Of a DNA stretch of 64,000 nucleotides, positions 1 through 64,000 are shown in pieces; the stretch's first letter is position 1, and the number at the start of each line of letters is the position of its first letter. The notes beneath the pieces were generated by a model. The model ran no database searches, was not told the DNA's origin, and was given only the letters and a program-made list of their open reading frames with translations. The position numbers and the translations under genes are program-made. Source of the stretch: Longimicrobiales bacterium (GTDB lineage: Bacteria > Gemmatimonadota > Gemmatimonadetes > Longimicrobiales > Gaopeijiaceae); assembly GCA_965226375.1 (NCBI GenBank), contig CBDDCX010000008.1, forward strand, positions 1,472,001 to 1,536,000. The letters run 5' to 3'.

Positions 1-2143
1 GTCTCGACGTCGGCGTCGGCCCCCTCCCATCCAGACAAAATGACCAGGGCGGTGGCCGGAAAGGCCACCTCGGCGGGGTAACGATCTCGACCGGCGTCGG
101 TCCACGTCTCAGCTCGCTCCAGATCTCCGAGATCGAGCCACACCTGGCCCAATGTGAAAATGATCTCTTTCTCCGCGTTGCTCAGGAACGGGTCGGCATC
201 CAGGGCACGCTGCGCCGCGAGGGAAGCCTGCGCGAAGTCACCACCCACACGCAGGAGATCCGCCAGAGCCACCCAAGCCAGGGCCCTCGTCGAGTCCGCC
301 TCGACGGCTGCCCTGAGGTCCTCCTCAGCGGCCTGGCGAAGCGTCCTCACCGCAGTCGAATCGGAAGCGATGGATCCCAGCCAGCTCAAGTCGTTCCGAA
401 GAACACCTCTGAGCTCCAAGGCGGTGGCATCCTGACCCTTGGTCTCGAGGGCCCTCTCGGCATGGGCAATCCCCAGCCGGAGTGCAGCCTCGTCACGACC
501 GCTCCTCGTCGCCGTCAGGCCAGCCACCGACCACCACACCCAACCCCTCTGGACCACCGGCTCAATCCAATCGGGATCGAACGACTCTGCCAAGGACAGA
601 ATCGAATCGGCCTGACTCAGGGTGCGCCGCGCCGACTCCGTATCACCCAAGCTCCAACGGAGCGTGTCGGCGGCGTCCATCAGTCGCGCTGCCCGTTGAA
701 AGGCCTCCCAGGCCTCGCCGCTTTCGGTAGCCGCGCGGACCTCCCTCAACTGAAGCCCACGACCCAGCTGTTGCCCCAGCAGGCGCGTCGCCTCTGCCAC
801 GATGTCGTCGCGAAGAGCGAGCAGGTCGTCACCCCCACGGATGATCCGCTCACTAAAGGACTGAGTCCCCGTCACACCGTCCACGAGTTGGACCGTGGCG
901 ACGAGTTGGTCCCCCGAGCGCTCGACGCTCCCCTCGACGAGACTGCCGGCTTCGAGGACCCGGGCCAAGCTGTCTATGGGAATCGGGTTGTCGCGGTACG
1001 GCTTGACCCCGTTACGCGAAACGACCCGGAGCGGCTGGATCTGCCCGAGGGCGTGGATGAGCGACTCCGTGAGTCCATCCGCCAGATAGCCCAGGTCCTG
1101 GTCGGGGCTGAGGTCGTCGAAGTAGAGCACGGCGATCTGCGTGGGATCCAGAGAGGACCCCATATCCGCGGTCGTAATCCAGGAACGCAGCGACACCGCC
1201 AGCAAAGAGACGAGGGCCGCTGCAACACCTACCCGCACCGTCCGGCTCCGTAGAGCATGCACCCGCCCATCATCCGACACCGCACGACCCTTCACCGGAG
1301 TCCCCCCGACCACCGTCCCCGCCAGCGAGTCGAGGAACGCCTTTCCTCGCGGCCAACGATCGAGCGGATCCTTCTCCATGAGCCCGCGCAGCGCATCTTC
1401 AACTAGGAGCGATACGCGCACGCCCCGTTTCGAGAGAGGCTCCGGGGTTCTGCTCAGGTGACTGAGCAGGACCGCTCTAGAGGTTTCACCCGTAAAGGGC
1501 GGAGATCCGGCGAGCATCTCATAAAACACGCATCCGAGAGAGTAGAGATCGCTCTTGCCGTCTATATCACGCTCACCGGCCGCCTGCTCCGGGCTCATAT
1601 ACGCGACGGAGCCCACCGTGAGCCCGGTCGACGTCATCCGCTCTTCATTCGCGTCACTGAGTGCTCTGGCGACCCCGAAGTCCGCAATGAGGGCATGCCC
1701 CTCCGAGAGCAAAATGTTGGCAGGCTTGATGTCACGATGCACGACACCCTGGCCGTGCGCGTAGTCGAGTCCCTCTGCCACGTCACGCACGAGCTGCAGG
1801 GCCTCATCCACCGGCAATCGGCCGTCACGATCCAGCCGGTCACGGAGCGACTCCCCCTCCACATAAGGCATCACGTAGTAGAGGAATCCGTCGGCCTCTC
1901 CAGAATCGTGGAGGGGAAGGACGTGCGGGTGGTTCAGGCGGGCGGCGATCCGGATTTCACGCAGGAAGCGCTCGATCCCACCGTCGCAGCCAACTCAGGA
2001 AGCAGCACCTTGAGCGCGACCCGACGATCGTGCTTGGTGTCCAGGGCCAGATATACCACCGCCATGCCACCCTGACCCAGCTCCCGCTCGAGCGTGTATC
2101 GCCCGGCGAGTGCATCCTTAAGGCGGTCAAAGTCCAGTAGCAT
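1..2143 (-). CDS. Ser/Thr protein kinase with TM segment, TolB-N-like domain and TPR-like C-terminus; frameshifted near 1977-1979; runs off the window edge
   Basis: The N-terminus reads [19 protein letters not shown]...VALKVL. After a frame change it continues [39 protein letters not shown], then [10 protein letters not shown]...[11 protein letters not shown]. One G is missing in GTGGG(G)ATC. Confidence 0.85.
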
Positions 2144-2217
2144 GTGTCTACCCGTGACGGATCGAGCCCCTCGCCGCCACATCGGAGCAGGTTGCCCTCG
2201 CTCGATGGTTCGGAAAG

Positions 2218-2254
2218 GAAAACACCCCAGCAACAGCTTTGCGATGACTGGGGT
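2218..2254 (-). terminator. Probable intrinsic terminator downstream of tRNA-Gln
   Basis: Minus-strand stem ACCCCAG...CTGGGGT followed by GTTTTCCTTT. Confidence 0.5.
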
Positions 2255-2262
2255 CCCGCGAG

Positions 2263-2333
2263 TTGGCCCGGATGGATTCGAACCATCACCGCCGGTGCCA
2301 AAGACCGGTGTCCTACCATTAGACGACGGGCCA
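2263..2333 (-). tRNA. tRNA-Gln(TTG), CCA end not encoded
   Basis: Cloverleaf: acceptor TGGCCCG/CGGGCCA, D-loop AATGGTAG, anticodon arm CCGGT-CTTTGGC-ACCGG, T-arm GATGG-TTCGAAT-CCATC. It lies at the usual position downstream of ispE. Confidence 0.97.
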
Positions 2334-2381
2334 CGAAGCTGTGCCTACCGGTCCAACCCTGACGCATGGATCCGGTGCACA

Positions 2382-2410
2382 ATCCTACCCGAGGGCACCA
2401 CTCGGTTCAA
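2382..2410 (-). promoter_or_regulatory. Sigma70-type promoter for tRNA-Gln
   Basis: Minus strand TTGAAC-17 bp-TAGGAT, about 50 bp upstream of the tRNA. Confidence 0.6.
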
Positions 2411-2429
2411 CCCGTAGCACCCCGGGCAT

Positions 2430-3317
2430 CTACGTCACAACAGAGGGCTTCGGCTGGAGTGCCAGCGTTTGGGTGACCACGAATTGGATGTCCGGCCAGG
2501 ACGACGACAGTGACTCGCTCGCCGACCTGGCAAGTACAGGGCCATCGAAGAGTGCGAAGAGCGCCGCACCGGTACCCGAAAGGCGGGCAGTGAGAGCGCC
2601 TTCATCCTCCATCGACCCCCGCAGCGCCCCTAGCTCTGGATGACGAGCAAAGACGGAGGACTCGAAGTCGTTCACGCAGACCTCGGCGAGTCGCTCCGAT
2701 TGCTCGAACGCTGCAAGATCGTGTGCCGACGGCGCGGCTCGCACATCGGGCTCAAGCTCCTGGAACGCATCGGCGGTAGACACCTTCAAGCGGGGAAGAG
2801 CCAACAGGACCGTCACGTCCTCGTCGGTCGGGAGGGGCAAGAGCTGCTCTCCTCTTCCCCACGCCAACGCCCGTCCGACGCCAGAAGCGAAGAACGGCAC
2901 ATCCGATCCCAGATCCGCCGCGCAACGTAGCAATTCCGACTCGGAGACCGGGTTGTCGAAAAGCATATTCAACGCCCGTAACGCGGCACCTGCATCCGAA
3001 GATCCACCGCCGAGCCCCGCCCCAGCCGGAATGTTCTTGGTCAACCGCATGTGCAGACCGACGTTCGCCGACGTGGCTTCGCGGAACCTCAGTACCGCCC
3101 GATACGCCAGATTCTCCTCAACGGGTCCGACATCGGCTCCGACCACGTCGAGTGACACCCCCTTCTCGGCACGCTCTACTCGTATCTCGTCACAAAAATC
3201 GACGGCGGCGAAGAGTGTCTCAATCTGATGATACCCCGAAATCTCCCGTGCGAGCACTCGCAGAAAGAGGTTGATCTTGGCCGGAGCACTTATATGCACC
3301 GCGTCGACTTCAGCCAC
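2430..3317 (-). CDS. ispE: 4-diphosphocytidyl-2-C-methyl-D-erythritol kinase
   Basis: APAKINLFL, KNIPAGAGLGGGSSDA, LGSDVPFF, LSGTG. The GTG start is inferred from overlap with the upstream stop. Confidence 0.95.
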   Translation of the reverse strand: MAEVDAVHISAPAKINLFLRVLAREISGYHQIETLFAAVDFCDEIRVERAEKGVSLDVVGADVGPVEENLAYRAVLRFREATSANVGLHMRLTKNIPAGAGLGGGSSDAGAALRALNMLFDNPVSESELLRCAADLGSDVPFFASGVGRALAWGRGEQLLPLPTDEDVTVLLALPRLKVSTADAFQELEPDVRAAPSAHDLAAFEQSERLAEVCVNDFESSVFARHPELGALRGSMEDEGALTARLSGTGAALFALFDGPVLARSASESLSSSWPDIQFVVTQTLALQPKPSVVT

Positions 3318-4398
3318 GATTGGTTTTCTCGGTGCCCTGGTCCGCCTGCCCAGCGGATGCCGACGACCCCGGCGAATCCATCCCAGGCTGCACGGCGGCC
3401 CTACTCCCGCGCATGTCGGCAACGGAGAAGCCCATGCGCCAGACGTAGTAGAATCCAATGATCGTGATCGGAAAGAAGCCTCCGAGGTGGTATCCGAAGG
3501 CGAAGGCCAGCGTCGCCGGAGCCGCAACGCCATAGACACCATTCAACGCCAGGTCCGCCCCGAGCTGGAAGGTGCCGAAGAAGCCGGGAGACGCCGGTAT
3601 GGCTACCGCGAAGCCCACGACGGCGGTGGTGAAGAGCGCTGCATCCAACCCCAGGTCGATCCCAAACGCCTTCATGCCCAACCAGAACGACCAACCGTGC
3701 CAGATCCAGAAGCCGTAACTCCAGAGGATCGCTTGGGTGAGGAGCCTCGGATGCCGCAGCACCTTCAGCGCATGAAGGAACGACTCGAGGGCCCCGACCA
3801 GTCGCTCACCCGTGGGTCCGGGCAGGCGTCCGCAGATCCTTTCGGCAAGGCGGACGAGCGGCTCAGGAAAAATCAGGAGTGCGACCAGACCCGCCAGGAA
3901 TACCGCAAGCATTACGAAGGTCGCCTTGAGAATCGTCCCGCCCGCCCCGGCCAGAAAATCCGCGGTACCTGGAAACGACGGCAGAGCCATGGGCACAAGG
4001 AACAGGGTCACGAGCACCAGCGAGTCCAGGAAGCGCTCGACCACCAGGCTGCCGAAGGCCCCCGAGACCGTGACCTTCTCGGCCCTGCTCAACGCGAACG
4101 GCCTAGCGATCTCTCCGAGTCTCGCGGGGAAGACGTTGTTGACGGCAAAGCCGATGCAGATAGCGGCGAACCGAGACCGAACCCGAGTGACGGGGGCCAC
4201 CGGCTGGAGCAGCACGTTCCAACGGAGCGCCCGGATGAAATAGCCGAACATGCCTACGACCATGGAAGCCAGGAAGTACCAGGGATTCGCCCGCGAAATC
4301 TGCGCGACGATTTCCCCGGGGTCCTCGCCCCGGAGTACCCACCAAATGAAGAAGGCGCTGACGCCTACTCCGAGCACCACCTTCCAGTTCAGCCTCAA
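3310..4398 (-). CDS. Lysylphosphatidylglycerol synthase TM-like (UPF0104) membrane protein / putative flippase
   Basis: Multi-pass hydrophobic protein with [30 protein letters not shown]. Confidence 0.8.
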
Positions 4399-5138
4399 GC
4401 GCGGTCCACTCCACGCCTGGCGGCCTTGATCAGCTCACCCATCTCGCGCACCGCCCGCTCCATACCGACCAGAACCGCACGAGAAATGATGGAGTGACCG
4501 ATGTTCAATTCCTCGATGAGTTCGATGGCCGCTACCGGCGTGACATTCTCGTACGTCAGCCCGTGTCCGGCGTGAACCGACAGGCCGAGACTCGACGCAA
4601 GTGTCGACGCGTCGGCCAGTCGGGCAAGTTGGACTTCACCTTCCGCAGTGGTCCAGGTGTTGGCGTACTCACCCGTGTGAAGCTCAACGGCGTCGACACC
4701 CAGATCGGCCGACGTCCGGACCACATCCTCGTCGGGATCGATGAACAGTGCCGTGCGTATGCCGGCTTCGCTCAGTCGCTCGAGGGCCGCCTCCGTCGAA
4801 GCACGAACCCCGTCGTCTCGCAACGCCAGCCCCCCCTCGGTCGTTACTTCCTCTCGCTTCTCCGGTACCAGAGTCGCCTGCATCGGCAGCAGCTCACAAG
4901 CGATGTCCAGGACATCCGTGGCCGTAGCGAGCTCGAGGTTGATCCCGGTGCGAGCAGTCTTCATCAGGAGCCGGACATCTCTCTCATTGACGTGACGACG
5001 ATCTTCACGCAGGTGCACCGTGATCCCGTGGGCGCCCGCCAACTCCACCAATACTGCGGCGCGAACCGGATCGGGCTCGTCCGTGCGCCGGGCTTCACGG
5101 ACGGTAGCGACATGGTCGATGTTGACGTAGAACCTCAT
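4395..5138 (-). CDS. pdxJ: Pyridoxine 5'-phosphate synthase
   Basis: [42 protein letters not shown]. Confidence 0.97.
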
Positions 5139-6004
5139 CGCTCGACCTCGAACAGTTTCCAAACCGAATGCATGGCTTCCTCATTGATGTCGTCGGGTCC
5201 CAAGAGCTCGATCAGCTCCCGGCCGAGGACCTTATAGAGTTCCCCCGATCGCGGATCGACACTTCTCAAGTGCAGACTGAGCGTCTCGACCTCGCCTCGG
5301 GTTATCGGTCCCACCAGGGCTCGTTCCAAGCCCATTTCCTCGATGTTGTCGATAGTCCCGCGCGCCAGGGCGAGCAACGCGACCTTAGCGTCTTCACCGG
5401 ACACCCCCGCCGACCCGAGCATTCGATAGGCCGACGCCAGTACGACAGCAAGATAGTTCGATCCCAGTATAGCTGCCGCATGCTGGCTGGGACGGTATCG
5501 GGCGGGCACCGAAAGTGCCCGACACCCCAGAACGCCCAGGAGTCGCTGGGCCACCTGTAGAGCAGGCGGCTCTCCCGCAATCGAGACGGACGATCCTGCA
5601 AGTCGCTCAGCCCCGGTGACAGAGTGGGCCACGGTCTGGAGGGGATAGAACGAGCCCACGTTGTAACCCACGGCGTGAAGAGGGCTCAGCGCGTCGGTAC
5701 TGAGGGCACCGGACATGTGGAACGCGGCGCAACGCTCCGGCGCTTCCCCCTGTGCCGCGATCGCTCGCGCGATCTCTGGAATCACGTCGTCCGGAACGGC
5801 CAGAAAGACAGCCGTCGTCCCCGGAGAAGGCCGTTCCAGCCCGAACACGTAGCGGGCCACACCCTGGTTGAAGAGCGGATGTGATGGTGGCTCGGGGCGG
5901 CGTCCTTGGTACTCGAGGCTCTCCACACCATCGGCCTGCCAAAGAGCCAGTCCCAGCGCGAGCCCAAGCCTTCCGGGGCCCACGATTACCAGGCGGTCGG
6001 TCAT
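5135..6004 (-). CDS. Rossmann-like + DUF2520 oxidoreductase (PanG-like)
   Basis: [33 protein letters not shown]. Confidence 0.8.
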
Positions 6005-7302
6005 GTCGTGGTACCGTGCTCCCGGACCAACTCGAGCCCTTCGATCTGAGCGAGTCGACCCCACAGCGCGGGGGTAACCCTGATCTCGAGCTCGATCGTG
6101 GTCCCGTTATGCGATTGCTCCAGCACCTCCCCCTCCCTGTGTAGCAAGGCCAGAGTCTGACCGTCCTGAGCGGCGACACGCACGGAGAGGTGCTGCAGCC
6201 CGCCACGTATGCGCGCCTTGAGGACCGATTTAAGGCCTTCGAGCGTCTGGGTGTCCAGAGCGGACACGAATACTGCGGGGGTGGGCTCGAGCGCTCGCGT
6301 CCGCTGACCGAGGGCATCTTCCTCGCGGTGTGTCAGGCGATCGATCTTGTTGAAGGCCAGCACCTGCGGACGATCGGCCAGATCGAGCGTATTCAGTACT
6401 TCCTCGACGACCTCCTTCTGCTCCTCCCAGTCCGGATGGGAAGCATCGATAACATGTAGAAGGAGGTTGGCCTCGCGGGCCTCTTCGAGCGTCGATCGGA
6501 AGGAAGCGACCAGGTGGTGAGGCAGCTTTCGAATGAACCCCACCGTATCGGTCACCAGAACCTCGAAGCCGTCCCCGAGAGGCACGGATCGGGTCGCGGA
6601 GTCCAGCGTGGCAAAGAGCCGGTCCTCGACAAAGAGGTCCGACCCCGACAGAGCGCGCAGAAGGGAAGATTTACCGGCATTGGTATAGCCCACGAGTGCC
6701 ACTCGAAAGCTTCCGTCGCGGGACCGGCGCTGGATCTCTCGGGCACGCGCAACGCCCTCCAGCTTCTTGCGGAGATCGGCGATCCTGCGACCGATCAAGC
6801 GACGGTCCGATTCCAGCTGTGTTTCCCCCGGACCCCGGAGCCCCACACCACCACGGATTCTGGAGAGGTGGGTCCACATCCGCTTCAGTCGGGGAAGCAG
6901 GTACTGAAGCTGAGCCAGCTCGACCTGCATCTTGGACTCACTGGTGCGCGCCCGCCTGGCGAAAATATCGAGGATGAGCTCGGAACGATCCATGACCCGC
7001 ACTCCAACACGATCCTCGAGGGCCTTACCCTGCGCGGGGGTCAACTCCTCATCGAATATCACGAGGTCGGCCGACTCCGCCGTCACACGCTCACGGAGCT
7101 CGTCGACCTTACCCTGACCGATGTAGAAGCGGGGATGAGGCTTGTCGATCCACTGGCGGACAACGTCGACGACTTGCCCGCCGGCCGTGTCGGTAAGCCG
7201 CGTGAGCTCTTCGAGGTGCTCCAGAACAACACGCTCGTCGAGCGTCTTGAGCGGAGCTCCAACCAGAACAGTCCGATCGACGGGCGTCTGGTTGTCTATC
7301 AA
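6001..7302 (-). CDS. hflX: Ribosome-splitting GTPase HflX
   Basis: LILDIFARRA, RGPGETQLE, GYTNAGKSS, LFATLD, DTVGFI, NKID. Confidence 0.97.
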   Translation of the reverse strand: MIDNQTPVDRTVLVGAPLKTLDERVVLEHLEELTRLTDTAGGQVVDVVRQWIDKPHPRFYIGQGKVDELRERVTAESADLVIFDEELTPAQGKALEDRVGVRVMDRSELILDIFARRARTSESKMQVELAQLQYLLPRLKRMWTHLSRIRGGVGLRGPGETQLESDRRLIGRRIADLRKKLEGVARAREIQRRSRDGSFRVALVGYTNAGKSSLLRALSGSDLFVEDRLFATLDSATRSVPLGDGFEVLVTDTVGFIRKLPHHLVASFRSTLEEAREANLLLHVIDASHPDWEEQKEVVEEVLNTLDLADRPQVLAFNKIDRLTHREEDALGQRTRALEPTPAVFVSALDTQTLEGLKSVLKARIRGGLQHLSVRVAAQDGQTLALLHREGEVLEQSHNGTTIELEIRVTPALWGRLAQIEGLELVREHGTTT

Positions 7303-7322
7303 CTGGGTGGGAATAACGACTC

Positions 7323-8702
7323 CTAGATCTCGGGCTTTGGCGGGCGGGCGTCTTCCTTATGGGCCTTCCAGCGGTCAAGCCGATCCTTGATACTCTCCTC
7401 GAAGCCCGCCGATCCCGGATGGTAGAACGTCTGTCCAACCACCTCGTCGGGAAGGTAGTCTTGTGAGGCTATTCCCTCCGGCTCATCGGGGTCGTACCGA
7501 TACCCCTCGCCGTACCCCAGGTCCTTCATCAACTCGGTCGGAGCGTTACGAATATGCAGTGGCACCGGCGCCGACGGTGTTTCCTGAGCGCTCCGCCGAG
7601 CCGCCTTCCAGGCGACGTAGATCCGATTGGACTTGGGGGCAGATGCCAGGTAGACGGTGGCCTCCGCAAGAGCCAGCTCTCCCTCGGGGGGGCCCAAGAA
7701 ATGGAAGGCGTCCCTGGCGGCAATGGCAACGCCCAGAGCTCCCGGGTCGGCCAGTCCGATGTCTTCGCTCGCCATGCGGACCAACCGGCGCGCGAGGTAG
7801 AGAGGATCCTCCCCTCCTTCGATCATACGCGCGAGCCAGTAGAGTGCACCGTCGGGATCGCTGCCACGGACCGCCTTGTGCAGCGCCGAGATCAGGTTGA
7901 AGTGCTCCTCTCCGGACTTGTCGTACACGGCGAACCGATGTTGCACGGCCTCCTCGGCCATAGACAGGTCGACGGCGCCTCGGGCACCGGCCAGTTTGGC
8001 GGCCGTTTCCAGAATACCCAACCCCCTCCGAGCGTCCCCATCGGCCGCGGGAGCCATGGCCTCCAGGGCGTCCGACTCCACTCGGAGATCCAGTGGGCCC
8101 AGACCGCGTTCTACGTCCTCCAGAGCCGTGCGGAGGATGTCGGCAATGTCTTCGGGAGAAAGCGGCTTCAGCGCGAACACCGGAGCTCGGGAAAGGAGCG
8201 GGCGTACGATTTCGAAGCTCGGGTTTTCGGTCGTGGCGCCGATCAGCACGACCGTGCCACTCTCCACATGAGGCAGGAACGCGTCCTGCTGGGCTTTGTT
8301 GAAGCGGTGAATTTCGTCACAGAACAGGATCGTGCTCCTGTTGGTGGCCCTCCGCCGCTCCTTCGCTTCTTTGATGACCTCCCGTACCCTGGCCACCCCC
8401 TCGGTCACGGCCGAGAAAGCTACGAACGCAGCGTCTGTTCTGTCGGCCACCAACCGTGCCAACGTCGTCTTTCCGCTGCCGGGTGGCCCCCACAGGATCA
8501 TGCTCCCCGGGGCACCCTGTTCGATCTGGGAACGCAGAGCCTTGCCTGGCCCGAGCACATGTTCCTGGCCCTTGAACTCCTCCAGGGTCCGCGGACGCAT
8601 CCGTGCGGCCAGTGGAGAGTCGGGGTCGACCACGGGCAAGGAGCCTCCTGCCCCGGCACGCTTAGCGGACTCGCTCTGCGGAAACAGGCTGAGATCACTC
8701 AT
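7323..8702 (-). CDS. rarA: Replication-associated recombination protein A (MgsA/RarA AAA+ ATPase)
   Basis: PLAARMRP, GPPGSGKTT, DEIHRFNKAQQD, GATTENP, ISALHKAVRGSD, ASEDIGLAD. Confidence 0.95.
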   Translation of the reverse strand: MSDLSLFPQSESAKRAGAGGSLPVVDPDSPLAARMRPRTLEEFKGQEHVLGPGKALRSQIEQGAPGSMILWGPPGSGKTTLARLVADRTDAAFVAFSAVTEGVARVREVIKEAKERRRATNRSTILFCDEIHRFNKAQQDAFLPHVESGTVVLIGATTENPSFEIVRPLLSRAPVFALKPLSPEDIADILRTALEDVERGLGPLDLRVESDALEAMAPAADGDARRGLGILETAAKLAGARGAVDLSMAEEAVQHRFAVYDKSGEEHFNLISALHKAVRGSDPDGALYWLARMIEGGEDPLYLARRLVRMASEDIGLADPGALGVAIAARDAFHFLGPPEGELALAEATVYLASAPKSNRIYVAWKAARRSAQETPSAPVPLHIRNAPTELMKDLGYGEGYRYDPDEPEGIASQDYLPDEVVGQTFYHPGSAGFEESIKDRLDRWKAHKEDARPPKPEI

Positions 8703-10047
8703 ATATCACTCGATCCTCAGAAGACGTCTCGGACGCCTCTGACGCGAGTCCATCCTCCCTGATCAACGCTTCGAGCAGGATGCGGGTGTTCGCCTCGGGA
8801 TACTCCAATACGTGCTCCAGCAACCGCTCGAAGATCTCACCGAAACTGGGGCCCGGAGTGAGCCCCATGGCCTGGAGATGTCCGCCGTTCAGGGCCAGGT
8901 CCGAAATCGAGAGAGGCGGCTTGGTCCGCAAGACGGCTCGAATCGATGCGATGCGCTTGACGACCGGGTCCGCTGGCGCGGACTCGGAGTCGCCGACCGA
9001 ATCGAGTCGGGCATGCGCCTCGGCCAACCAGATCCTGGCAAGGTCCGGGAAGAGCGCCGGGTCCGTCCGGTTGAGCCAGCGGCGAATGTCGGCAGGCACC
9101 TCGGAGGGAGTCCCAAGCGTCCTGTTGGCCACCAGGCTGGAGACCCGCTTCGTATCCGTTTTAGAGCACCTGAGGCGATCCATTACACCCTCAACCGTGG
9201 AGCGCGCCATTCGGGCGTCCATCTCTCCCTCACCGGCCAGAGGCGAAAGGAGGATCGCGAGTCGCACGAGAGGTCTTCTCCGTGGCACGGCATCGCACGC
9301 CTTCAATACTCCCTCGAGCGGGAACGAACCGGAGTCGGCCGTGGCTTCGGCCAACTCGGGATACAATTCCTCCAGAGCTCCGGATCGGGCGTAGAGGTGC
9401 AACGCGATCGACGGCTGCTCGGCCTGCGAGAGGACCTTCATGAGCTCCTCCTGAACCCGCTCGGCCGACAGCGCGTGAAGCTCGGGCACCGCATCACAAA
9501 GGGCCCGCCAGGTATCCTCTTCGATGGCGAACCCGAACTGACCCGAAAAGCGCAGGGCCCTCAACACACGCAGCAGGTCCTCGGCAAAGCGTTCGGCCGG
9601 AACACCCACCGTGCGGACGATCTTCGCTTCCAGGTCGGCTGCCCCCTCGGCAGGGTCCAGTAGCTCGCCGCGCAGCGGGTGCCAAGCGATGGCGTTGAAG
9701 GTGAAGTCCCGCCGAGCAAGATCCTCCTCAATGTCGTCGGCGAACTCCACCACGGCGCGGCGTCCGAACGTCTCGACGTCACGGCGGAAGGTCGTGACCT
9801 CATAGAGCGTCCCGCCGCCTGCCAGAACTCCCACCGTGCCGTGATCGACACCGATCGGCACCGTCCGTGAGAAGGTGGCCATGATCTCCCCCGGCGTCGC
9901 CCTCGTGGCCAAATCCCAGTCCCCCGCCACCTGTCCGAGCAGAAGGTTTCGGATGGCGCCCCCCACCACCCACGTCTCGAACCCGGCGTCTTCCAACGTG
10001 GTGGTTATCCACAGAACCGCTTCCGGAGCAGTGGGGGAGAAGTCCAC
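8695..10047 (-). CDS. cca: CCA tRNA nucleotidyltransferase (class II)
   Basis: VGGAIRN, DWDLAT, EVTTFR, DLARRDFTFNA, RFAEDLLRVLRALRF. The start is inferred. Confidence 0.85.
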   Translation of the reverse strand: MDFSPTAPEAVLWITTTLEDAGFETWVVGGAIRNLLLGQVAGDWDLATRATPGEIMATFSRTVPIGVDHGTVGVLAGGGTLYEVTTFRRDVETFGRRAVVEFADDIEEDLARRDFTFNAIAWHPLRGELLDPAEGAADLEAKIVRTVGVPAERFAEDLLRVLRALRFSGQFGFAIEEDTWRALCDAVPELHALSAERVQEELMKVLSQAEQPSIALHLYARSGALEELYPELAEATADSGSFPLEGVLKACDAVPRRRPLVRLAILLSPLAGEGEMDARMARSTVEGVMDRLRCSKTDTKRVSSLVANRTLGTPSEVPADIRRWLNRTDPALFPDLARIWLAEAHARLDSVGDSESAPADPVVKRIASIRAVLRTKPPLSISDLALNGGHLQAMGLTPGPSFGEIFERLLEHVLEYPEANTRILLEALIREDGLASEASETSSEDRVIYE

Positions 10048-10808
10048 TACCCGGCCAACACCGCTCCCCCATTGACGTTGAGAATCTCGCCGGTGATGTG
10101 GCGCGCCAAGGGTGAGCAGAGAAAGACGATAGGTCCGGCGATGTCTTCGGCGGTTGCGATCCGGCCCAGCGGGATCGTGCCTTCGATGCGGGCTCGGTCG
10201 TCCGCGTCCATAACCGGGTGGACCATCTCGGTGTCGATCCAACCCGGAGCTACAGCGTTGACCGTCACACCCCTCGGGGCCAATTCGACGCAGAGACCTT
10301 TGACCAGTGAGATCATACCTCCCTTAGCGGCCGCATAGTCTCCGTGATAGGCCTCGCCCCGCTGGCCCGCCGTGGAGCTTACCAGAACCATGGCTCCACC
10401 GGGCCGCAGCCGGCGGGCCGCCTCCCGCGAGGTATAGAAAATCGAGTCCAGGTTGCAGGCCAGCGTCTTCCGCCACTGACTCTCGTCCATGTCGGCGAGG
10501 GCGACATCTTCGGCAATCCAGATCCCCGCATTGCCGACGAAGAAATCAAGCCCGTCGAACTCCCGATCTGCCCGCTCGAAGAGTCGGCCTGCGTCCTCTG
10601 AGCGAGAGAGATCTCCGACCTCGGCCCAGGCCTTCACGCCCAGGCCGGCGAGCTCCTCCACAACGTCCAGCGCGTCCTGTTCGCGAGTGCGATAGGCGAT
10701 TCCGACGTGGACACCGGCCTTGGCAAGCAGTCGCGCCGTGGCGCGCCCGACCCCGCGGGAGCCGCCCGTAACGACCGCGGTCCTCCCCTTCAGATCGATG
10801 AGTGACAT
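10047..10808 (-). CDS. SDR family oxidoreductase (FabG-like)
   Basis: TGGSRGVG, NAG, YAAAK, VNAVAPG. Confidence 0.9.
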   Translation of the reverse strand: MSLIDLKGRTAVVTGGSRGVGRATARLLAKAGVHVGIAYRTREQDALDVVEELAGLGVKAWAEVGDLSRSEDAGRLFERADREFDGLDFFVGNAGIWIAEDVALADMDESQWRKTLACNLDSIFYTSREAARRLRPGGAMVLVSSTAGQRGEAYHGDYAAAKGGMISLVKGLCVELAPRGVTVNAVAPGWIDTEMVHPVMDADDRARIEGTIPLGRIATAEDIAGPIVFLCSPLARHITGEILNVNGGAVLAG

Positions 10809-10857
10809 GTCGGTCCCCTCCGATTAGCCACTGTCCAAATTTCGACCCCGACTCTGA

Positions 10858-11451
10858 TCATCCGGCTTCTCCGGAAAGGGTCTCGTCAACACGGTCGCAG
10901 ACCGCATGCCCAATGGCGAGATGAAGCTCCTGCGCTCGGGCTGTGTTTTCCGTGGGCACGATTACGGCAACGTCCACGACATCCTTGAGCCGGCCGCCTC
11001 CCTTCGCGAGCAATGCTACCGTACGGAGTCCGGCACGTCGTGCCGCTCTCGCGGCTCGAATCAAGTTTTCGGACTCGCCGCTCGTAGAATGGACAAAGAG
11101 GAGATCGCCTGGTCGGCCCAACGCCTCCACCTGCCGGGCAAACACTTCTTCGAAGCCGAGATCATTCCCGCCGGCGGTGAGAATCGAACTGTCGGTCGTG
11201 AGCGCCACCGCCCTCAGGGGGCCTCTATTCCGACGAAACCGGATCACATACTCAGCAGCAAGGTGCTGCGCGTCGGCGGCGGAACCGCCGTTTCCACAGA
11301 AGAGCAGGGTGCCATCGGCCGCCAGGGTCTCCAAGACCATGGACGTCAGCGTGTCGACCTCTCCGGCCAGCTCGCGCGCACAAGTCGCCGACAGCTCCGC
11401 GAGCTCGAGAAGCTCGCCTGATTCCTGCTCTTGGTCCGACAAGTGGCTCAC
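10858..11451 (-). CDS. gmhA: D-sedoheptulose-7-phosphate isomerase
   Basis: CGNGGSAADAQH, STSGES, ARAQELH. Confidence 0.92.
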   Translation of the reverse strand: MSHLSDQEQESGELLELAELSATCARELAGEVDTLTSMVLETLAADGTLLFCGNGGSAADAQHLAAEYVIRFRRNRGPLRAVALTTDSSILTAGGNDLGFEEVFARQVEALGRPGDLLFVHSTSGESENLIRAARAARRAGLRTVALLAKGGGRLKDVVDVAVIVPTENTARAQELHLAIGHAVCDRVDETLSGEAG

Positions 11452-12266
11452 CCTTTGAAGATGCTCTTGAACCTACTCCACAGCGGTTGCTCGATCACGA
11501 GCGCCGGCACAGGCAATGGTGCCTCACCCTTAAATATTCGCCCCCGATTGGTCACGCTGAGGAGTTGTAGGTGCTCTCCCCCACCGTGCTCTCGAAGAAA
11601 GGTCGAAACGTCTCTAAGGTAGATGCCCAGATGGCGCCGGGCATGGAAGTCGCTCGAAAGGTAGTCCACCCAACCACGGCCCAAGAGCGAACACGCCACG
11701 TCACGTGCCTCAGGCCCATAGCGGCCCGCGAACGAGCCTTGATTCACCTGGAGGTAGGCGCCGGCTCTCCGCCAGGTACCTGCAAGCTCGAGATCGTGCT
11801 CCATTCCCTGGTATCGCTCCGGATGTGCCAGAATCGGTCGGTACCCGTCGGCGCAGATCTTCCGGATAACGTGCTCCGTGCGGGGAGGAATCTGGAGCCG
11901 GGGCCACTCCACCAACACGAACGTGGTGCGGGCCAATCGGAGCCGAGCATCGGAGAGATCGGGGTCCGGCACATCGAGCATGATCTCGAATCCGTGATCG
12001 AATTGTAGATCCGGAAAACGCTCGCTCACTGCACCGGATACCTCCTCCCACGCAGCGTCCACCTGTTCCAGGCGTTCCTTGAGCCTCACGGGGTCGTGGG
12101 TGAGACTCGCGTTCAGGTGTGGGGTGGTACAAATCCGCCCGATACCGGCGTCGACCATCCGCTCCACCGCCTCCAGGGCCTCCTCGAGGGTGCGTGCACC
12201 GTCATCCACGCCGGGCACGAGATGACTGTGGGAGTCAGTCGTGGTCCCTGACTCGCCGAAGGGCAT
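11448..12266 (-). CDS. CpsB/CapC-family (PHP) protein-tyrosine phosphatase
   Basis: DSHSHLVPGVDDGA, TTPH, LAHPERY, SSDFH. Confidence 0.88.
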   Translation of the reverse strand: MPFGESGTTTDSHSHLVPGVDDGARTLEEALEAVERMVDAGIGRICTTPHLNASLTHDPVRLKERLEQVDAAWEEVSGAVSERFPDLQFDHGFEIMLDVPDPDLSDARLRLARTTFVLVEWPRLQIPPRTEHVIRKICADGYRPILAHPERYQGMEHDLELAGTWRRAGAYLQVNQGSFAGRYGPEARDVACSLLGRGWVDYLSSDFHARRHLGIYLRDVSTFLREHGGGEHLQLLSVTNRGRIFKGEAPLPVPALVIEQPLWSRFKSIFKG

Positions 12267-12267
12267 G

Positions 12268-12587
12268 TCACGAGCCTCTGGGCGAAGTGAAGCGGACCGC
12301 ATCGGGACGGAGTTGTGCGAGAAGGCTGGAGAGTCTTCTCTCCATGTCCTCCTCGCCGGCGGCCGCCTCGCACGCATATGTGAGCAGGGCGTCCGTGGCC
12401 AATAGGTGGAACGCCCCTTCTCGGTCACGGCCCGGCCGCGCGAGTGCCTCGTCGAGCTGGCCCAGCGCCAGCACGCCCAGTGTCTCGCTGATCGACCCGC
12501 CCTCGACAGGTCGCAGTGCGAGCCTCCGTCGTAGCTCTTCAGGTGGCGCGGGCTTCCGCTCGGCCAGCCATGCCGTCGGTTCCGCCA

Positions 12588-12588
<1 letters not shown>
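12268..12588 (-). CDS. Hypothetical protein, coupled to alaS
   Basis: 106-aa ORF. Its start overlaps the alaS stop and its stop abuts the next start. Confidence 0.7.
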
Positions 12589-15257
<2,669 letters not shown>

Positions 15258-15399
15258 GATGAGTTGAGGCCTGCTGAACAGTACAGTGGATCGCATGAAG
15301 AGCGCCGAGACCATGGGCGCCAACTATAATGACTTAACGGGCCCCACCCAACAACGAGTGGCCCCCCTCGGCAGGTCCTCCCAGCTCGGAGGGTCAACG

Positions 15400-15428
15400 A
15401 AAAAAACCCGGCCGAGGGACCGGGCTTT
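15400..15428 (-). terminator. Intrinsic terminator after recA
   Basis: Minus strand AAAGCCCGG-TCCCTCGG-CCGGGTTTTTTT. Confidence 0.75.
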
Positions 15429-15458
15429 CCGTGACTCGAGGGAGTACTCCTCGGCTTG

Positions 15459-16568
15459 TCAGCCCTCGCCGTTCGCGATGGCTTCCTTGGGAGCCTCGAC
15501 TTCCGCGGCATCTTCGACTTGGACAGCTTCGTCCCCCATTCCCAATGCCACGCGGACCCGGGCGTCCACCTCCTCGAGCACATCCGGGTTTTCCAGGAGG
15601 AACTCCCTGGTGTTTTCCTTGCCCTGGCCGAGTCGCAGGTCTCCGTACGAGTACCACGACCCCGACTTTTCGATGATCCCCTCTTCGACGCCAATATCGA
15701 CGAGAAGACTCTCGTGGCTGATGCCCACGTCGTAGAGGATGTCGAACTCGGCCTGCCTGAAAGGTGGTGCGCACTTGTTCTTCACGACTTTCACGCGGGT
15801 CCGATTGCCAACGATATCCGTTCCGTCCTTGATGGCACCGATCCTCCGGATGTCCATGCGAAGGGATGCGTAGAACTTGAGGGCCCGACCCCCGGACGTC
15901 GTTTCGGGACTCCCGAACATCACACCAATCTTCTCACGGATCTGGTTGGTAAAGATCACGGAAGTCTGCGATCGGGCGACCGCGCCCGTCAGTTTACGCA
16001 ACGCCTGGCTCATCAGCCGAGCTTGCAAACCTACGTGTGTGTCCCCCATCTCACCTTCGATCTCAGCCCGCGGAACCAGAGCCGCCACCGAGTCAATCAC
16101 CACCACGTCGACGGCGTTGCTGCGGATCAGGACCTCGGCAATCTCGAGCGCCTGCTCACCCGTATCGGGCTGGGACACGAGCAGGTTGTCCACGTCCACT
16201 CCGAGCTTCTTGGAGTACCCCACATCCAGAGCGTGCTCGGCATCTACGAATGCGGCGATCCCTCCGGCAGCCTGGGCATTGGCGATCACGTGCAGACAGA
16301 GAGTGGTCTTGCCGCTCGACTCGGGACCGTAGATCTCGGTGATGCGCCCTCTCGGGATGCCACCGATCCCGATGGCGGCATCCAGATTGATGGCGCCGGT
16401 GGGGATCGAGTCGATCTCGCTACGCATCCCGTCACCACCCATCAGCATGATCGAGCCCTTCCCATAGGAACGCTCTATCTGGGTGATGGCCGTCGAAAGG
16501 GCCTTCTTCTTCTTGTCGCTCACTATATTGGTGACTTCTACGGTATTGGTGACTTCTACGGTCGACAT
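15459..16568 (-). CDS. recA: Recombinase RecA
   Basis: [48 protein letters not shown]. Confidence 0.99.
16526..16561. repeat. Perfect 18-bp tandem duplication in the recA 5' end
   Basis: TATTGGTGACTTCTACGG x2, encoding TVEVTN twice. Confidence 0.9.
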
Positions 16569-16758
16569 TCCATCCTCGCGGAAAAAACAGTGGGGTCGGC
16601 AGCTATCTTACAACACCCGAAGAGAAAGCGAAAGTCCCTTGACGTCCGGCGCCGACGCAGGTGCAAGGTAAAGCGCGCCGGCGGGCCTGGGAATGTCACT
16701 ACACGACGTTCGCGTATGAGACCGCATGGTGTCAGCTTGGGAACCGCACCACAGGTCA

Positions 16759-16797
16759 ACGGGTTGGTGCACCGAGACGGGTGGGTGCACCGAAACG
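16759..16797. repeat. 18-bp direct repeat, each unit containing palindrome GGTGCACC
   Basis: ACGGGTTGGTGCACCGAG / ACGGGTGGGTGCACCGAA / ACG. Confidence 0.8.
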
Positions 16798-16840
16798 ATG
16801 GTCCAGAACGTATCCCGTCGAACGGCTTCATGGGTGGCGC

Positions 16841-18253
16841 ATGACCGTACAGGAACATGATCTCATCGCCGTGGGGGGCGGAACCGCAGGCCTTGTGAGC
16901 GCAGCGGGTGCCGCCTACCTGGGCGCGCACCCTGCCCTCGTGGAAAAGGTTGCGCTGGGGGGTGACTGCCTGTGGACAGGTTGTGTGCCCTCAAAAGCTC
17001 TCCTCGCTTCGGCCCGCCTGGCTCATGCGATGCGTAATGCCGAATCTCTCGGGTTGCAGGGTTCGCCCCCGAGCCAGGTGTTCTGCAAGGTCATGGAGAG
17101 GATGCGTGCGGCCCGCGAAACCGTCGCCCGCCACGACGACCCGGAGCGCTTTCGGTCCATGGGGGTCGACGTCCGATTCGGGATCGCCCGGTTCGTGGGG
17201 CCCGACACGCTCGATGTGGAGGGCGTGGGGACGCTCAAGTCGAAGCGAATCATCGTGGCGACCGGAGCCCGACCGGCCATTCCGCCCATTCCGGGTCTCG
17301 AGGAGGCCGGCTACCAGACTCACGAGACGATCTTCGATCTGCAAATCCACCCCCAAAGAGTGGGGATCCTCGGTGGAGGGCCCGTCGGGCTGGAGTTCTC
17401 GCAGGTCTTCAACCGGTTGGGATCCGAGGTGGTCGTGCTCGAAATGCTCGACCGCATCCTTCCGAGTGAGGATCCCGACGTTGCCGACGCGCTACTCGTG
17501 ATCCTGAAACGCGAGGGCATAAGTATAGAGCTCGGCGCGCGGGTGGTACGCATCGAGGTCGAAGCCGGGAAGAAGGTGATGGTCAGGGAAGACGGTCGCC
17601 GCTTCGCCGTGGACGAAATTCTGGTAGCCACCGGAAGACAGCCCAATACAGAGGGACTCGACCTGGAGCGTGCTGGAGTCGAGCAGGAGGGCAAGGCCAT
17701 CCGGGTGGATTCCAGTCTTCGCACCTCGAACCGCCGAATCTGGGCAGCCGGTGACGTCACCGGAGGCCTACAGTTTACGCAAGTGGCCGAATATATGGCC
17801 AAGAAAGCACTCCGGAACGCGCTGCTCCCGCTCAACTCCCACGTCGATTACCGGCACGTCCCATGGGTGACCTACACGGATCCGGAAGTCGCACACGTTG
17901 GTCTGAGTGCGGAGGAGGCATCCGCTCGGGGTGCCGATACCTATACGTATCACTTCGACGACCTGGACAGAGCCATCACGGACGCCCGAACCGACGGATT
18001 CGTGAAAATCTCGGCGGACTCCAAGGGTCGCATCCTCGGAGCGACCATCCTCGGCCACGGGGCAGGAGAGCTGCTACAGCCCATCGTTCTGGCGATGACC
18101 CATGGACTGTCACTCTCCAAGGTCGCGGACACCGTCTTTCCGTATCCGACGATGGTGGAAGGAGTCAAGCGGGCCGCCAACGCCTTTCAGCGAACCCGTC
18201 TCGAGGGTACGGGCGGACGTGCCTTGAAGAAAGTGATTTCATGGTTGACGTGA
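16841..18253 (+). CDS. FAD-dependent pyridine nucleotide-disulfide oxidoreductase, MerA/LpdA-like (no C-terminal Cys pair)
   Basis: GGGTAG, GGDCLWTGCVPSK, GGGPVGLE, AAGDV, FPYPTMVEG. Confidence 0.88.
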   Translation: MTVQEHDLIAVGGGTAGLVSAAGAAYLGAHPALVEKVALGGDCLWTGCVPSKALLASARLAHAMRNAESLGLQGSPPSQVFCKVMERMRAARETVARHDDPERFRSMGVDVRFGIARFVGPDTLDVEGVGTLKSKRIIVATGARPAIPPIPGLEEAGYQTHETIFDLQIHPQRVGILGGGPVGLEFSQVFNRLGSEVVVLEMLDRILPSEDPDVADALLVILKREGISIELGARVVRIEVEAGKKVMVREDGRRFAVDEILVATGRQPNTEGLDLERAGVEQEGKAIRVDSSLRTSNRRIWAAGDVTGGLQFTQVAEYMAKKALRNALLPLNSHVDYRHVPWVTYTDPEVAHVGLSAEEASARGADTYTYHFDDLDRAITDARTDGFVKISADSKGRILGATILGHGAGELLQPIVLAMTHGLSLSKVADTVFPYPTMVEGVKRAANAFQRTRLEGTGGRALKKVISWLT

Positions 18254-19743
18254 ACGACGGGGCCAGCGCTGGCAGACGGGCCTATGTGAAGCTTACCCTC
18301 TTCGCCCTTCTCATCGTGAGCGGGTTCCTGTTGGCCCGCTTCACTCCGCTCGGCGCTCTCCTCACACAGGAAGGTCTCAGCCATGCCATCGGAGAACTTC
18401 GGGGCTCGGTGTGGGCTCCCGTCCTGTTCATCTCCCTATACGCCGGGGCCACGGCCATGGCGATTCCCGGCACGATTCTGACCCTGGCGGGGGGTGTCCT
18501 GTTCGGTTTCTTCTGGGGGACGGTGTTCAATACGATCGCAGCGAATATCGGCGCCAACATGGCCTTCTTGGCGGCGAGGTTCTTGGGACGTGAGGGGATC
18601 GAAAAGCTCTCCGGACGAAAGCTGAAGAAGCTGGACGAGGCAACCAGGGAGCACGGATTCCGGGGCCTTTTCCTGCTGCGTCTGGTCCCGTTGGTGCCGT
18701 TCAACGCCCTGAATTTCGGATCCGGGCTCACTGCCCTTCGGTGGCGTACGTATGCACTGGCCACCGTAATCGGCATCTTCCCGGGCACGGTCGTGTATAC
18801 GATGTTCGCCGACGCGCTACTCCAGGGCTCGCAGGAAGCCTCACGCGAGGCCCTGGTCCGGGTCCTGATTTCCGGCGCTCTGCTGGTCTTCCTCAGCTTC
18901 CTGCCGACGATTATGAAGAAACTCAACGTAAAGGTTCCGGGACTCTCGCCGCTGCTCGTGGCGCTGCTACTCATCCCGGGTGCTGTGTCAGGACAGGTGA
19001 GTGGAAGCCTGCCGGACCACTCCGCTTTCAGCGGTGTGCTCGAGCATACGGTCAAGGCACCTCTGGTCGACTACGCCGCACTCAAGGCCAACCGCAACGA
19101 CCTCGACGCGTATCTGGAGGAGATGGCGAACACGGACATGGACGTGCTGGCAGCGGCCTCTCCCTCCGCCCGCTTGGCCTTCTGGATCAACGCGTACAAC
19201 GCCTGCATGCTTCAGCAAGTCATCGATCACTATCCGATCCAGAAGAACAGGGGCCTTCTGAGCCGGGCCACGAACGCGATCATGGACCGACCCGCGAACT
19301 CGGTGTGGCAGATTCCCGACATATTCAAGCGCGAGCACTGTAACGTCGCCGGCAAGGTGCGCTCCCAGGACCAGATCGAGCACGAGATCATCCGGCCCAT
19401 GGGTGACCCGAGGATCCACTTTGCGGTGAACTGTGCCGCCATGAGTTGTCCGCCACTTCAGACTTGGGCTTACACGGCCCAGGACCTGGACGAGCAGTTG
19501 GACGGGATCGTAAGGGATTTTACGGCCAACCCGGCTCATTTCGAGCTCGCAGCGGGAGAGCCTTCCACGCTCCGGCTGAACAAGGTCCTGGATTGGTACG
19601 GTGACGATTTCGGAGGAACGGACGGCCTCCTCGAATTCTTCGCGTCCTACCTCCCCGGGCAGGATGGGGACGCCCGGATCGGTCCTGATACCAAGATCGA
19701 GTTCTTCGACTACGACTGGACTCTGAACGACGTTCCTCGCTGA
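18241..19743 (+). CDS. TVP38/TMEM64 (VTT/DedA) domain fused to a DUF547 domain
   Basis: N-terminal half has PGTILTLAGGVLFG and LRLVPLVPFNALN. C-terminal half has VDYAAL, LAFWINAYNA, IEHEIIR, DPRIHFAVNCAAMSCPPL, YDWTLN. It is one uninterrupted ORF. Confidence 0.85.
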   Translation: MVDVNDGASAGRRAYVKLTLFALLIVSGFLLARFTPLGALLTQEGLSHAIGELRGSVWAPVLFISLYAGATAMAIPGTILTLAGGVLFGFFWGTVFNTIAANIGANMAFLAARFLGREGIEKLSGRKLKKLDEATREHGFRGLFLLRLVPLVPFNALNFGSGLTALRWRTYALATVIGIFPGTVVYTMFADALLQGSQEASREALVRVLISGALLVFLSFLPTIMKKLNVKVPGLSPLLVALLLIPGAVSGQVSGSLPDHSAFSGVLEHTVKAPLVDYAALKANRNDLDAYLEEMANTDMDVLAAASPSARLAFWINAYNACMLQQVIDHYPIQKNRGLLSRATNAIMDRPANSVWQIPDIFKREHCNVAGKVRSQDQIEHEIIRPMGDPRIHFAVNCAAMSCPPLQTWAYTAQDLDEQLDGIVRDFTANPAHFELAAGEPSTLRLNKVLDWYGDDFGGTDGLLEFFASYLPGQDGDARIGPDTKIEFFDYDWTLNDVPR

Positions 19744-19753
19744 CGAGGCATCC

Positions 19754-21049
19754 GTGACGAGCACTGGACGCGCGTCGCCGAAGTGCCTCGGGGTGGTGAT
19801 CCCTACGCTCAACGAGGCCGAGTACCTCCCTTCCCTGCTGGCCGACCTTGCTCAGTTGACCACCGAGCACGAAGTCGTCGTATGCGACGGCGGATCGACG
19901 GACGCAACGCGGGAGCTGGCGCGCGCCGGCGGTGCCACAGTCGTTGTAGCGAGGAGAGGACGGGCGCATCAGATGAACGCCGGAGCCCGCGTCCTCGACA
20001 CCCCTTGGTTGCTGATGATGCACGCCGACTCGCGACTCCCCTCTGCGGCGAGAGAGTGCCTCGTCCGCCGCCTGGCGGACGCATCCGAGACAAGGCCCGG
20101 GTACTTCCGTTTTCGCCTCGACGGGGAGGACTGGTTCTGGCGATTCATCGAGCTGGGGCAGTATCTGAGAGAGCGTATCACGGGCCTGGCCTATGGCGAC
20201 CAGGGGCTGCTGGTACGCAGAGTCGACCTGGAGGCCGTCCAAGGTTATCCGGTGATCCCGCTCCTGGAGGACGTGGCCCTCGTGCGTACGCTGTGCGCCA
20301 GGGGACCCGTAGAGCGTCTGCCCGCCCCACTCCCGACCAGTCCCCGTCGCTTCCAGGAAGAAGGCCGCTGGCGTGCCTGGTTCAGGAACACGGGAGTGCT
20401 GGCGATGACCCTCCTGGGAGTGGCCCCCGGCAAGCTGGCGGGCTTCCATCCTACGCGAGGAACGACAGCTCCCGCCGGCCGGCTCGCCCTCGCCTTCACC
20501 AAGGCCCCGAGACCCGGCGAAGTCAAGACGCGCCTCGCGGTGGGAATCGGCGAGGAGGCCGCCGCCGACCTGTACGCCACGATGGCGTCGGACGCCATGG
20601 ACCGCCTCCGGTCGCCGGCGTACGACCTGTTCGTTTGCTACGACCCGCCCTCTGCGGCGAGTGAGGTTCAGGCCTGGCTAGGAGACGGCATCACCCTCAC
20701 ACCACAGGCATCAGGGAACCTTGGGCATCGCCTGTGGTCTGCCGTGCGTGATGGTCTGGAGATAGCGACTCAGGTGTGCGTGGTGGGCACGGACGTTCCC
20801 GACCTCGACGACGCGCTCGTGAAGGAAGCGTTCGACGAGCTGTCGGAGGCCGACGTGGTCATCGGCCCCGCCGCCGACGGAGGGTACTACCTCCTGGCAC
20901 TCCAGCGTCCCATTCCGGAACTGTTCGAGGACATCCCCTGGAGCACGCCCGAGGTGCTGGACCGCACCTTGGACGTAGCTCGCAAGTTGGGCCTGACCGT
21001 ACACACGCTCAGGACCTTGAGCGACGTGGACACGGTCGCCGACCTGTAG
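19754..21049 (+). CDS. Fused TIGR04283-like GT2 + TIGR04282-like (DUF2064) glycosyltransferase
   Basis: First half has VVIPTLNE, DGGSTD, GRAHQMNAGA, HADS, YGDQG, LLEDV, TSPRR. Second half has FTKAPRPGEVKTRL, GTDVP, VIGPAADGGYYL, IPWST, DVDTVADL. Confidence 0.88.
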   Translation: MTSTGRASPKCLGVVIPTLNEAEYLPSLLADLAQLTTEHEVVVCDGGSTDATRELARAGGATVVVARRGRAHQMNAGARVLDTPWLLMMHADSRLPSAARECLVRRLADASETRPGYFRFRLDGEDWFWRFIELGQYLRERITGLAYGDQGLLVRRVDLEAVQGYPVIPLLEDVALVRTLCARGPVERLPAPLPTSPRRFQEEGRWRAWFRNTGVLAMTLLGVAPGKLAGFHPTRGTTAPAGRLALAFTKAPRPGEVKTRLAVGIGEEAAADLYATMASDAMDRLRSPAYDLFVCYDPPSAASEVQAWLGDGITLTPQASGNLGHRLWSAVRDGLEIATQVCVVGTDVPDLDDALVKEAFDELSEADVVIGPAADGGYYLLALQRPIPELFEDIPWSTPEVLDRTLDVARKLGLTVHTLRTLSDVDTVADL

Positions 21050-21064
21050 CGCCCGGTGTCTTAC

Positions 21065-21089
21065 GGAACCCCGCCACACCTGGGGTTCC
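21065..21089. terminator. Hairpin between convergent genes
   Basis: GGAACCCC-N9-GGGGTTCC, with no strong U tract. Confidence 0.4.
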
Positions 21090-21092
21090 TCC

Positions 21093-22445
21093 CTAAGAGC
21101 CGACCCCATACGCTTTCCACACCCCGGGGCGTACGGGCACGTAGAGAACCTCCCATGGCTCCCGTACGTTTCGCATCACAAAAAGGGAAACGCCCATGTG
21201 CTCGGACACCTTCCGGATGGCGTCACAGCTGAGCCGCACCGGTGCCGGCGACGGGTCGAATTCACGTCCATCGAACGGAATCGACTCGCCTGATTCAAAC
21301 CAGGGGCGACCCTCCGCATATGTACCGGCGAAGTCGATGGCGGGCCTCAACTCCTCTAGAGGAACCCGCCTGGGACCCACCAGGGTCGCGCCCCCCTTCG
21401 TGGTGAACACCTCGACCGACGCACCCGTCGCCAGGCACAACGTGGTGGGCACACCTGTGGGGGGCGTTGGCCTCACCACGACCGTATCGGGTGGCGGGGC
21501 GGGTAGTACGACGACCTCTCCCACCGGCCGATCGCGCAGCGTGGCCTTACAGAGATGGGCACCGCAGAATGCCATCGACACCTTCAGGCCGAACTTCGAG
21601 CTCCGGTAAACCGAAGCGTCCGTGGAATAATTCACGCCCAGTACGTGCGCTCCGACGACGACGCCATCCAGGTCCAGCTCCCCTCCCAGATTCAGGTCGA
21701 ATCCGTTGTACTCACCCAGGACGGTGAAGATCTTGCTTCGCCCCACCTGGAGATGCCACGCGGCGCCGGCAAACCAACCTTCGCTGTCGGAGAACTCGTG
21801 CCATTCGAGTTCGTCGCCTTCCTTGAAGAGCCCGTTTCCCCATCCTGCGCTCAGCGTAAAGTCGTGCTTCGGGAGAAACCCCGCCCCGAGACCGGGAAGA
21901 TCCGCTCCGGCCACGGCGTAGAAGGAAAACTCGGTATCGATGCTCGACGTGCCGATCCGGTCCCGTACCCTTCGATCGGCCCTCCCCAAGCGAGTCGGGG
22001 CGTAGTCGACGCCGTCTCCGAAATCGGGGCTATTGAGGTATCGACCGCCCACCGCCAGGCCCAATCCGTGCACCTGGGGGTTGAGGAAGGTGAAACGTCC
22101 GAAGGCGCCCCAGAGAGTGCCACCGCCCTCCGTTCCCTCGAGCGAATGGACCGTCGCCCCCACCTCGAGCAGGTCGAAGAGGCCGAGGGCCAGCGCCAGA
22201 TCGCCGTTCCAGCCACCCTCGAACGGCTCGGTCCCGGTGATCTCACCGTCCCCGTCCGTGGCAAAATCGACGTCGTTGCTGGTCCAGAATCCGGAATACG
22301 TGCCGGTGAGTGCCATGTGCGGAAGGACGGATGCGACCGGAATGTCCAGCAAGCCCGAGCCGTGCCGTAACGTACCGGAGACCTTGGTAGACTGCGCTGA
22401 CGCCGCCAGGGGCAGTGTGAGCAAAATTGCGATCGTACGAATCAT
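21093..22445 (-). CDS. Exported putative outer-membrane beta-barrel (YjbH-like N-terminus) with Pro-rich linker and uncharacterised C-terminal domain
   Basis: Signal peptide MIRTIAILLTLPLAASA-Q, GSGLLDIPVA, alternating aromatic/Gly strands, PAPPPDT linker. An alternative start lies at 22478. Confidence 0.6.
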   Translation of the reverse strand: MIRTIAILLTLPLAASAQSTKVSGTLRHGSGLLDIPVASVLPHMALTGTYSGFWTSNDVDFATDGDGEITGTEPFEGGWNGDLALALGLFDLLEVGATVHSLEGTEGGGTLWGAFGRFTFLNPQVHGLGLAVGGRYLNSPDFGDGVDYAPTRLGRADRRVRDRIGTSSIDTEFSFYAVAGADLPGLGAGFLPKHDFTLSAGWGNGLFKEGDELEWHEFSDSEGWFAGAAWHLQVGRSKIFTVLGEYNGFDLNLGGELDLDGVVVGAHVLGVNYSTDASVYRSSKFGLKVSMAFCGAHLCKATLRDRPVGEVVVLPAPPPDTVVVRPTPPTGVPTTLCLATGASVEVFTTKGGATLVGPRRVPLEELRPAIDFAGTYAEGRPWFESGESIPFDGREFDPSPAPVRLSCDAIRKVSEHMGVSLFVMRNVREPWEVLYVPVRPGVWKAYGVGS

Positions 22446-22556
22446 CGTTACACGAGTCCTCTCGAGCGTGGTCTTCATGACGGCGGCCTCCCTTCGATCG
22501 TCCAGCCTCCCGCGTCGGTTGGGGGCATCCGAACGATCCCCCACCCTAATCACCTT

Positions 22557-22571
22557 GCCAGATGCGTGCCA
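22557..22571 (-). promoter_or_regulatory. Putative sigma54 (-24/-12) promoter
   Basis: Minus strand TGGCACGCATCTGGC (GG-N10-GC). An IHF-like AATCAAGGGGTAT lies at 22627-22639. Confidence 0.5.
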
Positions 22572-22672
22572 CAACACCCACGGACCTCGGTAACGGTTGC
22601 ACGGCCGAGTTCGCTGCGTACGTTCGATACCCCTTGATTTTGCCACCCTTCAGCGCGGCACGAGAACGATCG

Positions 22673-23659
22673 ATGAGCGAACCGGTCCCCAGCGACGAGC
22701 TTACCCTCACGCGCGAAGACTTCGAGCGCGCTCGCGCCGTCATCGCACCTTATGTGTACCACACACCCATGCTCACGTCCCGTTCCCTGAGTGAGGCTAC
22801 GGGATTCGATATCCGGCTCAAGGCGGAGCTATTCCAGAGGGGCGGGGCCTACAAGGTGCGGGGTCCCATGAACAAGATCTCCCACCTGTCCGACGAGGAG
22901 CGGGCCCGCGGGGTCATCTGCTCATCGGCGGGCAACCACTCACAAGGGGTCGCCATCGCTGCTCGACAGTACGGGGTTCAGGCCGTCGTGGTGATGGCCG
23001 AAAACGCTACGCCGTCCAAGATCGCTGCCACGGAGGGCTACGGCGCTGAGGTAATTCTACACGGACAGATCTGGGACGAGGCGAACGAGAAGGCCCTCGA
23101 GTTGGTCGCGGAGCGCGGACTCACCTACATCCATCCGTTCGACGATCCGGATCTCATCGCCGGCCAGGGCACCGTCGGTCTAGAGATCATGGACGACTTT
23201 CCCGAAGTCGAGGTCGTTGTCGTACCCATCGGAGGCGGCGGGCTGATCTCCGGGATCTCCATGGCGGTTAAGAGCATCAACCCCGCGGTTCGGGTCATCG
23301 GAGTCGAGTCCTCCGGCGCACCGGCCATGAAGCGCAGTGTCGAGGCCGGCCACCGCATCACGCTCGACGAAGTGGACTGCGTGATCGACGGGCTCCGCGT
23401 GAAACGAGTGGGGGAGCACACCCATTCGGTCGTCTCGCGTTTCGTGGACGAGATCGTGACGCTGCCCGACGAGCAGATCTTCGATGCGGTTCTGTGGGTG
23501 ATGGCGCGAGCGAAACTGGTGCCCGAGGGTGCGGCGGCGGCGCCAGTGGGGGCCCTGTTGCAGGGGCTGATCGATGCGCCGCCGAACACCAAGGTCGTGG
23601 CGGTATTGAGTGGCGGGAATCTCGACGTCGAGCAGCTGCGCGGACTGAGCTGGAATTGA
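22673..23659 (+). CDS. Threonine/serine dehydratase (PLP, short form without ACT domain)
   Basis: LKAELFQRGGAYKVRG, SAGNHSQG, HPFDD, GQGTVGLE, PIGGGGLISG, LSGGN. Confidence 0.9.
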   Translation: MSEPVPSDELTLTREDFERARAVIAPYVYHTPMLTSRSLSEATGFDIRLKAELFQRGGAYKVRGPMNKISHLSDEERARGVICSSAGNHSQGVAIAARQYGVQAVVVMAENATPSKIAATEGYGAEVILHGQIWDEANEKALELVAERGLTYIHPFDDPDLIAGQGTVGLEIMDDFPEVEVVVVPIGGGGLISGISMAVKSINPAVRVIGVESSGAPAMKRSVEAGHRITLDEVDCVIDGLRVKRVGEHTHSVVSRFVDEIVTLPDEQIFDAVLWVMARAKLVPEGAAAAPVGALLQGLIDAPPNTKVVAVLSGGNLDVEQLRGLSWN

Positions 23660-25002
23660 ACACGGCGCAGCCGGCGGAGGGCCGTCCGCGGGAGCTCTTC
23701 GGAAGCCGGGCCGGGTTCGTGATGGCGGCTGTGGGCAGTGCGGTCGGGCCCGGCAACATGTGGCGATTCTCGTACCGGACCGCCGAGGGTGGCGGTGCGG
23801 CGTTCGTGCTGCTGTACCTCGGGATGACCCTCCTCATCGGCGTGCCGATGATGATGGCCGAGTGCGGGGTCGGACGTAGGGCACGACTCTCGTCGGTGGG
23901 TGCCTTGCGCACGATCGGAGGCCCGGCGTGGGTCCCGCTAGGGTACCTCTTCGTACTCACGTCGCTACTGATCGTGGCGTACGTGTCGGTCATCACGGGC
24001 TGGACGATTCGCTACGCTCTGGACGGAGTCGTCACGGGTTATTCGGCCACACCCGGGGCCCGGTATGCCGAAGTCTCGGTCGGATCGTCCGCGATCCTCT
24101 ATCACATCCTCATCATGGGCGTGACCACAGGCATCGTCCTGCTGGGAGTCAAGAAGGGGATCGCGAGGGCCAGCGTGGTCCTGATGCCCATCCTATTCCT
24201 GATTCTGATCTCTCTCGCAGTGTGGGCGGCCACTCTCGAGGGAGCTGGGCCGGGGTACGCGTTCTACCTCACACCCTCGGTGAGTTCGCTGATGGATCCG
24301 CTCGTCATCCAGGGGGCGGCGAGCCAGGCCTTTTTCTCACTGAGCGTCGGCATGGGCATCATGTTGACCTACGGCTCCTACCTGTCGGGCAGTGAGAATC
24401 TGGGCCGGGAAGCACTGATCGTGTCCATGGCCGATTTCGCCGTCGCGTTCATCGCGGGGCTGGTGGTGTTCCCGGTGATCTTCGCACTGGGGTTAACGGG
24501 TGACATGACGGAGAGCACGATCGGTACCCTCTTCATTTCGCTACCCGGCGCGTTCAGAGAGATGGGCGCCATAGGGAGGGTGGTAGGGGTATCGTTCTTC
24601 GTGGCGTTGGCCTTGGCGTCCATCACGTCGACGGTCTCACTGCTCGAGGTGGTAACCGCGGTAGGGATCGACGAGTTCAAGCTGACCCGACGGACCGCCG
24701 CGCTCCTGGCGGGAACGCTAGCAGCGGGAATCGGCGTATTCGCCGCCATATCTGGTGATGTATTCGGGGTGCTCGACAAGATCGCCGGAGAGTTTTTCGT
24801 GATCGTCGGCGTGCTGGGAATGTCGCTGTTCTTTGGATGGCGAGTTACGGATCCGGCCCGTTCTGTCACGGACGGCGCCTCTCCGTTGATCGCTCGCTCG
24901 CTCCCGGCGTTGGTGTTCGTGATCCGGTACCTGATCCCGCCGGTTCTGGCCTTCATGGCCTGGGTGGCCTTCCGCGACATGGTGGCCACCCTAGTTGGCT
25001 GA
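23656..25002 (+). CDS. Sodium-dependent transporter, NSS/SNF family
   Basis: GSAVGPGNMWRFSY, GGGAAF, QAFFSLSVGMG, TYGSY; about 11-12 TM segments. Confidence 0.9.
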   Translation: MNTAQPAEGRPRELFGSRAGFVMAAVGSAVGPGNMWRFSYRTAEGGGAAFVLLYLGMTLLIGVPMMMAECGVGRRARLSSVGALRTIGGPAWVPLGYLFVLTSLLIVAYVSVITGWTIRYALDGVVTGYSATPGARYAEVSVGSSAILYHILIMGVTTGIVLLGVKKGIARASVVLMPILFLILISLAVWAATLEGAGPGYAFYLTPSVSSLMDPLVIQGAASQAFFSLSVGMGIMLTYGSYLSGSENLGREALIVSMADFAVAFIAGLVVFPVIFALGLTGDMTESTIGTLFISLPGAFREMGAIGRVVGVSFFVALALASITSTVSLLEVVTAVGIDEFKLTRRTAALLAGTLAAGIGVFAAISGDVFGVLDKIAGEFFVIVGVLGMSLFFGWRVTDPARSVTDGASPLIARSLPALVFVIRYLIPPVLAFMAWVAFRDMVATLVG

Positions 25003-25072
25003 GACTACTCGGCTCGAGAACGCCGGGAGAACCCTTGAAAACGCGGGGGGCCAACCGAGCCGGCCCGGAACG

Positions 25073-25318
25073 CTATTCCCTCCCCAACCGCTCCTCGATA
25101 CGCCCCAAGCGGCGAGCCATGCTGATGAGCCAACCTAGAACCAGCAACCAGGCCACGGCGTAGGCGGTGAAGACATGCCAATAGGGCCGGCCGAGAGTCT
25201 GCTGCCCGATGGTGCGGGCTGCCTCCTGCGCGGAAAGCGTCGTCGGGCTCGTATGGATGACCAGAAGCGCTAGCCCGATCACCAGAAAGAGCCGGGCATA
25301 TCGTGTGCGTTGCTTCAT
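25073..25318 (-). CDS. ccmD: CcmD-like heme exporter subunit with N-terminal extension
   Basis: YWHVFTAYAVAWLLVLGWLISMARRLGRIEERL, immediately after ccmC. Confidence 0.65.
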   Translation of the reverse strand: MKQRTRYARLFLVIGLALLVIHTSPTTLSAQEAARTIGQQTLGRPYWHVFTAYAVAWLLVLGWLISMARRLGRIEERLGRE

Positions 25319-26028
25319 GAGACTTGCACTCCGTGGGCAGGTCCCGGGGTCGCCTCTCGCAGGGCCAACTCGCGCTCGAGAAACTCCACGGTGTAACGCG
25401 CCAGGAACAATGCGAAAAAAATGAAAGTGTAGGCCAGCAGTCCCACCATCAGCGTCCACAACATGGCAGCGTCCAGATTGGGCCCATCGGGCCGCATCAC
25501 CACCGCCTCCGGGTGAAGTGAGCGCAGCCAGCTCACGCTGATGTGGATGAGCGGGATGTCCAGTATGCCGATGATTCCGATCACGGCCGCAAGGCGCTTG
25601 CCCTGCTCGGGGTTGACCGTGCTCTTCCGCACGAGAAAATACCCCAGGTAGATGAACCACAGCAGGAGCGCCAGCGTGAGCCTCGGCTCCCACGTCCACC
25701 ACGCTCCCCAGGCGACCCTGGCCCACAAGGGACCGGTCAGGAGGCCGATGGTGCAGAAGACCATTCCGCCTTCGGCGGCGGCGACGGCGGCCATGTCCAG
25801 GCGCTCATCCCCCAACCACAGATAGACCGCGCTGCACAGAGCGACGATCCCGAACGCCGTAAAGGTGATCCACCAAGCGGGCACGTGAATGTAGAAAATC
25901 CGTTGGACGATGCCTTGAAAGGATTCGGTGGGTACCCAGAAGAACACCATCGCGTGCAAGATCACGATCGTTACAACGCCGAGCGTGCCGAGCCCGAGGA
26001 CCCCCCACCCGATTCGTTTGAGGTTCAT
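25315..26028 (-). CDS. ccmC: Heme chaperone-loading protein CcmC
   Basis: RIFYIHVPAWW, TGPLWARVAWGAWWTWEPRLT, SLHP. Confidence 0.93.
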   Translation of the reverse strand: MNLKRIGWGVLGLGTLGVVTIVILHAMVFFWVPTESFQGIVQRIFYIHVPAWWITFTAFGIVALCSAVYLWLGDERLDMAAVAAAEGGMVFCTIGLLTGPLWARVAWGAWWTWEPRLTLALLLWFIYLGYFLVRKSTVNPEQGKRLAAVIGIIGILDIPLIHISVSWLRSLHPEAVVMRPDGPNLDAAMLWTLMVGLLAYTFIFFALFLARYTVEFLERELALREATPGPAHGVQVS

Positions 26029-26043
26029 TCGGTAAGACCCCTT

Positions 26044-26721
26044 CTATTCTTCGATCACGAAACGAAACAACCCTGCCCCCGCGATCAAGAACACGAGAGC
26101 GAACGCAGCCAACATCCGTATGCTTCCGTTTACTTCGACCACGGGCCGCCCCGCGAACAGGCGACCCGTGGCCGTGGTTCCAAAGATGACCACCGGCACC
26201 ACGAGAGGGAAAACCAGGACCGGAAGCAAGCTCTCTCCCATGGTGGTTCTGGTCGCCACGGCGCTGAGGAGGGTCGTGAGCGCCACGAAGCCCAGCACAC
26301 CCAAGCCGACCACTGCAGTCAGGGCCACCGGGTTCCCGGAGAACCGTAGATTGAAAAAGGCTCCGAACGCCACGAACACCAATCCGACGATGATCGTGAG
26401 CAAGATGAAATTCGCGAGGACCTTACCCAAAAACAGCGCGTCCAACGGGATGGGGCTCTGAAGAAGTCCGGAGAGCGCCCCGTCTTCCTGCTCCAACTGG
26501 AAGGTGCGCCCCATACCCAACATCCCGCCGAACAGTATGGTCATCCAGATCAACCCTGCCGCGATGGCCTGAGGCCGCACCTGAGCGGTGTCGATGGAAT
26601 AGTTGAAGAGAACACCCACGAGCACCGCGAAGGCGCCCATCGCCGCCAACCGCTCGTGGGTCCGCATCTCGATCATCAGATCCTTGCGTGCGATGGTCCA
26701 GATCAGGCGAAGATAGCGCAT
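26044..26721 (-). CDS. ccmB: Heme exporter permease CcmB
   Basis: KDLMIEMR, FQLEQEDGAL, LLPVLVFPLVVPVVI. Confidence 0.92.
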   Translation of the reverse strand: MRYLRLIWTIARKDLMIEMRTHERLAAMGAFAVLVGVLFNYSIDTAQVRPQAIAAGLIWMTILFGGMLGMGRTFQLEQEDGALSGLLQSPIPLDALFLGKVLANFILLTIIVGLVFVAFGAFFNLRFSGNPVALTAVVGLGVLGFVALTTLLSAVATRTTMGESLLPVLVFPLVVPVVIFGTTATGRLFAGRPVVEVNGSIRMLAAFALVFLIAGAGLFRFVIEE

Positions 26722-27434
26722 CAGTCGGCGGCCTCGACGGTCTCCCGGTAGAATCTCTCGAACCCCTCGGACTCCCAGTCTCGCCGGTCCAACAGCGACA
26801 GGAAACGTCCACGGCATTGAATGGCGATCCGATCCGCCATCTCCAAACCCTGTCCGAGGTTGTGCGTGACCAGAACGACGGTGCGACTCCCATCCTTCAG
26901 AGAGGCGAGCTGATCGCGAAGGATACCCGCCGCGTGGGCGTCGAGTCCCGTATACGGCTCGTCGAGCAGAACGACTTCCGGGTCGTGTAGAAGGGCCCGC
27001 GCCAAGGCTACTCTCTGCTTCAGGCCCCGGGAGAGGTCACGGACGGGAGTCGTCGCGCGGTCCGTCAGTCCGACCGCATCGAGTCTCTCGTGGATCCGGT
27101 CGTGAAGATTATCCAGACCAAAAAGGTGTCCGTAGAAACGCAAATTCTCTTCGACCGAGAGCTGTCCGTACAGCAAGCTCTGATGCGAGACCACACCCAC
27201 GCGGCTACGCCACTGTCGCTCGGCGATGTCCGCCGGCTCACCCGCCACTCGCACGTCCCCCGCCGTGGGCCTGAGCGTGCCCGCAAGCATGCGGAGAAGG
27301 GTCGTCTTGCCGGCTCCGTTAGGGCCGAACACCGTCAGGAGCTGGCCGGGAGCGAGCCGGAAGCTGACACCATCGACGGCTCGAAGACCCCCGAACGTAC
27401 GTACGAGTCCCTCGGCCTCCAGGCCGAAAAGCAA
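26721..27434 (-). CDS. ccmA: Heme exporter ATPase CcmA
   Basis: GPNGAGKTT, LSRGLKQR, LLDEP; ccm context. The start is uncertain (TTG 27434 or up to 27497). Confidence 0.88.
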   Translation of the reverse strand: MLFGLEAEGLVRTFGGLRAVDGVSFRLAPGQLLTVFGPNGAGKTTLLRMLAGTLRPTAGDVRVAGEPADIAERQWRSRVGVVSHQSLLYGQLSVEENLRFYGHLFGLDNLHDRIHERLDAVGLTDRATTPVRDLSRGLKQRVALARALLHDPEVVLLDEPYTGLDAHAAGILRDQLASLKDGSRTVVLVTHNLGQGLEMADRIAIQCRGRFLSLLDRRDWESEGFERFYRETVEAAD

Positions 27435-27438
27435 GACG

Positions 27439-27906
27439 CTAGCCGCCCGACGAAGTTTGAGGAACGGCGACCGTGAGGGGATGGCCACAACCGGCACAGA
27501 ATCGGCTCCCTTGCACGTTCACATGCCCGCACTCGGAGCATGTCCGCCCTTCGGCCAGCCCGCGTCGTGCTCGCTCGATCTCCTCCTCCAGAAGATTCTC
27601 CGCTAACCCAGCCGGATCGGACGGCTGACTCTCAACGGCCTGAGCCTTCGCTTCCTCCATGGCCTCCAGGGCCTCGCGAGACATCTCGGCCTTGAGTTCA
27701 CGGTAGTCGTCCTCGTCGAGCTTGCCGGACCGGTAGTCGTACTCGGCGTCACGGAGACCCTTCAGGGCCACGCGCTTTCGCGCATCGACTTCGGTGGGTT
27801 CCTGATCCGTGCGTTGAAAGGAAGCACTTTCACCGCGCAGGATCGGTATCAGGAGAAAGAGCACAACCCCGATGGTGAGCAGCGCCGCCCCAAGGACGAG
27901 CCCCAT
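27439..27906 (-). CDS. CcmI-N-like membrane protein with C-terminal zinc ribbon
   Basis: TM segment, LRDAEYDYRSGKLDEDDYREL, CSECG...FCAGCG. Confidence 0.75.
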   Translation of the reverse strand: MGLVLGAALLTIGVVLFLLIPILRGESASFQRTDQEPTEVDARKRVALKGLRDAEYDYRSGKLDEDDYRELKAEMSREALEAMEEAKAQAVESQPSDPAGLAENLLEEEIERARRGLAEGRTCSECGHVNVQGSRFCAGCGHPLTVAVPQTSSGG

Positions 27907-27914
27907 GCCGGTCA

Positions 27915-29963
27915 CTACACCCCGACCGGTACGGCCGGTGCACGCTCCTCTGCGGAGCGCCGCGGTGCGGGCGTTACCGACGCTTTGGAAGGCCACATGG
28001 CGATGAGGCTACCCAGGGTCAGGATGAGGCCTCCATACCAAATCCAACCCACCAGGAGGTTGACCTGCACCTCGAACGTAGCCCTCTGGGACGAGGCGTC
28101 ATTCTCGAACGCCCCACCCAGATCCTCCACCCGCTCCAAGATGATGTAGAGATCCTCGAAGAAAGTAGATCGAATCCCGACCTCGGTCACCGGAGACTCC
28201 CATGTGACGTAGAGGCGCTTTTCCGTCGTCAGCGATCCTACCGGCACTCCGTTTCGTTCAACGGTCATGAGGGCCACCGCCTGGCGCAGCATATTCTGCC
28301 CTCGAGGCGACGACAGTCCCTGATAGGTGAGCGTGTACTCGTGACCCAAAGGAGACGCGATGGTCACGGACTCACCGGGATCGAGCGTTTGGGTCACCTC
28401 TCGGTCGAACGCCGCACCCGCGAAGGCGGTGAAGATCATCACCATCCCCACGTGCACGATGTAGCCGCCCCAGCGACGCCGATTTCGCAGAACCAAATGG
28501 ACGAAAGCTCGTGGGATGCCCTCCCCCTCGATGTGGGCTCTCGCTCGTGTGCCCTTCGCGAACTCCACACAGATGATGGTCATCACAAAGGCCGCCACGC
28601 CAAACGTGACGAGTGCCATAGTCTGGCGGGCACCCTGCAAGTAGAGCCCGGCAACCACAACGACCCCGACCACCACCGGCCAGACGAAGTTCTTGATAAG
28701 GTTGCGGCGCGACGCCTTTCGCCAAGCGATGACCGGGCCGATGCCGGTCAGGGCCAGCAGCGCGATTCCAATGGGCAGGTTGACCCGATTGAAGAAGGGC
28801 GGACCCACGGTGATCGCCTGTCCCGTGAGACCTTCGGTGATCAGGGGAAAGAGCGTGCCCCACATGATCGCGAAAGCGGCCCCGAGAAAGATCAGGTTGT
28901 TGAAGAGAAACGCCGATTCCCGGGAGAGGAACGATTGGATCTGGTTCTCACTCTTCAGAAGCGGATAACGCCACGCGATCAACAGCACACAAATCCCTGT
29001 TATCACCCCTAGGAACGTCAGGAAAATGAACGCGATCGTAGTGTTTTCGGCGAACGTGTGCACCGACTCGATGAGGCCCGACCGGGTCAGGAACGTCGCG
29101 AAGATGGTGAGCAGGAACGTGACGCTGACCAGACTCATGTTCCATACCTTCAGCATCCCTCTATTCTCTTGAATCTGGATGGAATGCAAGAAGGCGGTAG
29201 CGGTCAGCCACGGGAGTAGCGACGCGTTCTCGACTGGATCCCAGAACCAGAATCCTCCCCACCCCAGTTCTTCATATGCCCAACGCATCCCAAAAATGAT
29301 GCCGTTGGCGAGGAAGAACCACGAGAGCAGGACCCACCCTCTGGTAATGACGATCCACCTGGCGTCGAGCTTGCCGCTCAGGAGCGCCGCGATAGCGAAC
29401 GCGAACGGTACCGTGAACGCCGTAAAGCCCAGGTAGAGCGTGGGCGGGTGAATGGTCATCCAGTAGTTCTGAAGCTGAGGATTCAGCCCCCTACCATCCG
29501 CCGGAGTGAACGGCAGGCGCTCGAACGGATTCACATCGCCGAACAACAGGACGACGAGAAAGAAGCTCGAAATGCTGAGGAGTACCCCAGCCACATAGGG
29601 CATGAACTCACGATTCTTGTTACGGTTCGTGAAGACCGCGAGGGACGAGAACATCGAGAGCAGCAAGGCCCAAAAGACCAGAGATCCCCGCTGTCCAGCC
29701 CAAAGACCCGACACTTTGAAGAACGTGTCGAGATCACGGTTGGAGTAGTTGGCGACGTACCAATAATCGAAGCGGTCGGTCAGGAAGGCCGTGATGATCC
29801 CGGCGGAGACCAGGATCAGGAGGAAAAAGACCGCGTAGACGCTACGCTCTGAACTGAGAACCAGGTCTCCGCATTGTTTACGTCCGCCCACGAAGCCCAG
29901 GATGGCTCCCCAGAGGCCGACCGGAAGTGCGATCCAGAGAGCGAACTCTCCGAGGATTGTCAC
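27915..29963 (-). CDS. ccmF: Cytochrome c heme lyase CcmF
   Basis: GLNPQLQN, HPPTLYLG, WAYEELGWGGFWFWDPVENASL, SVHTFA. Confidence 0.96.
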   Translation of the reverse strand: MTILGEFALWIALPVGLWGAILGFVGGRKQCGDLVLSSERSVYAVFFLLILVSAGIITAFLTDRFDYWYVANYSNRDLDTFFKVSGLWAGQRGSLVFWALLLSMFSSLAVFTNRNKNREFMPYVAGVLLSISSFFLVVLLFGDVNPFERLPFTPADGRGLNPQLQNYWMTIHPPTLYLGFTAFTVPFAFAIAALLSGKLDARWIVITRGWVLLSWFFLANGIIFGMRWAYEELGWGGFWFWDPVENASLLPWLTATAFLHSIQIQENRGMLKVWNMSLVSVTFLLTIFATFLTRSGLIESVHTFAENTTIAFIFLTFLGVITGICVLLIAWRYPLLKSENQIQSFLSRESAFLFNNLIFLGAAFAIMWGTLFPLITEGLTGQAITVGPPFFNRVNLPIGIALLALTGIGPVIAWRKASRRNLIKNFVWPVVVGVVVVAGLYLQGARQTMALVTFGVAAFVMTIICVEFAKGTRARAHIEGEGIPRAFVHLVLRNRRRWGGYIVHVGMVMIFTAFAGAAFDREVTQTLDPGESVTIASPLGHEYTLTYQGLSSPRGQNMLRQAVALMTVERNGVPVGSLTTEKRLYVTWESPVTEVGIRSTFFEDLYIILERVEDLGGAFENDASSQRATFEVQVNLLVGWIWYGGLILTLGSLIAMWPSKASVTPAPRRSAEERAPAVPVGV

Positions 29964-30388
29964 CCTGCGAGTTCCTCCGGCGTGGCCTCGTATCGGCTAC
30001 CGCACTTGGTCAGAACCAGAGTCGCCTCGAATACTCCGTCCTCACGAAAGCGCCCCTCCACGATAGCATCGACGTTCTCATGATCGTTGAACGTGTCGGG
30101 CAGCATGTCATCGTACTCGACGAGGAAGCTACTCGTTTCGTCCTCCAGGTCGGCGACGTGAAAGCGATGTGGCTGCCCCTCTCGGGCCTGCTCCCAGGAT
30201 CCCGGTACGATGCGGCCGCTCACCTTGACCCCGACCTGATGGAACGTGGGGTCGTCCTTGACCCGAGCAAGAAGCTCGTTGGGTGTGAGGTAGTACAACA
30301 TCGTCTGGCTCACGCCCGTCCACATGAGATACGTGATCACGGTGGCCACGCCAGCTAGACCGATAAAAAATCTGTGGTTCTTTTTCAC
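29960..30388 (-). CDS. ccmE: Heme chaperone CcmE, CxxxY type
   Basis: YYLTPNE, VSGRIVPGS, LPDTF, LTKCGSRY. GTG start has a GAGGGGG SD upstream. Confidence 0.9.
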   Translation of the reverse strand: MKKNHRFFIGLAGVATVITYLMWTGVSQTMLYYLTPNELLARVKDDPTFHQVGVKVSGRIVPGSWEQAREGQPHRFHVADLEDETSSFLVEYDDMLPDTFNDHENVDAIVEGRFREDGVFEATLVLTKCGSRYEATPEELAG

Positions 30389-30517
30389 TTCAGGCCCCCT
30401 CATTGGGGTACGGCGGAGCAACGTACGGCTGCAGCGAATATAGGGCCGACAAGGGGGGCGGCAAAGATTCCACGACCCCCAAAACTCTACTATCAGAGCC
30501 CCTCCTACACCTATATG

Positions 30518-32026
30518 TCACGTAGTGTCCCCTGAATCACTCGCCCACGTCTTGACGGTTCGGACCGCACGGGACCAACCGTCGCGCAGCCGGCTCCGCT
30601 GGGCAGCGTCCATGGCGGGATCGAATCGCTCCCCCTCGCCTTGTGAAGCCAGAAAGTCGCCCGCGGTCGACCAGACGCCTGTCGCCAACCCCGCCAAGCC
30701 GGCCGCTCCAAGGGCGGTGGTCTCGACCAGGGCCGGCCTTCTCACCGGGACCCCCAGGACACCGGCCTGGAACTTCATCAGCCAATCATTGTTCGCCGCC
30801 CCCCCGTCCACCCGAAGCTCGGTCATCGCAACGGAGGAGTCGGCCTCCATGGCGCCGATCAGCTCACAGGTCCCATAAGCCATCGCCTCGAGCGCCGCGC
30901 GCACAAGATGCTCCTTCGACGTGCCGCGTGTCAGTCCAAAGACGGCTCCTCGGGCTTCCGGCACCCAGTGCGGCGCGCCTAAGCCTACGAAAGCCGGTAC
31001 GAAGTACACCCCCTCGTTACCCGTGAGTCCCGAAGCCATCTGCTCCGACTCGGAGGCCTGCTCGAGAACCCCCAAACCATCACGAAGCCACTGCAGGGCG
31101 GCGCCCGCGATGAATACCGAACCCTCGAGCGCATAAGCGAGGCCGCCCCTGGCGTCGCAGGCCGCAGTGGTCAGCAGTCCATGGGAAGAAGGAACGATGT
31201 CCGTTCCCGTATGCATGAGTAGAAAGGCGCCGGTTCCGTATGTGTTCTTGGCCAGCCCCGCCGACCAGCATCCCTGTCCGAAGAGCGCGGCCTGCTGGTC
31301 ACCGGCCACTCCCGCGATCGGCGCCTCGATTCCAAGGACCTCACCTTGGGCCACCCCGAAGTCACCACTGCTGGATCGCACCTCGGGGAGCACCGACTCC
31401 GGAACACCCAGGAGATCCAGGAGCCACGGGTCCCAAGACGACTCGGACAGATTGTAGAGCAACGTCCGGGAGGCGTTGGTGGGATCGGTGGCATGGACCT
31501 CCCCCTGGGTGAGACATGTGATCAGCCACGTGTCTATCGTGCCTGCCGCGAGTTCGCCCGTCTGGGCTCGAGCCAGTAATTCGGGTCGCTCACGAAGAAG
31601 CCACATGAGCTTGGTGCCCGAGAAATACGGGTCCAGCACCAGACCGGTGCGACTCCGCACGTCCGCCTCGTGGCCGGCCTGTTTCAGCTCGGTACAGAGG
31701 TCTACAGTTCGGCGATCCTGCCACACTATGGCTCGGCTCACCGGCTCGAGGGTGTCCCTGTCCCATAGCAACACGGTCTCCCGCTGATTCGTGATGCCGA
31801 TCCCCTGGATGTCCGCCTCCGTCGCGGACTCGAGCGCCTCGCGGGCCACACCGCGCGTGACCTTCCAGATTTCACCGGCATCATGCTCCACCCATCCGGG
31901 CCGAGGGAAGTGCTGGGTGAACTCCGAGTAGGCCCGCCCCAGTATCCGACCCTCATGGGAGATGACCAGGCAGGTCGAGCCCGTCGTGCCCTGGTCGATG
32001 GCCAGGATAGAAGCCGTTTTGCTCAT
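30518..32026 (-). CDS. glpK: Glycerol kinase
   Basis: AIDQGTTGS, ITNQRET, WQDRRT, DPYFSGTK, AGDQQAALFGQ, KNTYGTG, RVDGGA. Confidence 0.97.
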   Translation of the reverse strand: MSKTASILAIDQGTTGSTCLVISHEGRILGRAYSEFTQHFPRPGWVEHDAGEIWKVTRGVAREALESATEADIQGIGITNQRETVLLWDRDTLEPVSRAIVWQDRRTVDLCTELKQAGHEADVRSRTGLVLDPYFSGTKLMWLLRERPELLARAQTGELAAGTIDTWLITCLTQGEVHATDPTNASRTLLYNLSESSWDPWLLDLLGVPESVLPEVRSSSGDFGVAQGEVLGIEAPIAGVAGDQQAALFGQGCWSAGLAKNTYGTGAFLLMHTGTDIVPSSHGLLTTAACDARGGLAYALEGSVFIAGAALQWLRDGLGVLEQASESEQMASGLTGNEGVYFVPAFVGLGAPHWVPEARGAVFGLTRGTSKEHLVRAALEAMAYGTCELIGAMEADSSVAMTELRVDGGAANNDWLMKFQAGVLGVPVRRPALVETTALGAAGLAGLATGVWSTAGDFLASQGEGERFDPAMDAAQRSRLRDGWSRAVRTVKTWASDSGDTT

Positions 32027-32631
32027 GTGTCGACCGACTGGAAACCACCGAAGCGATACTCCCAGCCGCACTCCTCCATGAGGCTCAGGAGAAGGGGAAT
32101 CGGGAGACCCACGACCGTATAGTAGTCGCCCCGAATTTCACTCACCAGCGCGGCTCCAAGTCCCTGAATTCCGTACGCTCCCGCCTTGTCGAGGGGCTCC
32201 CCAGTCCGGACGTACCCGCGGGCGATCTCGGGCCGGAAATCGCGAAAGAGGACCTCGGTCGTGGCCACTCCGCTCCGGACCTGTCCGGAGGGAAGGACCA
32301 GTGCAAGGCCGCTCGCCACCATGTGGCACCGTCCCTGGAGACGGAGGAGCATGGCTACGGCGTCCTCGGGGCCGGTGGGCTTGCCCAGGATTTCTCCGTC
32401 CAACACGACCACGGTGTCGCCGCCTATAACGACCGCGTCGGGTCGCATACGAGCAGCGGCCAGTGCCTTGTTGCGCGACAGACGCTCCACGTGCGCCTCC
32501 GGCGTCTCTCCGACCAGCACGTCCTCCGGAATATGGGTGGGCTCCACCGTGAAGGTCAGGCCCAGCATGGCCAGGTACTCCTTTCGCCGCGGAGAGGCCG
32601 ACGCCAGGACCAGGGGCGGAAGATCGCTCAC
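32023..32631 (-). CDS. maf: Maf-family nucleotide pyrophosphatase
   Basis: [32 protein letters not shown]. Confidence 0.93.
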
Positions 32632-33068
32632 TTCTCGAGCACCAGGGTGACAGGTCCGTCGTTCACGAGGGACACCTCCATCATCGCGCCGAACTCCCCC
32701 GTCGCCACACGCCCGGGAAGCCGGGCCTCGAGGAGCTGTACGAATCCCTCGTAGAGCGGAATGGCGACCTCCGGCGGCGCCGCATGGACAAAGCTGGGAC
32801 GACGCCCCTTCTTCGTGTCGCCGTACAGCGTGAACTGGCTCACGACGAGCAAGGATCCTCCGACCTCCTCCAGGTCGCGGTTCATCTTGCCCTCCGCGTC
32901 GCCGAACACCCGGAGGCCCACGACCTTGTCGGCCATCCACTCGCATTGCTCTGCAGCGTCACCCTCTGTGAACCCGACGAGAAGCAGGTGCCCGATGCCG
33001 ATCTCGCCGACAACCCTTCCGTCCACGACCACCCGGGCCTCACTCACCCGCTGCAGTACCACTCTCAT
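32628..33068 (-). CDS. dtd: D-aminoacyl-tRNA deacylase
   Basis: [26 protein letters not shown]. Confidence 0.96.
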
Positions 33069-33123
33069 CGAGGCGCCCTTCCCGGCGTGCAGATGTCGCC
33101 GTCGCACACCGAATCCGGAAAAT

Positions 33124-34962
33124 TCACTCCACCGTGACGGACTTGGCCAGGTTTCGCGGCTGATCGACGTCACATCCGCGTTGGATGGCCGCGTGGTAGG
33201 CCAAGAGCTGAAGGGGGATCGTGGTGAGGATGGGTAGCAGCGCCGGGATGGTGTGTGGTACCTGGATGACGTGGTCCACTCGTTCCGCCAGCTCCGGAGC
33301 CGCATCACTCACCACCGCGATAATGCGGCCGTTGCGGGCGCTCACCTCTTCGATGTTGGACACCACCTTGCCGTACACCGCGTCCCTGGGAGCCAGGACT
33401 ACCACGGGCATGTTCTCGTCGATCAGCGCGATAGGCCCGTGCTTCATTTCCGCCGCCGGATACCCCTCGGCATGGATGTAGCTCACTTCCTTGAGCTTGA
33501 GCGCCCCTTCGAGCGCCACCGGAAACTGATACCCACGCCCCAGATAGAGGAAGTTCTGGGAGTGGGCGTCTTGCCCCGCCAACTGCCTGATCACCGGCTC
33601 CAGCTTCAGGGTCTCTGCCACCTGCTCGGGGAGTTGCCGGAGGGCGGCGACGATCTCACGGCCCTGCACGTTCGAGAGATTGCGACGGCGACCCAGATAC
33701 AACGTGAACAACAACAGCGCCACAATCTGGCTGGTGAAGGCCTTGGTAGAGGCGACCCCGACCTCGGGACCGGCGTGCAGGTAGATGCCGAAGTCGGTCT
33801 CACGCGCAATAGTGGAGCCGACCACGTTTACGATCCCCATGGTGGGAGCGCCTCTGCTCCTCGCCTCCCTGAGCGCGGCCAGGGTGTCGGCGGTCTCGCC
33901 CGACTGACTGATGGCCAGAACGAGAGTGCCGGGCTCGATCACCGGGCTCCGGTATCGGAATTCGGAAGCGTACTCCACCTCCACGGGAATTCCCGCAAGC
34001 TCCTCGAGCATGTACTCGCCTATGAGCGCAGCGTGCCAGCTCGTTCCGCAGGCGGTGATCACAATGCGCTTGACCTGCGAGAGTTCCTCGTCGGTGAGCG
34101 TGATGCCGCCGAGGCGGGCGTCTCCCTCCTCCTCGAGAAGGCGACCCCGCATGACGTCGCGTAGGCTGGTGGGCTGTTCGCAGATTTCCTTGAGCATGTA
34201 GTGGGGGTAACCGCCCTTTTCGGCGGCCTCCAGGTCCCACTCCACGTGATGGATGGAGCGCTTCACCTCACCGTGCTCCAGGTTGAGGAGCCGGTATCCG
34301 GCGGCGGTCAACACAGCGCCGTCGCCGTCGTTCAGGTAGATGACGTCCTTCGTGTGTTGGATCACCGCCGATGCGTCGGAGCCGGCGAGGTTCTCTCCGT
34401 TCTTGCCGACCCCGACCAAAAGCGGACTGCCGTTGCGGGCGACTACGATCTTGCCCGGATCCCTACTGCTGACCACGGCGATCCCATACGCGCCTTCGAC
34501 CTGGAGGAGGGCGGCCACGACGGCATCCTCCAGAGTCTCGTTCTCGCGAAACGCCTCATCGATGAGGTGCACCACGGCCTCTGTGTCGGTCTCGGTCTCA
34601 AACACGTATCCGAGTTCAACGAGCTTGCCACGCAGCAGGGCGGCGTTTTCGAAGATCCCGTTGTGGACCATGGCAATGTCGCCTGCACGGCTCCGATGGG
34701 GATGTGCGTTCGGTTGATTGGGAGCGCCGTGAGTGGCCCAGCGCGTATGCGCGATGCCACAGGTACCCTCAGGCATCTCGGTCTCGAGGAGTAGCTCCAG
34801 CTCTCTCAGCTTTCCCGCCTGCTTCACCGTCCGAAGGCATCCGTCCTGGCCCAGGACGGCCATCCCGGCCGAATCGTATCCGCGATACTCGAGTCGACGC
34901 AGACCCTCCAACAGGATCGGCCCGGCCTCCTTGGAGCCCACGTACCCGACGATTCCGCACAT
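33124..34962 (-). CDS. glmS: Glutamine--fructose-6-phosphate transaminase
   Basis: [44 protein letters not shown]. Confidence 0.98.
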
Positions 34963-35227
34963 ATCTGGCTACCCTAGGAGGAACCTGAGACACCGCATCG
35001 GTGAGCGGAGCGCCGACCCGACCTCGGAATCCGGACACACTCACCACCAGCCCATCTGGAAGTTAGACTATCGAGATTTCCTCGAAGACCGTCAACGCCA
35101 GGCGGTGGCACTGCCTGCACCGGCTCGGGTACATTCCGGCCATCCACGGGTCCCTCCGCGCCAGCTCCACTGCGGCTCCGGACAGGACACCCGACGCAGC
35201 ATCACAGATACCCATCGTGAGGAGTGA

Positions 35228-36388
35228 ATGACGACGACATCCGGGGACGGAGCCCGATTCGGAACGCTCGCCATCCATGCCGGACAGGAGCCCGAGGCCG
35301 AGACCGGAGCCATCATGCCTCCGATCTTCCAGACCTCTACCTACGTGCAGCCCGACGTAGCCAAGCCCAAAAAGGGTTATGACTACGCCCGGGTCCAGAA
35401 CCCGACCCGGGAGGCCTTGGAGCGTAACGTGGCCGCGCTGGAAGGTGGAAAACACGGCGTCGCATTCGCGAGCGGCCTGTCCGCCATCGAGTCCGTAGTC
35501 AAGCGACTCTCGGCAGGCGATCACATCGTGAGTGAGGAGAACACGTACGGCGGGGTCACGCGCATGTTCACACGCGTACTCGACAAGCTCGGTCTGGAGT
35601 TTTCCTTCGTAGACACGCGTGACCCCGACCGGATCCGTGAGGCCATGCGGCCGAACACCCGGCTCGTGCACGTCGAGACGCCGACCAACCCCCTCATGCG
35701 TATCTGCGACCTGGCCGCTGCGGCCGACATCGCTCACCAGGCAGGCGCCATTCTCATGGTGGACAACACGTTTGCGTCGCCCTTCAACCAGCGCCCCCTC
35801 GAGCTGGGTGCGGACGTCACGGTGCACTCGTCCACCAAGTATCTGAACGGTCACTCGGACATCATCGGCGGGATCCTCGCGGTGAACGACGACGAGCTCG
35901 CGGAAGATATCCGCTTTGTGAGAAAGTCCACCGGTGCCGTCCCGGGACCCATGGATGCCTGGCTCTGCCTTCGGGGCACAAAGACACTCCACGTGCGAAT
36001 GGAGAGACACAACGCGAACGGCTTGGCGGTGGCACAGCACCTCGAGGAACACCCCGCTGTGAGGCGTGTCATCTATCCGGGACTCGACTCACACTCTCAG
36101 CACGATCTCGCTCGCAGCCAGATGTCGGGTTTCACGGGAATGGTGGCGCTCGACCTGGGCGACCCCGATCAGGCCCGGGCCCTGGCCACAGGCACTGACG
36201 TGTTCCAGCTTGCCGAGAGTCTCGGGGGTGTGGAGTCGCTGATCAGCATTCCGGCGCTGCAGACGCACGCCTCGGTGCCGAAGGATCTGCGAGAGGCCAT
36301 GGGAGTCACGGAAGGACTGGTACGGCTCTCTGTGGGCATCGAGGATCTGCAGGATCTGCTCGAAGACCTGGATCAGGCTCTGGCCTGA
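35228..36388 (+). CDS. Cystathionine gamma-lyase/synthase family PLP enzyme
   Basis: PPIFQTSTY, NPTR, ETPTNP, DNTFASP, HSSTKYLNGHSD, LAESLGGVESL. Confidence 0.93.
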   Translation: MTTTSGDGARFGTLAIHAGQEPEAETGAIMPPIFQTSTYVQPDVAKPKKGYDYARVQNPTREALERNVAALEGGKHGVAFASGLSAIESVVKRLSAGDHIVSEENTYGGVTRMFTRVLDKLGLEFSFVDTRDPDRIREAMRPNTRLVHVETPTNPLMRICDLAAAADIAHQAGAILMVDNTFASPFNQRPLELGADVTVHSSTKYLNGHSDIIGGILAVNDDELAEDIRFVRKSTGAVPGPMDAWLCLRGTKTLHVRMERHNANGLAVAQHLEEHPAVRRVIYPGLDSHSQHDLARSQMSGFTGMVALDLGDPDQARALATGTDVFQLAESLGGVESLISIPALQTHASVPKDLREAMGVTEGLVRLSVGIEDLQDLLEDLDQALA

Positions 36389-36468
36389 AACTTCTCTCGG
36401 GGGAGCCGCGTACAGCCGATAAGAACGCGGCGGCCTTCGGCCCTAGCGGTAAGGACACAAGGAGATAG

Positions 36469-37494
36469 ATGGCCATGGCTGGTGATAACGACCAAGAGAA
36501 CGGCAACGGAGAGAACGGCGAAGACGAGCAGGACGCACGTGCACGTCGCATCCTGACCGACATCGCGCCGCGCTCCTGGGAGCACCCGGCGGATCGCGCA
36601 GCCCTGGCGGCCTTGCGTAAAATTCCGGTCTTCGACGACGTACTCCGCAAGCTCTTCGGGTTCTTCGGCGAGAAGCCGATTCGCCTGGCGTTCCTGGCGA
36701 ACTCGGTGCGGGTTTCCGAGCGCCAGTTCCCCAGGGTCCAGAGTCTGTACAAGGACGTTCTCCAGACCCTGGACGCACCTGAGGACTATCCTCTGTTCGT
36801 CTCCCAGACGCCCATCGTGAACGCCGGCGCCTACGGCATGGATGAGCCGTTCATCATCCTGAACTCCGGAACCGTCAAGCTCCTGGACGACGAACAGTTG
36901 TCGTACGTCATGGGCCACGAAGTGGGCCATATCATGAGCGACCACGTCCTGTACCGGACCATGACGGTGCTCCTGATTCAACTCGCCGGGATGGGCTTTC
37001 CCATCGTCGGCCTGGCTGCACGGGCGATTCTGGTTGCGCTCCTCGAGTGGTCCCGGAAGAGCGAGTTGTCGAGCGACCGGGCCGGTCTGCTCTCGGTGCA
37101 GAACCCCCAGGGGGTGATGCACACCATGCTCAAGATGGCAGGCGGCGGAGACGACGACGAGATGAACCTCGACGAGTTCATCATGCAGGCGGAGGAGTAC
37201 AGGGAGACGGGTGACGTGGCGGACCAGGTCTTCAAGGTGCTGAACCTGATGGGCCAAAGCCATCCCTTCTACGTGCTTCGTGTCGCGGAAATCCGTTCCT
37301 GGATCGAAGAGGGTGCATACGATCGAATCATCCGAGGCGAGTACCAGCACCGGGGTGATCCGGATCCGGCCTACAAGGATGATCTCAACGATGCGGCCTC
37401 GGCGTACGCGCAGGGCGCCAAAGATCTCTTCGGGCAGGTCACCGGCGCCGCAAAGCGCATGGCCGACGACATCATGGGAAGCGTCAAGCGGTAG
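36469..37494 (+). CDS. M48-family zinc metallopeptidase
   Basis: WEHPAD, VNAGAYG, GHEVGH, ELSSDRAG, SHP. Confidence 0.88.
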   Translation: MAMAGDNDQENGNGENGEDEQDARARRILTDIAPRSWEHPADRAALAALRKIPVFDDVLRKLFGFFGEKPIRLAFLANSVRVSERQFPRVQSLYKDVLQTLDAPEDYPLFVSQTPIVNAGAYGMDEPFIILNSGTVKLLDDEQLSYVMGHEVGHIMSDHVLYRTMTVLLIQLAGMGFPIVGLAARAILVALLEWSRKSELSSDRAGLLSVQNPQGVMHTMLKMAGGGDDDEMNLDEFIMQAEEYRETGDVADQVFKVLNLMGQSHPFYVLRVAEIRSWIEEGAYDRIIRGEYQHRGDPDPAYKDDLNDAASAYAQGAKDLFGQVTGAAKRMADDIMGSVKR

Positions 37495-37533
37495 CGATAA
37501 GAGACTAGGCTGGTCCCTTCCGGGACCTGCGGA

Positions 37534-37571
37534 AACGGGCAACCGGGCAACCGGTTGCCCGTTCTTTTTTT
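37534..37571 (+). terminator. Strong intrinsic terminator
   Basis: 13-bp stem AACGGGCAACCGG-GCAA-CCGGTTGCCCGTT followed by C and T7. Confidence 0.88.
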
Positions 37572-37580
37572 GGGGCTATT

Positions 37581-37879
37581 CTGGAGGCCTACTGAGGAAG
37601 TACAGTGGGTCGCGCGACCCGCGCCTTCGGCGCGGGTGCCCCGGGTCTTGCGAGGCTCAGACTAGGAACGACGACGAGTCGTAGCAGGGCTACGGCGAGG
37701 AGGAGAGACAACGTATGAGACCGCAACCCCCCTGTGCCCTCCGGGTTAGGGCGGCGAGGGCCCATCGCGGGTGTTGGCGCTCCTCCCCGATACTTAAGCA
37801 TCGCGTCGTCGCGCCGCCTACGCGCTGGACCCTCGGCGCTCCTAACGCGACCCGCTGTACTTCCTCAGCAGGCCTCTAG
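37581..37879. mobile_element. MITE-like palindromic non-coding element with 34-bp terminal inverted repeats
   Basis: Left end CTGGAGGCCTACTGAGGAAGTACAGTGGGTCGCG (37581-37614) and right end CGCGACCCGCTGTACTTCCTCAGCAGGCCTCTAG (37846-37879) are 31/34 complementary. The interior holds nested hairpins and no credible ORF. Confidence 0.7.
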
Positions 37880-37882
37880 GCC

Positions 37883-39175
37883 ATGCGCATTCTCATCGTT
37901 GGTAACGGCGGCCGGGAGCACACCCTGGCCTGGAAGCTCGACCGGGACGCAAGAGACGCCACCATCTTCGTCACCCAGCCCAACGGGGGAATGGTAGGCT
38001 CCGTCGAAAGCCTTGAGATCGCTCCGGGAGACGTTGAAGCTCTGGCGGGCTGGGCTCATGCTCAGCAGATCGACATGGTGGTCATCGGACCGGAGGCACC
38101 GCTGGCCTCGGGTCTCGCGGATCGCCTGCACCGTAGCGGCGTGCCCGTGTTCGGCCCTACCAAAGCCGCGGCCCGCATCGAGTCGAGCAAGGTCTACGCC
38201 AAGGAACTCATGCAGCGTGCGGGCGTCTCTACGGCCGGCTTCGCGGCGTTCAGTGACCCGGCCGAGGCCGCCAGCTACCTGAAGGACGGCGGCGCTCCCG
38301 TGGTCGTCAAAGCTTCCGGCCTGGCTGCCGGAAAAGGGGCCGTGGTCTGCGAGACCGTCGATGAAGCCCTCGCGACGGTAGATCGAATGATGACGGACCG
38401 CGTGTTCGGCGAAGCGGGCCGCGAGGTGGTCATCGAGGAGTTCATGTATGGAGAGGAGCTTTCGGTCTTCGCGTTGGCGGACGGTCGGGACGCCATGCTC
38501 ATGCTCCCGTCGCAGGATCACAAACGCGTCGGCGAGGGGGAAACGGGCCCCAACACAGGCGGCATGGGGGCATACGCCCCGGTAGCTCTGGCGACCCCCG
38601 AACTCTTGTCCGACGTGCTGGACCGTGTCATCCGGCCGACCCTGGCCGCCCTGGCAGAAGACGACTCCGAATTTCGGGGACTGCTCTACGCCGGCCTGAT
38701 GCTCACGGATCAGGGGCCCAGGGTCGTGGAGTTCAACTGCCGTTTCGGGGACCCCGAGACACAGGTGGTGCTGCCCTTGCTCGAGTCGTCCCTCCTGGCT
38801 CCCATGCTGGAGATCGCACGCGGAGGACACCTGGGCGGTGCCACGCTGGAGTGGAGCAGCAGAGCGGCTTTGACGACCGTCGTGGCCTCCGAGGGATATC
38901 CCGGCCAATACGAAAACGGCCGGCGAATCGACATCCCGGACAGCCTGTCTTCGGACCCCGACGTGCTGCTCTTCCACGCGGGCACCAGAATGGGCCCGGA
39001 CGGCCTCGAGACCTCGGGCGGACGCGTGATCGCGGTGACCGGCCTCGGCTCGACCCTGAGCCAAGCGGCGGCCAAGAGTCGCGCGGCGGCCGCCACCATC
39101 GACTTCGACGGCAAGCTTTTCCGGAGCGATATCGGGTGGAGAGAGTTCGCCCGATCCGAGCGGGAACGTCCCTAA
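37883..39175 (+). CDS. purD: Phosphoribosylamine--glycine ligase
   Basis: GNGGREH, IGPEAPL, GLAAGKG, QDHKR, GPNTGGMG, EFNCRFGDPE. Confidence 0.97.
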   Translation: MRILIVGNGGREHTLAWKLDRDARDATIFVTQPNGGMVGSVESLEIAPGDVEALAGWAHAQQIDMVVIGPEAPLASGLADRLHRSGVPVFGPTKAAARIESSKVYAKELMQRAGVSTAGFAAFSDPAEAASYLKDGGAPVVVKASGLAAGKGAVVCETVDEALATVDRMMTDRVFGEAGREVVIEEFMYGEELSVFALADGRDAMLMLPSQDHKRVGEGETGPNTGGMGAYAPVALATPELLSDVLDRVIRPTLAALAEDDSEFRGLLYAGLMLTDQGPRVVEFNCRFGDPETQVVLPLLESSLLAPMLEIARGGHLGGATLEWSSRAALTTVVASEGYPGQYENGRRIDIPDSLSSDPDVLLFHAGTRMGPDGLETSGGRVIAVTGLGSTLSQAAAKSRAAAATIDFDGKLFRSDIGWREFARSERERP

Positions 39176-39204
39176 CCCTTCTTGCCCGCCGAGGACATCA
39201 ACCC

Positions 39205-40032
39205 ATGCCGGAACTCCCCGAGGTCGAGACCATCGTCCGTGGACTCCGGCCAGGGCTCACGGGCCGTTCGATCCATCGCATCCGAGTCTTACGACCCGAT
39301 GTCCTGCGACAGTCTCCCCGGAGCTTCTCAGCCCGATTGAGAGGACGGACCGTCCAATCCGTGTCGCGGCGCGGAAAGAACATCGTCATCTCCCTTTTTG
39401 AGGAGCGGGTTCTGGTGGTGAACCTCGGCATGACGGGCCGCCTGCTCCTGGCCGGCCCCGAGGCGCGGGCGACACATCCGGCCGTTCGCTTCACTCTCGA
39501 CCAGGGGCCGACCATGGTCTTCGACGACGTGCGCCGCTTCGGAGCGTTGGAGGCACTCACAATCGACGAATGGGATCTACGATCTCGAAAGCTCGGACCC
39601 GAGCCCCTTTCTACCGGTTACACGGCCAGGCGTCTCCACACCGACCTCGGCCGGTCCTCGTCGCCCATCCGATCCTGGTTGCTGGACCAGCGTCGCATAG
39701 CGGGTGTAGGAAACATCTACGCGAACGAGGCTCTGTACCTGGCCGGCATTCACCCACAACGCCCCGCCAAGTCGGTGAGCGAGGCAGAAGCTCGGGCGCT
39801 CCACCGAACCATACGGGAAGTCCTGCGCCAGGCGATTCGGAATCGCGGCACCACGTTGCGGGACTATCGGGACGCGCGGGGGGCCCCCGGTGAGAATGCC
39901 GTGACCCTGCAGGTATATGGCCGTGCCGGGGAGCCATGCCTCAACTGTTCTACGGGGATCCGTCGATTGGTCTTTGGAAATCGATCCGCCTTCTACTGCC
40001 CGACCTGTCAGCCGGTTACAAGCCGCGCATGA
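39205..40032 (+). CDS. mutM: Formamidopyrimidine-DNA glycosylase
   Basis: MPELPEVE, RRGK, LGMTG, GVGNIYANE, CLNC...CPTCQ zinc finger. Confidence 0.96.
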   Translation: MPELPEVETIVRGLRPGLTGRSIHRIRVLRPDVLRQSPRSFSARLRGRTVQSVSRRGKNIVISLFEERVLVVNLGMTGRLLLAGPEARATHPAVRFTLDQGPTMVFDDVRRFGALEALTIDEWDLRSRKLGPEPLSTGYTARRLHTDLGRSSSPIRSWLLDQRRIAGVGNIYANEALYLAGIHPQRPAKSVSEAEARALHRTIREVLRQAIRNRGTTLRDYRDARGAPGENAVTLQVYGRAGEPCLNCSTGIRRLVFGNRSAFYCPTCQPVTSRA

Positions 40033-41552
40033 CTCGCACCGCACGGCTCTGGAAGGGCGGGGTGCTCGCCACGATGCTGGCGGGGGGGATCGCGACGAGC
40101 GCAGGGCAGGCCCGCGCTCAGGTGTCGACGGGGGTCGACCTCCCGGTCGTGGAGCACGAGCTCGCCAACGGCATGAGGTGGCTGGTGCTGCCCCGCCACG
40201 GATCACCCACCGCCTCCCTGGTCGTGCAGTATGCCCTGGGCGGTGTGAACGAGGTCCCCGGCAACACCGGCATCGCCCATCTCCTCGAGCACCTGCTGTT
40301 CAAGGGAACCACCACTCTCGGCACCCTCGACATAGATGCGGAGCGGGGACTCTTCGCGAGGATGGATGCCATTGAGGACTCGGTTCGGACCATGGAGACC
40401 GAAGGAGCTCCGGCCACGGCGATTACGCCGTTGCTCGAGCGTATCCGTCTGTTGGAAGAGGATGCCGCGGCCTACGTGGTGTCGAACGAGATGGACCGCA
40501 TTCTCTCCAAGAACGGCGCTCGCGGACTCAATGCCAGCACCGACGCAGAGTCCACCACCTACTACGTGGAGCTTCCCTCGAACCGTCTGGAATTGTGGTT
40601 CCTGCTCGAATCGGACCGTATTCGGGATCCCGTCTTCCGTGAGTTCTACACGGAGCGGGACGTGGTGGCCGAAGAGCGACGCCTCCGGGTCGAGACTCAG
40701 CCGGGCGGACTCCTTTACGAGACCCACATAGGCGAGTCATTCACGGTGCACCCCTACGGCCAGCCCGTCGTGGGGTCCATGTCGGACATCCGGCAGCTCG
40801 ACCGCAAGAGGGTGCGGGAGTACTACGAGCGTTACTACGGGCCGTACAATGCCGTGGTGGCCATCGTCGGCGACGTGGATCCGCTCCAGATGATCGAGTG
40901 GGCCGTACGATACTTCAGCGACCTACGTGCAGGAGATCCGCCCCCTCCGGTCGTCTCCCGCGAGCCGGAACAGCGGCGGGAGCGTCGCGCCGAGGTCGTG
41001 TTCGACGCCGAACCGCAGGTGCGAATCGGTTGGCATGTGCCCGAGCAGGAGCATCCCGACACACCGGCGCTGTCGATGCTGTCCGCGTTGCTCACCGGAG
41101 GGCGGACGGCCCGGTTGCACCAGCGACTCGTCCTCGGCGAGCGACTCGCGACGCGGGTCGGTTCGGTCATGGGCCCGGGGGCTCGTTTCCCCCGTTTGTT
41201 CACGATCGACGCGAACACGCTGTTTCCTCATACCACCCATGAGATCGAGGCCGCCGTCTACGCCGAGCTGGATTCCCTGAGACGCACGCCGCCGTCCGAA
41301 CCGGAGCTGCAACGCATCCGCAACCAGCTCGAAGCAAGTCAGGTCAGAGCCCTGACGTCCCACCTCGGCCTCGCGTTTCAGCTGTCCGGATCCGCATCGA
41401 AGTTCGGGGATTGGAGAACCGGATTCCGTGACAGGGAACGCCTGGCCGAGGTACAACCCGAAGACGTCAGCCGGGTCGTGGCGGCCTACTTCACTCGCGA
41501 GAACCGCACGGTAGCATCTCTTGTTCGGGCCGACACGGGGTCGGAACGGTGA
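40029..41552 (+). CDS. M16-family zinc peptidase, catalytic subunit (exported)
   Basis: Signal peptide, GIAHLLEHLLFKGT (HxxEH), NAST, ERDVVAEERR. Confidence 0.9.
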   Translation: MTRTARLWKGGVLATMLAGGIATSAGQARAQVSTGVDLPVVEHELANGMRWLVLPRHGSPTASLVVQYALGGVNEVPGNTGIAHLLEHLLFKGTTTLGTLDIDAERGLFARMDAIEDSVRTMETEGAPATAITPLLERIRLLEEDAAAYVVSNEMDRILSKNGARGLNASTDAESTTYYVELPSNRLELWFLLESDRIRDPVFREFYTERDVVAEERRLRVETQPGGLLYETHIGESFTVHPYGQPVVGSMSDIRQLDRKRVREYYERYYGPYNAVVAIVGDVDPLQMIEWAVRYFSDLRAGDPPPPVVSREPEQRRERRAEVVFDAEPQVRIGWHVPEQEHPDTPALSMLSALLTGGRTARLHQRLVLGERLATRVGSVMGPGARFPRLFTIDANTLFPHTTHEIEAAVYAELDSLRRTPPSEPELQRIRNQLEASQVRALTSHLGLAFQLSGSASKFGDWRTGFRDRERLAEVQPEDVSRVVAAYFTRENRTVASLVRADTGSER

Positions 41553-43042
41553 ACACGTCCGGATTCCGTGTGACGTCCGGGCTCGTGGCTTTCATCACGC
41601 TTGCCATAGAGCTTCCGGCCCAGGAGACGGTGCGGCGGCACATTGCTGATCTCGAGTTCGCCGAGTTGGAGTTCCTCCCGCCCGAGCCTCAGCGCTACAC
41701 GCTCGAGCCCGGAGTCGACGTCTTTCTGCTCGAGGACCACACCCTGCCGCTCGTAACCGTATACGCCCGCTTCAAGGGCGGACCGCGCCATTTTCGACGC
41801 GACGAGCTGGGAGCGTCCACGGCCGTACCCATACTTCTCCGATCGAGCGGCACCACCGATCTGTCGCCGGACTCCGTGGACAAGTTCTTGGAGTTCTATG
41901 CGACCCAGACGACGTTCGGAGGAGGAGGAGGCACCTCGTTCAGTAACGTGAACATGCTCGTGCGGCATTTGGACGACGTGCTCCCCATCTGGGGTCACCT
42001 GCTGAAGAGGCCGGCCTTCGACGAGGAATCCATCGAGGTGTGGCGCGGCCAGGAACTTGAAGACGTACGACGCAAAGGGGACACGCCCGGTCGCCTTGCG
42101 GTCTCGAAGTTCAATCGACTGCTCTTCGGGGACCACCCCATCGGTTGGGAGTTGGGAGCCGAAGATCTGGAGGCCGAAGACCTCACAGCCGAGACTCTCA
42201 GATCCGTACACGGCGGGATCTATTGCACCGACAACCTCACGTTGGGTGTCACCGGCGACGTCACGTGGGAAGAGATGCGTCCGAGGCTGGAGACCCTGCT
42301 CGCCGACTGGCCACCCTGCGACCGTCCGTTGACCGAGCCCCCCCTGCCCGACCAGGTGGTCGAGCCCGGCGTGTACCTGGTGCCGAGGGAGCTCGAGCAG
42401 AGCACGGTCGTGATCGGAAGGCCCAGCCGTATCCGGCTCGGCGACGAGCTGGAGTACTTCTCGTCGAGAATCGGCAACACCATCCTCGGTGGGTCGGGTC
42501 TGACGAGCCGTCTCGTGACCCGAGTGCGGACGGAGGATGGCCTCGCCTATTCGGCCGCTTCGGTATGGACCGCACCCAGACGATCGGCAGGTATCGTAGG
42601 CGCCATCACGCAAACAAAGAGCGAATCGACGGTGGCCGCCATCCGCTCGATCCTCGGCGTCTTCCGGGGGATGTCGACGGATCCACCCGACGACGCGGAG
42701 GTCAGTGACGCGATCGACCGTATCGTGAACGGATTCGTGTTCAACTTCGAGAACCCCGGGCAGATCGTCTCACGGCAGATGCTCTACAACACTCAGGATC
42801 TTCCTCTGGATTGGCTCACACGGTACCTGGAGGGAATCCAGGGCGTGACGTCAGAATCCGTCGAGGCCCTGTTCCGCAGCCATCTCTCGTCGCGCGACAT
42901 CGACGACATGGTCATCCTGGTGGTCGGCGATCCGGACGTGTTCGACCCCGGGCTGGAGGAGTGCGGGCCCATCAGGATCGTCGATCTCGAGGGGAGCGTC
43001 CTGGGTGGACGGGACGCCCCCGTCGAGGGCTTCAGCTGCTGA
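41549..43042 (+). CDS. M16-family peptidase, non-catalytic partner subunit
   Basis: LEDHTLPLV, ILGGSGLTSRL, VRTEDGLAYS; no HxxEH motif. Confidence 0.85.
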   Translation: MNTSGFRVTSGLVAFITLAIELPAQETVRRHIADLEFAELEFLPPEPQRYTLEPGVDVFLLEDHTLPLVTVYARFKGGPRHFRRDELGASTAVPILLRSSGTTDLSPDSVDKFLEFYATQTTFGGGGGTSFSNVNMLVRHLDDVLPIWGHLLKRPAFDEESIEVWRGQELEDVRRKGDTPGRLAVSKFNRLLFGDHPIGWELGAEDLEAEDLTAETLRSVHGGIYCTDNLTLGVTGDVTWEEMRPRLETLLADWPPCDRPLTEPPLPDQVVEPGVYLVPRELEQSTVVIGRPSRIRLGDELEYFSSRIGNTILGGSGLTSRLVTRVRTEDGLAYSAASVWTAPRRSAGIVGAITQTKSESTVAAIRSILGVFRGMSTDPPDDAEVSDAIDRIVNGFVFNFENPGQIVSRQMLYNTQDLPLDWLTRYLEGIQGVTSESVEALFRSHLSSRDIDDMVILVVGDPDVFDPGLEECGPIRIVDLEGSVLGGRDAPVEGFSC

Positions 43043-43760
43043 CACCCACGTGGATCGCAGCGATTCCGCCCGTCACGAAACTCCACTCCACGTCCCGGAA
43101 GCCCGACTCACGCATCAAGACCGCAACCTCCTCCGGACCGGGAAATTCCTTCACGGACTCGGGGAGATACGTGTAGGCCCAGGGGTGGCCCGAGACGACA
43201 CGTCCCACCACCGGCAGCACCCTGTGAAAATAGAAGTGGTACAGCCGACGCAGTAGCGGATTCGGCGGGTCCGTGAACTCCAGGATCACGAGGCAGGCGC
43301 CCGGACGCAGGACCCGGGCCAGATCAGTGAACCCCGCCCGCAGGTCCGACAGGTTCCGCACGCCGAACCCGACCATGGCGCCGTCGAACGACGCATCCGG
43401 AAACGGTAGCCGGAGCGAGTCCCCGCACACTGGCGTCACGGAGTCGCCGAGCTTGTCGCGGCCCTCGATGAGCATGGGTAACGCGAAGTCGGTCGCTACG
43501 ACGGCGCCTGTGAAGGCCGGTTGGCGAGCCAGTTCGAGACTCAGGTCGAGAGTCCCCGCGCACGCGTCCAGGAAGCGACCCCCGGGCTCACGCTCCCAAC
43601 CCAGCAGCTCCACGGCCCGCCGCCTCCAACGTCGATCGATGTTGAGGCTCAGCACGTGGTTCAACAGGTCGTACCGCGGCGCGATCTCCGAAAAGAGCGT
43701 GCGGACCTGGGTTTCTCGGTCCGTCCCGCGAGACGGTGTGGCTTTGGGGCTTGTGGCCAT
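43032..43760 (-). CDS. menG: UbiE/MenG demethylmenaquinone methyltransferase
   Basis: FSEIAPRYDLLNHVLS, LDACAGT, GFGVRN, RVLRPG, YTYLPES. Confidence 0.9.
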   Translation of the reverse strand: MATSPKATPSRGTDRETQVRTLFSEIAPRYDLLNHVLSLNIDRRWRRRAVELLGWEREPGGRFLDACAGTLDLSLELARQPAFTGAVVATDFALPMLIEGRDKLGDSVTPVCGDSLRLPFPDASFDGAMVGFGVRNLSDLRAGFTDLARVLRPGACLVILEFTDPPNPLLRRLYHFYFHRVLPVVGRVVSGHPWAYTYLPESVKEFPGPEEVAVLMRESGFRDVEWSFVTGGIAAIHVGVSS

Positions 43761-43870
43761 CTGCTCGGCGTTTTGGTTAGCTTTTCTGGACCCAGCTGAA
43801 CAGAAGAGGTCGGTCGGTGTGAGTGGTCAGCCGCGTACCCGGGAAAGATCCGAAGTTTCCCGACCGTAAC

Positions 43871-44527
43871 ATGGCTGCGGACTCTCCAGGGGGCATTCGC
43901 CGTCCCACCGGACCCACTCTTTCGGAGCCCCATTACTTGGACCTACCGGACCAGACCGATAAAGATCTGGCGGCCCTCGCGGCCGACGGACGTGAGGAGG
44001 CCTTCGGCGAGCTGCTCAAGCGATACGAGCGGCCGGTCTTCGCGCTGATCTATCGGATGGTGCGTGACCGATCCTTGGCCGAAGATCTGGCCCAAGAAGC
44101 CTTCATCCGTTCGTTCAACGCCATCTCCTCGTACGACCCGCGCTATAAGTTCAGCAGCTGGATCTTCAAGATCGCCAACAACCACACCATCGATCACTTG
44201 CGGAAGCGCAAGCTGGACACCGTGTCCATCCACGGATCTCCTCATGCTCGTACCGCACGCGAAGAGGAGCAGACCAGCCTGGTCGTGCAGTCCACCGACG
44301 AGGATCCGCACGAATATGTGGAACATCGCGAGCTTGGTCACCAGATCGAGCAGGCCATCGGTGAGCTCAGGCCGGAATATCGAACGGCCATCCTCTTGCG
44401 ACACGTAGAGGGGTACGCGTACGAGGAAATTTCCGAAATCATGGACCTACCCCTGGGCACCGTGAAGACGTACTTACACCGCGCCCGTGGTGAACTGAAG
44501 ACCCTTCTTGCCCACCTCGCCTCTTAG
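43871..44527 (+). CDS. ECF RNA polymerase sigma factor (SigW-like)
   Basis: AEDLAQEAFIR, FSSWIFKIANN, YEEISEIMDLPLGTVKTYLHRAR. The start is uncertain. Confidence 0.92.
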   Translation: MAADSPGGIRRPTGPTLSEPHYLDLPDQTDKDLAALAADGREEAFGELLKRYERPVFALIYRMVRDRSLAEDLAQEAFIRSFNAISSYDPRYKFSSWIFKIANNHTIDHLRKRKLDTVSIHGSPHARTAREEEQTSLVVQSTDEDPHEYVEHRELGHQIEQAIGELRPEYRTAILLRHVEGYAYEEISEIMDLPLGTVKTYLHRARGELKTLLAHLAS

Positions 44528-44538
44528 GGGCTTTTTTA

Positions 44539-44565
44539 TGAAACTTTCGAGAAGATGTCCCCGTA
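44539..44565 (+). promoter_or_regulatory. SigW-type ECF promoter upstream of the anti-sigma gene
   Basis: TGAAAC-N17-CGTA. Confidence 0.6.
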
Positions 44566-44598
44566 GGGTCGAGTGGGAAAACAACGGGAGTCGATCAC

Positions 44599-45576
44599 GT
44601 GAATAAGAAGGACGTAAACATGCACCTGACCGCTGAGCGGATTCAGGGGTTCCTCGACGGCGCTCTCCTTGAGGAGGAGAGGGTTCACGTCGAGGAGCAT
44701 GCTACGTTCTGTGCGAGCTGTCAGGCCGAGTTGGACACCTGGCAGCTTCTTTATTCCGAGTTGAGCGAGTTGCCCGAGTTGGTGCCCTCTGAAGGCTTCG
44801 CGAGCCGAGTAATGGCCGGGCTCGAGGTTACCGAAGCGGCGCCACATAGGGTGCCGGCATCAGAGACCTCCAAGGCGGGGGCTTTGGGATGGCTACGCCG
44901 CCGAGCGGCGAGGGTATCCCAACACGTCGGGCCCGAACGTCTACAAGACTACATTGAAGGCGTCCTTCCGCAGCCTTATATGGCCCGGATCGAGACGCAT
45001 CTCGAGGCATGTGGGGCATGCCGCAACGATGCAATCGCCTGGAGAGAGCTGGTCCGACGGATCGAGACATTACCCGAGCTGGTACCTTCCGCCGGATTCG
45101 CACAACGAGTCATGGCGCAGGTCCGGATCGGGCAGCTCGTCCGTCAGCCGGTCGCCGCTTCGAGCCGTGCCCGGAGCCGTGTGCTGGCCTGGGCCGGAAG
45201 CTTGATCCCAAGTACGCAGAAGGCCTGGGCCATCATCTCGGGCGTGGCGGTAACACCCGCCACGGTCGTAGCCCTACTGGCCTACACGGTCTTCTCCAAC
45301 CCGGTGGTCACGCCCGGATACCTGGCTTCCTTCCTCTGGTGGAAGGTCAGCGGTGCCGTCACCGCCGTCGCTGGTCTCGCGGCAGATGCGCTGTTCGAGA
45401 GTGCCCTCATGTTCTACGCCTATTCAGCCCTGGACGCCCTGGCAGGTGCGCCTGTGCTGGCCGCCATGGTCGCCGTGTCTCTCGCAGCCGCGACTGGTGT
45501 GTCTGGATGGGTCCTATACCGAAATCTACTCCCCACCCCGAAGGTGGATGGTCAGTATGCCACAGCCTCGATTTAG
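44599..45576 (+). CDS. Membrane anti-sigma factor with two zf-HC2 (ZAS) domains
   Basis: EEHATFCASC...PSEGFASRVM and ETHLEACGAC...PSAGFAQRVM, followed by TM helices. Confidence 0.85.
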   Translation: MNKKDVNMHLTAERIQGFLDGALLEEERVHVEEHATFCASCQAELDTWQLLYSELSELPELVPSEGFASRVMAGLEVTEAAPHRVPASETSKAGALGWLRRRAARVSQHVGPERLQDYIEGVLPQPYMARIETHLEACGACRNDAIAWRELVRRIETLPELVPSAGFAQRVMAQVRIGQLVRQPVAASSRARSRVLAWAGSLIPSTQKAWAIISGVAVTPATVVALLAYTVFSNPVVTPGYLASFLWWKVSGAVTAVAGLAADALFESALMFYAYSALDALAGAPVLAAMVAVSLAAATGVSGWVLYRNLLPTPKVDGQYATASI

Positions 45577-47287
45577 CTTCAGCCGGCGTCTTCTGCCGGC
45601 CCTTCTCTTCGCGCTCCTTCCCGTCGCGCTGACCGGACAGGCACGGACCGGACAGGTACGAACCGGACCGGTACGTGAAGTCGTGTCGAACCAGCTTGCT
45701 ATCTCGCAAACCGAGGCCGGCTTGGTCCTCGAGTTTGCCGATGACGGTTTGTTGGAGATCGCCCTACGCGACGGTGTGGTGGTGGTAGACCGTGGGATCG
45801 TAGGCAACTTCGACCGAGGCGATCCCCTGGATACAGCCTGGCGTGAGCTCCTCGGCGAGATCGTCAACCTCTCGGACGGAGCGCTCGGAGAAGCTCTGCG
45901 CGATTGGGCGCCCCCTTCGTCTCTGTCGGGCAGTGATCTGACGACCGCCCAGCTTCTGGATGAGTCGCTCGAGGAGGCACTGGGTGCGCGTGTACAGACC
46001 GGTCCGGATGCCGAGCGCGATATAGACATCTCGGCCGGCCTGGGACTCAGCCTGCAAGCCCTTCTCAGCCGTGTGGACAATCTGGGCGAGCTGGGGCAGG
46101 CCCTCGAGGCGATCGACATGCTGCACTCTTCCATCCACATCGGAGAGGATGTGGTGGTCGCTGAAGACGAGACCATCGAAGGAAACATCATCGTCGTGGA
46201 CGGCGATCTGACCGTGAACGGCACCATCGAAGAAGACGTCGTTATCGTCGGGGGCTCCATCACGGTACGGGACGGCGGAGACGTGCACGGTGACATCCGG
46301 CTGGTGGATTCGCGCTACTTCGGAATCGACGAGTCTGCCCTTGAAGGGCGTGTCATCCGAGTCGACTCGGATGACTCCGACTTCGACCTGTCGGCCGACT
46401 TTGGGGACTTCGGGGATCTCGAAGATTTGGAAGATCTCAAGGACCGGATCCGGGACGAAATTCGTAGCGAGTTACGCCACGAACTCCGTGATGTGGGCCG
46501 AGGCTTTTCACCGTTTCTCGCCGTGGGGCGTGGCGTCGCGGAGGTGATGGGGGATCTCATCTCCTTCTTGATCCTCTCCCTGATCGCGCTTGGTGTGGTC
46601 TACTTTGCCAAGGACAACCTCGAGGTCGTGGCCGACACTGCCCGGTGGAATCCGATGCGGGCGGGCATGGTGGGGCTTGCGGGTGCATTCCTGGTCCTTC
46701 CGACCTGGCTGTTGGGTTGTGTTGCCCTCGTGGTCTCGGTGGTGGGTATCGTCGCGCTGCCCTTCTGGCTACTGCTCTTCCCGATCGCGGTGGCTCTGGG
46801 TGCCGGACTCGGCTTCCTGGCGGCAGCCAAGAACATCGGTGAGTGGGTCGCTGAAAGGGAGATCAGCGGCCTGGAGTGGATACAGCCCACCAACACGTTT
46901 TACGCGGTGGTCACCGGTGTGGGTACGGTTCTGGCCTTTTCGCTGGCCGCGAACGTGCTCGACATCGTGCCGTTCTTCGGCTTCTTCAGCGGCCTGATCG
47001 CTATGCTGGGATCCATGATCACCGTTGCGGCGCTATTGGTCGGTTTTGGGGCCGTTCTGCTCACGCGAGGCGGCCGCCAGGCCGAGTTCTACGGCGGCGG
47101 TGATCCCTTTGGAGACGAGCCGGCCTGGGAAGAGGACGGAATCTCTGAAGAGGTGATCGAGGCCGAAGAGGTCCGGGACGAGCCCAGGGACGGGGCCGAC
47201 AGTGAGGACATGGCGGAGGCTACGGCCGACGCAGCCGATGAGACTACCGATGAGGCGGGGGATACCGGGGATGCGGACGATGCATAG
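45557..47287 (+). CDS. Membrane protein with polymer-forming (bactofilin-like beta-helix) repeats and a C-terminal multi-TM domain
   Basis: Signal peptide, GNIIVVDGDLTVNGTIEEDVVIVGGSITV, several TM helices and an acidic tail. Confidence 0.7.
   Translation: MPQPRFSFSRRLLPALLFALLPVALTGQARTGQVRTGPVREVVSNQLAISQTEAGLVLEFADDGLLEIALRDGVVVVDRGIVGNFDRGDPLDTAWRELLGEIVNLSDGALGEALRDWAPPSSLSGSDLTTAQLLDESLEEALGARVQTGPDAERDIDISAGLGLSLQALLSRVDNLGELGQALEAIDMLHSSIHIGEDVVVAEDETIEGNIIVVDGDLTVNGTIEEDVVIVGGSITVRDGGDVHGDIRLVDSRYFGIDESALEGRVIRVDSDDSDFDLSADFGDFGDLEDLEDLKDRIRDEIRSELRHELRDVGRGFSPFLAVGRGVAEVMGDLISFLILSLIALGVVYFAKDNLEVVADTARWNPMRAGMVGLAGAFLVLPTWLLGCVALVVSVVGIVALPFWLLLFPIAVALGAGLGFLAAAKNIGEWVAEREISGLEWIQPTNTFYAVVTGVGTVLAFSLAANVLDIVPFFGFFSGLIAMLGSMITVAALLVGFGAVLLTRGGRQAEFYGGGDPFGDEPAWEEDGISEEVIEAEEVRDEPRDGADSEDMAEATADAADETTDEAGDTGDADDA
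45632..45676 (+). repeat. 3 x 15-bp tandem repeat (TGQAR/TGQVR/TGPVR)
   Basis: ACCGGACAGGCACGG ACCGGACAGGTACGA ACCGGACCGGTACGT. Confidence 0.8.
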
Positions 47288-48125
47288 AACGATCACGAGA
47301 CTGGCGCTGGCCCTGCTGCTGATCGGCGTCGGGGTAGCGCGTGGAGAGGCTCAGGATTGGCGGACCGTGACCATGTCTCGGCAGATCGAATCCGACGAGA
47401 GCGTGGACGTGGAGGTGCGCTACGGAGCCGGCCGATTCACGATCCGTGCGGCCGAGCCCGGGACACTCTACCGGATGCAAGTGCGGTACGACGAGGACCT
47501 CTTCGAGCCGATCGCCGAGCACAGGGGCTCAACCCTGCGGATCGGTACAGAGACCCTCGGACGCCGCATCCGTCTCAGTCGTGACAACACGGCCGGAGAG
47601 ATGGAGCTCGAGCTCGCTCAGGACGTCGCCATGGACCTGAGGATGGAGTTCGGAGCCGTAAAGGCGGACATCGACCTCGGCGGCCTGCGACTCACCAACC
47701 TGGAAATCGAGACCGGAGCCTCGCAGACCGATCTGGTCGTATCCGAGCCCAATTCGGAAATGATGGACGAGGCGAGCTTCGAGGTGGGCGTCGCCGAGTT
47801 CACCGCCCGTAAGCTGGGCAACTTGAACGCCAGCCGCATAGAGGTCGACGCCGGCCTCGGTGACATCGATCTCGACTTCTCCGGAGAGTGGCGGAGAGAC
47901 GCGAGAATTTCCGTGGACATGGGGCTCGGCGCCCTGACGCTGCGCTTCCCCAGGGGACTCGGGGTCAGGCTCGTCAAGGACACGTTCCTGACGTCCCTGG
48001 ACTCCGAGGGGCTCGTCAAGCGCGGTGATGCGTACTACTCGTTGGATTACGACGAGGCGGAGTACCAGGTCTCGGTAGAAGTGGACGCCGCCTTCGGGAG
48101 CATCCGTGTCGTCTGGGTGCGCTGA
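47280..48125 (+). CDS. Exported beta-rich protein (LiaF/toast-rack-like adhesin repeats)
   Basis: Signal peptide followed by repeated xxGAxxxxLDL strands (FGAVKADIDLGGL, AGLGDIDLDF, MGLGALTL). Confidence 0.6.
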   Translation: MHRTITRLALALLLIGVGVARGEAQDWRTVTMSRQIESDESVDVEVRYGAGRFTIRAAEPGTLYRMQVRYDEDLFEPIAEHRGSTLRIGTETLGRRIRLSRDNTAGEMELELAQDVAMDLRMEFGAVKADIDLGGLRLTNLEIETGASQTDLVVSEPNSEMMDEASFEVGVAEFTARKLGNLNASRIEVDAGLGDIDLDFSGEWRRDARISVDMGLGALTLRFPRGLGVRLVKDTFLTSLDSEGLVKRGDAYYSLDYDEAEYQVSVEVDAAFGSIRVVWVR

Positions 48126-48160
48126 CCGCATCCCGCGCACGCTGATTAGGAGATAGAGAG

Positions 48161-48397
48161 ATGATCGGTACACTGCTGACCTTTTTCGCCGTCGGACTCG
48201 TCACACTCGTCGTGGCCGGCATCGCGTTGTCGATCCTGGGTTCCGTGCTGTCCTTGGGATTCGGCCTGGCCGCCTTCCTGCTGTTCAAGGTGGCGCCGAT
48301 CCTACTGGTCGGGTGGGTGGTGCTGAAGGTCATCGACAAGCGCAGGGGTGGGAGTCTTTCCGCGGCGGACCAACGCTGGTTGGAAGGCGGCGAATAG
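48161..48397 (+). CDS. Small membrane protein
   Basis: 78 aa, highly hydrophobic, AGGAG SD, last gene of the ECF operon. Confidence 0.75.
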   Translation: MIGTLLTFFAVGLVTLVVAGIALSILGSVLSLGFGLAAFLLFKVAPILLVGWVVLKVIDKRRGGSLSAADQRWLEGGE

Positions 48398-48477
48398 CAG
48401 GGGGCGTCCCACCTAGTGCGCAACAAAAGGGGCCAGTGCGTCCACTCCGTCGAGGAGCGTCGGACTCCGGGCGGCAG

Positions 48478-48570
48478 CTACCGGCCGACCCGCTGCAACA
48501 GCTCCTCGAAGAAGTTCTCCACCACGATCACCTGGCCCGCCGTCTCCCGCGCACCTGCACTCGGAGCTAT
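48478..48570 (-). pseudogene. Probable C-terminal remnant of a kinase/PD40-type protein
   Basis: The minus frame reads ...GQVIVVENFFEELLQRVGR*, with no upstream body. Confidence 0.45.
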
Positions 48571-48577
48571 GCCAAGC

Positions 48578-49699
48578 CTACCCGACGGTCGTCAGCGCCT
48601 CCAGCACCACCTCAGAGATCCCCTTGAGCGCTTGCCCAGCAGCCGAGTCCGGAGCCGAAAGCACCGTGGGCGCGCCCGCGTCGCCGGCAGCCCGGACCGC
48701 CGGATCAAGCGGAACCCGTCCAAGGATCGGCAGATCCATGTCCTCGGCCAGCCGATCGCCGCCGCCGCTCCCGAAGACATCGATCTCCTCTCCGCAGTGG
48801 GGACATGAGAGCCCCACCATGTTCTCCACGATGCCCAGGATTCTCGTGTTCACACGCTCGAACATCTTGATGCCCCTTCGCACGTCACCGGTGGCGACCT
48901 CTTGTGGCGTGCTCACCATGACCACGCCGTCCAAGTCGATGGTCTGCACGAGCGAGAGCTGGGCGTCGCCGGTCCCGGGAGGCATGTCTACGACCATGAC
49001 GTCCAGCGGGCCCCAGCTCACCTGCTCGAGAAACTGCTTCAAGATCCCCGCGATGAGCGGACCGCGCATGATCGCCGGCTGCTCCTTGTCCAGCAGGAAC
49101 CCGAGGCTCATGAGCTTCACGCCGTGGGCTTCGAGAGGTTCGATCATCTCCTTACCCTTGTCACCCGTCACCGGCGGACGACGATCCACACCGAACATGA
49201 GGGGGATGTTGGGCCCATAGATATCGGCATCGAGGAGCCCCACCGACTGCCCGGACGCAGCGAGGGCCGCAGCCAGGTTGCTCGCTACCATCGATTTGCC
49301 GACACCGCCCTTGCCGGAGCTCACCGCCACCACGTGGGACACCTCGGTGAGAAGGCCCGGTTGGGGCGTCGGCGCGGGCACCGACCCCGGCTGGAGGCCT
49401 CCGCCCGGTTGGCGTCCGCCCGGTGTTCCTCCTCCCGGCGTGTGGCCCCCGGACTGCGGCAACTGAACGTTGATCTTCACGCTGGTGACACCGGGCAAGG
49501 CCTCGACCGCACCTCTCGCCTCTTTGACGAGATTTCCCGGATCGTCCGTCTGAAGGGCAAACGAGAAGCGCACGTCGCCCTCGTCTCCCACTACCATGGA
49601 TTGCACGTGCCCACTCTCTATGATGTCGCGGCCCGTGACCGGATTCCGTACGGCCGCCAAGGCCTGGAGAACGGTCTTCCGCACGTTGTCTTCGCCCAT
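48578..49699 (-). CDS. apbC: Mrp/ApbC iron-sulfur cluster carrier ATPase
   Basis: SSGKGGVGKS, DADIYGP, DMPPGTGD, ENMVGLSCPHCG. Confidence 0.93.
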   Translation of the reverse strand: MGEDNVRKTVLQALAAVRNPVTGRDIIESGHVQSMVVGDEGDVRFSFALQTDDPGNLVKEARGAVEALPGVTSVKINVQLPQSGGHTPGGGTPGGRQPGGGLQPGSVPAPTPQPGLLTEVSHVVAVSSGKGGVGKSMVASNLAAALAASGQSVGLLDADIYGPNIPLMFGVDRRPPVTGDKGKEMIEPLEAHGVKLMSLGFLLDKEQPAIMRGPLIAGILKQFLEQVSWGPLDVMVVDMPPGTGDAQLSLVQTIDLDGVVMVSTPQEVATGDVRRGIKMFERVNTRILGIVENMVGLSCPHCGEEIDVFGSGGGDRLAEDMDLPILGRVPLDPAVRAAGDAGAPTVLSAPDSAAGQALKGISEVVLEALTTVG

Positions 49700-49761
49700 T
49701 TCTACTCCCAAGCGGTACGCTGGGTGACGCCAGCCCATCGCTTCGAGCGACGGCGTGACCC

Positions 49762-49796
49762 AAAAAAAGGGGCGCCCCCGGAGTGTCCGGGACGCC
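49762..49796 (-). terminator. Intrinsic terminator between nfu and mrp
   Basis: Minus strand GGCGTCCCGGA-CAC-TCCGGGGGCGCC-CC-TTTTTTT. Confidence 0.7.
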
Positions 49797-49837
49797 TAAA
49801 CGGATCGGGCACTGACAGGAGCCCGCCGTTTCTTGAT

Positions 49838-50074
49838 CTAGATTGCCTGCACCTCGGTCACGTCCGGAATGCTTCCCTTGAGCCGACGCTCGATCCCCTC
49901 TTTGAGCGTCATCATGGAGATGGGGCAGGCCTCGCAAGCTCCGAGAAGGCGCAGTTCCACTACACCATCTGTCGGGTCGAAGCCCAGGAATTCCAAATCT
50001 CCACCATCCGCCTGGAGTGCTGGGCGGATTGCCTCCAAGACTTCTTCGATTCTCGCTTCTACGGTCTTCAGCAT
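49838..50074 (-). CDS. NifU C-terminal (Nfu-type) Fe-S carrier
   Basis: IRPALQADGGD, LLGACEACPIS, TLKEGIE. Confidence 0.93.
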   Translation of the reverse strand: MLKTVEARIEEVLEAIRPALQADGGDLEFLGFDPTDGVVELRLLGACEACPISMMTLKEGIERRLKGSIPDVTEVQAI

Positions 50075-50267
50075 CCGATCGCGTCCCGCGCCACACTTCT
50101 GGAACCGAGAAAAGCTACGAATATTTCATTGCATCAGTCAACATGACCGTTGTTATATTTCAACAAGGTTGCGTCAAACGGACCGAGAACGGAAATTCTA
50201 GAAACATATGTTTTCATCGTCTGCAGGTGTCGAAGGCTGACCGCAGGGATAAAAGCAACGAGGCTGC

Positions 50268-51665
50268 ATGCAAGAAGAGACGACGTCCCTTGGCCCCATC
50301 GAGTCCGAGCTGTCGGGTGCTTCACCCCACATCTCCGACTACTGGCATGTTATGACGCGTCGCCTGTGGCTCGTGCTCCTCATCTTTGGAGTCACGACCG
50401 CTTCTGCTATTTGGGCCGTATCCAAGCAGAGGACGATCTACGAGACGGGTGCCACCCTCCAGATCAATGATCCGCTCGAAGTAACGCGGCAACTGACGGT
50501 CCCGACGAGAGTGTCGGGTATGAACATCTTCGTAGATCCCATCGAATCCGAGATTCAGGTCCTTGCCTCGGTCCAGGTGGCCCGCAGCGTCGTGAACCGA
50601 CTGGGTATGAGGCTGGTTCCCGAGAATCCCAATCTGGTTCGCTCCGATCTCTTCGTCGACACCTGGATCGCTCCGGAGGCGGATGACGGCGTGTTGGATC
50701 TCGTCTACGACGAGCAAGGCACCGCAGCGCAGATCTTCGACGGGATCGGCAACCTCGTCCTCGAAGGGCCCGTGGGCATGGACCTCGACGGCGGCTGGCT
50801 GAGGTTGAAGCTGCAGCTGCCTCCCGAAGAGTCTCGCCGATACCGCTTGGTGATCCATCCTGTGACGGCTGTCCAGGGCGAAGTCCAGGGACGACTGGTG
50901 GCAGCGGCCCTTCAATCGACCAACATCATCCGGGTGAGCTATCGCAATGCGGATCCCATCTTGGCTCCGCAGATCCTGAACGGAGCCACGGTAGCGCTGC
51001 AGGGCTTCGGTGAGGATCGCGTCCGAGTGCAGGCAGAGCGCGACCTCCGGTTCATCGAGCAACGCCTCGACAGCGCCCTCTCGCAGCTCCAGGGGTCGTC
51101 CCGTGCGATCCGAAGCTTCAAAGAGAGCGCCCGCTTCACCAGCCTCTCGGTTCAGGAGCAACAGCTCCTCAATCGTTACGAGCGGACCGACGACCGGATG
51201 CAGGACTTGATCGCCCAGCAGGACGCTCTCCGTGAGGCTGTTCGGCCTAACGTTCTCCCGAACCTCGATCTTCTCCCCAGCGGGCCGTTCCCACCCAACC
51301 CGTCCGAGCTCCTCAACTCCAAGACCATGCAGCGTCTCCTGGAGGAGTTCGAAGGAAAGTACAGCCACCTGATCCTGGATACGCCACCCATCCTCGCCGT
51401 CACCGACTCGTCGATTCTGGGTGCCCACACGGACGGTGTGGTTCTCGTACTTCGTTCTGGAGAGACGGAGCAGCGAGCCGCCGAGCGGGCCGTGGATCAG
51501 TTACGGCGGGTCGGAGTGCGCGTGTTCGGTGCGGTACTGAACGAGGTGGCCTCCACCACCGTGGAGGAGAGCTACTACATGCAGTATTACTACTCGTACC
51601 ACCCCAGGCAGAACGGAGGCCTCAAGAAGTTCGCCAAGGGTCTTCAGAAGGCGAAAATCTGGTAG
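50268..51665 (+). pseudogene. Wzc-like polysaccharide co-polymerase/BY-kinase with a large in-frame internal deletion
   Basis: Wzz-type N-terminus (DYWHVMTRRLWLV, EIQVLAS) runs straight into PSGPFPPNPSELL, LILDTPP and the Tyr cluster YYMQYYYSY. The second TM and Walker A are absent. Confidence 0.7.
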
Positions 51666-51984
51666 AGGCTCCCCGCTTCGACCTCCGACCTCCCTTTTCT
51701 CAGCCACAACTCTTCGGCTCGTAGTCCGCTCCCCGCCGTCCCGCGTTCGACCTGTTCGCGGGCGCTTGCGAAGGGTGCTCCCACGCCCGAGATTCCGCTA
51801 GAATTTCGCTGTACTTTCTAACAAGACTTCTCGAGTTTTCGAGGGGAAATTCGGGCTGGATCGCCCGGCCGTGCGACGGGTGAACGGCGAGCGTTCCCCG
51901 TCGTTTTTTGGGGCCGCCGAGTCGGCCCGTACAGTGGTCGAAGCTTGTTCCAAACCCAACTATCCGCCCAGAGAGCCTACGTCC

Positions 51985-53612
51985 ATGAACGGCAGATACA
52001 ACGTTCCCCGCCCCACTAACGATCCCGTCCGAAGCTACGCGCCCGGCACTCCCGAGCGCGATTCCATCAAGTCCAGACTGGTCGCCATCGCCGCCGAGCA
52101 AGTCGAGATTCCTCTCATCATCGGCGGGCAGGAGATCCGCACCGGCACCATGGCGGATGCGGTCATGCCTCACCGGCACTCGCACGTACTGGGGACCTGC
52201 CACCGAGCGGGGACGGACGAGATCAAGCAGGCGATCAAGGCGTCGACGGATGCTCAGCACGAATGGTCGTCCACTCCTTGGGAGGACCGCGCTTCGATCT
52301 TCCTGACGGCGGCCGAGCTTCTGGCCACCACGTGGCGTGACACACTGAACGCCGCCACGATGCTAGACCAGAGTAAGACGGTGCATCAGGCCGAAGTCGA
52401 CGCGGCGTGTGAGTTGGTGGACTTCTTGCGGTTCAACGTCCACTTCGCCCAGCAGATCTACGAGGGACAGCCCATCTCCAGCGAGGGTATGTGGAACCGC
52501 ACGGAGTATCGCTCGCTGGAGGGTTTCATCTACGCCGTATCGCCGTTCAACTTCACGGCCATCGGCGGCAACTTGTCGTCCGCCCCGGCCATCATGGGCA
52601 ACACCATCCTGTGGAAGCCGTCCAGCGCAGCACTCCTGAGCAGTTATTACGTAATGCGACTCTTCGAGGCGGCGGGACTCCCCCCCGGAGTCATCAACTT
52701 CGTGCCCGGCCCTCCGGCCGAGATCACGGAGCTCGTGCTGAGTAGCCCGCACTTTGCTGGAGCCCACTTCACCGGCTCGACTGCTGTGTTCCAGGGCCTC
52801 TGGAAGACGGTGGGCGAGCGCATCGCCGGCTATCGTTCCTATCCTCGGCTGGTCGGAGAGACCGGCGGCAAGGACTTCATCGTTACCCACCCGAGCGCTG
52901 ATGTGGATGCGCTCAAGACCGCCATCGTGCGAGGCTCCTTCGAGTACCAGGGACAAAAGTGCAGCGCGGCGTCGCGTGCCTACGTGCCGGAGAGCATCTG
53001 GAAGCAGCTGAAGGAACCGCTTGTCGAGGAAACCAACGCCCTCACCATGGGCGAACCCACGGACTTCCGGAACTTCATGGGAGCCGTGATTCACGAATCT
53101 GCTTTCGAGAAGATCACCGGGTATATCGATCGAGCGGCGGCCAGCTCCGACGCCGACATCATCGCCGGTGGGCAATACGACGGCTCGGAGGGCTACTTCA
53201 TCCGGCCGACCATAATCCTGTCCCACAAGCCGGACTACGAGTCCATGTGTGACGAGATCTTCGGACCCGTGATCACCATTTATGTGTACCCGGACGCCGA
53301 GTGGACCGAGATGCTGTCACTGGTGGAGTCCACCTCGCCCTATGCGCTCACGGGGGCGGTCTTCAGCCAGGATCGTGCCGCGCTCCGCCAAGCTCGCGAG
53401 ATTCTCCGGTTCACGGCAGGCAATTTCTACATCAACGACAAGCCCACCGGAGCGGTGGTAGGCCAACAGCCCTTCGGTGGAGCTCGGGCCAGCGGAACGA
53501 ACGACAAGGCCGGCTCGGTCCTCAACCTCTTGAGGTGGACCTCGGCCAGAGTATCAAAGAGACGTTCGTGCCGCCAACCGACTATCGCTATCCGTTTATG
53601 GACGCCGAATAG
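51985..53612 (+). CDS. pruA: Delta-1-pyrroline-5-carboxylate dehydrogenase (frameshift near 53549)
   Basis: SPFNFTAIGGNL, FTGST, GETGGKDF, FEYQGQKCSA, EIFGP, GQQPFGGARASGTNDKAGS. The native tail SIKETFVPPTDYRYPFM is in another frame. Confidence 0.93.
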
Positions 53613-53661
53613 GGCTGTGCATGCCCCCTGGGGGCCATCCCTCAGGGGTCTCTCTTCGTTT

Positions 53662-54249
53662 CTAACCGCCCAGACCACCGAGGAGCGTGCTCAGGGCGTG
53701 GTACCCGCCACCGCCCGGAGCCGCGAACACAACCCGCCTCGTGACCAGATCCCCCAAAGCCTCACGGTGGTGCGCACCCGGTAACACGTCGGCTACATCG
53801 GCAGGCTCGATGCGGCCGTGGTCCTCCAGAACCGACCATGCGTGAGCCTCGTCCTCCGTCCGGGTCCCGAGCAGCTCGAATCGACCACCCACCTCCGCGA
53901 CGGCCGCCAAGGACTGCCTGTGGAGCACGGTCTCGATGGGGTCCCGATGGATCTGGCCGACACCCCTGAACACGAACAGGGCGTCGCCTGGCCTGTCCTC
54001 TTCCAGAAAGCGGCGGATGAGCTTGGCCACCACTTCGTCGGCGCACGAGAAGTCGATCACGCTGACCTCGGAAAAGTCGATCAGAGAAAGCGACGTCCGG
54101 CTGCTCTCTGCAACCTGAGCTTCGATGGCCAAACGTACAGCGCGGCCAGTGGGCCTCGTTACGAGGTGAGAATACAGCGACGCAAACGAGCGCTGTAACA
54201 GCACACCCACATCGATGGCGATGGGATCGACCTGGAACTCATGCCTCAT
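53662..54249 (-). CDS. STAS-like (DUF4325-like) protein with putative C-terminal winged helix
   Basis: LIDFSEVSVIDFSCADEVVAKL...FVFRGV, followed by a helical C-terminal domain. Confidence 0.6.
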   Translation of the reverse strand: MRHEFQVDPIAIDVGVLLQRSFASLYSHLVTRPTGRAVRLAIEAQVAESSRTSLSLIDFSEVSVIDFSCADEVVAKLIRRFLEEDRPGDALFVFRGVGQIHRDPIETVLHRQSLAAVAEVGGRFELLGTRTEDEAHAWSVLEDHGRIEPADVADVLPGAHHREALGDLVTRRVVFAAPGGGGYHALSTLLGGLGG

Positions 54250-55132
54250 CGGCGATGCGCTCCGGAAGAATGATGTTGATCTGCGTTCCCGGGAACTCGG
54301 GCAAACCCTCTTCCAGGGGCGGGGAATCGAACCACTCGGGCACGTCGGCTATGCGCGCCGTGCCGCTGCGGATGGAGATGAGCCCGTCCCAGCGCCGGAC
54401 CTGCTTCCGGATCTGCTGAATTCCCTGCCCTCTGCCGGAATCGGGAAAGCGCGTCAGGCCATGGATGAACGCAGCCTCGAGTGCCGTGGCGTCACCCCAG
54501 CGATCGGCGAAGCGGGCGGAATGTTCGTCGGCCAGGGAGCCCCTGAAGCCTCGTCCAAGGTCGGATACGGAGATGATTACGACGTGACGCCCCAATCGCT
54601 TGGACCAGTTGTACGACTGTGCCGCCACCCAACCCGCTGCCTCGGCATGCTCGATCACATTCTGACACACCTCGCTGAGGATGACGCTGAATTGAACCAC
54701 GCTGGTCAACGGATAACCCAGAGTCTTCGACAAGATGGCGCCGGCCCGCTTCTGCACCCGATCCACTACTGCGTGAACGTCACTGTTGGTGGTGATGGGT
54801 GTGATCTCGAGTAACACGTCGGACTCCCCCGCCGCACGCCTGTGGGGGATCTTGCCGATGTCGAACACGCCCTCCGCCGCCTGGAAAAATCCCATGCGGT
54901 CCAGGTAACTCTTCACATCCCCGACCTCGGGCAGCTCCAGATGAGGCGGCTCTCCGCTCCGGTCGCGGGCAACGGAACCGGCAGCCAACAAGTTCACCAT
55001 CCCGTTGGGGCCGACCCATCGCAGGTGCCGCCCGTCGAAGAGGGTCTTCTGGCCCCCCGCCTCCACGACCTCGGCCAGTAGGGCGTCGTATGTGTGGAAG
55101 TCCAGAGAGCCTGGAAGTTCGATGACCCTCAT
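54239..55132 (-). CDS. STAS + HATPase_c (anti-sigma-type Ser kinase-like) protein
   Basis: N box SEVCQNVIEHA, G1 box VSDLGRG, G2 box GRGQG; N-terminal LFDGRHLRWVGPNG. Confidence 0.75.
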   Translation of the reverse strand: MRVIELPGSLDFHTYDALLAEVVEAGGQKTLFDGRHLRWVGPNGMVNLLAAGSVARDRSGEPPHLELPEVGDVKSYLDRMGFFQAAEGVFDIGKIPHRRAAGESDVLLEITPITTNSDVHAVVDRVQKRAGAILSKTLGYPLTSVVQFSVILSEVCQNVIEHAEAAGWVAAQSYNWSKRLGRHVVIISVSDLGRGFRGSLADEHSARFADRWGDATALEAAFIHGLTRFPDSGRGQGIQQIRKQVRRWDGLISIRSGTARIADVPEWFDSPPLEEGLPEFPGTQINIILPERIADEA

Positions 55133-56130
55133 GCGCCCCTCTGCCCGGAAAGCCGACCCCTCAAGTGCCGATTCAAGCCGCTGGCACCTCGATGTTCCAC
55201 GTTCTTGGATGCCATGCGGTTCGCGTAAGTCATAGCGCCTTGAAGTTCGCTTCCTCCAAGCAGCCGGGCAAAGAAAGTAGCTCCCCAAACGTCACCGCAG
55301 CCAGTGGAGTCACCCTGTAGCTCGCCTGTCTCGGAGAGGGTGCGACCGCTGTGTGCGTGTCCCGGTGCCGCTACCCGATGCCGCGTCTCGGGCCAACACG
55401 CCGGATCACTATCGAACCCGGCTCCCGCCACGTAACCCGCCCCCTTGGAACCCAAAGTGACGGTGATGAGCTTGAGCTCGGGGCCGACCACCTGGGCGGC
55501 GAGCTGCCAGGGATCGCCCATGGCTCGACCCAACAACTCGAACTCCAACTCGTTCATCTGGACGGCGTCGAAAGAGCGGAGCCAGGCTCCCCAGGAGGGA
55601 AGCTCCTGAGGAACCCGTATGCCGCTCCCCCCCACTGCCAGGAAAAGGGAGTGGAGATCGGCATAGGTCGGCCCGCGAAAGGAGCTTCTCAACGCTCGGG
55701 CTGTATCCAGCTCCATCTCGAAACCGGAGATGAAGTTGATGTAGAGAGCGTCGCAGGTGCCTACCAGCGGGCCCAGCTCGGCCCACAACCACGGGGGTAC
55801 TCCGCCCGTTAGCCGTTCGCTGCGACGCTCGTTCCCGGAGTAGATCAGCTCGACCCGGTTGCTGGGCTCCGGCACGACACGAACACCCGTCTCGACGTCC
55901 ATGCGCGGGAAGTCCCGAAGGAATCGCCAAGCCGCTTCCGAGAGGTCCGATCCAATCTTGATGATGGGCACGACCTCCCACTCCGACGGCAGTGCTGCCT
56001 CCAAGGCGGACAACGCATAGCCGATCCCTCCCCACTCCTCGACGGGTTCGCTACGGCCGTCCCTATGTCGAATCGTGTCCCACACGAGGGTCCCAACCAC
56101 CCCGAGACGCTTGGAAGCGACTTCAGACAC
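55129..56130 (-). CDS. PfkB-family carbohydrate kinase
   Basis: WGGIGY, QMNELE, VTLGSKGA, DSTGCGDVWG. Confidence 0.8.
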   Translation of the reverse strand: MSEVASKRLGVVGTLVWDTIRHRDGRSEPVEEWGGIGYALSALEAALPSEWEVVPIIKIGSDLSEAAWRFLRDFPRMDVETGVRVVPEPSNRVELIYSGNERRSERLTGGVPPWLWAELGPLVGTCDALYINFISGFEMELDTARALRSSFRGPTYADLHSLFLAVGGSGIRVPQELPSWGAWLRSFDAVQMNELEFELLGRAMGDPWQLAAQVVGPELKLITVTLGSKGAGYVAGAGFDSDPACWPETRHRVAAPGHAHSGRTLSETGELQGDSTGCGDVWGATFFARLLGGSELQGAMTYANRMASKNVEHRGASGLNRHLRGRLSGQRGA

Positions 56131-57010
56131 TCGTATCCGCCTCCTCGAGCTCCGCAATTCCGAGCCGCGCTCGCACCTCACCGTTCACTCGAATTCGATC
56201 CCGGATGGCCCGGTTTGCGGCAACCACCTCGGGACTGCGATACGGCCTCGGATGCCACAGATGGAGGCAGGGGGCCCGATGGCGAATCTGCCGTCCCGGA
56301 ACTCCCAGGTTGACCAGGCGCTCCCCGAGCGCCCGATCCAGACCGCCATACCCCATATCCATGTCGAACCCGTTCACCGCCAATACGGAGCTCTTCCATG
56401 CAGAAGCGTTATGCCCGTTCCAGGTGGGACGGGTCGGCGTGATGCGGTCGAGGACATACCCCAGCCTCGACGACCGCGTCAAACGGAAGCGTCGACGTCC
56501 TCCTCTCCACCCCCTCGCCTTGAGCCAAGAGCGTCTGAACACACGCCCTGACGTCACGTCCTCGACCGTCATGGTCTCGGAGAGATCGCGCGGAAGCTTC
56601 AGGTATCCACCCGAGAGAAACGTGGAGGGTTGTGCCTTTCGGACATGCACCTCAACAAAGTCCTCGCGCGGGACACAATCACCGTCGGAGAAGATGAGGT
56701 AGTCGCCGGTCGCAGCCACGACGGCCCGATTCAGAATCTCGGTCTTTCGAAATCCGCGATCCTCATGCCACACCCGATGTATCGTGAGGCCGGCCTCGTC
56801 ACGGACCCTGTCGATGACACGGCCCGTCTCCGGCCCCGATCCATCGTCGGCCACGACCACCTCGAAGTCGGCAAAGGTCTGGCGCGCGTAGCCCCAAAGC
56901 GTGAACTCCAGAGCAGCCGGCTGGTCATACGTGGTGAGAATGACTGAAGGGCGGACGCCGGGTTCGGACCGCGAAGGCTCCAGCGTGCGAGCCTCGCCGT
57001 CGACGCTCAC
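56123..57010 (-). CDS. Glycosyltransferase family 2 (GT7C-like C-terminus)
   Basis: SVILTTY, VADDGS, FSDGDC, AVNGFD, HLWH. Confidence 0.88.
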
Positions 57011-58809
57011 GAGTCGCCGAGCTGGAGGACCGCCAGGAAGGCCTCCTGCGGAATCTCCACCGAACCGACCTGTTTCATCCGCTTCTTTCCGGCCTTCTGC
57101 TTCTCCAGCAGCTTCCTTTTCCGCGTAATGTCACCACCATAACACTTTGCGGTCACGTTCTTGCGGAGGGCCTTCACGTTCGAGCGTGCCACGATCTGCG
57201 TGCCGATGGCGGCCTGCAACGCCACCTCGAACTGCTGACGCGGGATCAGCTTCTTGAGTCGCCGCACCAGATCACGGCCGTATTCAGCAGCCTTCTCTTC
57301 ATGAATGATCACTGAGAACGCGTCCACGGGGTCGTTGTTCACCAGAATGTCGAGCTTGACCAAGTCGTGGGGCCGAAACTCGAGAAACTCGTAGTCGAGA
57401 GCCGCATATCCGCGGGTCCCACCCTTGAGCTTGTCGTAGAAATCCAGGACGATCTCGGCCAAGGGCAACTCGAACTCGATTTCAACTCTCTCGGTATCGA
57501 GGTACTGCATCCCCTTGAAGACGCCGCGTCGGTCGTGGCATAGCTTCTGCACGTTGCCGATGTACTCCGAAGGGCAAACGATGCTGGCAAGCACGATCGG
57601 CTCAGAGACGGTGTTGATGCGGCCGCGCTCCGGAAGGGCCGTGGGATTCTCGATGGTCAACTCGGTACCGTCGGTCAGGCTCACGCGGTATTCCACATTG
57701 GGCACGGTGGTGATGAGATCCACTCCGAACTCACGATCCAGACGCTCCTGGATGATCTCCATATGGAGGAGCCCCAGGAACCCGCAGCGGAAGCCGAAAC
57801 CCAGCGCCACGGACGTCTCGGCGACGTAGTGCAGGCTCGCGTCGTTGAGTTTGAGGCGATCGAGAGCGTCGCGGAGGTTCTCATAGTCGTCCGCGTCGGT
57901 CGGGTAGAGCCCTGCGAAAACCATGGACTGGACGTCCTTGTATCCCTCCAGGAGTTCGTCCGCCCGGTTGTCCGCGTCCAGGACCGTATCTCCGACACGC
58001 GTGTGCCCTACGTCCTTGATGGCCGCGATGACGTATCCAACCTCGCCCGGCATCAGCTCGGTTCGAGGGACGCGCCCTAGACGCATGAAGCCGACTTCCG
58101 TGACTTCATAACTCTGGTCGACGGCTCCGAAGGTGATGGACATCCCCGCCTTCACGACGCCGTCGGCAATCCTCACGTTCGGGACGGCACCCTGATATTG
58201 GTCGTACGAGGAATCGAAGATCAAAGCCCTGAGGGGTGCAGCGGCATCCCCCGCGGGAGCCGGCACCTGATGTACTACTTCTTCCAGTACCGGCTTGATG
58301 CCGAGGCCCTCCTTGGCGCTGACCAGGAGTATTCTCTCGGGCTCGATGCCCAGCAGGTCGGCAAGCTCCTCTTGCCGGCGTTCGGGCTCAGCCCCGGGCA
58401 GGTCGATCTTGTTGATGACCGGGATGACCTCGAGATCGGCCTCCATGGCCAAGAAGAGGTTTGAGAGCGTCTGGGCCTGGATCCCCTGCGTCGCGTCGAC
58501 CACGAGGATCGCACCTTCACAAGCCGCGAGTGACCTCGAGACCTCATACGAAAAGTCGACATGGCCAGGCGTGTCGATGAGGTTCAGGACGTACGCGTCG
58601 CCGTCGTCCGCGCTGTAGTCCATACGAACCGCGTGCAGCTTGATGGTAATGCCCCGCTCGCGTTCCAACTCGTTGGAATCGAGAACTTGCTCCCGCATGT
58701 CACGCTCGTCGAGCGTGTTCGTCTCCTCGAGCAACCGATCGGCCAGTGTCGACTTGCCGTGATCGATATGCGCGATGATGCAGAAGTTACGGATGTGGTC
58801 GAGATCCAC
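57007..58809 (-). CDS. lepA: Elongation factor 4
   Basis: [57 protein letters not shown]. Confidence 0.98.
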
Positions 58810-58932
58810 TGCGGAAGCAATTCCACCTAGAGGGTCGGGAACTTGAACGCATGAAGATAATCGGCGTGAATCGACCAAAGAAGGCGGGGTGGATCCACCC
58901 CGTCAAAGCTCCGTAGTGCGCGGTGGGATCCC

Positions 58933-60042
58933 CTACCCTCCGGGTCGACGTCGCTCGGCCGGCGGGCGCCTCTTCAGGACCGGCCGCTTCGCCTCCGGTG
59001 GCGCGGCCGGCCGGGCCTTCCGAGTGCCCCGTGGAACCTCCGACCGGGCGGCCGTACCGGGCCGGATCACGGGCGGACGCCCGGGCGGACTCACGCGCGC
59101 CCGACCTTCACCGGACGACGGGTCTCGAAGACTGGTCGGCCGGCGAATCTCAGCCGCCCCCACCCCACCACGCGGGATCGCCTTGCCACGAGCCGGGTTG
59201 GCCGCCCCTGCGGCGTCGGCAGCACCGGCGGTCGGAACACTCCGAACCAACGGCGTTGCCGGCTCACCCCACGCCCGCTCCTTGAAGCCGAAACGCGGAC
59301 CGCTCGGGACGCTCCTACCCACCAAGACCACCTGATCTCCCCCGTAACGTCTCGACGGGTAGAAATACGGATCGCCGTAGACCACGACCCTGAAGTTCGT
59401 GCAGGTATAGCGATACGGGTCCCAGATATCGAGCGGCTTGAAGCCGTGGCAGTCGTAACACAGAAACCGTGGATATTCGTGCACACCTCCTACGCTGTAG
59501 GACACGAAATCGAGGCTGTAGGCGGCAGACTCCCAGTCGGGAACGAGGCGTGCCACGTAGTCGTCCATGGCCATATAGGGGTCTTCGTAGATCCTGTTTC
59601 CCACGACCGACAGATCCCACCCACCATCGTAGTAGGAGTAGCGAAAATCCGAAAAATCGAACGGCGTGGAGGACGTGACGATGAAAAAGGAACCCATGCC
59701 CGAGCGGTCCCCCACATTCCAGTAGGACGACCGGGGCAAGAGCAGTCGGTACTCCCGGTTCGCCCGCGCGTAGTGGTTCTCTTCGGGCGACTGTGGGTAC
59801 ATCAGCCGTACGACCCCGTCCGTGTCAACCTGGAGGATGGCCACATAAGCGGTCACGGTCGAGCGATAGTAGACACGGACCCGGTCACCCCTCTGCAGAA
59901 CCGGATCGACGCCCCGGTCGAACCAGATCTGGGCGGCGGGCACGGGCGGATGATGCCGGTACGTGGCAACCCGATCCAGATCCCATGTCTCCGGGCCCAT
60001 GGCGAGGGCCGAGAGCGCGCTGACAACTCCTGTGATCCACAT
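58933..60042 (-). CDS. DUF4384-like exported protein with a CXXCH motif and Pro/Arg-rich tail
   Basis: RGDRVRVYYR...YVAILQVDTDGVVRLMYP and FLCYDCHGF; GGAGGAG SD before the ATG at 60042. Confidence 0.7.
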   Translation of the reverse strand: MWITGVVSALSALAMGPETWDLDRVATYRHHPPVPAAQIWFDRGVDPVLQRGDRVRVYYRSTVTAYVAILQVDTDGVVRLMYPQSPEENHYARANREYRLLLPRSSYWNVGDRSGMGSFFIVTSSTPFDFSDFRYSYYDGGWDLSVVGNRIYEDPYMAMDDYVARLVPDWESAAYSLDFVSYSVGGVHEYPRFLCYDCHGFKPLDIWDPYRYTCTNFRVVVYGDPYFYPSRRYGGDQVVLVGRSVPSGPRFGFKERAWGEPATPLVRSVPTAGAADAAGAANPARGKAIPRGGVGAAEIRRPTSLRDPSSGEGRARVSPPGRPPVIRPGTAARSEVPRGTRKARPAAPPEAKRPVLKRRPPAERRRPGG

Positions 60043-60082
60043 ATGCTCCTCCCTAGGCATCGATCCCCCACCCTCGGAGTCG

Positions 60083-60097
60083 GCAGGACTCGTGCCA
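60083..60097 (-). promoter_or_regulatory. Putative sigma54 (-24/-12) promoter
   Basis: Minus strand TGGCACGAGTCCTGC (GG-N10-GC), 40 bp upstream of the ATG. Confidence 0.6.
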
Positions 60098-60249
60098 GCG
60101 CTAAAACCTTGTAGTTAGTGGCGAATCGACCCACCTGGGGCCCCGGAGCGTCCGAAAAAGTGGACGACGATCGACAAAGCACTGGGACACACATCCCAAC
60201 CGTCGGGACTACCCATTGCCTTTCTCCGGCGACCCGTTAGTGTGCCGCC

Positions 60250-61185
60250 ATGCCTGACTTCACGTCCAACGCGCCGAGTCGCCTCCGCTCACGGCCCGAC
60301 TTGATGGATCCACAGACGCTCTCACAGCTGGGGGGCGTGGAACTCATCGCCCGCCAGGTGGTCGAGGGGTTCATCATGGGTCTGCACCGCTCACCACACC
60401 GCGGATTCTCGGCCGAGTTCGCGGAGTTGAGGGCCTATCAACCCGGCGACGATCTACGCCACATCGACTGGCGCATGTTCGGGCGCTCCGATCGCTACTA
60501 CGTAAAACAGTTCGAGGAGGAGACGAATCTGCGAGCCTATATTCTCGTGGACGTGAGCACGTCCATGGGGTGGAGCTCAGAGCCGGATACCCTTCCGACC
60601 AAGCTCTGGTACGCCAAGCACCTGGCCGCCTCCCTCGCGCTGATCCTCTTGCGCCAGGGAGATGCCGTGGGACTGGCGGCGTTCCACGACGAGGTCGTCG
60701 CTCGCGTCCAGCCGCGTGGAGGCCAGCGTTACTGGCATGAGATCCTCCGACGGCTGGCGCCTCTGGAGGCGCAGGGGCTCACGTCGGCCCACTCGGCCCT
60801 ACGGGATATCGCGGTCCGCCTTCGGCGAGCCGGCCTGGTGGTGCTCCTCTCGGACATGCTCGTCGACCCCGAGACGACCCGCACCGCTCTCCGATTCCTG
60901 AGGCATCAGGGACACGAGGTGCTCGTCTTTCATCTGATCGACCCCGGGGAGCGTGAATTACCCGCCGCGGGTGACGCTCGCTTCTACGATCCGGAGACCG
61001 CAGAGGAGCTGAACGTGAACGTGGCCGACGTGCGCTCTGCCTATCGGGACGCCGTAAAGGACGCTCTGGCCGAGTGGGATCGGGGACTTCGACCACACGG
61101 CATCGACTATGTGGTCGTGGGGACCGAAACACCCCTGTCCCGAGCCCTTCGCGTCTATCTGCGAAAGCGGGAGCATCTGGGCTGA
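60250..61185 (+). CDS. DUF58 (vWA-like, MoxR-associated) protein
   Basis: GLHRSPHRGFSAEFAELRAYQPGDDLRHIDW, VKQFEEETN, DVSTSM, LLSD. Confidence 0.92.
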   Translation: MPDFTSNAPSRLRSRPDLMDPQTLSQLGGVELIARQVVEGFIMGLHRSPHRGFSAEFAELRAYQPGDDLRHIDWRMFGRSDRYYVKQFEEETNLRAYILVDVSTSMGWSSEPDTLPTKLWYAKHLAASLALILLRQGDAVGLAAFHDEVVARVQPRGGQRYWHEILRRLAPLEAQGLTSAHSALRDIAVRLRRAGLVVLLSDMLVDPETTRTALRFLRHQGHEVLVFHLIDPGERELPAAGDARFYDPETAEELNVNVADVRSAYRDAVKDALAEWDRGLRPHGIDYVVVGTETPLSRALRVYLRKREHLG

Positions 61186-63134
61186 TGGGTCTTCTCTCAC
61201 CGGTCTTTCTCCTGGCCGGACTCGCGGTGGCGGTGCCGCTGATTCTGCATTTTTTCCACCGCCATGACGCCCGCCGCATGGCCTTTCCTGCGCTTCGCTA
61301 CCTCCTGCGTACCGAAAAGGAGCATGCTCGAACGATTCGGCTGCGCCAGCTCCTGCTCCTCCTGCTTCGGATGGCCGCCATTCTGTTATTGGTCGCGGCC
61401 GGTGCCAGACCTTTTCTCCGTGGTGGCGGTGGGGTGCATGACCCGACCGCCGTGGTCATCGTGCTCGACAACTCGATGAGTTCGGGCCTGATCCGAGGGG
61501 GTGATCGGGTTCTCGACCTTCTCAAGTCCGTGGCCCTGAAGAGCATCGACGGCGCGAGCGACGAGGACCAAGTCTGGCTCGTTCGGGCGGGTCAGCCTTG
61601 GGATGTGGCCATCACCGGCTCGCGCACCCGACTGCGGGAGGCGATCGTCGCCACCGAGGTCACCGGCGCGAAGGGAGACCTCCTGGCGGCTCTCGGAAGG
61701 GCCGGCGGGCTGGTGTCCGGGTCGGAACTGTCGGCGAGGGAGATCCACCTCATCTCCGACATGCAAGCCTCGGCCTTTTCAGGTACCCCTCCCACGTCGG
61801 TGGTCCGAAGCATCCCCGTAATCGTCTTCAACGAGCGTGCCCCGATCCCCCCGAACGCCCACCTCGACAGCGTGGTCATCGGAGGCGGCCTGCCACCGCT
61901 GGCCAACCAGCGCACTCGCCTTTCCGTGCGCGTGTCGGGTCTGGACGATGACGAGGGCGTAGCCGTACGGCTCGTCATCGGGAACCGAATTCGTGGAGCC
62001 GCCACCGCCCGATCCGGTGGATCGACCGTGCTGCCGCTTGGGCCCTTCGCCATCGGTCGAGTGACCGGGTACGTAGAGAGCGATCCGGACGACCTGCGTG
62101 GAGACGACCGTCGGTACTTCACGTTTCAGGTCCGGACACCACCCACGGTAGCCACCACGGGCGCTTCGTCGTTCTTCCTCGACGAGGCGTTCCCGGTCCT
62201 CACGGACGCCGGGCGAATTCGGGTAACCCAGCCGCGTGACGCGGAGGTCCTCGTCAGCGTGGCCGGCGCTGCGGTGACCGACGTGACTGATGCGAGGCGT
62301 GCCACCGTGATCTTGCCACCGGGCGATGTCACCCTCCTCCCGGGCCTCAACAGAACTCTCGCCGCGGCCGGGATTCCGTGGCGATACGACCTTACCGACG
62401 GGCGTGGTGAGGCGGGCGTGACACAATGGACGGGTCCGGTTGACCTGAGCGAAGTCCGAGTATGGTCACACTACCTGCTCACTCCGAACGACGCCGGGCT
62501 CGAGGCGGGCGTCCTCGCACGCCTTTCGTCCGGGGAGCCCTGGCTGGTCCAAGGCACAAACCCGAGAGGCCCCTACCTCCTGTTGGCCTCGGACCTCGAA
62601 CCGGAGTCGACGAATCTGGCTGTGACCGCAGCCATGGTCCCGCTCCTCGAGTGGATCGTGGCGCGCTGGGGAAGCGCCGACGGTGAATCGGAGGGGCTGG
62701 TCGCGGGCGACGCCATACAGACACCGCAAGGAATAACCGCGATCAGGGATCCCGAGGGAGCCATCCACCCGGTGGACGCTACCCAGCCTTTCCGAGCAAC
62801 CCAATGGACCGGGTTGTACGAAGTTCTGCAGGACGACTCCGTCGTGAGCCTCGTGGCCGTGAACGCGCCGCCGTCCGAGTCGGTGCTGACCCCCGTGGAC
62901 TCCGACGAGCTGGAAGCCCTCGTTCCCGGACCCATGACCATGGTATCCGACAGTGCTCGATGGACGCGCTCCCTGTTCTCGACGGGTCAGGGACCCGAGG
63001 TGTGGCGATGGCTGCTCGTCGCCACCGTTCTGGTCCTCCTGGCCGAAAGCCTCGTGGCGGCCTCCGGGCCTGGCGCGACGGGCGCAAGAACGGCTCCTGC
63101 CACTCACGCGCCTCAGGATCCGACACCCGCCTGA
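61185..63134 (+). CDS. BatA N-terminal + vWA domain membrane protein
   Basis: AVPLILHFF, FPALRYL, LLLLLRMAA, MIDAS motif VLDNSMSS, ISD, C-terminal TM segment. Confidence 0.85.
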   Translation: MGLLSPVFLLAGLAVAVPLILHFFHRHDARRMAFPALRYLLRTEKEHARTIRLRQLLLLLLRMAAILLLVAAGARPFLRGGGGVHDPTAVVIVLDNSMSSGLIRGGDRVLDLLKSVALKSIDGASDEDQVWLVRAGQPWDVAITGSRTRLREAIVATEVTGAKGDLLAALGRAGGLVSGSELSAREIHLISDMQASAFSGTPPTSVVRSIPVIVFNERAPIPPNAHLDSVVIGGGLPPLANQRTRLSVRVSGLDDDEGVAVRLVIGNRIRGAATARSGGSTVLPLGPFAIGRVTGYVESDPDDLRGDDRRYFTFQVRTPPTVATTGASSFFLDEAFPVLTDAGRIRVTQPRDAEVLVSVAGAAVTDVTDARRATVILPPGDVTLLPGLNRTLAAAGIPWRYDLTDGRGEAGVTQWTGPVDLSEVRVWSHYLLTPNDAGLEAGVLARLSSGEPWLVQGTNPRGPYLLLASDLEPESTNLAVTAAMVPLLEWIVARWGSADGESEGLVAGDAIQTPQGITAIRDPEGAIHPVDATQPFRATQWTGLYEVLQDDSVVSLVAVNAPPSESVLTPVDSDELEALVPGPMTMVSDSARWTRSLFSTGQGPEVWRWLLVATVLVLLAESLVAASGPGATGARTAPATHAPQDPTPA

Positions 63135-63136
63135 CC

Positions 63137-64000
63137 GTGTCCGGTAGTCTCCATCCCATCGTTCAGGCGATCAGCACTTGCCACGCCTTCGAGCAGTTGT
63201 GCGATCAGCTCCCGGGCCGAGGGCAACACCGCCTGCTCGGGGGTGCCATTGGCTCGGCGTCGACGGCCGTGGTGGCAGCCCTCCACGAACGCTTCGCGAC
63301 CAGGGTGCTCGTGGTCGTGGCGCCGTCGCCGCAGGCGGCCACCGACGCCGAGGCCGACCTGGAAGTCCTGCTCGGCCGAGAGGAGTCCTTCCTCTTTCCT
63401 CAGAGGGAGGCCCTACCCTACGAATCGAACGAGCCGCATCTCGAGATCGGCGGACTCCGGGTTGAGGCCGTGGAGGCCCTCCTGGGGGGCAGGGCCCGTC
63501 TCATGGTGACGACCCTGCGGGCCCTGCAGGAACGTGCGCCGATCCCGGCCGGTCTGGCGGAGCTCCGCATCACGCTGCGGACGGGCCAGGAACCGGGCTT
63601 CCAACGACTGGTGCAAGACCTGGATGAGAGGGGCTTCGAACGGGTACCCCTCGTGGAAGAGGTCGGGCAGTACGCCGTGCGTGGCGGGCTCCTCGACATC
63701 TTCTCGTTCGGGACGCTCGAGCCGTTCCGCGTCGAGTTCTGGGGAGATGAGGTCGTGTCCCTGCGCTTCTTCGACATTCTGGACCAACGTTCGAAGGAGT
63801 CGACGGACGAGGTCCACATCCTGCCGGTGGACTTCCATAGGCAGCGGGGCGACGAAAGTGTGGTCTCACGGTCACTCCTCGAGCTGCTTCCAGCAGACGC
63901 GCTCCTCCTCCGGTTCGGCGACGAGGACTGGTCGGCCGAACTGGCCCGTACCTGGCGCCACGTGTGTCGACTCCACGACGAGCTCGAGGCCGAGGGAAAC
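63137..64000 (+). CDS. mfd: Transcription-repair coupling factor (5' part, truncated by the window edge)
   Basis: LFPQREALPYE, GFERVPLVEEVGQYAVRGGLLDIF, RVEFWGDEVVSLRFFDILDQRS. Confidence 0.9.
   Translation, partial: MSGSLHPIVQAISTCHAFEQLCDQLPGRGQHRLLGGAIGSASTAVVAALHERFATRVLVVVAPSPQAATDAEADLEVLLGREESFLFPQREALPYESNEPHLEIGGLRVEAVEALLGGRARLMVTTLRALQERAPIPAGLAELRITLRTGQEPGFQRLVQDLDERGFERVPLVEEVGQYAVRGGLLDIFSFGTLEPFRVEFWGDEVVSLRFFDILDQRSKESTDEVHILPVDFHRQRGDESVVSRSLLELLPADALLLRFGDEDWSAELARTWRHVCRLHDELEAEGN

Follow-up and report, generated by a model that had tools for sequence, protein, structure and literature searches.

The window analysed here is a stretch of 64,000 nucleotides from the genome of a Longimicrobiales bacterium (G000; other G and L numbers denote comparison genomes and fetched loci). 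Between a gene for an M48 peptidase and purD, directly past a terminator-like hairpin, it contains a short element with inverted terminal repeats, and the features of this locus are as follows:

36469..37494, plus strand: upstream host gene, peptidase M48.
37534..37573, plus strand: host hairpin resembling an intrinsic terminator, upstream of and outside the element, and kept at the empty site of G002.
37582..37583, plus strand: left flanking dinucleotide TG, where many copies have TA, and possibly what is left of a target duplication.
37584..37876, no strand assigned: whole two-arm MITE of 293 bp, bounded by copies in G000 and related genomes.
37584..37614, plus strand: left terminal inverted repeat of the IS5/IS1182 type, from comparison with IS ends.
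37617..37637, minus strand: optional hairpin with a C(GAA)G triloop on that strand, present in 3 of the 6 G000 copies.
37642..37734, plus strand: domain A, a predicted plus-strand fold with a conserved C×C mismatch at 37647/37727.
37664..37710, plus strand: arm 1, comprising an AGG/AC loop, tandem G·A pairs with C-G spacers and a terminal hairpin.
37737..37745, minus strand: central short hairpin with a C(GGA)G triloop on that strand.
37745..37847, minus strand: domain B, a predicted minus-strand fold with G×G on the plus strand (C×C on the minus strand) at 37754/37836.
37772..37819, minus strand: arm 2, the module of arm 1 on the minus strand.
37846..37876, minus strand: right terminal inverted repeat.
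37877..37879, plus strand: right flank TAG, completing CTAG, with the start of purD 3 nt further.
37883..39175, plus strand: downstream host gene purD.

The original prediction extended the element over 37581..37879, with 34-nt terminal repeats (37581-37614 and 37846-37879) differing at 3 positions. The repeats are as described, and the mobile unit is best read, from the aligned copies, as the trimmed G37584..C37876, these two nucleotides being the ends that the copies conserve. Among the hairpins of the element, that at 37617-37637 is an optional insert, missing from half of the G000 copies. Folding of either strand, as RNA or as DNA, yields z scores of -7.6 to -9.6 that none of 200 shuffles matches, and no sigma-70-like promoter was found within the element. 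Re-reading of the two arms gave the sequences proposed earlier, and their folding on opposite strands is borne out by a covariance model, which places arm 1 on the plus strand (77 bits) and arm 2 on the minus strand (53 bits) and has no other significant match in the 64-kb window. A weak match resembling the arm loop, at 16100-16166 on the minus strand, is non-significant (12.7 bits, E 0.4). In agreement with the prediction of no transposase in the window, comparison with IS1182, IS5-type and IS630 transposases and with the open reading frames (ORFs) from two IS regions of G000 gave no match there.

The element is repeated and dispersed. G000 contains 6 full copies together with many lone ends and collapsed relics, and BLAST matches the element in 20 of 41 genomes (G000 counted), representing all three families sampled, with carriers belonging mostly to Gemmatimonadota/Longimicrobiales. 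The purD site is element-free in 5/5 relatives examined, and several insertion sites occupied in G001 are empty in G000. The copy number, the empty orthologous sites and autonomous IS with the same ends support the earlier proposal of a non-autonomous element mobilised in trans. A role as cis-regulator of purD is rejected, as the element does not precede purD in any of the five relatives. Rfam, queried with the window region and 10 related loci, returned nothing near a gathering score. The plasmid and phage collections held no match to the element, and viral contigs gave none with a strict arm pattern; a loose loop pattern hit 120 stretches of viral contigs, 9 with some inverted repeat and none with tandem G·A, and these are attributed to chance. 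At the purD locus, contigs from four public runs, in which rare variants are dropped, showed no joint skipping the whole element, a result that for this reason carries no information. Read depth over arm 1 in these runs is 700-5000 compared with ~4-30 over most flanks, a value that sums all organisms and is therefore not a copy number. A decayed relic lies at G000:C8:843656-843724, between genes that we take to be hrcA and dnaJ, and G002 has a full copy at that site. Another two-arm relic has been interrupted at C8:1435702-1436100 by one of more than 30 near-identical copies in G000 of an IS element that is presumably IS3-like.

The insertion target is centred on TA/CTAG, as had been proposed, and CTAG occurs 2825 times against 5087 expected. 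By codon-model gene calls, the terminal TAG overlaps a host stop codon in 11 of the 62 two-arm elements and in 17 of the 54 one-arm elements (the latter are described below). The TA duplication that was proposed along with this target stands less well: among filled and empty pairs, taken from relatives just 70-89% identical and with the remaining pairs too diverged or non-syntenic, it is clean in 2, compatible in length in 2 and fails in 3. TA flanks both sides of 27 of 71 longer rows of the alignment and 32 of 43 shorter ones. A 4-bp duplication fits the IS themselves, unlike most element copies. One stop-codon site is occupied by a one-arm element in G000 (L120) and by a two-arm element in two related genomes (L131 and L164), and likewise, in L125 and L208, a CTAG or stop-codon site common to related genomes is occupied by elements that differ in family or subfamily. 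Where the insertion is shared, in L131 and L164, the rate of drift is similar in the element and in its flanks, and inserts have been gained or lost in place.

Transposases associated with the same terminal repeats, which the original prediction had suggested seeking, proved to be of the IS5/IS1182 type (DUF772), with one of them in the same genome as element copies and others, for four more end types, in genomes of the family. A DUF772 search matched 11 of 41 genomes, and protein searches across 251 family genomes gave matches in 8 and in 26. G023 carries a full IS1182 of 431 aa (373 bits; the NCBIfam cut-off is 270), whose end is identical over 21 consecutive bases to that of an element copy in G023. 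The DUF772 IS of L299 matches one element end type over 20 straight bases, and further end types match DUF772 IS in L303, L304, L307 and L312; nearly all of the matched IS are bordered by CTAG. The transposases of L299, L303, L304 and L307 score above the cut-off of the IS5 model NF033581, that of L303 additionally just at the IS1182 cut-off, whereas L308-L312 are IS1182-like, with L312 above the IS1182 cut-off. The window's own ends have drifted and agree with the L304 IS at 15 of 23 positions, and the commonest end variant of G000 does so at 18 of 19. The element is very likely a non-autonomous MITE with IS5/IS1182-type ends.

G000, which is 90% complete, yielded no gene of the DUF772, IS1182 or IS5 type, and its local copies may thus now be stranded. 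The DUF772 search likewise gave nothing in G002, G011 and G030, all of which carry copies, and G001 has 25 DUF772 matches, with the element's ends absent at the loci fetched. IS1182 and MITE copies at L093:52-66 and 1554-1568, L013 and L200 sit within palindromic sites that resemble their own ends, which suggests insertion beside earlier copies.

Of 30 IS loci, 29 give no match to the arm model, indicating that the interior of the element is not IS debris. A deletion derivative of IS1182/IS5 is accordingly rejected, since the interior does not derive from the parent IS and the single IS locus with an arm is a chimera. This chimera (L298:1316-2670) joins an IS5 transposase, along with its own left end, to one half of a one-arm element whose end is of the IS630 type, and is a possible intermediate of end swapping.

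Judged from sequence, arms 1 and 2 are one module arranged in dyad, defined by the C×C mismatch, the AGG/AC loop and the tandem G·A pairs, and the two align in register. When 20 copies are aligned, changes on both sides are seen in 62 of the 83 predicted pairs, while the mismatches are retained, with C×C of domain A on the plus strand in 19/20 and G×G of domain B on the plus strand (C×C on the minus strand) also in 19/20. Among 51 arms, six of the G·A columns are without a standard pair in 48-51 and the neighbouring stems covary, with a covariation score that 0 of 500 shuffles reached. The extraction of these arms, whose rows are related, required GACGACGAG, TAGC/GCTA, GAGGA and AGG, so that several invariant columns were fixed by the patterns and independent evidence comes from the other columns alone. 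The covariation and conservation that the earlier note had asked to see modelled are thereby supported. A strict search for tandem-GA hairpins gave 15 arms in G000 compared with 1 and 2 in two Markov controls.

The arm also keeps its distance from the end. When ends were sought 40-110 nt upstream, the AGG lay 56-58 nt from the terminal G of its own strand in 43/43 rows shorter than 200 bp, and in 71 longer rows it lay at 56-59 nt in 56, at 75-81 nt in 11 and elsewhere in 4. The excess in the 75-81 nt rows equals the size of an optional hairpin, which would loop out. In the window, the AGG of arm 2 is 57 nt from the right end and that of arm 1 is 80 nt from the left end, or 57 without the 23-nt optional insert. 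Both arms thus keep ~57 nt, and each strand reads as end, ~57 nt and arm.

The ends, in turn, vary in a paired fashion. Scored against the majority of each genome, terminal changes altered on both sides and still paired outnumber the others 13:7 in G000 (6 copies), 12:1 in G001 (11 copies) and 14:1 in G011 (12 copies), and stand at 0 compared with 3 in both G030 (5 copies) and G023 (3 copies). Paired double changes of this kind can be produced by template switching, according to the accessible part of PMC8794818. On a tree of 69 interiors, in which at least 2 rows are mislabelled through a shifted end and bootstrap values have not settled, the end types require 21 changes where the minimum is 6, and five of them occur within a single supported clade of 11 rows.

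The module is not confined to the two-arm element. In G000 the arm model detects 24 arms at E <1e-5, 12 of which belong to the six two-arm copies, and the genome contains a second family, of one-arm elements of ~160 bp. One subfamily has an end agreeing at 18 of 21 positions with that of a G000 IS630, and short one-arm rows, from several phyla, mostly have IS630-like ends. The IS630 in question (L297, G000:C3:25492-26558) is a single copy with its 3' end interrupted by another transposase-like ORF, and is a candidate mover of the one-arm family. A pattern scan with one genome per species gave at least 104 stretches, and among the 80 matches listed 14 lie outside Gemmatimonadota, in Woeseiaceae, relatives of Xanthomonadales, Hydrocarboniphaga, Noviherbaspirillum, Sandaracinaceae and a delta proteobacterium. 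Most of these stretches have recognisable CTAG-type ends, of several kinds, and five of the genomes outside Gemmatimonadota gave 12, 57, at least 150, 26 and 18 matches to the arm model, which was matched by 21 genomes in a 151-genome sample of the Gemmatimonadota phylum. The two-arm element is, on comparison of these sequences, a new form within an uncatalogued class of elements that crosses phyla.

Several relatives are of unusual build. In L281, L282, L284, L285 and L292, up to 5 one-arm units with IS5-like ends are arrayed head to tail, some containing an AT-rich insert, with spacers of 1-2 nt that are not TA, as circle junctions would give. L290:220-600 has the same IS5-type ends and one arm, but its second half differs and, on the opposite strand, abounds in GACGA/GAGGA. 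At G000:C8:518593-520329, two terminal repeats of the one-arm family surround a single long ORF of 525 codons, stop to stop, with a signal-like start, which may be a passenger gene that the MITE ends have captured.

Short transposase-free repeats with TA at their ends, such as ERIC/IRU, Correia/NEMIS and RUP, share with the present element, in the available portions of PMC2229807, PMC10969869 and PMC3184786, terminal repeats, an end-to-end fold, intergenic location, TA-centred sites and ends matching an IS, as RUP does with IS630-Spn1. The present element differs in being twice the size, in having a pair of mirror domains, each folding on a different strand, in its IS5/IS1182-type ends, and in a core common to elements of an unrelated end family, no such core being described in those portions. 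IS1182 and the IS5 family (NF033551, NF033581; DUF772) have the same terminal repeats and CTAG borders and a different interior.

ERIC (ERIC/IRU/RU-1, 127 bp) resembles the element in that one of its strands has an AGG loop together with tandem G·A, and its ends also, by eye, vary in paired fashion between copies. The E. coli rpsB-tsf repeat, agreeing by eye with the consensus in PMC2759123, gave 15 K-12 loci. The alignment comprised 13 of them, a copy identical to another and one further locus being omitted, and in these 13 copies the AGG and tandem-GA columns are invariant. An arm descriptor demanding at least 2 tandem G·A fits 5/13 ERIC copies compared with 0/3900 dinucleotide and 2/19500 rod-preserving shuffles; this descriptor was written with ERIC, a single family, already in view, and its 69 matches in G000 exceed the arms found by the model. 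The covariance model itself gave nothing significant on E. coli K-12 and the 15 ERIC loci (best 7.2 bits, E 9), and ERIC differs in having one arm, a longer tip and its AGG ~29 nt from the end, compared with 57. Because the descriptor fits while the model stays at background and the spacing differs, the element can be said to be built like ERIC, and membership in ERIC/IRU is not supported, the size differing as well (293 bp against ~127 bp).

REPIN/RAYT systems are characterised by short REP hairpins and a tetranucleotide foot at each end. Like the present element, REPINs/BIMEs consist of two strand-specific inverted units with compensatory arm changes (accessible part of PMC3116915), but the ends of the element match DDE transposons and G000, 90% complete, has 0 matches to PF01797 (RAYT, Y1 HUH), and identity with REPIN/RAYT is not supported. 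A likeness by analogy of description, not of sequence, may be drawn to single-strand initiation signals such as the phage G4 origin and the RSF1010-type ssiA, which are strand-specific single-stranded DNA hairpins with sheared G·A mini-hairpin loops that are read by a priming protein (available part of PMC13037366). No description of the element or of a shared tandem-GA core was found in the literature, as represented by accessible portions of papers including PMC2229807, PMC2759123, PMC3184786, PMC10969869, PMC3116915 and PMC11602168; the portion available of PMC11602168 describes MITEs as almost wholly genus-specific at 95% identity.

Copies, empty sites, identity of ends with autonomous IS, covariation, strand-specific mismatches and fixed spacing were all observed, and the reading preferred here, to which we give an even chance of being correct, is that of a multi-copy, gene-less repeat moved in trans by IS5/IS1182-type transposases, in which the inverted pair of modules, predicted to fold as single-stranded DNA, aids copying from the exposed strand. 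The transposase would bind the ends of the element and insert it at TA/CTAG. In a transient single-strand state the ends would pair into a stem, and template switching would copy one end onto the other, such that the core could swap its ends and gain new transposases. The G·A arm, ~57 nt from the end, would dock a host factor; a host protein is the likely reader of the arm because the partner enzymes are unrelated to each other, and the best guess, a conjecture, would be that this protein acts in priming or in replication restart and so finishes or amplifies the copy. A single arm would then serve one strand, and two arms would serve both.

That the arm is a signal in single-stranded DNA acting in mobilisation is, by our estimate, about evenly balanced between right and wrong. 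Among distinct triloop hairpins outside arm 1, 17/24 are GNA on one strand compared with 238/1415 genome-wide, and the available part of PMC13037366 credits GNA mini-hairpins with much greater stability as DNA than as RNA and places them at single-strand priming sites of phages and plasmids. The main rival to this single-strand DNA reading is a role in mRNA, in which co-transcribed copies fold and the arm is kept because the RNase cleavage, read-through or protein contact that it sets makes insertions within operons tolerable, and which we consider rather unlikely. Two-arm elements between same-strand genes carry arm 1 on the sense strand in 29 compared with 5 cases of 62, on heuristic gene calls among related copies, with the remainder uncalled, convergent or divergent. 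Wobble pairs in domain A are G·T on the plus strand in 15 and A·C in 1, and the terminal stem also favours G·T on the plus strand (31 compared with 13), with domain B mixed (11 compared with 14); the sense bias and these pairs fit selection on a transcript and count against the DNA reading. Orientation-dependent effects on mRNA are, moreover, reported for ERIC (PMC2229807, available part). Against a role in RNA, one-arm elements, counted in the same manner, are without orientation bias (9 compared with 13 of 54), the fixed distance of 57 nt to the end is not needed for it, the triloops are of the GNA type, and arm 2 is conserved though antisense in most copies. The orientation bias of the two-arm elements is read here as a second, host-level filter.

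A different possibility, and a distinctly improbable one, is that what the arm truly serves is recognition by a separate mobiliser of single strands, either unknown or HUH/RAYT-like, with the IS-like ends as captured passengers. The persistence of the core while ends change, the inconsistent target duplication, the several carrier genomes without a cognate DUF772 IS, the head-to-tail arrays of one-arm relatives and the compensatory changes in REPIN arms would all accord with such a mobiliser, but the ends are letter-identical to those of autonomous IS, PF01797 is unmatched in G000, arms lie nearly always within terminal repeats or relics thereof, and no gene is tied to the arm apart from the one IS5 chimera. 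The notion of an ordinary MITE whose arm is inherited baggage, its covariation a by-product of template switching and gene conversion free of selection, is very unlikely and already strained, for although template switching is capable of paired double changes and the element of L131/L164 drifts near the flank rate with inserts gained and lost in place, template switching would erase the G·A and C×C mismatches, and these, like the spacing, are common to two diverged arms and to elements of other phyla.

Beyond the preferred reading of trans-mobilised copies with a strand-specific arm, a wider proposal can be made tentatively, with the balance leaning against it: bacterial mini-transposons of many phyla, ERIC included, might be one ancient lineage of parasites of transposons and not decayed IS. 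Such a lineage would consist of a portable module of single-stranded DNA, recognised by a replication protein of the host at a ruler-like distance from the end. Through arm-to-arm copying it would acquire the ends of DDE transposases unrelated to one another (IS630, IS5, IS1182), and the two-arm element would be its dimeric form, active from either strand.

What is new here is the two-arm dyad and its IS5/IS1182 partners. MITE interiors are commonly taken for remnants of IS, and the spread of ERIC-type repeats and the conservation of their cores have lacked an explanation since ~1990. The motif is now defined, the spacing is fixed, and G023 encodes both its MITE and an intact candidate transposase, which makes the question directly testable. 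Should the arm prove to be a host-factor site, it would constitute a new cis-requirement for non-autonomous transposition and would account for a cross-phylum class of repeats not found in Rfam. It appears likely that the module helps mini-transposons with unrelated ends to spread.
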